From a virus (lineage: Duplodnaviria > Caudoviricetes), in the IMG/VR virus record IMGVR_UViG_3300025131_000288, positions 1-29,202 of that record: 29,202 nucleotides of DNA; one strand, written 5' to 3'. Below the pieces are notes generated by a model. The model was not told where the DNA came from and did not search any database. It saw only the letters and a list, made by a program, of their open reading frames with translations. Each line of letters begins with the position of its first letter. The stretch's first letter is position 1. Both the position numbers and the translations under genes were made by a program. Positions 1 to 29,202 of the stretch are shown one piece after another.

Positions 1-1276
1 CAGATTTGTTTGTTTCTGTATTTAAATACCTTTCTCTATGTATGATAACAAGAGCATAGTTGTGACTTGTAGTCGCTGGGTCTAGGTGAGCAAAGTACGT
101 AAATCCTGCTCTTCCTGTTTCTTGTAACTCAAGTCCGGGTTTAAAGCATCCTATAACTTTATCTCTCACGAAGAAGCTCTCACCACCGGTACCAGAGAAC
201 TCTGCTCCATACTCCATCAAAAAGTCTTCTGCATTCATGGATTCGTTGTTTTTTCTTAATGACTTTTCGGTCATTTTTGGATTTACGTGCCATGTAGGAA
301 GTTTGCACATTAATCTATCTTGTACTAGATGGGCTTCTTTATAAAGTCTGTGGAACAGTCCCTCTTCGCCTCTAGGAGACGAGATACAAACAAGTTTACT
401 ATCTAGTACTCGCTCTGTTTGTTCTTCTCCATTTTCGTCAATAACTTTTATGTTGCGACCAAATGTTTCCAAACTAGGGGTAAGAGCGGTAAATATTCTT
501 TCGCCGGAAGAAGCTCCGCCTGAAGTTTTATAACTTGCAACTTCGTCCATCAGCAAAACGAATATCTGCTTACCAAGCAGAGCGTCAGAGTTACTGTGTC
601 CAACTTCTACAACGATAGAACCTTTAGTTCTTGATTTAAACAAATCATTGTTTTTTTTGTCTTGTGGAGTCAATAGGAAAATTTTGTTCGCTTCTATTCC
701 ATCTGGTATAAACTTATTTTGGAAGTAAGGAGAATAAAGAATTCTTGTTTTGACTTCATTAAACGCAAGTTGTGCCTGAGGAGCGGCAGTAGCAACCGTC
801 AGAATCGTAATTGGGTTTGAATCACTTAATCCATAAATGGCATAAGGGTTTCCTCCAGCACATTCAAGAAGCCTCATAGCTTCGTATGCCATAATAATCC
901 CACACAAGAAATCCTTTCCTGATCGTCTTCCCCATATCAGAATTAGTTGTCTGAATACTTCCGTTTGTTCAAACTTTGATAGTAAGTCTCCTCTCTCTTC
1001 AGTATTGCATCCTATGTCTTTACACATTTGAATTTCTTCTTCTGTCAAAGTTATGTTTTTATTTCCTACAGAACCTCTATAGAATATTTTTAAAATCAGT
1101 TTTTGCATAGGGTAAAGTGTAATCCCCTGTCCACCAAGATCTAGATATTCCTTTTTTTCGCAAAAAGAAACGATATCAGGAATTGAACTACCAATACCGT
1201 CCTTTGAGGATAGCTCTGTCTTCATTTTTTGTATCAAATCTTTAACTGTTTTTTGTGGCTTTTTTGTTCTAGGCAC
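1..1276 (-). CDS. terL: Terminase large subunit (5' portion; runs off the window start)
   Basis: Not in the ORF track. Hand-translated from GTG at 1276 (GGAG RBS upstream): MPRTKKPQ...LYPMQKLILK...LIWGRRSGKD (Walker A)...VGHSNSDALLG...LLMDEVA (Walker B)...CISSPRG (motif III)...YFAHLDPA (start of RNase H-like nuclease domain). Confidence 0.9.
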   Translation of the reverse strand, partial: MPRTKKPQKTVKDLIQKMKTELSSKDGIGSSIPDIVSFCEKKEYLDLGGQGITLYPMQKLILKIFYRGSVGNKNITLTEEEIQMCKDIGCNTEERGDLLSKFEQTEVFRQLILIWGRRSGKDFLCGIIMAYEAMRLLECAGGNPYAIYGLSDSNPITILTVATAAPQAQLAFNEVKTRILYSPYFQNKFIPDGIEANKIFLLTPQDKKNNDLFKSRTKGSIVVEVGHSNSDALLGKQIFVLLMDEVASYKTSGGASSGERIFTALTPSLETFGRNIKVIDENGEEQTERVLDSKLVCISSPRGEEGLFHRLYKEAHLVQDRLMCKLPTWHVNPKMTEKSLRKNNESMNAEDFLMEYGAEFSGTGGESFFVRDKVIGCFKPGLELQETGRAGFTYFAHLDPATTSHNYALVIIHRERYLNTETNKS

Positions 1277-1295
1277 AATTTGCTCCTTTAGTCCG

Positions 1296-1673
1296 TTAGC
1301 TTCCACCGTCATTAATATTACTTGAATAAATGGGATATCCAACTCTTGCAGAAACATCGGCAAAAAGTTGTCCAACTTTGATTCCAAATTCACTTAAATA
1401 ATCATTTATATTAGTATATATAGTATTATCCAAAACATGAAGTTGTAAAGCTCTTACGAAACTACTAATACTATTTTCTGTTGTGAATCTAGTATTTAGT
1501 TTAGTCTCTATTTCTGCGATATTGGTTTTTATTCTATCAACTGGTTCATTTAAAACAGATAAATCTTCTATTTCCCCTTCCATCAAGTCAATAAGATCTA
1601 TAGCTGTCTCGTCTATGAGTTGAATCTCATTTATCTGGTCGGCAACACTTTTATAATCTGTTGGTGAAATCAT
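1296..1673 (-). CDS. Hypothetical protein (125 aa)
   Basis: ORF overlaps the upstream gene by 4 nt (ATGA); co-oriented with terL. Confidence 0.75.
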   Translation of the reverse strand: MISPTDYKSVADQINEIQLIDETAIDLIDLMEGEIEDLSVLNEPVDRIKTNIAEIETKLNTRFTTENSISSFVRALQLHVLDNTIYTNINDYLSEFGIKVGQLFADVSARVGYPIYSSNINDGGS

Positions 1674-2383
1674 GTTCCTATACTGTCCCTATAATATGTA
1701 AAATTATATGTATTATATTGATCTTTTTGTCTAATTCTAAAATAGTATTCTTTTCCTCTTACTAAATATTCTGACGATGAACTTTGATACATTATTTTTC
1801 TATCTATGTAACTTGATGGGACTCCATCTGTGGGGATAGGCACAAATTCTTCTTCTTCTTTTTCATAGAGCCATTCAGCAGCAGATACGCTACTATCAGC
1901 AGAAGCTAGTATCGTAGAAAAATCGCTGTCTGCTGCTACGTCAATCTCGAAATGGTACAATGAATATAAATTAGATCTATTGATAATCAGTGATTTGTAT
2001 TCCCAATATCCTTCTTCATAAATTAAACCTGATGGCAAACTTATATCGCCATCTTTCACTACATCTAATAATAACTGGCTTACTTTTAGACTGTTGGTGT
2101 TAAGGTAGGTTTCGAGACTGGAACTCCAATACCCAGTGATAGGAAGAAGTAACAGTTGAGAAGACAAAGACCCAAACATAGAGTTTATTAACCCAGTTGT
2201 ATATGTCTCGTAAACGGCTACAGATTTAAGTAGAAGATCTGTTTCTGTTGTTAAATCTTGACTATTTACTATGGTCCTTACATTCTCATAAGCCTCTGCT
2301 TTTTTGAGAGTGTATCTGCCTACGGCTTTAGCTAGATTCCACATCGCATCATGCCATATTTGATTTTTTATACTTGTTGCCAT
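1670..2383 (-). CDS. Hypothetical protein, possible beta-sandwich (FN3-like) C-terminal region
   Basis: 237-aa ORF; the pattern YHFEIDVA.DSDF....GKEYYFRIR resembles Ig/FN3-like virion domains. Confidence 0.6.
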   Translation of the reverse strand: MATSIKNQIWHDAMWNLAKAVGRYTLKKAEAYENVRTIVNSQDLTTETDLLLKSVAVYETYTTGLINSMFGSLSSQLLLLPITGYWSSSLETYLNTNSLKVSQLLLDVVKDGDISLPSGLIYEEGYWEYKSLIINRSNLYSLYHFEIDVAADSDFSTILASADSSVSAAEWLYEKEEEEFVPIPTDGVPSSYIDRKIMYQSSSSEYLVRGKEYYFRIRQKDQYNTYNFTYYRDSIGT

Positions 2384-2390
2384 TTTTCAA

Positions 2391-3392
2391 TTACCTACTG
2401 GGCGGGACAGAATATCTAAACGAAACGGTATTAAGTGGATCTCCAAATAGAGTTATAGTCCAATCAAGATAAAGAGAACTGAGTATATACGCTTCGCCTA
2501 TAGAAAATCCTTTTATCAAAGATTCAACGAATGGAGTTGGTCTAAGATAGCCTTCAGTCGTTGGACTCGACATAGCCCCTGCACATGTAGCATAACCTCC
2601 ATTCAAAGCTAATCTACACCATGTTTCTGAATCTAGATCTCGAACTGAAAACGCTCCATCAAAATCTGCATTATAGAAAAATATTCTTTGAGTGTCAGTA
2701 TTCCTGAAAAAAGATTCAGTAGATCTATCTTGAAACCATCCCCAATATATCGAATCCTTTTGCAGATAAGGAATAACTGGGTCAAGATAAGGATCAATTA
2801 ATATGGTAGATATGAGCCTAACATTCGTTCTAGGGATTGAATTGTTCGCTGCATATAAAAGATCTTCTCTGTATTGTTCTTCTTTGCTATTTGTGACAGT
2901 CGCATATGGATCTAAAATAAAAGCTCCATTCATATATATTTGATTTTTTAGATTCTCTCCATTATCTATAATAGCTTTTGCACTTTCAAGAGTTGGACCG
3001 TCAATTCTTGAACAAATAAGTGCGACATTTAAAGCTCGACTGCCATATTCGTACATTTCTTTTCTGTCAAAAAGAGGATTAAACGTTTTTTTAGAAAATG
3101 TATGATTTATTCTAGATATTCTAGATGTAGAAGATATAATGTCTCCACCATCATGAAATCCGCCAGGAACATTCATTCCCAAAACAATAACGCTCGTATC
3201 TGCATCTATAACAGCTTTGATGGAATCTTCTACTTCGGCCTGAAAATCTTCATAACTTGGAAGTATCTCGGTTAGACTGCAAGGTACTCCTATTTTGTTA
3301 GATCCATCAAGATCGTATTTAGCTAAATAATAATCTGCCAATAATTCGCTATCAGCATCATTTTCTCGATATACTATAAAAAGTTCACTCAT
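2391..3392 (-). CDS. TIGR03790-like protein
   Basis: N-terminal VY.END.DS..LA.YY, central SRIDGP, C-terminal GF.IGEA...W.....GDPL, matching this family as recalled. Confidence 0.7.
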   Translation of the reverse strand: MSELFIVYRENDADSELLADYYLAKYDLDGSNKIGVPCSLTEILPSYEDFQAEVEDSIKAVIDADTSVIVLGMNVPGGFHDGGDIISSTSRISRINHTFSKKTFNPLFDRKEMYEYGSRALNVALICSRIDGPTLESAKAIIDNGENLKNQIYMNGAFILDPYATVTNSKEEQYREDLLYAANNSIPRTNVRLISTILIDPYLDPVIPYLQKDSIYWGWFQDRSTESFFRNTDTQRIFFYNADFDGAFSVRDLDSETWCRLALNGGYATCAGAMSSPTTEGYLRPTPFVESLIKGFSIGEAYILSSLYLDWTITLFGDPLNTVSFRYSVPPSR

Positions 3393-3399
3393 ACCTTAT

Positions 3400-3425
3400 T
3401 TTCGTAAAAAATGAACAAATTCCTT
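3400..3425 (-). promoter_or_regulatory. Putative phage-sigma promoter AAGGA-N15-ACGAAA
   Basis: Same motif and spacing recur at 18024-18049 (+), 19696-19721 (-) and 27855-27880 (-). Confidence 0.6.
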
Positions 3426-3433
3426 GCAAAAAT

Positions 3434-3460
3434 AAAGCCTACCACAATGTGATAGGCTTT
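3434..3460 (-). terminator. Intrinsic terminator after dut
   Basis: AAAGCCTAcCAC-aat-GTGaTAGGCTTT hairpin, followed by a T-rich run on the minus strand. Confidence 0.7.
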
Positions 3461-3481
3461 AAATGAACTATTTAAAGATAG

Positions 3482-4075
3482 TTATTCGAATTTAATTCTA
3501 CTTCCTCCATCTAAAATCAAATCTGGATTGTTGGCAATAGCGTTCAGTTGGTCCTTTACGTCAGTACTTCCAAATCCTCCCTCTCCTCGGATCGTATCTG
3601 ATAATTCTGCTACTTCTTGTATCTCCATAACTTCTGTTTTTCTTATAAGCATTTGACCAATTTTATCGCCAGCTTTATATATCTTTGCACCAGATATATA
3701 TTTTTTGAATGTTTCTGATGCTTCTTCCTCGTTTTTTGCCCAAACGGTTCTATGAGTTTCAGCAGGACATTTGAAACGGAATCTATATTCTCCTCTGTAT
3801 CCTTGGTCACCAACAGCCACACAGTTAGCCAGAATCAAGTCTGTCTTAGAAACTGAGCTACGAGCTACTAATTCTATATGATAGCCCACAGGAGGCTCTA
3901 TAGCCAATCCTGTTTTATACTCTATATAAAGCATTCTCCATGTTATTCCATCATTATCCCCAGTTGGAACAACTTTAATGTTCCCATCATCGATAGCGGT
4001 TATATCGTAACCAGCATCATCATCATGTGCTCTTTGAGGTATTATTGCATCTTTGTGTAACTTTTTTACTTTCAT
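3482..4075 (-). CDS. dut: Trimeric dUTPase
   Basis: Motifs AGYD, ARSS, GDQGYRGE, KIGQ and RGEGGFGST. Confidence 0.95.
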   Translation of the reverse strand: MKVKKLHKDAIIPQRAHDDDAGYDITAIDDGNIKVVPTGDNDGITWRMLYIEYKTGLAIEPPVGYHIELVARSSVSKTDLILANCVAVGDQGYRGEYRFRFKCPAETHRTVWAKNEEEASETFKKYISGAKIYKAGDKIGQMLIRKTEVMEIQEVAELSDTIRGEGGFGSTDVKDQLNAIANNPDLILDGGSRIKFE

Positions 4076-4093
4076 TTCAATCCTTTCTCTAAT

Positions 4094-4123
4094 TTAAGAA
4101 CAAGCTGTCCAGCCACAGTTTTG
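4094..4123 (-). pseudogene. Orphan alternative 3' end of nrdJ (QNCGWTACS*)
   Basis: CAA AAC TGT GGC TGG ACA GCT TGT TCT TAA parallels the functional NrdJ end KNCGFSACN*. Confidence 0.75.
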
Positions 4124-4132
4124 GCTTGCTTT

Positions 4133-4867
4133 CTATTTGTGTTCTGAAACTAATTTGCATAATTTTTTAAAATATTCTAATGAATGATTATTCTTCATTT
4201 TATTAATGTCTTTATGGACCCATTGTACGTTTCCTTCTATATATCCTAATGAATTATCAATACGATCTAAAGATGCAGTTTCTTCTCGTACTTTTTCTTT
4301 TTTTCGGCTTTGCTGCCCAAATTGTATATCCATACCAGTTAACGCACATTTTTTGTTTTGAGCTAAAAATAAATCCCATATATATTTTTTATCAACATTA
4401 TGTTCTATATCACGAGTTTCTGCGTTTCTTTGTATTCTGCCTATTGTTGTTCCTGAGATATCCTCTATCCCGATAAAAGATGGATGTCTGCTTCCGCTAG
4501 GGTTTTCTAAGCATCCACAAGATTTTCTACCCGATTTTAACGCATGTGAACTGACTATAATCTCTTTCCCACAAGCACATTTAGTATTCCAATAAATAGT
4601 TCTTTTGTTATTTTTTAGTCTAGAAATAACAGTTAGATTTCCAAATTTATCACCAATTTTAACAAATAAACTAGCACATCCACAAGATTTAGGTGTATAT
4701 TTCCTTAAAACATCGCTTCTATAACTTTTCATCCGACCGCAATCGCATTTACATAACCAATAAGTCGAATTGCTGTTTCTTTTAATACGTGTGTTCTCGT
4801 CTACGCTGACAACTGTTAATGTTCCAAACTTTTTACCAGTAATATCTATTTTTTTGGCTCCTCTCAT
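4133..4867 (-). CDS. Free-standing HNH-type homing endonuclease
   Basis: Two repeats of G.KFG.LTV...W.C.C.CG...SCGC; C-terminal CALTG...ASLDRIDNSLGY..GNVQWVHKDIN.MK; AGGAGA RBS. Confidence 0.85.
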   Translation of the reverse strand: MRGAKKIDITGKKFGTLTVVSVDENTRIKRNSNSTYWLCKCDCGRMKSYRSDVLRKYTPKSCGCASLFVKIGDKFGNLTVISRLKNNKRTIYWNTKCACGKEIIVSSHALKSGRKSCGCLENPSGSRHPSFIGIEDISGTTIGRIQRNAETRDIEHNVDKKYIWDLFLAQNKKCALTGMDIQFGQQSRKKEKVREETASLDRIDNSLGYIEGNVQWVHKDINKMKNNHSLEYFKKLCKLVSEHK

Positions 4868-4947
4868 AATATCTCCTATATAGCTTATAATTTATCTATA
4901 TGTACAATTACTCAAGCTGATATAAAAGTCCTTTTTTAAATTTAAAA

Positions 4948-7900
4948 CTAATTGCACGCAGAGAATCCGCAGTTTTTGCACATTTTGCAACCTTGTTCAC
5001 GTATTAATTCATTTCCGCATTCTTCACATTCTTCGCCATTTACTTTTTTACCATCGTCAATATATTTTTTAAGCGATCTGGCTATAGCCTTTTCAAATGA
5101 TCCAAAAGAAGCTGATTTCGTTTTTTCTAATTGTTCTACTACAAACGAGATATCTGCTCCATGTCTTAGATTAGAAGAAACGAGTCTTGTGATAGCCTCT
5201 TCCATGTCGCCTGACTCATCCATTATATTCTCTATTTCGGCTCCTTCAGACGTAATGAGTTTATAATGTCCTCTCTTAACTTTTTTGAGCATACCTGTTT
5301 TATGAGCTTTGGGTATTTGCCCATTTTTAAGAGCAAAAATTTCATATGGGTCGTCAGACAAAAGCCCAACTACGGTAAGGTAGTCTTGTCCTTTGACGGA
5401 AATATGATAAATATCACATGGTAAAACCTTTGGTCTTTTAGGAGCATCATGTTTATCAATGTTATCAGCATCTCTTGGGATGCAGTTGCTATCATTGGCA
5501 ATAAGAACTCCAGTCCTAGAATTTTCTCGATAAACAGTAATCCCTTTGAGTCCCGCTTTCCATGCAGCTTCATAGATATCAGCCACTTCTTCAGTTGTAG
5601 TCTCTTCTTTGAGGTTTATAGTGGACGATATTGAATGATCTAAATTTCTGCCTGCGGCAGCTTGCATTTGGATTCGTCTTTTCCAATCTATATCTTCTGC
5701 ACATGCACCAAACCAGGGGGATTTTGTTATATCTGTTTCTCCAGTAACGTCCATCCACATTTTAACTTTAGAATGATAGACAGTAAACTCTTCCCATGAA
5801 TCTCCGTTTTGGTCTACAAAATCAACTCTAGTATTTTTATCACTAGGATTAATCTTCTTTCTTCTCTTATATTCCATTTGGAAAAGAGGCTCGATTCCAG
5901 ATGTTGTCTGAGTTAAAATGCTCACGCTACCAGCAGGAGCAGACGTAAGAAGTCCTATATTCCTTCTGCCATACTTTCTCATATCTTTATATAGTTCTGG
6001 ATCTTCTTCTTTTATTCTCAGCAAGAATGGATTATTCTTTTCAAGATTATAACCCCAAATTTTAAATGGTCCTAATTCTTTTGCCATGTCTACAGAACTT
6101 CTATAACATCCAAGTTTCAAGGTTCTATAAATTTTTTCTGCTGTTTTGATTCCTTGCTTGGAACCATAATCAAGACCTAACGCTGCAAGCGTATCCCCTA
6201 GCCCCGTTGTTCCTGTTCCAGTCCTTCTCCCCGTTTCACAGACTTCGCGTATTTCTCTCCAAAGCGACAATTCAACCAGTTTGATTGCCTCTGGCTCTGG
6301 ATCTTTATCTATCTTATCTATGATTTTGTCAATACATTCTAACTCAAGATCTATTACATTTTCCATAAATCTTTGAGCAACTTGTGCATCTTTATGGAAT
6401 TGTTCAAAATCAAATTTGGCATTTTTAGTAAAAGGATCTATAACATAACTGAAAAGATTTAATAACAGTAATCTACAGGAATCACAAGGACTTAAAGGTA
6501 CTTCGCCACATTGTAGTGCAAAAATACCATCAAATATATCATTTCCTGATTTATTTTTCCTGATATCAGTGATAACTCCTACAGTATGATTGTCATCCAC
6601 AGTTATATTATAAACATCTTGTTTTTTTGTGATATATTCTATTTTAGTAACTTTATGATTGTAGTCTGCTGCTAATTCTTTAATTTCTGTGAGATTTTTA
6701 AAACCATATTTTGTTCGTAACCTAAACGAAACATTTTCTTTCTTGCAAGCGTTTTCCCATTCTTTAAGAGATGGGTTTTTAATAGGATTATCAAAAGTTA
6801 ATTTAGAATAAATTCGCACTTGATCATTTCTCGTTTTTATAGCTTTCTTTTCATATGTATTATTGATCGAGTTAGTTCGTGTTTTATTAGTCCCTTTTTC
6901 GTTTGCATGATAATTACTGCAAGATATGCTACAAAAACTGATTTCTCTATGACTATAATCTACTTCGAAAGAATTTCCGCACCACTCACATTTGCGTATA
7001 ACTTTAACTTTGTTCTGATCTATCCTTGCGTCATATCTCTGCTTTGTTGCCTTTTGAAAAGTTTTTACAACTCTTGGATCTTTATCTGCATGTTCTATAC
7101 CGCACTCATTTGCAGCCCATTTAGCTAGATCTAAAATATTTTTAAACCATCCATTAGTTCTAAAGCTAGAAAGTCGTTTGGGTATTTTTTTATCTTTAAC
7201 AAAATTGAACCAGTCATTTTTAGTAAAACGTCTATTTATTTTTTTAGTCAATGTTATTGCAAATTGTTCTATATCTTTATTTGTGTATCCAGAATATCTG
7301 CCATTTTTTTCTCCTGAATTATCTTTTTTTGCATGATATTCTTTGTGTTCTGAAAACGTCATAATGTCTAAATTATTTGGGTCATTATTTAATCCATCAT
7401 AGTCTTTATGATGTACAACAATGCCACCTTTTACCCAGCCATCTTGTTTGTTTATATCATATAAAGTATTCCATTTATCAGTGTCCATAAATTTTGCAAT
7501 CAACCTATGCTCATAGATTTTGTCTTTTTTAGAGTTTAAAGCGTTACAATACGTTCTATAGTATTCTTTCTTGTTAGTTTTAACAATTTTTTCTGGCCTT
7601 TTAATGAACTTAAATAAACTGTCACCGCTTTTTAATTCTTTCGCCTCTCTGGTTTCACCTGTTTTTAGAGGGAATTTGTGATCATGGGTTACATCGATGT
7701 GAGATCCATTGTCAAAATGGACTCGTACCATTTGCTTATTGACTCCGGTCTTTCTGGGATTTCTTCCCCATTTAATAGATATTTCTCCATTATTGGGGTT
7801 AACAGAATATACTGGTACGTCCATTCCTTCTTTTGCTAAATCTTTAAGAGAGACAGCATTTCTTCCATCAGCTACTGCAATTAATGTATCTCCGCTAAAA

Positions 7901-8790
7901 CACGGGTTCGTGCCTGTTGTAGTAAAGCCATATTTGCTATAACAGTCTGCTGGACTTTCTTCTAAGATTTTGTCCCAAAACAAAAGACCTGGTTCACCTG
8001 AGTTTCTAGCGTTTTCTACTATTTGTCTCCAAACATCTCTGGCGTTGACCATTCTAGATATTTTTGGATTTTTCGAATCTACAGGCCAACGAATCTCATA
8101 TTCTTTGTTTTTATTAACAGCCTCAAGAAATTCGTTTGTCAGCTTTATAGATATGTTTGCACCAGTAACTCTTGTTAAATCTCTTTTGACTTTCGTAAAT
8201 TTTAGTATTTCTGGATGATGAACGCTGATAGATAAAAGCATTGCTCCTCTTCTGCCGTTTTGAGCTACTTCACGTATAGAGTTGGAATATCTCTCCATAA
8301 AAGAAATAATGCCAGTAGATGTTCTAGCGGCATTAGTCGTAGGCGTTCCATCAGGACGGAGATTTGAGATATCTGTCCCAACGCCGCCTCTGCGTTTGCA
8401 TATTTGAACCATCTGTTGATCTGTATGCAAAATTCCAGAATAGCTATCTAAAGGAGGAGCAACGACAAAACAATTAGACAGAGTTACAAATTGATAAGGA
8501 TTTCCGATGCCATACATTAGTGAGCCTTGGGGAACAATCTTTTTGAAATTCTGTATGTATGATAATATCTCTTCAAAAGACATTGGATTTTTGAACTTTT
8601 TCTTTTCTATCCTAGCTAATTCGGTAGCCATCCTAACATGCATTTTGTCTGGAGTGTTTTCAAGGAGATTTTGTTTATTATCTCTTAGTGCGTATTTGTC
8701 CAAAAAAACTTTTGCTGCTAATTTATCTCCGTTGAAATATTTTGTTGATTCCTTTAGAGATGAATTATAATCGTAAATCTCCTGCTCCAT
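4948..8790 (-). CDS. nrdJ: Class II (adenosylcobalamin-dependent) ribonucleotide reductase precursor with intein
   Basis: TLSNCFV, RRGGVG, NGRRGA, GEPGLLFWD, TNP/CGE catalytic loop, APAGS.S, TTSGIEP, KGITVYR, C-terminal Zn ribbon; about 816 aa after splicing. Confidence 0.93.
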   Translation of the reverse strand: MEQEIYDYNSSLKESTKYFNGDKLAAKVFLDKYALRDNKQNLLENTPDKMHVRMATELARIEKKKFKNPMSFEEILSYIQNFKKIVPQGSLMYGIGNPYQFVTLSNCFVVAPPLDSYSGILHTDQQMVQICKRRGGVGTDISNLRPDGTPTTNAARTSTGIISFMERYSNSIREVAQNGRRGAMLLSISVHHPEILKFTKVKRDLTRVTGANISIKLTNEFLEAVNKNKEYEIRWPVDSKNPKISRMVNARDVWRQIVENARNSGEPGLLFWDKILEESPADCYSKYGFTTTGTNPCFSGDTLIAVADGRNAVSLKDLAKEGMDVPVYSVNPNNGEISIKWGRNPRKTGVNKQMVRVHFDNGSHIDVTHDHKFPLKTGETREAKELKSGDSLFKFIKRPEKIVKTNKKEYYRTYCNALNSKKDKIYEHRLIAKFMDTDKWNTLYDINKQDGWVKGGIVVHHKDYDGLNNDPNNLDIMTFSEHKEYHAKKDNSGEKNGRYSGYTNKDIEQFAITLTKKINRRFTKNDWFNFVKDKKIPKRLSSFRTNGWFKNILDLAKWAANECGIEHADKDPRVVKTFQKATKQRYDARIDQNKVKVIRKCEWCGNSFEVDYSHREISFCSISCSNYHANEKGTNKTRTNSINNTYEKKAIKTRNDQVRIYSKLTFDNPIKNPSLKEWENACKKENVSFRLRTKYGFKNLTEIKELAADYNHKVTKIEYITKKQDVYNITVDDNHTVGVITDIRKNKSGNDIFDGIFALQCGEVPLSPCDSCRLLLLNLFSYVIDPFTKNAKFDFEQFHKDAQVAQRFMENVIDLELECIDKIIDKIDKDPEPEAIKLVELSLWREIREVCETGRRTGTGTTGLGDTLAALGLDYGSKQGIKTAEKIYRTLKLGCYRSSVDMAKELGPFKIWGYNLEKNNPFLLRIKEEDPELYKDMRKYGRRNIGLLTSAPAGSVSILTQTTSGIEPLFQMEYKRRKKINPSDKNTRVDFVDQNGDSWEEFTVYHSKVKMWMDVTGETDITKSPWFGACAEDIDWKRRIQMQAAAGRNLDHSISSTINLKEETTTEEVADIYEAAWKAGLKGITVYRENSRTGVLIANDSNCIPRDADNIDKHDAPKRPKVLPCDIYHISVKGQDYLTVVGLLSDDPYEIFALKNGQIPKAHKTGMLKKVKRGHYKLITSEGAEIENIMDESGDMEEAITRLVSSNLRHGADISFVVEQLEKTKSASFGSFEKAIARSLKKYIDDGKKVNGEECEECGNELIREQGCKMCKNCGFSACN
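6511..7902 (-). mobile_element. Intein (464 aa) in NrdJ with an HNH endonuclease domain
   Basis: TNP|CFSGDT (block A), VTHDHKF (block B), VYNITVDDNHT (block F), ...GIFALQ|CGE; internal YEHRLIA...VHHKDYDGLNNDPNNL. Confidence 0.92.
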
Positions 8791-8969
8791 ATCGCTTTTA
8801 CCTTTCTATTATGTCTATTATTCATATTATATTTGAGACTATTTATTTTGCTACACCGAATCTTATTTTAAATGATTTGTAAAATCTTCCTTTGTTTTCT
8901 TTTCGTCGTAACACCAACTTTTTTTTAACTCGATTCTCTGTTAATCTTTAACGGCGAAATATATTTCTT

Positions 8970-10385
8970 CTAATGAAAACCCATTTTCTCTTTTGGCTCA
9001 TATTCGGCTCCGCATCCAAAATCTTTGTCTTTTAATTCTTCAATTGCTTCTTCAAAATGCTTTTGTTTAACAATAGCTATATCATTTTTGTTCATGCTTT
9101 TGTCTTCTATTGCTAGTATAGCAGCATATTCTGAGATATGGAAAATGAATGCACCAGGCATGCCTTTTGTTTTTTTAACTATTGCTTTTATATCTACATC
9201 TTTATGAAGTTTGAAGCTTTTTGTGAATATTTCAATCATCTTTTCTCTTTCTTTTGCTGCGGGAACATCGACTTCTATAACTTTATCAAACCTTCCAGGT
9301 CTGTTTTTAATCGCTTTTTCGACTTTATCTATCATGTTAGTGGTCGCAATAGTAATAACATTTTTGAATTCTTCTTGCAGTCCGTCCATTCTATTCATAA
9401 GTTCAATACACAAATTGCCACCGTGACCGCTAAAATCTCTATCTTCTGCGATATAATCAATATCTTCAAGTATCAACAGAGTTGGTGATAGATCTTTTGC
9501 CATTTCGCATATTCTAGAGACATCGCAAATACGTCTTATGTCTGACGGAAGAACATATATAATGGTCATAGGCATTTCATTCGCTAGAACTTTACAGAGC
9601 ATTGTCTTGCCTGTCCCAGGAACTCCACATAATATTATGCCTCGTTTTATAGAAATCTTATTTTTGGCAAGAATGTCTCTGTTGCTATATAGGTTATGAA
9701 CATTTCTTTTTATGACTTTTTTGATTTTAGGTGCAATTATTATAGAATCCCAATTAGTCTTTTTATTTAGCTCTAAGAAATTGCAAAGGGGATTTATTTT
9801 TTGACCTTTATAGAAATTATTTTGCTTGCTATAACTTAACCATTTTTCCCAAAAATCTTTTGGACTTTTCAATGCAAAAATGCTATAGTTCTGCATCGAT
9901 CCGTCATAGTTCGGACTCGTGAACAACGCTATTCTTTCGTTTGTTTTTTTGTTCTCCATGAATATAAAGGCTTTTATATATATAGTAAAACTCTTGCCTG
10001 GTGAGCTATATGCGATACTCATTTTAGGTTCTACAATTGCCGAATATTTAGAGATGTAGAATTTATCAACTATCTTATAGTCATTATTTTTTAGGAAAGT
10101 TTTTAATTGATACTGCAATATGTTGTGTATGTAGAAACTAGAGTTCATGTCTACAGACTGATATTTTTTATTGTTGAAAAATTCTGCAAGTTTCAAGACT
10201 CCAAGATCTTCGTTTGAGAATATATCCGATATTTGTCCTAGATTTGATTCAAACAATTTAACGTCAGAATCCTTTCCTTTGGATATAGACAATTTCGAAC
10301 CAGATTCAGTTACTTGAGGTTCACAAGCATCTTGATCGTCGTATCCGTCATATCCATCAGCGTACCCTTCATTTATATCTGTCAT
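8970..10385 (-). CDS. AAA+ ATPase (classical AAA clade; FtsH/CDC48/PAN-like module)
   Basis: Walker A GVPGTGKT, Walker B LILEDID, second region of homology ATTN...NRPGRFD, C-terminal MGF. Confidence 0.9.
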   Translation of the reverse strand: MTDINEGYADGYDGYDDQDACEPQVTESGSKLSISKGKDSDVKLFESNLGQISDIFSNEDLGVLKLAEFFNNKKYQSVDMNSSFYIHNILQYQLKTFLKNNDYKIVDKFYISKYSAIVEPKMSIAYSSPGKSFTIYIKAFIFMENKKTNERIALFTSPNYDGSMQNYSIFALKSPKDFWEKWLSYSKQNNFYKGQKINPLCNFLELNKKTNWDSIIIAPKIKKVIKRNVHNLYSNRDILAKNKISIKRGIILCGVPGTGKTMLCKVLANEMPMTIIYVLPSDIRRICDVSRICEMAKDLSPTLLILEDIDYIAEDRDFSGHGGNLCIELMNRMDGLQEEFKNVITIATTNMIDKVEKAIKNRPGRFDKVIEVDVPAAKEREKMIEIFTKSFKLHKDVDIKAIVKKTKGMPGAFIFHISEYAAILAIEDKSMNKNDIAIVKQKHFEEAIEELKDKDFGCGAEYEPKEKMGFH

Positions 10386-10435
10386 TTTGTTTCCTTGTAT
10401 AGCGTTGAATTATTGCATTATAGCAGATGATGCAA

Positions 10436-11158
10436 TCACTTTTTTCTATTCTTTTTGGATTGGACATTTCTAGAGAATAATCTTTCTACAAAATATTCTC
10501 TAGTGTTTGCCGGATAATATGGTTTCAATTTTTTGACAACTTTGTCAAGAGGAAGACGATCTTTTAAGAACTTATTGTCAGAACAATTAATAATCATTCT
10601 ACCATTAGAACTTTTAGTTATCCATTTTAATCCTCTAGAACAGTTGGTTAATGTGTGTTTTTTGTGATGGGAATTATTCCCATAAAAGTCTGTTATACCA
10701 TCTCTATTTTGACAGTCGAACCCTATCAAAACGATGGGATCGCAACCCAGAGCGTGAGCAAATTGGTATGCTAGTGGTCCAGTACTACCCTTCCCAAAAA
10801 GAACCATTGGGTTAGGAGGAATACGAAACGGTCCTGGCATGAGTTTAAATTGATATGCGATCCCTCGTGGATCAGAAGCATTTCTACTATATTTAACGGC
10901 TTTCAATTTAGGTAAAATCGCTCTTTCTGTCAACCATAATTCTACGTCTTGCCACATTAATACAGTAGGGTCTATAACTTTAAACGCTCTATTAATACCT
11001 ATCGTGAAAGTACCTTTCAATAAAGATGCGACATCATAGTCATTAACTGACGGACCATTTCCTATAATAAAACCAGGTAGTCCTCGCATTGTACTTTTCC
11101 AACGTCTGACTGTCAGTCTCGATTTTTTAGATACATGTACCACTTTTTTATTTATCAT
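10436..11158 (-). CDS. MptE-like/DUF115 protein (sialyltransferase-like fold)
   Basis: IIGNGPS, IGINR, GSTG, LGCDPIVLIGFD; ATG at 11158 preferred to 11224 because it avoids overlap with the upstream gene. Confidence 0.65.
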   Translation of the reverse strand: MINKKVVHVSKKSRLTVRRWKSTMRGLPGFIIGNGPSVNDYDVASLLKGTFTIGINRAFKVIDPTVLMWQDVELWLTERAILPKLKAVKYSRNASDPRGIAYQFKLMPGPFRIPPNPMVLFGKGSTGPLAYQFAHALGCDPIVLIGFDCQNRDGITDFYGNNSHHKKHTLTNCSRGLKWITKSSNGRMIINCSDNKFLKDRLPLDKVVKKLKPYYPANTREYFVERLFSRNVQSKKNRKK

Positions 11159-11181
11159 TTTTCTCTTTAGGGGGTTTTCTT

Positions 11182-11835
11182 CTATGGTTCTAACTCTACG
11201 TCCCAATAACCAAATTCGTTCCACTGGTCAGTACGAACGAAATATTTCCATTCTTTTGGAAGTTTTTGACCAAAGGTATATAAGGGATTCCAATGAGGTT
11301 CTCTGGGAGTACTAAGCAACTTAAGCCCTGCTTCTTCAGGAGTTCTTCCTCCTTTTTCAACATTAACTTCAAAAGTCGAGATAACGACATTATCCCATGT
11401 AGTTAATCCACCGCGACATTTTGGCATAATGTGATCTATTGTTCCAGTTCTAGAAGTTACTTTTTTGGCGGTATATTGACATCTGTATCCATCTCTAATT
11501 AAAAGATTTCGTCTTGTAAGTCTAACTCTAGTGTGGGGAATTTTATTGTATTTTTGAAGGACAACAATTCTTGGAAGTCTAACTTTAAATCTATTAACGT
11601 TAAGCCATTGATAATCTCCGTAAATAGATTCATCATCCTCAATGGGAATTGAAAAGAGGTCGGACCAATCGCTCCATGTCAAATGTTGAAACGTTTCGTT
11701 ATCTACGTATTTTGCACGAAAAGAAAATACTTTATTTAATGTTTTATACAGAGGTGTAAAACCAATAGCATCTAAGCTTTTGTTTAGAACAAGCGTAGGA
11801 CTATTTATTATATTATTATTGGTTTGTGTTGTCAT
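11182..11835 (-). CDS. HNH endonuclease (McrA/HNH_5-like)
   Basis: TLVLN...TRRNLLIRDGYRCQY...TIDHIMPKCRGG..TWDNVV...N..KG.RTPEEAG; three of the four usual Zn-binding cysteines appear replaced. Confidence 0.85.
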   Translation of the reverse strand: MTTQTNNNIINSPTLVLNKSLDAIGFTPLYKTLNKVFSFRAKYVDNETFQHLTWSDWSDLFSIPIEDDESIYGDYQWLNVNRFKVRLPRIVVLQKYNKIPHTRVRLTRRNLLIRDGYRCQYTAKKVTSRTGTIDHIMPKCRGGLTTWDNVVISTFEVNVEKGGRTPEEAGLKLLSTPREPHWNPLYTFGQKLPKEWKYFVRTDQWNEFGYWDVELEP

Positions 11836-12335
11836 TTCTCTAGAATACTGTTAACCTTATTTATGAAGTTTTCATTTTTGTCTACAAAGTATATTTCAAG
11901 TATGTTATCGTATTCTTTAGCATGTTTTACCATTATGTTTGCAACCAAAGAATATTCTAAAGATCCTACTCCAGTTCCCAACGCTGTCATAGCCACAGAT
12001 TTTATATCATCTAATAATAATCGCTCAAACACGCTTTTTATCGCTTTCGAAATTATATTTAGACTTGTATATCCACCAGGATATCTCATGGTTACGGCAT
12101 GATAAATATATTTTACACTATTTGTAGACAGATCGCCGGGTCCAGTCACGTAACATTCGCCAGCTTCTTTATTCTTATTTTTGCATATCCTTCTCGCTTC
12201 ATTTTGTATTTCTATACCACCAGCACGCCGAATAGATCCTGCAACTCCTCCCCCCATAACACCAATGCCATTAGCAGCATTGACTATTACGTCTGTATGT
12301 ACGTCAACTATGTCTCCCACAAAAGCATTTATCAT
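11832..12335 (-). CDS. Macrodomain protein (ADP-ribose binding/hydrolase)
   Basis: GDI, DVIVNAAN, GGGVAGSI, IYHAV, ALGTGVG. Confidence 0.93.
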   Translation of the reverse strand: MINAFVGDIVDVHTDVIVNAANGIGVMGGGVAGSIRRAGGIEIQNEARRICKNKNKEAGECYVTGPGDLSTNSVKYIYHAVTMRYPGGYTSLNIISKAIKSVFERLLLDDIKSVAMTALGTGVGSLEYSLVANIMVKHAKEYDNILEIYFVDKNENFINKVNSILEK

Positions 12336-12344
12336 TTTTATATC

Positions 12345-13169
12345 CTAGAACAAAGGATTACTATTTTTACATTTTTCTATTATATCAAGAATATTATCAC
12401 TAAAATAATTTGGATTGATTTTTATTCTAGTTTTTAGTCTTTTCAAAACGCTTTGATGGATCTGACTAATTCTTGATTCAGAGATTTTGAGTTGTTTGGC
12501 TATTTCTTTCATAGTCAATTCTTCGTAGTAATATAAGTAGACAATGTTTTTTTCTAGTTTTGTAAATCTTCTGCCAATAAGTTTATTCAAGAATTCCATC
12601 CTCACTATCCTACTATCAGGCGATGAGTTTTTATGAGATTCAAGATATTCGTTGAAGTCTTTTTTGTTGTCATTATTATCTATATCTGGGTTGGAGCATG
12701 ACTCTATGCTAAAGATCGATCTCGCACGAAATTTTTCAGGATGCTTGTTGTAGTCTAATTCGTTAATACCCAATTCTTTTAACGCATCTGACCTACTCGC
12801 TTTTTCACCACTAGCATTTTGAAGTTTATCTTGCTCTTTTTGTATTGAATTTTCTCTGATTCTTACACTTCTAGGAACCCAATCTTCTTTTCTCAGTCCA
12901 TCTAACATCGCTCCCCTTATCCTAATGTAAGCATATGTCTCAAATTTATTGCCTCGCGTGACATCAAAGTTTTCTATAGCTTTATACAATCCATCGACTC
13001 CATGAGATGCTAATTCTGGTTGAGAAACATGACCGTTCAACTTTCTAGATAATGTTGTTGCAATCTTGTTTACGAATGTGAAATAATGTTCAACTAACTT
13101 GTTTTTACTTTTATCGTCTCTATCTTTTAAATATACGTCCCAAACATCAAAAATATTTTCAACTTTCAT
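12345..13169 (-). CDS. fliA: FliA/WhiG-family RNA polymerase sigma factor
   Basis: KFETYAYIRIRGAMLDGLRKEDWVPRSVR (region 2) and LYYYEELTMKEIA..L.ISESRISQIH (region 4); AGGAGA RBS before ATG 13169. Confidence 0.92.
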   Translation of the reverse strand: MKVENIFDVWDVYLKDRDDKSKNKLVEHYFTFVNKIATTLSRKLNGHVSQPELASHGVDGLYKAIENFDVTRGNKFETYAYIRIRGAMLDGLRKEDWVPRSVRIRENSIQKEQDKLQNASGEKASRSDALKELGINELDYNKHPEKFRARSIFSIESCSNPDIDNNDNKKDFNEYLESHKNSSPDSRIVRMEFLNKLIGRRFTKLEKNIVYLYYYEELTMKEIAKQLKISESRISQIHQSVLKRLKTRIKINPNYFSDNILDIIEKCKNSNPLF

Positions 13170-13348
13170 ACGGTCTCCTATTATAAGGTTAATATTATAG
13201 TGCGACAGGAATTGCATCAAATTAAGAGTTCATCAAATTTACTACACTATAATATACGACAAATTGTATACACATATTTAAAAAAAATGCAAAAAACTTC
13301 CAAGATGTGACTCAAAAAGAGATATAATAACAAATCAATCATAAACAG

Positions 13349-13445
13349 AAATCGGGAAAAAGATTACATTTCCCGATTTTGTCAAAAAGTTTATGCTTAA
13401 AATCATAAAAATAGAGATTATCGGGAAATGAGTAAATTTCCCGAT
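13349..13445. repeat. Two near-identical palindromes TCGGGAAA-N8/9-TTTCCCGA upstream of pncB
   Basis: At 13349-13379 and 13420-13445, each followed by a T tract on the + strand. Confidence 0.8.
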
Positions 13446-13496
13446 TTTTATTTTAATTACAATAGGAGCGAGACGTAACAATAGAAAGGATGAAAA

Positions 13497-14663
13497 ATGG
13501 CTAGAATAACATCAAAATTAGATAATGATCTTTACAAGATTACAATGGGTGCTGCTGTAGTCAAATTATACCCAAATGCTAATGTAAAGTATTCTCTCTT
13601 CAATCGAGGCGGGACTGTCTTCCCAGAAGGATTCGCAAAAAAACTCAGAGAAGCAGTAGATGAAATGGCATATCTCCCTGATTTGAATGCCTCTCAAATA
13701 GCATGGTTAAAAATCAATTGCCCATTTCTTTCTAACCCTTATATAGATTTTTTCGTAAAATATAAATATAATCCAGAAGAAGTAGTAATATGGCAAAATG
13801 ATGCTGGAGAACTTAGCGTCATCATAGAAGGTCCATGGTACAGCACAATCTATTGGGAAGTTCCTCTTATGTCTCTCATTAGCGAGTTATATTTCGAAAT
13901 GACAGGACAAAAGCCCAATGACAACTATGAAGAAATCGCCAGAAAGAAAGGCAAAAGACTTGAAGAAATGGGAGCGTACTTCGCTGATTTCGGTAGTCGT
14001 AGACGCTTTTCTCTCAGAGTCCACGATTATGTCGTTAACGAATTGAAAACATCGAAAACTTTCATTGGAACAAGTAACGTTCTTTTGGCATACCTCTACG
14101 GAGTTAAGCCCATTGGGACAGAAGCTCACGAATGGATTATGTTCCACGCCGCTAAATACGGATACAGAATGGCTAACTCAATCGCTCTTGGACGATGGGT
14201 TGATGTCTATCACGGCGATCTTGGTATTGCATTGACAGATACATTCACAACCGATGACTTCTTCAAATCGTTTGACATGATGTATGCTAAACTATTCGAT
14301 GGAGTAAGACATGATTCCGATGATGCTATAGTTTTCGCAAATAAAACTATCGCTCACTACAAAAGACTTGGAATCGATCCGTTGTCGAAAACTATCATCT
14401 TCTCCGATGGACTAAACGTCGATGAAGTAAAAAGGATTCATGAATTCTGCAAAGGAAAGATTAAAGACGGTTACGGCATCGGAACACATTTTTCCAACGA
14501 TGTTGGAGTAAAGCCTCTTAACATAGTTATTAAAATGATAGCGGCTCAACCTAACGGTCAAGAACCTTGGGTTAATACATGCAAGCTTTCTGATGTTAGA
14601 GGAAAACATACAGGAGCAATCGAAGCAATCGAACTTTGCAAAACTACATTAGGAATTAAATAA
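13497..14663 (+). CDS. pncB: Nicotinate phosphoribosyltransferase
   Basis: LDNDLYKITM, ADFGSRRRFS, GTSNV, GTEAHEW, ALTDT, GVRHDS, IFSDGL, GIGT, NIVIK, KLSD..GK. Confidence 0.95.
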   Translation: MARITSKLDNDLYKITMGAAVVKLYPNANVKYSLFNRGGTVFPEGFAKKLREAVDEMAYLPDLNASQIAWLKINCPFLSNPYIDFFVKYKYNPEEVVIWQNDAGELSVIIEGPWYSTIYWEVPLMSLISELYFEMTGQKPNDNYEEIARKKGKRLEEMGAYFADFGSRRRFSLRVHDYVVNELKTSKTFIGTSNVLLAYLYGVKPIGTEAHEWIMFHAAKYGYRMANSIALGRWVDVYHGDLGIALTDTFTTDDFFKSFDMMYAKLFDGVRHDSDDAIVFANKTIAHYKRLGIDPLSKTIIFSDGLNVDEVKRIHEFCKGKIKDGYGIGTHFSNDVGVKPLNIVIKMIAAQPNGQEPWVNTCKLSDVRGKHTGAIEAIELCKTTLGIK

Positions 14664-16384
14664 TGAAAATAGTAATCGCACAAACCAATACTACGCCTTT
14701 GGATTTTCAAAGCAATACAGACCAAATTAAACTTGCAATGGAAACGGCTCGTGCTGATACGACTATCAGTTTGGTCGTAACGCCTGAACTTTCAATTCCA
14801 GGATACCTTGTAAAAGATCTAATGTACAACCACGATTTTGTTGAACAGAATTTAAGATGGTTACAAGAGATCGTTACGTTCTCGGCTGGAAGTCAATACT
14901 CTACCGTTGTTGGATACATCGACAAGAATTATAATGGTCGAGGTAAACCTTTCCGTAACATGCTTGCAGTTATAAAAAACGGGACAGTTGTAGCTCGATA
15001 CCAAAAACAACTGTTACCGTTCTACGATGTGTTTGACGAAGGGCGATATTTCGAACCTGGCAATAAATTAGCGGTTGTCGAAATAGACGGAGAAAAATGG
15101 GGATTAGCAATATGCGAAGATATTTGGAACGATAAAGATACCGACGATTATAACTATAAAACTAATCCTCTCGCTCAATATCGTGAAATGGGCATTCATA
15201 ACATTATTAGCATCAATAGCTCTCCGTATGTTATGGGAAAGCCTGCCGAACGAATTAAAACGTTAAGAGAAAGTTTTGCGAAAGGGACTTTGATCTATGT
15301 CAACCAAATTGGCGGTCAAGACGATCTAGTTTTTGATGGTCACAGTCTTATCGTAGAAACTGGTAGAGTTACGTATAAGGCAGAAAGAACTATCAAATCT
15401 ACGTCCCATGTCTGTACGACAGGTAACGAACACTATATAGATGTAGACGTAATGGAGAAGGTAAAGGGAAGCGAAGAAGATCCGATTGGATTACTTTGGG
15501 ATATGCTCATTCTCGGATTGAGAGATTATATCAAAAAGAGCGGATTCAACTCTGTCGTTTTCGGAAGCTCTGGCGGAATCGATTCAGCCGTAATTGCAGC
15601 ATTAGCTTGCGATGCTATCGGAGCAGAAAATGTTTACGGAATAAGAATGCCAAGCATCCACAGTAGCGATCACTCCTTAGACGATGCAAAAAAATTGCAA
15701 AAGAATCTTCAATTCAACGATTCTCTTCTTCCAATCAAACATATAGAATTGTTGAGCGAATACAATAAAGTCTTTGCCAAGATCAAAGACGATAAAGGCT
15801 ATAAAGGCTATAATGATGTAGCAGACCAAAATATGCAAGCTAGAATTCGCGGAGCAGCCGTAATGCATGCTTCTAACGCTTTTGGTATGCTTCCTCTCAG
15901 TACAGGCAATAAATCTGAATTGTCAGTCGGCTACTGCACAATCTATGGAGATATGTGCGGAGGATTCGCTCCTATCAATGATGTTTACAAAACCATCGTT
16001 TATGCTTTAGCTGAATACTTCAATAAGAAAAATAAGAAAGAGTTAATCCCTGTTAACATCATAAGGAAACCGCCAAGTGCAGAACTTGCTCCTGATCAAA
16101 AAGATGATGACAATTTATTGCCATACGAAATCTTAGATCCGATTCTTTATGCATACATCGAATGTTATATCGGCGATTTCTATGAATTCATAAGTACTGA
16201 TGACCTCCCAGAAGAAGTAAAAGTCTGGGCTGTAACGCCAAACGCAAAAGCTCAATACGATAGAATGATATCGTTGGTTGATCGTACAGAATTCAAACGC
16301 CGACAAGCCGCTCCCGGTATCAAAGTATCAAAAGTTTCGTTCGGTACATCGAGAAGAGTTCCAATAGTTTTTAAGAAACGTTAA
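14663..16384 (+). CDS. nadE: Glutamine-dependent NAD+ synthetase
   Basis: Nitrilase domain with intact E/K/C triad (TPEL, YQKQLLP, ICED); synthetase motifs SGGIDS, QARIR, TGNKSE, PPSAEL, EFKRRQ. Confidence 0.95.
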   Translation: MKIVIAQTNTTPLDFQSNTDQIKLAMETARADTTISLVVTPELSIPGYLVKDLMYNHDFVEQNLRWLQEIVTFSAGSQYSTVVGYIDKNYNGRGKPFRNMLAVIKNGTVVARYQKQLLPFYDVFDEGRYFEPGNKLAVVEIDGEKWGLAICEDIWNDKDTDDYNYKTNPLAQYREMGIHNIISINSSPYVMGKPAERIKTLRESFAKGTLIYVNQIGGQDDLVFDGHSLIVETGRVTYKAERTIKSTSHVCTTGNEHYIDVDVMEKVKGSEEDPIGLLWDMLILGLRDYIKKSGFNSVVFGSSGGIDSAVIAALACDAIGAENVYGIRMPSIHSSDHSLDDAKKLQKNLQFNDSLLPIKHIELLSEYNKVFAKIKDDKGYKGYNDVADQNMQARIRGAAVMHASNAFGMLPLSTGNKSELSVGYCTIYGDMCGGFAPINDVYKTIVYALAEYFNKKNKKELIPVNIIRKPPSAELAPDQKDDDNLLPYEILDPILYAYIECYIGDFYEFISTDDLPEEVKVWAVTPNAKAQYDRMISLVDRTEFKRRQAAPGIKVSKVSFGTSRRVPIVFKKR

Positions 16385-16525
16385 AGGAATGTTTACGATA
16401 ACAATGTAATATTATAGAAGTGTCCGACCATTACTTCGAGATACTACTATAAAATTGTTAGGGATAATTCCTGTTTCTGAGTAATGGCTGAAACGGGTTT
16501 TATCCCTATTTTATTTGGAGCAACA

Positions 16526-16870
16526 ATGCGGATAGATCCTAATGATATAATAAATAAAAAATACAATATGTTAACTGTGAAAAAGTATGATGGATTTATG
16601 CTCTTGGAACCAAAAGGAAAAGGCATTTTTATATTTGCGAATGTAAATGCGGAGGAATCAAATTTGCCTATTTTTTTACCAAAAGGCGGTAATGATTGGG
16701 ATCATGAGAATACTGCATCTTTAGATAGAATCGATAGTAGTAAAGGATATGTAAAAGACAATGTTCAGTGGGTTCACAAAGATATTAATCGTATGAAATG
16801 GAATTTTCCTCAAGATAAATTTGTTAAATTATGTTCTTTTGTGGCAAATAAAATAATGGATGAGAAATAA
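16526..16870 (+). pseudogene. Decayed HNH endonuclease, same family as 4133-4867
   Basis: GGAG RBS and ATG at 16526; the HFYICECKCGG motif lies in a shifted frame; the central part is missing; C-terminus TASLDRIDSSKGYVKDNVQWVHKDINRMK closely matches the 4133-4867 protein. Confidence 0.8.
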
Positions 16871-16928
16871 AGTCGCATTTGGTACCGGCAGAAGGATGCC
16901 CATTGTTAAAAACTCAAATAAAGGATAA
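16869..16928 (+). pseudogene. Orphan alternative 3' end of nadE (KVAFGTGRRMPIVKNSNKG*)
   Basis: Parallels the functional NadE end KVSFGTSRRVPIVFKKR* (16331-16384); its stop lies 1 nt before the NUDIX ATG. Confidence 0.85.
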
Positions 16929-16929
16929 A

Positions 16930-17487
16930 ATGAAAACAACTAAACGAGAAGTAATCACAGAACGTCCGTTCTTGAACCTTATGGAAGCAACATATGAACA
17001 TGAAGGCAAAGAAGGAAAGTGGACCTATGTGAGCAGATCAACTACAGAACCTGAAGGATGCGATGCCGTTATGATCGTTGGTTTGATGAGAGATCCTCAT
17101 AGATTAGTTCTAATCAAACAATATAGAGTTCCTGTTGGCGATTATATTCTAGAATTCCCTGCTGGACTTATAGATGAAGGAGAGACAGTAGAAGATACAG
17201 CTAAAAGAGAATTCGAAGAAGAAACAGGCATGAAGGTAAAAAAGATTCTGACCGTTAGCCCTCCAACATACAATTCAGCAGGACTCACAGACGAAACAGT
17301 GGCTATGGTTTTTGCAGAAGTCGAGGGAGAACCTTCTACCGAAAAAAATGAATCTGCTGAAGATATAGAAATACTTGTTTTAAATACTAAACAAGTGGCT
17401 GATTTAATAGATGATGAAACGGTTAAATGGTCTGCTAAAGGTTGGCTTTATAGCGGTATGTTTGTAAGAATAATGTCTAATTTTTGA
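16930..17487 (+). CDS. NUDIX hydrolase, ADP-ribose pyrophosphatase-like
   Basis: Nudix box GLIDEGETVEDTAKREFEEETG, preceded by KQYRVP...LEFPA; AAGGA RBS supports ATG 16930. Confidence 0.88.
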   Translation: MKTTKREVITERPFLNLMEATYEHEGKEGKWTYVSRSTTEPEGCDAVMIVGLMRDPHRLVLIKQYRVPVGDYILEFPAGLIDEGETVEDTAKREFEEETGMKVKKILTVSPPTYNSAGLTDETVAMVFAEVEGEPSTEKNESAEDIEILVLNTKQVADLIDDETVKWSAKGWLYSGMFVRIMSNF

Positions 17488-18019
17488 AAAACGTAAATTT
17501 AACGATTAAACCTACTCCCAAAAGACCAAAGATCAAACCTAACCAAAACTTCGGACTTTCCCAAATATTGTTATATGGAGTCGGTTCAAAAGGAATGTCT
17601 ATAGGAACAATGTTTTCAATAGGACTAGTGACTAAATCGTTTATTTTGTCAGAACTGTCGCCAATAGTCTTTAAATAAGGCTCTATAGAAGGCTTTGTGG
17701 TTGGTTCTGTGGTCTTTGCTATAGTTTTTATGGCATTGACCCCATTTTTTATCTTATTGCTCTCAGCGACGATATTTTCAAGAACTTTTTGCTTCTGCTT
17801 TGCTACCCTCTCAAGGCTGTCTATCTTTTCTGTTTTATTACGATTGTCTACCACAAGGTTTTCAATAGTTATCGGCTCTTCAAAAATAGGCTCACCTATA
17901 TCTTCTACTGGTGTTGCTTGAGGAGTAATCGAGCTATCTGGCGTATCGTTGAAGTAAAACTCGTAACATCCAGAACAAAGGACTAAAGCGATTATCAATG
18001 TTAGTGCTATTTTTTTCAT
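17477..18019 (-). CDS. Lipoprotein with C-terminal transmembrane helix (u-spanin-like topology)
   Basis: MKKIALTLIIALVLCSG|C lipobox; C-terminal FWLGLIFGLLGVGLIVKF. Confidence 0.6.
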   Translation of the reverse strand: MKKIALTLIIALVLCSGCYEFYFNDTPDSSITPQATPVEDIGEPIFEEPITIENLVVDNRNKTEKIDSLERVAKQKQKVLENIVAESNKIKNGVNAIKTIAKTTEPTTKPSIEPYLKTIGDSSDKINDLVTSPIENIVPIDIPFEPTPYNNIWESPKFWLGLIFGLLGVGLIVKFTFFKN

Positions 18020-18023
18020 TTTA

Positions 18024-18049
18024 AAGGATATCTCCGTTATATACCGAAT
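18024..18049 (+). promoter_or_regulatory. Putative phage-sigma promoter AAGGA-N15-CCGAAT
   Basis: Repeated motif; lies immediately upstream of the lysozyme-like gene. Confidence 0.6.
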
Positions 18050-18065
18050 ATATATTATCGGCATA

Positions 18066-18950
18066 ATGAATTGGTATAAACAACAAAATATTAAATACTA
18101 CTTGGATGAAACAATGATGAAAGAAGCAGGATTTCTAAACAATTTCATAATCGGAGAAATAATGGTTCTAGCTCCGTTACTAGGCTATCTAGGATGGACT
18201 CAAACAGACATTTTTAACCGTCTAAAGAGCAACAACGGCGATACAGCAGCTTTAAAACAGCAAGCCATAGAAGAAGCTCAACAGCAAGATGTACCAGAAC
18301 AAATTATTCAACAAGTCCAAGATAATATCAACAAACCTCAACAAGAAGTGACAGAACAAGCACCTGTACAAAAAGAGCCTACAGCTTTTGATCGTATGCG
18401 TCAAAAATTGATCGATAACGAAGGCTTTGTTAATAAGGCAAATCCAATAGGAAGAAAAGGGGAAATAGATATAGGTGTTGGACATGCCATGCTTAACCCC
18501 AACAACGGAAAAACAAAAGCAAAACAAACAGCAGTATCAAGAAGGATTTTCTCAAAACTATTCGGAAACACAGTCAATTTTGATGCAGTCCTAAATGGCA
18601 GACAAGAACTTACAAATCCACAAGTAGAACAACTGTTGAAACATGATATAGATGAACACTCTAATAGGGCTAAACGTTTATTCAAAGACCCAAATCATTT
18701 TAATTCACTGCCTCCATATCTGCAAGATGCTATCTTTGATGGAGTCTATAGAGGCGATATCGGTACAAGAGCTACCCCCAAAACTCTTAGATTTATGAAT
18801 GCAAACGACTGGGCAAGTGCCGGAAAAGAATACCTAAACCATCAAGGTTATAGAAAAGCTAAAAAAAGAAGACTTGGTGGAGTAGCAACTAGAATGGAAG
18901 CAAATCAAAGAGCTATGTTCCAATACGCTAGAGAGTTAGGACAGATCTAA
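18066..18950 (+). CDS. T4-lysozyme-like (GH24) muramidase with N-terminal extension
   Basis: LIDNEG...DIGVGH, LP.YLQDAI.D..Y.G, DW..A..E.L, R.....R pattern of phage lysozymes. Confidence 0.7.
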   Translation: MNWYKQQNIKYYLDETMMKEAGFLNNFIIGEIMVLAPLLGYLGWTQTDIFNRLKSNNGDTAALKQQAIEEAQQQDVPEQIIQQVQDNINKPQQEVTEQAPVQKEPTAFDRMRQKLIDNEGFVNKANPIGRKGEIDIGVGHAMLNPNNGKTKAKQTAVSRRIFSKLFGNTVNFDAVLNGRQELTNPQVEQLLKHDIDEHSNRAKRLFKDPNHFNSLPPYLQDAIFDGVYRGDIGTRATPKTLRFMNANDWASAGKEYLNHQGYRKAKKRRLGGVATRMEANQRAMFQYARELGQI

Positions 18951-19585
18951 GTCCACAACGTTTTCCTAATCTTCATCAATCTTATCAAATGATCAGTATC
19001 TTCTTCGTAGTATTTTAAATCTTTGTCATAGTCCCAATTTGAAGGTTTGCTCATTTCTTCTTGTCTCTCGGGACGTACTACCTTCCACCAGTTATAGAGA
19101 TATTTTAATTCTTTCTCTAATTTTTGATCGTGTTCATGCTTCTCTTGAAGAGCTTTAATGTTATCCGCTTGAGATTGTTTGTCTTCCCAGTCCTCTTTCT
19201 TCATCTCTTCTATTTGCTCAGTATGATCCCAACCAACATTTTCTAACAGCTTCTCATTTTCTATTACATCACAGAAGACAGCAAAACTAGAATGAAGTAA
19301 AAGAAGATCTCTGTCTACCCATGTTGGCGGTAGAGTCTTTGCTTTTACCACATTATAACGATGAAAGAGGAAACATTTGCAGTAATAGTATTTATCTGCA
19401 ATTTTTCTTTTGCATCTACTGAGCCACCAATAGAAGTTGTGGGGAAAGTGTTTACGCTTTTCATTTAAATCGTACATACGATCTTTTAGTCCTTCCATAG
19501 GATAAGTCTTAAGCGTACCTTTCTCGATAGCTTTATCTATTTTTTTGATTCTTTTTTTCAATTTTTTAAAAGTTCTAGGGTTCAT
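18947..19585 (-). CDS. Hypothetical protein
   Basis: 212-aa ORF with its own sigma70-like promoter; LY.WW and R..LWT pattern typical of phage hypotheticals. Confidence 0.75.
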   Translation of the reverse strand: MNPRTFKKLKKRIKKIDKAIEKGTLKTYPMEGLKDRMYDLNEKRKHFPHNFYWWLSRCKRKIADKYYYCKCFLFHRYNVVKAKTLPPTWVDRDLLLLHSSFAVFCDVIENEKLLENVGWDHTEQIEEMKKEDWEDKQSQADNIKALQEKHEHDQKLEKELKYLYNWWKVVRPERQEEMSKPSNWDYDKDLKYYEEDTDHLIRLMKIRKTLWT

Positions 19586-19592
19586 GACTCTA

Positions 19593-19621
19593 ATTATAAC
19601 ATATTTTCATTCACTTTGCAA
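19593..19621 (-). promoter_or_regulatory. Sigma70-type promoter TTGCAA-N17-TATAAT with extended TG
   Basis: Near-consensus hexamers; the -10 box ends 7 nt before ATG 19585. Confidence 0.7.
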
Positions 19622-19626
19622 AAGAA

Positions 19627-19659
19627 AAAAGAGCATAATAAACGATATTATACTCTTTT
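19627..19659. terminator. Hairpin/intrinsic terminator
   Basis: AAAAGAGcATAATA...TATTATaCTCTTTT inverted repeat. Confidence 0.6.
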
Positions 19660-19695
19660 CCCTTGTGCAAAATTCTTATACGACATTCATATAAT

Positions 19696-19721
19696 ATTCG
19701 GCAATTAGATGTAAAATCCTT
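19696..19721 (-). promoter_or_regulatory. Putative phage-sigma promoter AAGGA-N15-CCGAAT
   Basis: Exact match to the repeated motif; no ORF directly downstream before the hairpin. Confidence 0.5.
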
Positions 19722-19932
19722 TAGTTGTTCAGATTAAAAACTTTCTCGTACAAGTCGTTAATCTCTTTAACAGAGTTCTTTAAAGGAGTTACCTCATCCT
19801 CGGCTACAGGTCTTTTAGCATTATGATAATCTATATCTATACCAAAAGAATTAACAAATAGTCCTGTTGGGAAAAAATATGAAGAAGTTCAATTTTCTTT
19901 TTATTTTTAAAAAGATATCTCCAAAGTCCCAT
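19721..19932 (-). pseudogene. Fragmented small gene
   Basis: Starts MGLWRYLF; coding-like stretches continue in two other frames and end ...EINDLYEKVFNLNN*. Confidence 0.35.
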
Positions 19933-19935
19933 AGT

Positions 19936-20115
19936 TTATTTCCTTTCGACTATGAATCTGCCTTTCTCAGGGGTTATCCATCTAGCAGCACTTTTAGCAA
20001 TATCCATTGCTGCATCTGCTGAAAATACGTCATATCTTTCATCAGCAAACGTATAGGTATTTTCTAGTTTATCGGTTTCATCATATACTTCAACATTAAA
20101 TTTAACTTCGCTCAT
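19936..20115 (-). CDS. Small hypothetical protein (59 aa, MSEVKFNVEVYDE...)
   Basis: Hand-translated ORF with AAGGA RBS; too short for the ORF track. Confidence 0.7.
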   Translation of the reverse strand: MSEVKFNVEVYDETDKLENTYTFADERYDVFSADAAMDIAKSAARWITPEKGRFIVERK

Positions 20116-20139
20116 ATCTTTTATTCCTTTTAAGTTATT

Positions 20140-20173
20140 AAAAAGGTAGGATATGGATTAACATACCCTACCT
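20140..20173 (-). terminator. Intrinsic terminator after the DUF6745 operon
   Basis: AGGTAGGGTATG...CATATCCTACCT followed by TTTT on the minus strand. Confidence 0.75.
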
Positions 20174-20197
20174 CTTTAAATAGGTTACAACTTATTA

Positions 20198-20824
20198 TCA
20201 AGTTTCTTGTGCTGGTGCATAATCTTCTGCCTTCTTGTTAAACGTCCAAGCAACGGCTTGTTGACACGTTTTCATATCTGGCGGAACTTTCAAATAATAC
20301 GGTTTAAAAGTACCATCCTCATTTGGAGACGAGTTAGAAACTTTAACAAGCGTGATAGGCTCAGGAGCATCCGTCTGAGCTTGCTCCCTAAAAACTCCAT
20401 CGCATTGCAAAAGTTCTCGTTCAGATCCATCTTCCGCTACATCAGAATCAACGATTCTGAATCGGTTCTCTTTTCTCATTCGATCATAACCATATATTTG
20501 CATACCGACATAACGTATCTCAGTATTGTCATGGTTAATAACTTCTTCAAACGTCAAAGTTTCAGGGAAGTTAATGTAACGGGGAGGAACAAGAATATTC
20601 TCGTAATAAAAACATGTACTACCAAAAGCATCAACGTCTAGACCATGTTTTCTGCCTTCTTGATACCAGATACAACGAAAAGGCGAGATATATGCTGGAC
20701 CATCGTCACAATGGAGTCTTCCAAGAATGTCTTTCTTGAGTTCCAATTTTCCAAATGGGTAGAGTCTACGGATGCCGCTTATTCGACTTCTCCACTTCTC
20801 AAACTTTTGTCTCGTATCGCTCAT
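20198..20824 (-). CDS. DUF6745-domain protein
   Basis: LHCDDGPA, NTEIR...YG, V.NSSP..DG..K.YYL.VPP...T.QQAVAWTF; GAGGT RBS before ATG 20824. Confidence 0.75.
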   Translation of the reverse strand: MSDTRQKFEKWRSRISGIRRLYPFGKLELKKDILGRLHCDDGPAYISPFRCIWYQEGRKHGLDVDAFGSTCFYYENILVPPRYINFPETLTFEEVINHDNTEIRYVGMQIYGYDRMRKENRFRIVDSDVAEDGSERELLQCDGVFREQAQTDAPEPITLVKVSNSSPNEDGTFKPYYLKVPPDMKTCQQAVAWTFNKKAEDYAPAQET

Positions 20825-20843
20825 AATTACCTCTTTAGTTTGA

Positions 20844-21248
20844 TTAACCAACTTCGCTAGAGGTTGTTGTTTCGTTAGAAGTCAATTCTGCATTTTCTTC
20901 TTCGAAAGACAATGGAGCTTGCGACCAAGTTGGCTGATAAGCGATTTCAATAGCATCATGCTTGATGATTACGAATCCACCAATATCGTCTTCTCGTTCG
21001 GGCGTTGCTTTTGCAGAAGGACCAGAAATTTCAACTGATCTTGCATTAGCCAAGACAATAAAGTCTTCACCGACATGAGCTACAACGCCGCGATACTGAT
21101 ATCGAGCGCACAACACAGCGATTTTTTGACCTTCATGAGAGTTGATGATATCACCAAATTTGGTCAGACCATTTAACATCTGTTTAATCTTATCTGCTTG
21201 GGCTGTTGGATCTACTTCTTTGGTTGCGTCATTTGCTACATCTGTCAT
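20844..21248 (-). CDS. Small Sm/LSm-like beta-barrel protein (paralog B)
   Basis: GQKIAVLCARYQYRGVV..VGEDFIVLANA matches an Sm1-like pattern; AGGAG RBS. Confidence 0.55.
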   Translation of the reverse strand: MTDVANDATKEVDPTAQADKIKQMLNGLTKFGDIINSHEGQKIAVLCARYQYRGVVAHVGEDFIVLANARSVEISGPSAKATPEREDDIGGFVIIKHDAIEIAYQPTWSQAPLSFEEENAELTSNETTTSSEVG

Positions 21249-21299
21249 TTTCTACTCCTGTTGTAGGTTGTTTTAGCTTGATTAGCTAAACGGTTTAGA

Positions 21300-21658
21300 T
21301 TAATGTATTTTACTTAAGAGATCAAACGTCTCTTCTTCATTTGTTAACGGGGCATGTACCCAATTTGGTTGATAGATCAATTCTACTGAAGCTAAACTTA
21401 TAACTACTGGTCCATCAATATCGTCTTCTCGTTCTGGCGTTTCTCTACTACTTTTGCCAGAAATTTCAACGCATTAGCAAGTACAATTTCGAATGGTGAT
21501 ATGTCAAGTGATATACCACGATACTGGTATCTGTTACAAAGAGTTGCTACTTTTTGTCCCAAATAAGATCTTGGTACACTGTAACTTTTACTGATTCTAT
21601 TAACTAGTTTTTCATTCGTTACAACTGCACGTTTTTCTTGGTTCTTCTCTTCAGCCAT
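21300..21658 (-). pseudogene. Sm-like paralog A, frameshifted near 21470
   Basis: After LANA the homology continues in another frame as VEISGKSSRETPEREDDIDGPVVISLASVELIYQPNWVHAPL...*; a 7-nt deletion relative to paralog B. Confidence 0.8.
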
Positions 21659-21695
21659 TTGCTTCTTCCTTATGTAGTTCTTCTTAAGTAGAGTA

Positions 21696-22043
21696 TTAGT
21701 CTCTTACTTGACGCTCTTTTTCAGCGGAAAGCGGATCATATTCGCGTTGACGAGAAATCTTGATCCATTCATCTTTCGGCATCGTGATAGTATCATGTTC
21801 GTCATGATCTACAGACATCTGCGTTGGAGATTTGACATAAACATGTCCATTATCTGGGTCAACATAACTCTGGAACTGCGAGATATGTGGGGTTGCGATG
21901 GCGTGAGTATGACCAGTTACTTCTCCGTGAGCGAGAACTGGAGTCTCATGTCTTTGATCTTTCTTGAGAGCGGCTTCAGATGGTCCATCAACTACTTCAA
22001 AGAAAATGTCGCCTTGTCTTGCTTGTGTTTGTTTCCTGTTCAT
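21696..22043 (-). CDS. His-rich small protein of the RQGD...GE.TGH.H family (usual neighbour of DUF6745)
   Basis: QARQGDIFF, LAHGEVTGHTH, HDEHDTI, QREYDP. Confidence 0.75.
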   Translation of the reverse strand: MNRKQTQARQGDIFFEVVDGPSEAALKKDQRHETPVLAHGEVTGHTHAIATPHISQFQSYVDPDNGHVYVKSPTQMSVDHDEHDTITMPKDEWIKISRQREYDPLSAEKERQVRD

Positions 22044-22165
22044 TTTAAACTCCTATTAGGTTTCAGTTATCAACTATATTTATTGTATCGTCTGATTAAG
22101 TCACAAAGTATTAATAAATTATTTTCTTTCTTTTTCCTTCATTTACATTGTAGTATAAATGATAG

Positions 22166-22477
22166 TCACATATTCTTTTTAATTATTTTAAGGATTTCTT
22201 TTTGTTTCGCCCTTGAAGGAGGATTGTTAGTGGGTATCGGGTAAATATGACCTATTTTTATCTTTTTGATATCTGGTCTAGCTATGAAAACATTTCGACA
22301 TTGATCGTGACTACATACTATTTCATACCCTGGTATGTCCCAAGACACATCATTTCTAAACGCCCATTTAGCATCTTCGTCAGACAGTCCCATAGCTTCT
22401 TGTATCTTTTTAGAAAAGGCGATTATACGATTATGACGATTTCTTATTATTTGAATAGTTTTTTGGTATTGATTCAT
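22166..22477 (-). CDS. Hypothetical protein
   Basis: 103-aa ORF; TATAAT lies 6 nt upstream of the ATG. Confidence 0.6.
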   Translation of the reverse strand: MNQYQKTIQIIRNRHNRIIAFSKKIQEAMGLSDEDAKWAFRNDVSWDIPGYEIVCSHDQCRNVFIARPDIKKIKIGHIYPIPTNNPPSRAKQKEILKIIKKNM

Positions 22478-22520
22478 AATTATATTATACTAAATCAAAT
22501 AAACACAAAATACGGCTAAT

Positions 22521-22823
22521 CTAGCGTTTTCTATTTCTATTTCCGCATCGTCCGTTTCTACATCCACTTATTGGTTTGTTGGCTTTTATTTTATTAGATG
22601 CTTTCATTCTAGCTATGTTTCTTTCAATTATTCTTTGTGTTTTTTCTTCTTCTCGTATTAAGCAAATGATCATAATCTTTTGTTTAGCTTCTGTATCAAG
22701 ATCTAATGTATCAACGTAAGCTAGTATTTTTCTAAACTCACGTTTGTTTTGTTTATAGACTGTTATCCATCCGTCAATTTCTTTAGGTTTTTCTACTAAA
22801 CGATTAATAAATTCTGTGTCCAT
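22521..22823 (-). CDS. Hypothetical basic protein
   Basis: 100-aa ORF with AGGAGA RBS. Confidence 0.65.
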   Translation of the reverse strand: MDTEFINRLVEKPKEIDGWITVYKQNKREFRKILAYVDTLDLDTEAKQKIMIICLIREEEKTQRIIERNIARMKASNKIKANKPISGCRNGRCGNRNRKR

Positions 22824-22867
22824 TTTAATTCTCCTAACAATATAAGATTAGACAACTAATAAACTGA

Positions 22868-22989
22868 TACCAGAGAAGGGAGTCGAACCCTCAAGTCCCG
22901 AAGGACAACGGATTAAGGAATTCTCGTTATCAGGTTCATTCTGCAAGAATTCATTAAGTCCGCAGCGGTTGCCATTTCGCCACTCTGGC
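22868..22989 (-). tRNA. trnL: tRNA-Leu(TAA) interrupted by a 39-nt insertion (22915-22953)
   Basis: Acceptor GCCAGAG/CTCTGGT, stem GCGGA-CTTAA|AA-TCCGT, long variable arm, GAGGG TTCGACT CCCTT. Confidence 0.8.
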
Positions 22990-22997
22990 TGATTAAC

Positions 22998-23078
22998 TAC
23001 TCCTAACTTGATTCGAACAAGTAAACCCGAAGGTACAGACTTTTGAAATCTGAGCGGTTGCCATTTCGCCATAGGAGC
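22998..23078 (-). tRNA. trnL: tRNA-Leu(CAA)
   Basis: GCTCCTA/TAGGAGT; CAGAT-TTCAAAA-GTCTG; variable arm ACC-TTCG-GGT; T arm ACTTG/CAAGT. Confidence 0.85.
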
Positions 23079-23084
23079 GTGTAA

Positions 23085-23171
23085 CGGAACGAGTAGGATT
23101 CGAACCTACGTGACCCTTTCAGGCCAACGACATTAGCAGTGTCGCGCAATAATCCACTCTGCCATCGTTCC
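23085..23171 (-). tRNA. trnS: tRNA-Ser(GCT)
   Basis: GGAACGA/TCGTTCC, discriminator G; CGACA-CTGCTAA-TGTCG; long variable arm. Confidence 0.92.
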
Positions 23172-23175
23172 AAAT

Positions 23176-23311
23176 AACAGACTAACGTTAGAAAATGGTA
23201 CTGGACTCGAACCAATATACTGTGGTTTTACCTTCACAGCTAGGAAATCACACATACGTGCTTGCAATTCTGCGTTTGCCATTTTCGCCAACTATTTTCA
23301 GTTAGTCTGTT
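23176..23311 (-). ncRNA. tRNA-like RNA with no canonical anticodon loop, flanked by an 11-bp inverted repeat
   Basis: D arm TGGCGAAAATGGCAAACGC and T arm ATTGG-TTCGAGT-CCAGT; AACAGACTAAC/GTTAGTCTGTT termini. Confidence 0.65.
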
Positions 23312-23318
23312 AATTAAA

Positions 23319-23404
23319 CGGATGGTACAGGGGTCGAACCTGTAAGGCTTTCGCTCGTCTGTTTTCAAAACAGGTGCCGTCGCCAACTATCGGCTTGACC
23401 ATCC
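23319..23404 (-). tRNA. trnS: tRNA-Ser(TGA)
   Basis: GGATGGT/ACCATCC, discriminator G; CTGT-TTTGAAA-ACAG; long variable arm; atypical 3-nt acceptor-D junction. Confidence 0.88.
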
Positions 23405-23411
23405 AATTTAA

Positions 23412-23482
23412 AGACCCATCCCAGAATCGAACTGGGGTCTGTTCTTTTGCAGAGAACCGACTTACCACTTGCCCAATGAGTC
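23412..23482 (-). tRNA. trnC: tRNA-Cys(GCA)
   Basis: GACTCAT/ATGGGTC, discriminator U; GTTCT-CTGCAAA-AGAAC. Confidence 0.9.
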
Positions 23483-23485
23483 ATA

Positions 23486-23560
23486 TACCCTCGACAAGAT
23501 TCGAACTTGCAATATCTTGGACCTAAACCAAGTGACTTTCTCCATTTTGCCTACGAGGGC
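23486..23560 (-). tRNA. trnL: tRNA-Leu(TAG) with a short variable loop
   Basis: GCCCTCG/CGAGGGT; CTTGG-TTTAGGT-CCAAG; 5-nt variable loop. Confidence 0.88.
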
Positions 23561-23565
23561 GTATT

Positions 23566-24718
23566 TTATTTTAACCATTTTCTGATAGCATTATCAGATA
23601 CTCCATATTTTCTTCCGGTTCCACAGTAACCTAATTCTTTTATTTCATCAAGCAACTGTTCAGTAGAAGGTCTATTGCTAACTTTTCTATTTATGGGACT
23701 TAATAAGTAACATTTCCTGCATATTGTGTGTTTTGAGTTTTCGCTAGTAGGATCACCACAAATCTTGCATTTTAATGTTTTGCGATCTCTATCATATTTT
23801 ATCTTTTTATCGTGTTTTATTTTTTGTTCAGATTTAGATTTTTATTTTAACTCCTAAATCGGTTAAATCCTCCCACCATTTATGAGTTAAATTTTTTGCT
23901 CGTTTTCCTCTACAAAACGTATCAGTTTGAGCATCACAATTCGGGCACAATAATCGCAAATTACCTTCTTCGTTATTGCAACAGTCTCCATCTATGTGAT
24001 CCAATCTTAATCGCAATGGTTTATTGCTCCATGTATTAATCCCACAAATTGAACATCTATATTCTCTTTTTTTACTTAAAATAAGTCTTTTCATTAAAGA
24101 ATGTGTTTTCGCACTGCTTCCTTTAGCAAACGCTTCGTCCCATGGAGTTTCTGTCTTCTTTCCTTGTCTATTTATCCTTTCATCTGTAAATCTAGTTTTA
24201 CCTTTTGACCAAAGCATACCTGTAAAATGATCTATGTTTATATCAAAAGTATCAATTAATTTTTTGATAGCGGAATATTTACTTCCATGATTTTTATCGA
24301 ATCCAAGTTTTCCAAGAACCTCTCTTATACTAACAGATGTTTTTACAGCGTTTAATAATTCTAACTTATTAATATCTTTAACTGCTTTATATCTTTTTAA
24401 AGATTCGTAATCTAAACCAAATTCAAAGCATTTTCTTTTTAGCTCTCTATAAGTTGTTCCACTTAATCTTTTTTCATCATAATATTTAGTTGTAATAAGG
24501 ACTTCGCCTTGTTTCTTGTGAGCTTTCTTTCTATCAAGTAGAGCTTTTTCGTCCATTCTACTATCGACAGACATTACTTTCCAACCATCATCCCATTCTC
24601 CATCTATGTGAAGCTCTAGGATACTATTCCTTTTAGCATATTTTTCGGGAATCCAACGAACGTCTTGGATCATGCCATTCTTTGTCTTTTTTATTAGTTT
24701 GCATTGTTTGTAAAACAT
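23566..24718 (-). pseudogene. tRNA-array HNH endonuclease, fused to an upstream small gene and frameshifted near 23840
   Basis: ORF 23834-24718 has CSICG...LDHIDGD..NN...NLRLLCPNC; the +1 frame continues to 23566 with CKICG..CRKC and the HTH-like tail RPSTEQLLDEIKELGYCGTGRKYGVSDNAIRKWLK. Confidence 0.75.
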
Positions 24719-24732
24719 TTTACTTTCCTTAC

Positions 24733-24823
24733 TGGACCCTGATGGAATCGAACCATCTACCCAACCACCACACAGAATTATAATGGGCGCGAGTTTTACA
24801 GACTCGTGTGTGGAGCAAGATCC
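24733..24823 (-). tRNA. Non-canonical tRNA-Tyr(GTA) lacking a D arm
   Basis: GGATCTT/AGGGTCC, CGAGT-CTGTAAA-ACTCG, GATGG-TTCGATT-CCATC; D arm replaced by 10 nt; variable region about 32 nt. Confidence 0.75.
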
Positions 24824-24913
24824 TTATTTAGTTATAAAAATTCTCTTACTGGGATTTACTGGAAATTAATGGGAAAACGAAAGGGGAAATTTAGAGCAAA
24901 TCCGGAGTATGTT

Positions 24914-25024
24914 TTAGAGACATAAACTGGACAGCAAGAGAGATGAATAATACGATGATAGAGACTGAGCGACTACGCCAGCGGCGTTCTGTCTGTCAGT
25001 CGTAATGTTGTTTTGAGTCTTCAT
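24914..25024 (-). CDS. Putative leader peptide MKTQNNITTDRQNAAGVVAQSLSSYYSSLLLSSLCL
   Basis: 36-codon ORF between a sigma70-like promoter and the first tRNA; the last 16 codons are only S/L/Y/C. Confidence 0.75.
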   Translation of the reverse strand: MKTQNNITTDRQNAAGVVAQSLSSYYSSLLLSSLCL

Positions 25025-25086
25025 TTTTCTATCTCGTTTATTTATGCATGCCTTTGATTGAGCATGCTTCTAATTTCAGTATCGGT

Positions 25087-25116
25087 ATTATAACCGATCT
25101 TCTATACACATTGCAA
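25087..25116 (-). promoter_or_regulatory. Sigma70-type promoter of the tRNA array (TTGCAA-N18-TATAAT)
   Basis: Near-consensus hexamers; a GCATGC hairpin (about 25046-25067) lies at the predicted transcript 5' end. Confidence 0.65.
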
Positions 25117-25134
25117 GTAAAAAATAAGATTCCT

Positions 25135-26418
25135 TTATTTTTTTATATTCCAAACAGTTAAGTTTTGGTCTTTTCGTAATAAAGCAGAAATAAATCGTCC
25201 TACCCCCCAAATTATCTCATCGTTCACCATGACAGAGGGTTCAGCAGTTTCTCCTTTAAATTTTGTCGCATAGTCTTTATAGCGTCCGGGGTTTTGATCG
25301 TAAACTTTTCCAGCAACTATCTGTAATCCCCATTTTTGATTTATTTCTTTAATCACATCAACCGGACATCTTGCTATGGAATTTAAATTATTCGCATTTC
25401 TTAATAAGTGAGTCATTTCATATTTAACTGGTTGATTTGCTATTAATTTCCATGAATTAATATCTTGAATATCCTCTTGGTTGGGATTCGGGCGTTCATC
25501 TATTATTTCTTTTTGAAGCATTGCAGGGAATCTGCTTACGGCTTGTATCCATTCTAGTGGTTTATCTTGAAGTGCTTTTTGGATGTCAATGGATGACATT
25601 TTACTATCTGATACTGCATAAGAATCTTCCTCGCCATTTTGTGCTACTTCTCTTTGGTATTGTGCTGTTTTTACTAGACGATAATAAGAGGTATAGGCAT
25701 AAGCGTAATCGCGTTGTTCAACTTCTGGTGTGACTCCTGAATCCCATGATGGAGGGATGTCTTCTTCGGGACCATTTCTGTCATAATCATCCTCATCCTC
25801 ACCTGTTTCTTTTACATCGGGATAATACACATTAAGTGCTTTTTTTAAATAGAAAGGAGACATGTTATAGAATTCTTGGATGGTGTTCTTCGCCCAATCT
25901 GGTTCCTCTTCATCATAATAATTATCATAAATAGTTTTTGCCATTATGTCAGAAGCTATGCTATTCGATTGAAAATAGCTATTAAAATCATATATAACCG
26001 CTCTAAACATTTCGCTTATATCGCCTTGCGCCCAACCATCGTCATAAACATCAGCATGGTTTGCTATTTCGAATATTTCTTCTCCTAAAATATTAATAAT
26101 TTTTTGTTTCATTTGTTCTGGTATTTCAGACATCAGTCCATATGCGTTTTTGTCTCCACTCGGTATGCAGTTAAACAGATATTCTATCCAATCATTAATC
26201 GACCATTCTTTTACTTTTCGATTAATTATTACATCATCACGAGTTTTAGGTGGATCAACAACATAAGCTTCAGGATTTTCTTTTTTGTCTTTTCTAACTT
26301 GTTCAGCGTGAGCTTGCATGCGTTCTATCAAAGCTCTAGCTTCTGGATCTAGTCGGTCGTCTTCCCATTCATTTTGAGATATTTTTTTTCTATATCCTGC
26401 TGTTTTAATAATTTTCAT
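25135..26418 (-). CDS. Hypothetical multi-module protein with KTA motifs; possible degenerate ParB/Srx-like C-terminal domain
   Basis: 427 aa; MKIIKTAG, LVKTAQ; PSVMVNDEIIWGVGR...ALL. Confidence 0.65.
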   Translation of the reverse strand: MKIIKTAGYRKKISQNEWEDDRLDPEARALIERMQAHAEQVRKDKKENPEAYVVDPPKTRDDVIINRKVKEWSINDWIEYLFNCIPSGDKNAYGLMSEIPEQMKQKIINILGEEIFEIANHADVYDDGWAQGDISEMFRAVIYDFNSYFQSNSIASDIMAKTIYDNYYDEEEPDWAKNTIQEFYNMSPFYLKKALNVYYPDVKETGEDEDDYDRNGPEEDIPPSWDSGVTPEVEQRDYAYAYTSYYRLVKTAQYQREVAQNGEEDSYAVSDSKMSSIDIQKALQDKPLEWIQAVSRFPAMLQKEIIDERPNPNQEDIQDINSWKLIANQPVKYEMTHLLRNANNLNSIARCPVDVIKEINQKWGLQIVAGKVYDQNPGRYKDYATKFKGETAEPSVMVNDEIIWGVGRFISALLRKDQNLTVWNIKK

Positions 26419-26529
26419 TATTATCCTAAATTATTCGTTATCATAACTGTGTCTTGTATTTCCATAATAAGTCGTTTCGTCCATATGTCTTTCCATGTTG
26501 TCAATTTCTCGCTGGTCTTCTGGATTTCC

Positions 26530-27822
26530 TTAGTAGCCAAGTTCTTCATTTCTTTTTTCTTCGTACAATGCGTCTTCTATAATTTCAATTATCGGGCCAG
26601 TCTCCATTGATTCTGTGATATCTGTACCGGCAGGACCATATACTGTGTTTTCTTGAGCGGTTACTTTTAGTGCAGTTATGTCGAATGCTGGTTCACGATC
26701 AGATTCTGTACGTCTTCCTTGTTCGACACCTGCTATTCCTTGAGTAAATGCACCGTCAGAGCCAGCGTCCCATTTATAGTTAAACTCTACTGCTATATCA
26801 GGTTCACTAGGATCTTGTTCATAATCAAGATTCCATAATAAGTTGTATGGGTATTCTTTATGTCGTGGGTTGTGTTGTATTATATTTGCTGTTTTAACGG
26901 TTTTTATTTTGATCCAACCGTTTGCTAATCCTATCTGTTGCCATTTATTCTCGTTTATTTTTATAGTTGTTTTGCCATTAGCTTTTTTAATGAGTTTAAT
27001 TGGTTTTACAGAAGCTGCAATTGGTTGAGCCGCAACGGGTTGAGCCGCAACGGGTTGAGCAGCCGCAACGGGTTGGTTCGTTTGTGCTGGTTGAACTTCT
27101 CCTTCTCCTTCTTCGACTAGGGTATCAAGCATTCCTTTGATTCTGCTTATTGGCATATCTCCAAATGCGGAGAACAGGTTTTCAAGGAATGGTATTAGTT
27201 TTGATTTTGTTAATCCTGATCCGACGAGTGCTTGTCTCAGAGCTTTTTGCATCTGTGGGTTTAATGATCCCATTAATCCATCCGTTTGCTGAGCATTTTT
27301 AATCCACCCGTTTTTAACGCCTATTTGTTGCCATTTACTTTCACTTATTTTTATAGTTGTTTTGCCATTAGCTTTTTTAATGAGTTTAATTGGTTTTACA
27401 GAAGCTGCAATTGGTTGATTTGGACCTTGTGTAGCATCCAACTGTTGTATCTCTTGTGCTGTTTGTTGCTCATTTGCGGCTAATTCAGCATTTGCTGCCG
27501 TAATATCATTTTGTATGCCTTCTATTATTTCTTTTTGCCATCCAAGCAACTCCGCATATTGTTTGGCTTCTTGTTTAGAAACTTGTCCTTGTTGTATTTT
27601 TTCTCTTATCTGTTGTATCCCACTACTTAGACTTTGATAGGCGTTTCCAAGAATGCCAACAATTCCTGCACCAGCATTCCAGGCTCCTTGTCCTATGCCT
27701 TTTACACCTTTTCCTACTTGTTGAACATTGTCCCAAAAACCAGCTTCTTTTCCGATTTGGACCCATTCTTGATGGCTGATTTTGACTGTTGTTTTACCAT
27801 TTGCGTTTTTTATAAGTTTCAT
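26530..27822 (-). CDS. Repeat-containing putative virion (internal) protein
   Basis: Three copies of KLIK.ANGKTT.KI....W.QIG...G[FW]; Q/P/A-rich linkers; phage-sigma motif upstream. Confidence 0.75.
   Translation of the reverse strand: MKLIKNANGKTTVKISHQEWVQIGKEAGFWDNVQQVGKGVKGIGQGAWNAGAGIVGILGNAYQSLSSGIQQIREKIQQGQVSKQEAKQYAELLGWQKEIIEGIQNDITAANAELAANEQQTAQEIQQLDATQGPNQPIAASVKPIKLIKKANGKTTIKISESKWQQIGVKNGWIKNAQQTDGLMGSLNPQMQKALRQALVGSGLTKSKLIPFLENLFSAFGDMPISRIKGMLDTLVEEGEGEVQPAQTNQPVAAAQPVAAQPVAAQPIAASVKPIKLIKKANGKTTIKINENKWQQIGLANGWIKIKTVKTANIIQHNPRHKEYPYNLLWNLDYEQDPSEPDIAVEFNYKWDAGSDGAFTQGIAGVEQGRRTESDREPAFDITALKVTAQENTVYGPAGTDITESMETGPIIEIIEDALYEEKRNEELGY
26955..27418. repeat. Exact 74-bp direct repeat (26955-27028 and 27345-27418) plus a 15-bp tandem (QPVAA) repeat
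   Basis: Direct sequence comparison; copies are 390 bp apart and in frame. Confidence 0.9.
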
Positions 27823-27854
27823 TATATTCTCCGTAACTAGGTTATTAACTTATG

Positions 27855-27880
27855 TTTCGGATAAAAAAATGAAACTCCTT
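27855..27880 (-). promoter_or_regulatory. Putative phage-sigma promoter AAGGA-N15-CCGAAA
   Basis: Repeated motif upstream of 26530-27822. Confidence 0.6.
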
Positions 27881-27947
27881 CATCTAGATGCTTTTTTTAT
27901 GGCAATTTCTTTTGATGAGCCTATTAATTATTTCCTTTAATTATTTT

Positions 27948-28260
27948 TTACGGATTTCTTTTTTCTTTTTGGACATTATGCTGTTTCTCGAATTCATCAA
28001 TCGCTGATGTCAACTCATCTAATGGCAATCGTCTATCCTCTTCGTCTGGGTCAGAGTCAAGTATATTTTCTATTTCTTTCTCTTGGAGTTGTGCTCCATG
28101 CAACGTAAAGTCTGCTTTTACAAAGATTTTAGGAACAAATCCAAAAATAGAAGTACAAAATTTACATTTCATTTTGTAATTAACAGGAAATATATTATCC
28201 TTGTCTTTGAAGTGAATGTCGTGACCACAAACGGGACATTTAAAATACATTGTTCCCATG
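27948..28260 (-). CDS. Zn-ribbon protein
   Basis: CPVCG...CKFC; start uncertain (ORF track begins at 28271). Confidence 0.6.
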
Positions 28261-28317
28261 TCTTTTCCCAATCTAATTGTTAGTGCTACTATACTTATAC
28301 ATCGGTAATTTAAAGGT

Positions 28318-28686
28318 TTATTCCTCTAAATGGTTTAAAAGTTCAGCTAAATTTTTAAAATCTCGTTGTATTTCGTTTATAACCTCTTTTTCTGTTACGC
28401 TAAATTTGTGTTTGAGATATCTCAATAACAAGGAGTCATCTATATCTTTTAGAGTACAGATAGGGCAACAATCTTCAGTAACAGCTTCACCGCCCCAATA
28501 ATCATCTTCTTTATAGGTTATTTCTTTATCAACTTTATCAAGATGTTTCTTGCAAAAAATATGTTCATGTTCACAAACTTCAAAACCAACTTCTCCGCAA
28601 TTGTAACCTGTTTCCAACGTTCCACAAATCTCACATATGAAACTACTTGAGCTACTATTGCTTACAAATCCATTTCTCGTTTTCAT
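28318..28686 (-). CDS. MKxRNGFVSNSSSSSF-family phage protein, Cys-rich
   Basis: MKTRNGFVSNSSSSSFICEICG...CEHEHIFC...CPIC; TAATG coupling with the upstream gene. Confidence 0.8.
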   Translation of the reverse strand: MKTRNGFVSNSSSSSFICEICGTLETGYNCGEVGFEVCEHEHIFCKKHLDKVDKEITYKEDDYWGGEAVTEDCCPICTLKDIDDSLLLRYLKHKFSVTEKEVINEIQRDFKNLAELLNHLEE

Positions 28687-29126
28687 TATCCGTCTCTCCA
28701 AGCCTCTTCATGCCAACCGAATCCTTTGATGTCATCACCAAGCAAAGATTTGATAAGATCCTCTACGCGAGTTTTAAACTCTTTGCCTGTTTCATTGTCT
28801 CCGATATTGCTCGGATCAATACCAATGTAAATGCCATAGTATTCAGGGTGGTTTATTGAAAGATCTATTGTATCTCCTAGCTCATATAACAATTCGTAAT
28901 CATCTTCTTCGAAATGATCCATATATGCTTCAAAACTATCAAACGCATCTCTGTATGATGATTTCGCTGCGGCTTCATTGTTTTTGGTGAGCAGAAGTTC
29001 TTTCATCTCATCTGTAGCATTTTCTTTAATTCTGTTTGCAATTTCATCACCTTCATCTAGGCATATCCCATAGATGTGGAATGAACTGGTTGAACTGTTG
29101 CTTACGAATCCGTTTCTAATTTTCAT
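28686..29126 (-). CDS. MKxRNGFVSNSSxSSF-family phage protein
   Basis: N-terminus MKIRNGFVSNSSTSSF. Confidence 0.8.
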   Translation of the reverse strand: MKIRNGFVSNSSTSSFHIYGICLDEGDEIANRIKENATDEMKELLLTKNNEAAAKSSYRDAFDSFEAYMDHFEEDDYELLYELGDTIDLSINHPEYYGIYIGIDPSNIGDNETGKEFKTRVEDLIKSLLGDDIKGFGWHEEAWRDG

Positions 29127-29202
29127 TTTTAACCTTCTTCATCTAAAATTTCTATTGTTCCTGCTGCTTTCATCTCTTTTATCATTTGGTTTATGAATTC
29201 AT

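Follow-up and report, generated by a model that had tools for sequence, protein, structure and literature searches.

A small open reading frame (ORF) upstream of a viral tRNA gene block appears to read the codons of the very amino acids that the block serves. In the window, i.e., the whole 29,202-nt stretch of DNA analysed here (a virus record), a 36-codon leader ORF (24914..25024, minus strand) lies between a promoter-like site and a set of minus-strand genes for Tyr, Leu, Cys, and Ser tRNAs. Its last 16 codons specify nothing but Ser, Leu, Tyr, and Cys. It is very likely that this leader is translated and controls the tRNA block by sensing codons. Its mode of action is less certain: on balance, folding models lean toward a ribosome-read attenuator that would act through a long-range terminator stem and gate the Tyr/Leu/Cys/Ser block by negative feedback. 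The initial annotation had proposed a tRNA-sensing leader attenuator with a Rho-dependent output. Leader control is backed by conservation and by co-variation, but the Rho output fits the data worse than the long-range stem does.

The window also carries genes for a FliA-type sigma factor, an intein-containing ribonucleotide reductase, NAD salvage enzymes, and a lysozyme-like protein, and marine metagenomes contain DNA that is near-identical to it. Because a 37-kb near-copy was estimated by CheckV to be only 8% complete, the window's virus points to a giant phage. Homologues of the sigma factor gave no resolution of the host. The genes for NAPRTase, NAD synthetase, and NUDIX proteins form a single plus-strand cluster (13497-17487), which is accompanied by a macrodomain gene (11832-12335).

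The amino acid composition of the leader ORF is sharply divided. Its first 20 residues lack Ser, Leu, Tyr, and Cys, and the 16-codon sensor tract (24917..24964, minus strand) contains no other residues, the codon list being exactly as in the initial annotation, with five of the six Ser codons and five of the six Leu codons sampled. When the bases of the 48-nt tract were shuffled 200,000 times, an unbroken series of 16 such codons arose once; as the amino acid set is dictated by the tRNA array, this test left no free choice. Over the six frames of the whole window, the next-longest Ser/Leu/Tyr/Cys run comprises 10 codons. Other low-complexity runs (16 to 18 residues drawn from four amino acids) are present in the window, none of this particular set being longer than 10. 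The synonymous spread of the tail (12 distinct codons) is not itself unusual, given the phage codon usage (P = 0.11). All seven anticodons of the array are served within codons 25 to 35, and the initial annotation had claimed a readable codon for each in the tract; by established decoding rules, the TCC and CTC codons need four-way wobble.

The proposed promoter was recovered as a sigma-70-type promoter-like site with an 18-nt spacer (25087..25116, minus strand; 10 of 12 matches), whose -10 hexamer and -35 element are invariant in three lineages. It is the best among 14 matches in the region, 10.7 chance matches being expected overall. The ribosome-binding site of the leader ORF is weak, so that the coupling of leader translation to transcription is an assumption. 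A second copy of the promoter, together with the first ∼30 transcribed bases, was detected in L182 (about positions 100-184, oriented) and in record 2 of run X18, where it is followed by unrelated sequence and lies upstream of a 430-aa gene; this copy is absent from the window.

The ORF is retained with unchanged frame and length in three lineages, represented by the window, L002 (88% DNA identity over the leader), and L179, and one variant has been gene-called in JGI/IMG. Two matches, one of them a third 36-aa variant, came from a profile search across 1.84 billion proteins. A degenerate pattern of the tail matched six metagenomic sequences, each of which is a true leader: three are of the window type, one corresponds to L002, and two are copies of the third variant. 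The array was seen behind five of these, and the remaining contig ends first. Within the ORF, contigs from four DNA runs were free of variants. The three lineages share tRNAs Tyr(GTA), Leu(TAG), Cys(GCA), Ser(TGA), Ser(GCT), Leu(CAA), and Leu(TAA), with Ser(TGA) of L179 called at a relaxed threshold and its Ser(GCT) recognized by eye. The tRNA bodies are strongly divergent, L179 has a different upstream gene, and the insert behind the Tyr gene is HNH-like, IscB-like, or absent. Variable sites number 15 of 57 in the head of the ORF versus 2 of 48 in its tail (Fisher P = 0.003; three lineages), and no indels are found in the 111-nt ORF, compared with several in each flank. Both tail changes remain within the Ser/Leu/Tyr/Cys set, a weak result, as 59 of 144 random changes would do the same, and the conservation of the tail is not separable into codon constraint and pairing constraint.

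Searches farther afield returned few additional leads. Among cultured phages, tblastn with the leader peptide gave no match, and blastn matched only tRNAs and one HNH-like stretch. A 15-base hairpin pattern hit 119 stretches of viral contigs, with a leader match in only the two known copies. Relatives reached through a 134-aa gene (42 to 58% identity) have no such array nearby. In bacterial and archaeal genomes, all six matches to the tail pattern were judged to be chance ones, none coming with the ORF and five being antisense to an open frame. The upstream ParB-like gene (labeled by eye) was tried as a leader marker and discarded, since 14 of 16 loci lack the leader, which is found at only the two known relatives, and L179 has another gene in this position.

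Leaders matched to their tRNA blocks were identified in other viruses. Genome G007, reached via a 43% homologue of the window's upstream gene, has 47 tRNA matches, and 4 of its 11 tRNA sub-blocks are located behind a short ORF and a plain terminator made of a hairpin and U residues. When the window is added to these four leaders as a fifth case, the true leader-block pairing scores highest among 120 permutations, and every block amino acid (24 of 24) is present in the leader of its block, with the G007 ORFs chosen by eye among 3 to 7 short ORFs and the other seven sub-blocks assigned to the preceding leader. The G007 leaders (C1) are at 21342, 27171, 40874, and 48755, and the second block contains a tmRNA. 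Tunturi 5 (PP885688), described in the available text of PMC11924767, is a cultured phage of Tunturiibacter psychrotolerans X4BP1 with 43 tRNAs. Judged by eye, a leader and a terminator precede 3 of its 11 sub-blocks, and one leader has 15 consecutive Ser/Leu/Tyr/Cys codons ahead of Leu, Cys, Tyr, and Ser genes; the ribosome-footprint model showed no clean switch on this Tunturi 5 leader.

The only route to the complete 83-kb virus G020 was a shared 20-mer of tRNA-Cys; the virus is probably archaeal, as it carries PCNA- and RFC-like genes. Its two tRNA blocks split all 20 amino acids between them, each behind a matched short ORF (C1; L155, 4807 and 6474). The matches are 18/21 (P = 7.5e-7) and 21/22 (P = 0.002), as against 3/21 and 1/22 when the leaders are crossed. 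These leaders form long helices without an obvious hairpin and U terminator. G020 also encodes TGT-like, queuosine-transporter, and CCA-adding genes. By eye, no matched leader was seen at the 11-tRNA block of G009, at the Met (three copies), Lys, Pro, and Arg genes of the relative G001, or at the Tyr/Ser/Cys block of the unrelated L049. Co-variation of leader and array is seen in the unrelated viruses G007, Tunturi 5, and G020; the leaderless arrays indicate that the device is not universal and that Ser, Leu, Tyr, and Cys genes can be grouped without a leader.

These data bear on the view that the leader is an untranslated structured RNA, or a gene for a small peptide with its own function, in which a pyrimidine-rich strand happens to read as Ser and Leu. 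Translation of the ORF is judged from the sequence, its ribosome-binding site is weak, and the tail is base-paired, so that pairing alone could conserve it. The view nevertheless appears quite improbable: it has to accommodate a frequency of 1 in 200,000 obtained even at the tract's own base composition, an ORF free of indels between indel-containing flanks, and matched leaders with quite different amino acid sets in G007 and G020. A peptide with its own function is also at odds with the freely changing head. Hydropathy over 19 residues peaks at 1.05, a low value for a membrane toxin, and there was no match in a Pfam search; a type I toxin appears improbable. Neither a T-box riboswitch (no Rfam match at the gathering score or at E<=1) nor a tmRNA (no tRNA-like ends and tag frame in the window by ARAGORN and Rfam) was detected.

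The minus-strand block behind the leader comprises the seven tRNAs named by the initial annotation, of which ARAGORN detects five. The first is a Tyr(GTA)-like gene (24733..24823) that was missed by ARAGORN and by Rfam at E<=1. It has ∼10 nt in place of the D arm and a long, G-U-rich variable arm; L002 and L179 carry canonical Tyr genes here, which differ from each other. Next comes a 294-aa ORF (23834..24718), a small conserved gene fused to an insert that we take to be HNH-like from a motif judged by eye; the ORF had no Pfam match. The insert is missing in L179 and L180, and L002 has instead an IscB-like ORF (5974-7383; labeled by eye) whose 5′ region is structured and which sits in the same small gene between Tyr and Leu. 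An open frame without an ATG (23566..23793; 75 stop-free codons, zinc-finger/HTH-like, no Pfam match) is probably the tail of the HNH-like gene in another frame.

The remaining tRNA genes are Leu(TAG) (23486..23560) and Cys(GCA) (23412..23482), both found by ARAGORN, Ser(TGA) (23318..23405, called), Ser(GCT) (23084..23172) and Leu(CAA) (22998..23078), again ARAGORN predictions, and Leu(TAA) (22868..22989), called with a 39-nt insertion in its anticodon loop. An intron-like hairpin insertion of 37 to 39 nt is found in this loop both in the window (22989-22868) and in L002 (8618-8742). In two relatives, the Tyr(GTA) and Leu(TAA) genes of this block are canonical. The two Ser genes flank a tRNA-like RNA (23177..23309; z = -2.4) with a long closing stem and a T arm and no clear anticodon, and its homologue in L179 (about 4192-4312; z = -5.2) shares a loop motif with it. 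This element has no Rfam match, and a near-identical copy was called as His by ARAGORN in intron mode. Its presence as an eighth, tRNA-like member makes the assertion that the array encodes "exactly" Tyr, Leu, Ser, and Cys tRNAs slightly too strong. A tRNA with a CTA anticodon ("Pyl" in ARAGORN), possibly an amber suppressor, was called in L001 (3633-3707) and L002 (11737-11811) and not in the window.

The leader RNA is predicted to be unusually stable (z = -4.9; 0 of 200 shuffles as stable), and its minus-strand elements are arranged around the ORF. A 7-bp 5′ hairpin (25046..25067) retains 7/7 pairs in three sequences with a single one-sided change. Directly 5′ of the start codon, a purine-rich strand (25031..25042) pairs with codons 22 to 27 (24959-24946), and 12/12 pairs are invariant. 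The nested hairpin noticed earlier within the ORF is indeed predicted, at codons 8 to 19 (24970..25002); it has 10 pairs, two one-sided changes, and none broken, and could serve as a pause hairpin. A small hairpin is predicted around the stop codon (24908..24924; longer in two relatives), followed by a spacer helix (24852..24903; 13/13 pairs kept) with a C/U-rich loop (24886-24871), a candidate delay line and/or rut-like loop. Overall, seven helices are kept in the three variants, with 98.3% of 180 cells paired. Only four one-sided changes and no two-sided change were seen in 60 pairs from just three sequences, so covariation proves nothing yet.

The most suggestive prediction is a long-range stem. 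Codons 28 to 31 (24932..24941, minus strand) are predicted to pair with the 10 bases (24851-24842) that precede a U-tract (24841-24834; the 3′ strand and U-tract together span 24834..24851). The resulting closing stem would complete a three-way junction, stack on the helix of the spacer, and be worth -12 kcal/mol; none of 400 synonymous recodings or 400 codon-order shuffles reached the natural pairing. A standard terminator scan gave no minus-strand match to a local hairpin with a U run, in line with the earlier statement that there is no obvious intrinsic terminator, but that statement is doubtful because the predicted long-range stem ends at the U-tract. The U-tract is weak (6/8 U in two lineages, 5/8 in L179), and its 8-mer is identical to the one behind a hairpin at window position 13444, another terminator candidate. 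Three copies of a short CCA-x-UAA motif at 10-nt spacing are found ahead of the U-tract (24871-24842).

The effect of a ribosome was modeled with an assumed footprint of -15/+12 nt. In the window, the modeled stem probability is 0.99 without a ribosome and with one at codons 1 to 16, 0.00 to 0.01 at codons 25 to 36, and 0.96 at the stop codon. The respective values without a ribosome, at codons 25 to 36, and at the stop codon are 0.9, 0, and 0.87 in L002 and 0.98, ≤0.11, and 0.92 in L179. Opening of the stem under the modeled ribosome is a trivial consequence of occlusion by this assumed footprint. With a footprint of -12/+9, the stem partly re-forms at codons 35 and 36, and with -17/+13 its probability at the stop codon is 0.69 in L179. 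In L002 and L179, the stem stays closed with the modeled ribosome at codons 21 to 24. No alternative stem for the 3′ strand was consistent across ribosome positions and lineages, leaving no candidate for a 2:3 antiterminator.

The promoter, the ORF, the matched codons, and the conserved helices can be read from the sequence, and from them we infer ribosome loading, a race with the polymerase, and termination, as follows. A ribosome would load on the nascent leader RNA and, with fast decoding of Ser, Leu, Tyr, and Cys codons, would arrive at the stop codon before the polymerase completes the 80-nt spacer. Left free, codons 28 to 31 would then form the stem with the 10 bases that lead into the U-tract and stack on the spacer helix, and transcription would end 10 nt ahead of the first tRNA. 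Scarcity of any sensed tRNA would make the ribosome linger on codons 25 to 36 and cover the 5′ strand, letting the polymerase enter the array, with no need for an antiterminator hairpin in this scheme. The newly made tRNAs would speed up leader reading and shut the block again. Once made, codons 22 to 27 could hide the weak ribosome-binding site, so that only the first, coupled ribosome would translate the leader; a similar pairing exists in the trp leader.

The same sensor could potentially act through Rho, which would load on the C-rich tail and spacer once the ribosome leaves and would be blocked by a slow ribosome. Over 124 nt, the tail and spacer have 32 C versus 13 G, along with 28 YC steps, so the composition of the C-rich, G-poor tract noted after the stop codon fits a rut site; the C/U loop is retained, with variable length, in all three lineages, and the U-tract is weak. 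However, the region is mostly predicted to be paired, leaving a loop of ∼20 nt that is alike with or without a ribosome in most modeled states. Furthermore, the sole switching element ends exactly at the U-tract, and other terminator candidates of this phage have equally modest tails. A Rho output is therefore unlikely.

Alternatively, leader translation could affect processing or decay of the pre-tRNA and not elongation, with the closing stem masking or exposing a nuclease entry site by the first tRNA. The stem ends 18 nt ahead of that tRNA, a canonical terminator is absent, and the G020 leaders are likewise long helices with no obvious hairpin and U-tract. This option is nonetheless the least probable of all, given the plain terminators behind such leaders in G007 (4/4) and Tunturi 5 (3/3, by eye).

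The attenuator proposed here resembles those of trpL, hisL, pheL, thrL, and ilvL in placing a short ORF with a run of regulatory codons between the promoter and the operon. As in these classical systems, the regulatory codons match what the operon supplies (16/16 here), a predicted hairpin, here a candidate pause element, precedes the codon run, the predicted terminator ends in U residues, and slow decoding is proposed to cause read-through. The thrL and ilvGMEDA leaders are also multivalent, sensing several amino acids. Unlike in the classical systems, the downstream genes encode tRNAs and not biosynthetic or charging enzymes, so the loop would report tRNA supply; isoacceptors are sampled; the system is viral; and the predicted terminator has its 5′ strand within the ORF, with this strand closing a three-way junction. 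The 1:2, 2:3, and 3:4 hairpin scheme of leader-peptide attenuators such as pheL (PMC3082878, available text) also differs, as no local 3:4 terminator hairpin and no 2:3 antiterminator is predicted here. In the absence of a local terminator, an antiterminator, and an enzyme operon, the leader would work like the classical attenuators without being one of them.

Several other systems share parts of this design. The leader peptide pheM of pheST senses the level of charged tRNA and, as proposed here, controls a part of the translation apparatus, but that part is a synthetase, one amino acid is read, and the system is cellular. In tnaC and mgtL, the position of the ribosome on a short ORF decides Rho termination, and a C-rich tract follows. 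In the present leader, by contrast, no conserved nascent-peptide stalling motif was seen, the peptide head varies, and the C-rich tract is mostly predicted to be paired. T-box riboswitches likewise sense tRNA status and control termination, whereas here the sensing would be by translation. In the available texts, pheM was not found in PMC3082878, and the catalogued bacterial uORF attenuators (PMC11550727) include none on tRNA genes. A literature search brought up no description of tRNA genes under the control of a leader peptide, although subscription journals and supplements may contain one, and no match for uncoupled transcription.

A reason for phages to carry tRNAs when host tRNAs are cut is supplied by counter-defence, which has been described for the T5 tRNA-Lys versus PARIS (PMC11464382) and put forward as a hypothesis for phage tRNAs (PMC10264068); the words "leader" and "attenuat" are absent from the main texts of both papers. 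In the available texts, bacterial Schlafens cut tRNA-Lys or many tRNAs, and human SLFN11 is cited as preferring type II tRNAs (PMC13056530, PMC13462974). No bacterial nuclease specific for the Ser/Leu/Tyr/Cys set was found in these sources, in which the known targets are mainly tRNA-Lys or broad (PMC13056530, PMC13462974, PMC11464382). For the present block, the trigger could be cleavage of host tRNAs by a nuclease. Amino acid starvation would give the same signal, and extra tRNA would be no cure for it. A more general, tentative possibility, which we rank clearly below the attenuator itself, is that bacterial and probably archaeal viruses possess a tRNA-gene homeostat, in which each block is gated by a codon-matched leader. 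In the window, it would be free of an antiterminator, with sensor codons doubling as the terminator 5′ strand and the 80-nt folded spacer as a timer. It might then provide an inducible counter-defence against a nuclease destroying Ser, Leu, Tyr, and Cys tRNAs; which tRNAs come under attack could then be read from the leader tails.

If gating by the leader holds true, the phage would make Tyr, Leu, Cys, and Ser tRNAs on demand, and tRNA genes would join enzyme operons as targets of attenuation; the predicted stem also suggests a kind of terminator that escapes standard prediction. It has long been asked why phages have tRNA genes, and a leader that measures the codons of its own block makes this a matter for experiment; the same Ser/Leu/Tyr/Cys module is present in Tunturi 5, a cultured phage for which there is a host strain. 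Whatever conditions turn the block on, be it nuclease attack, starvation, or late-infection demand, would show what phage tRNAs are for.
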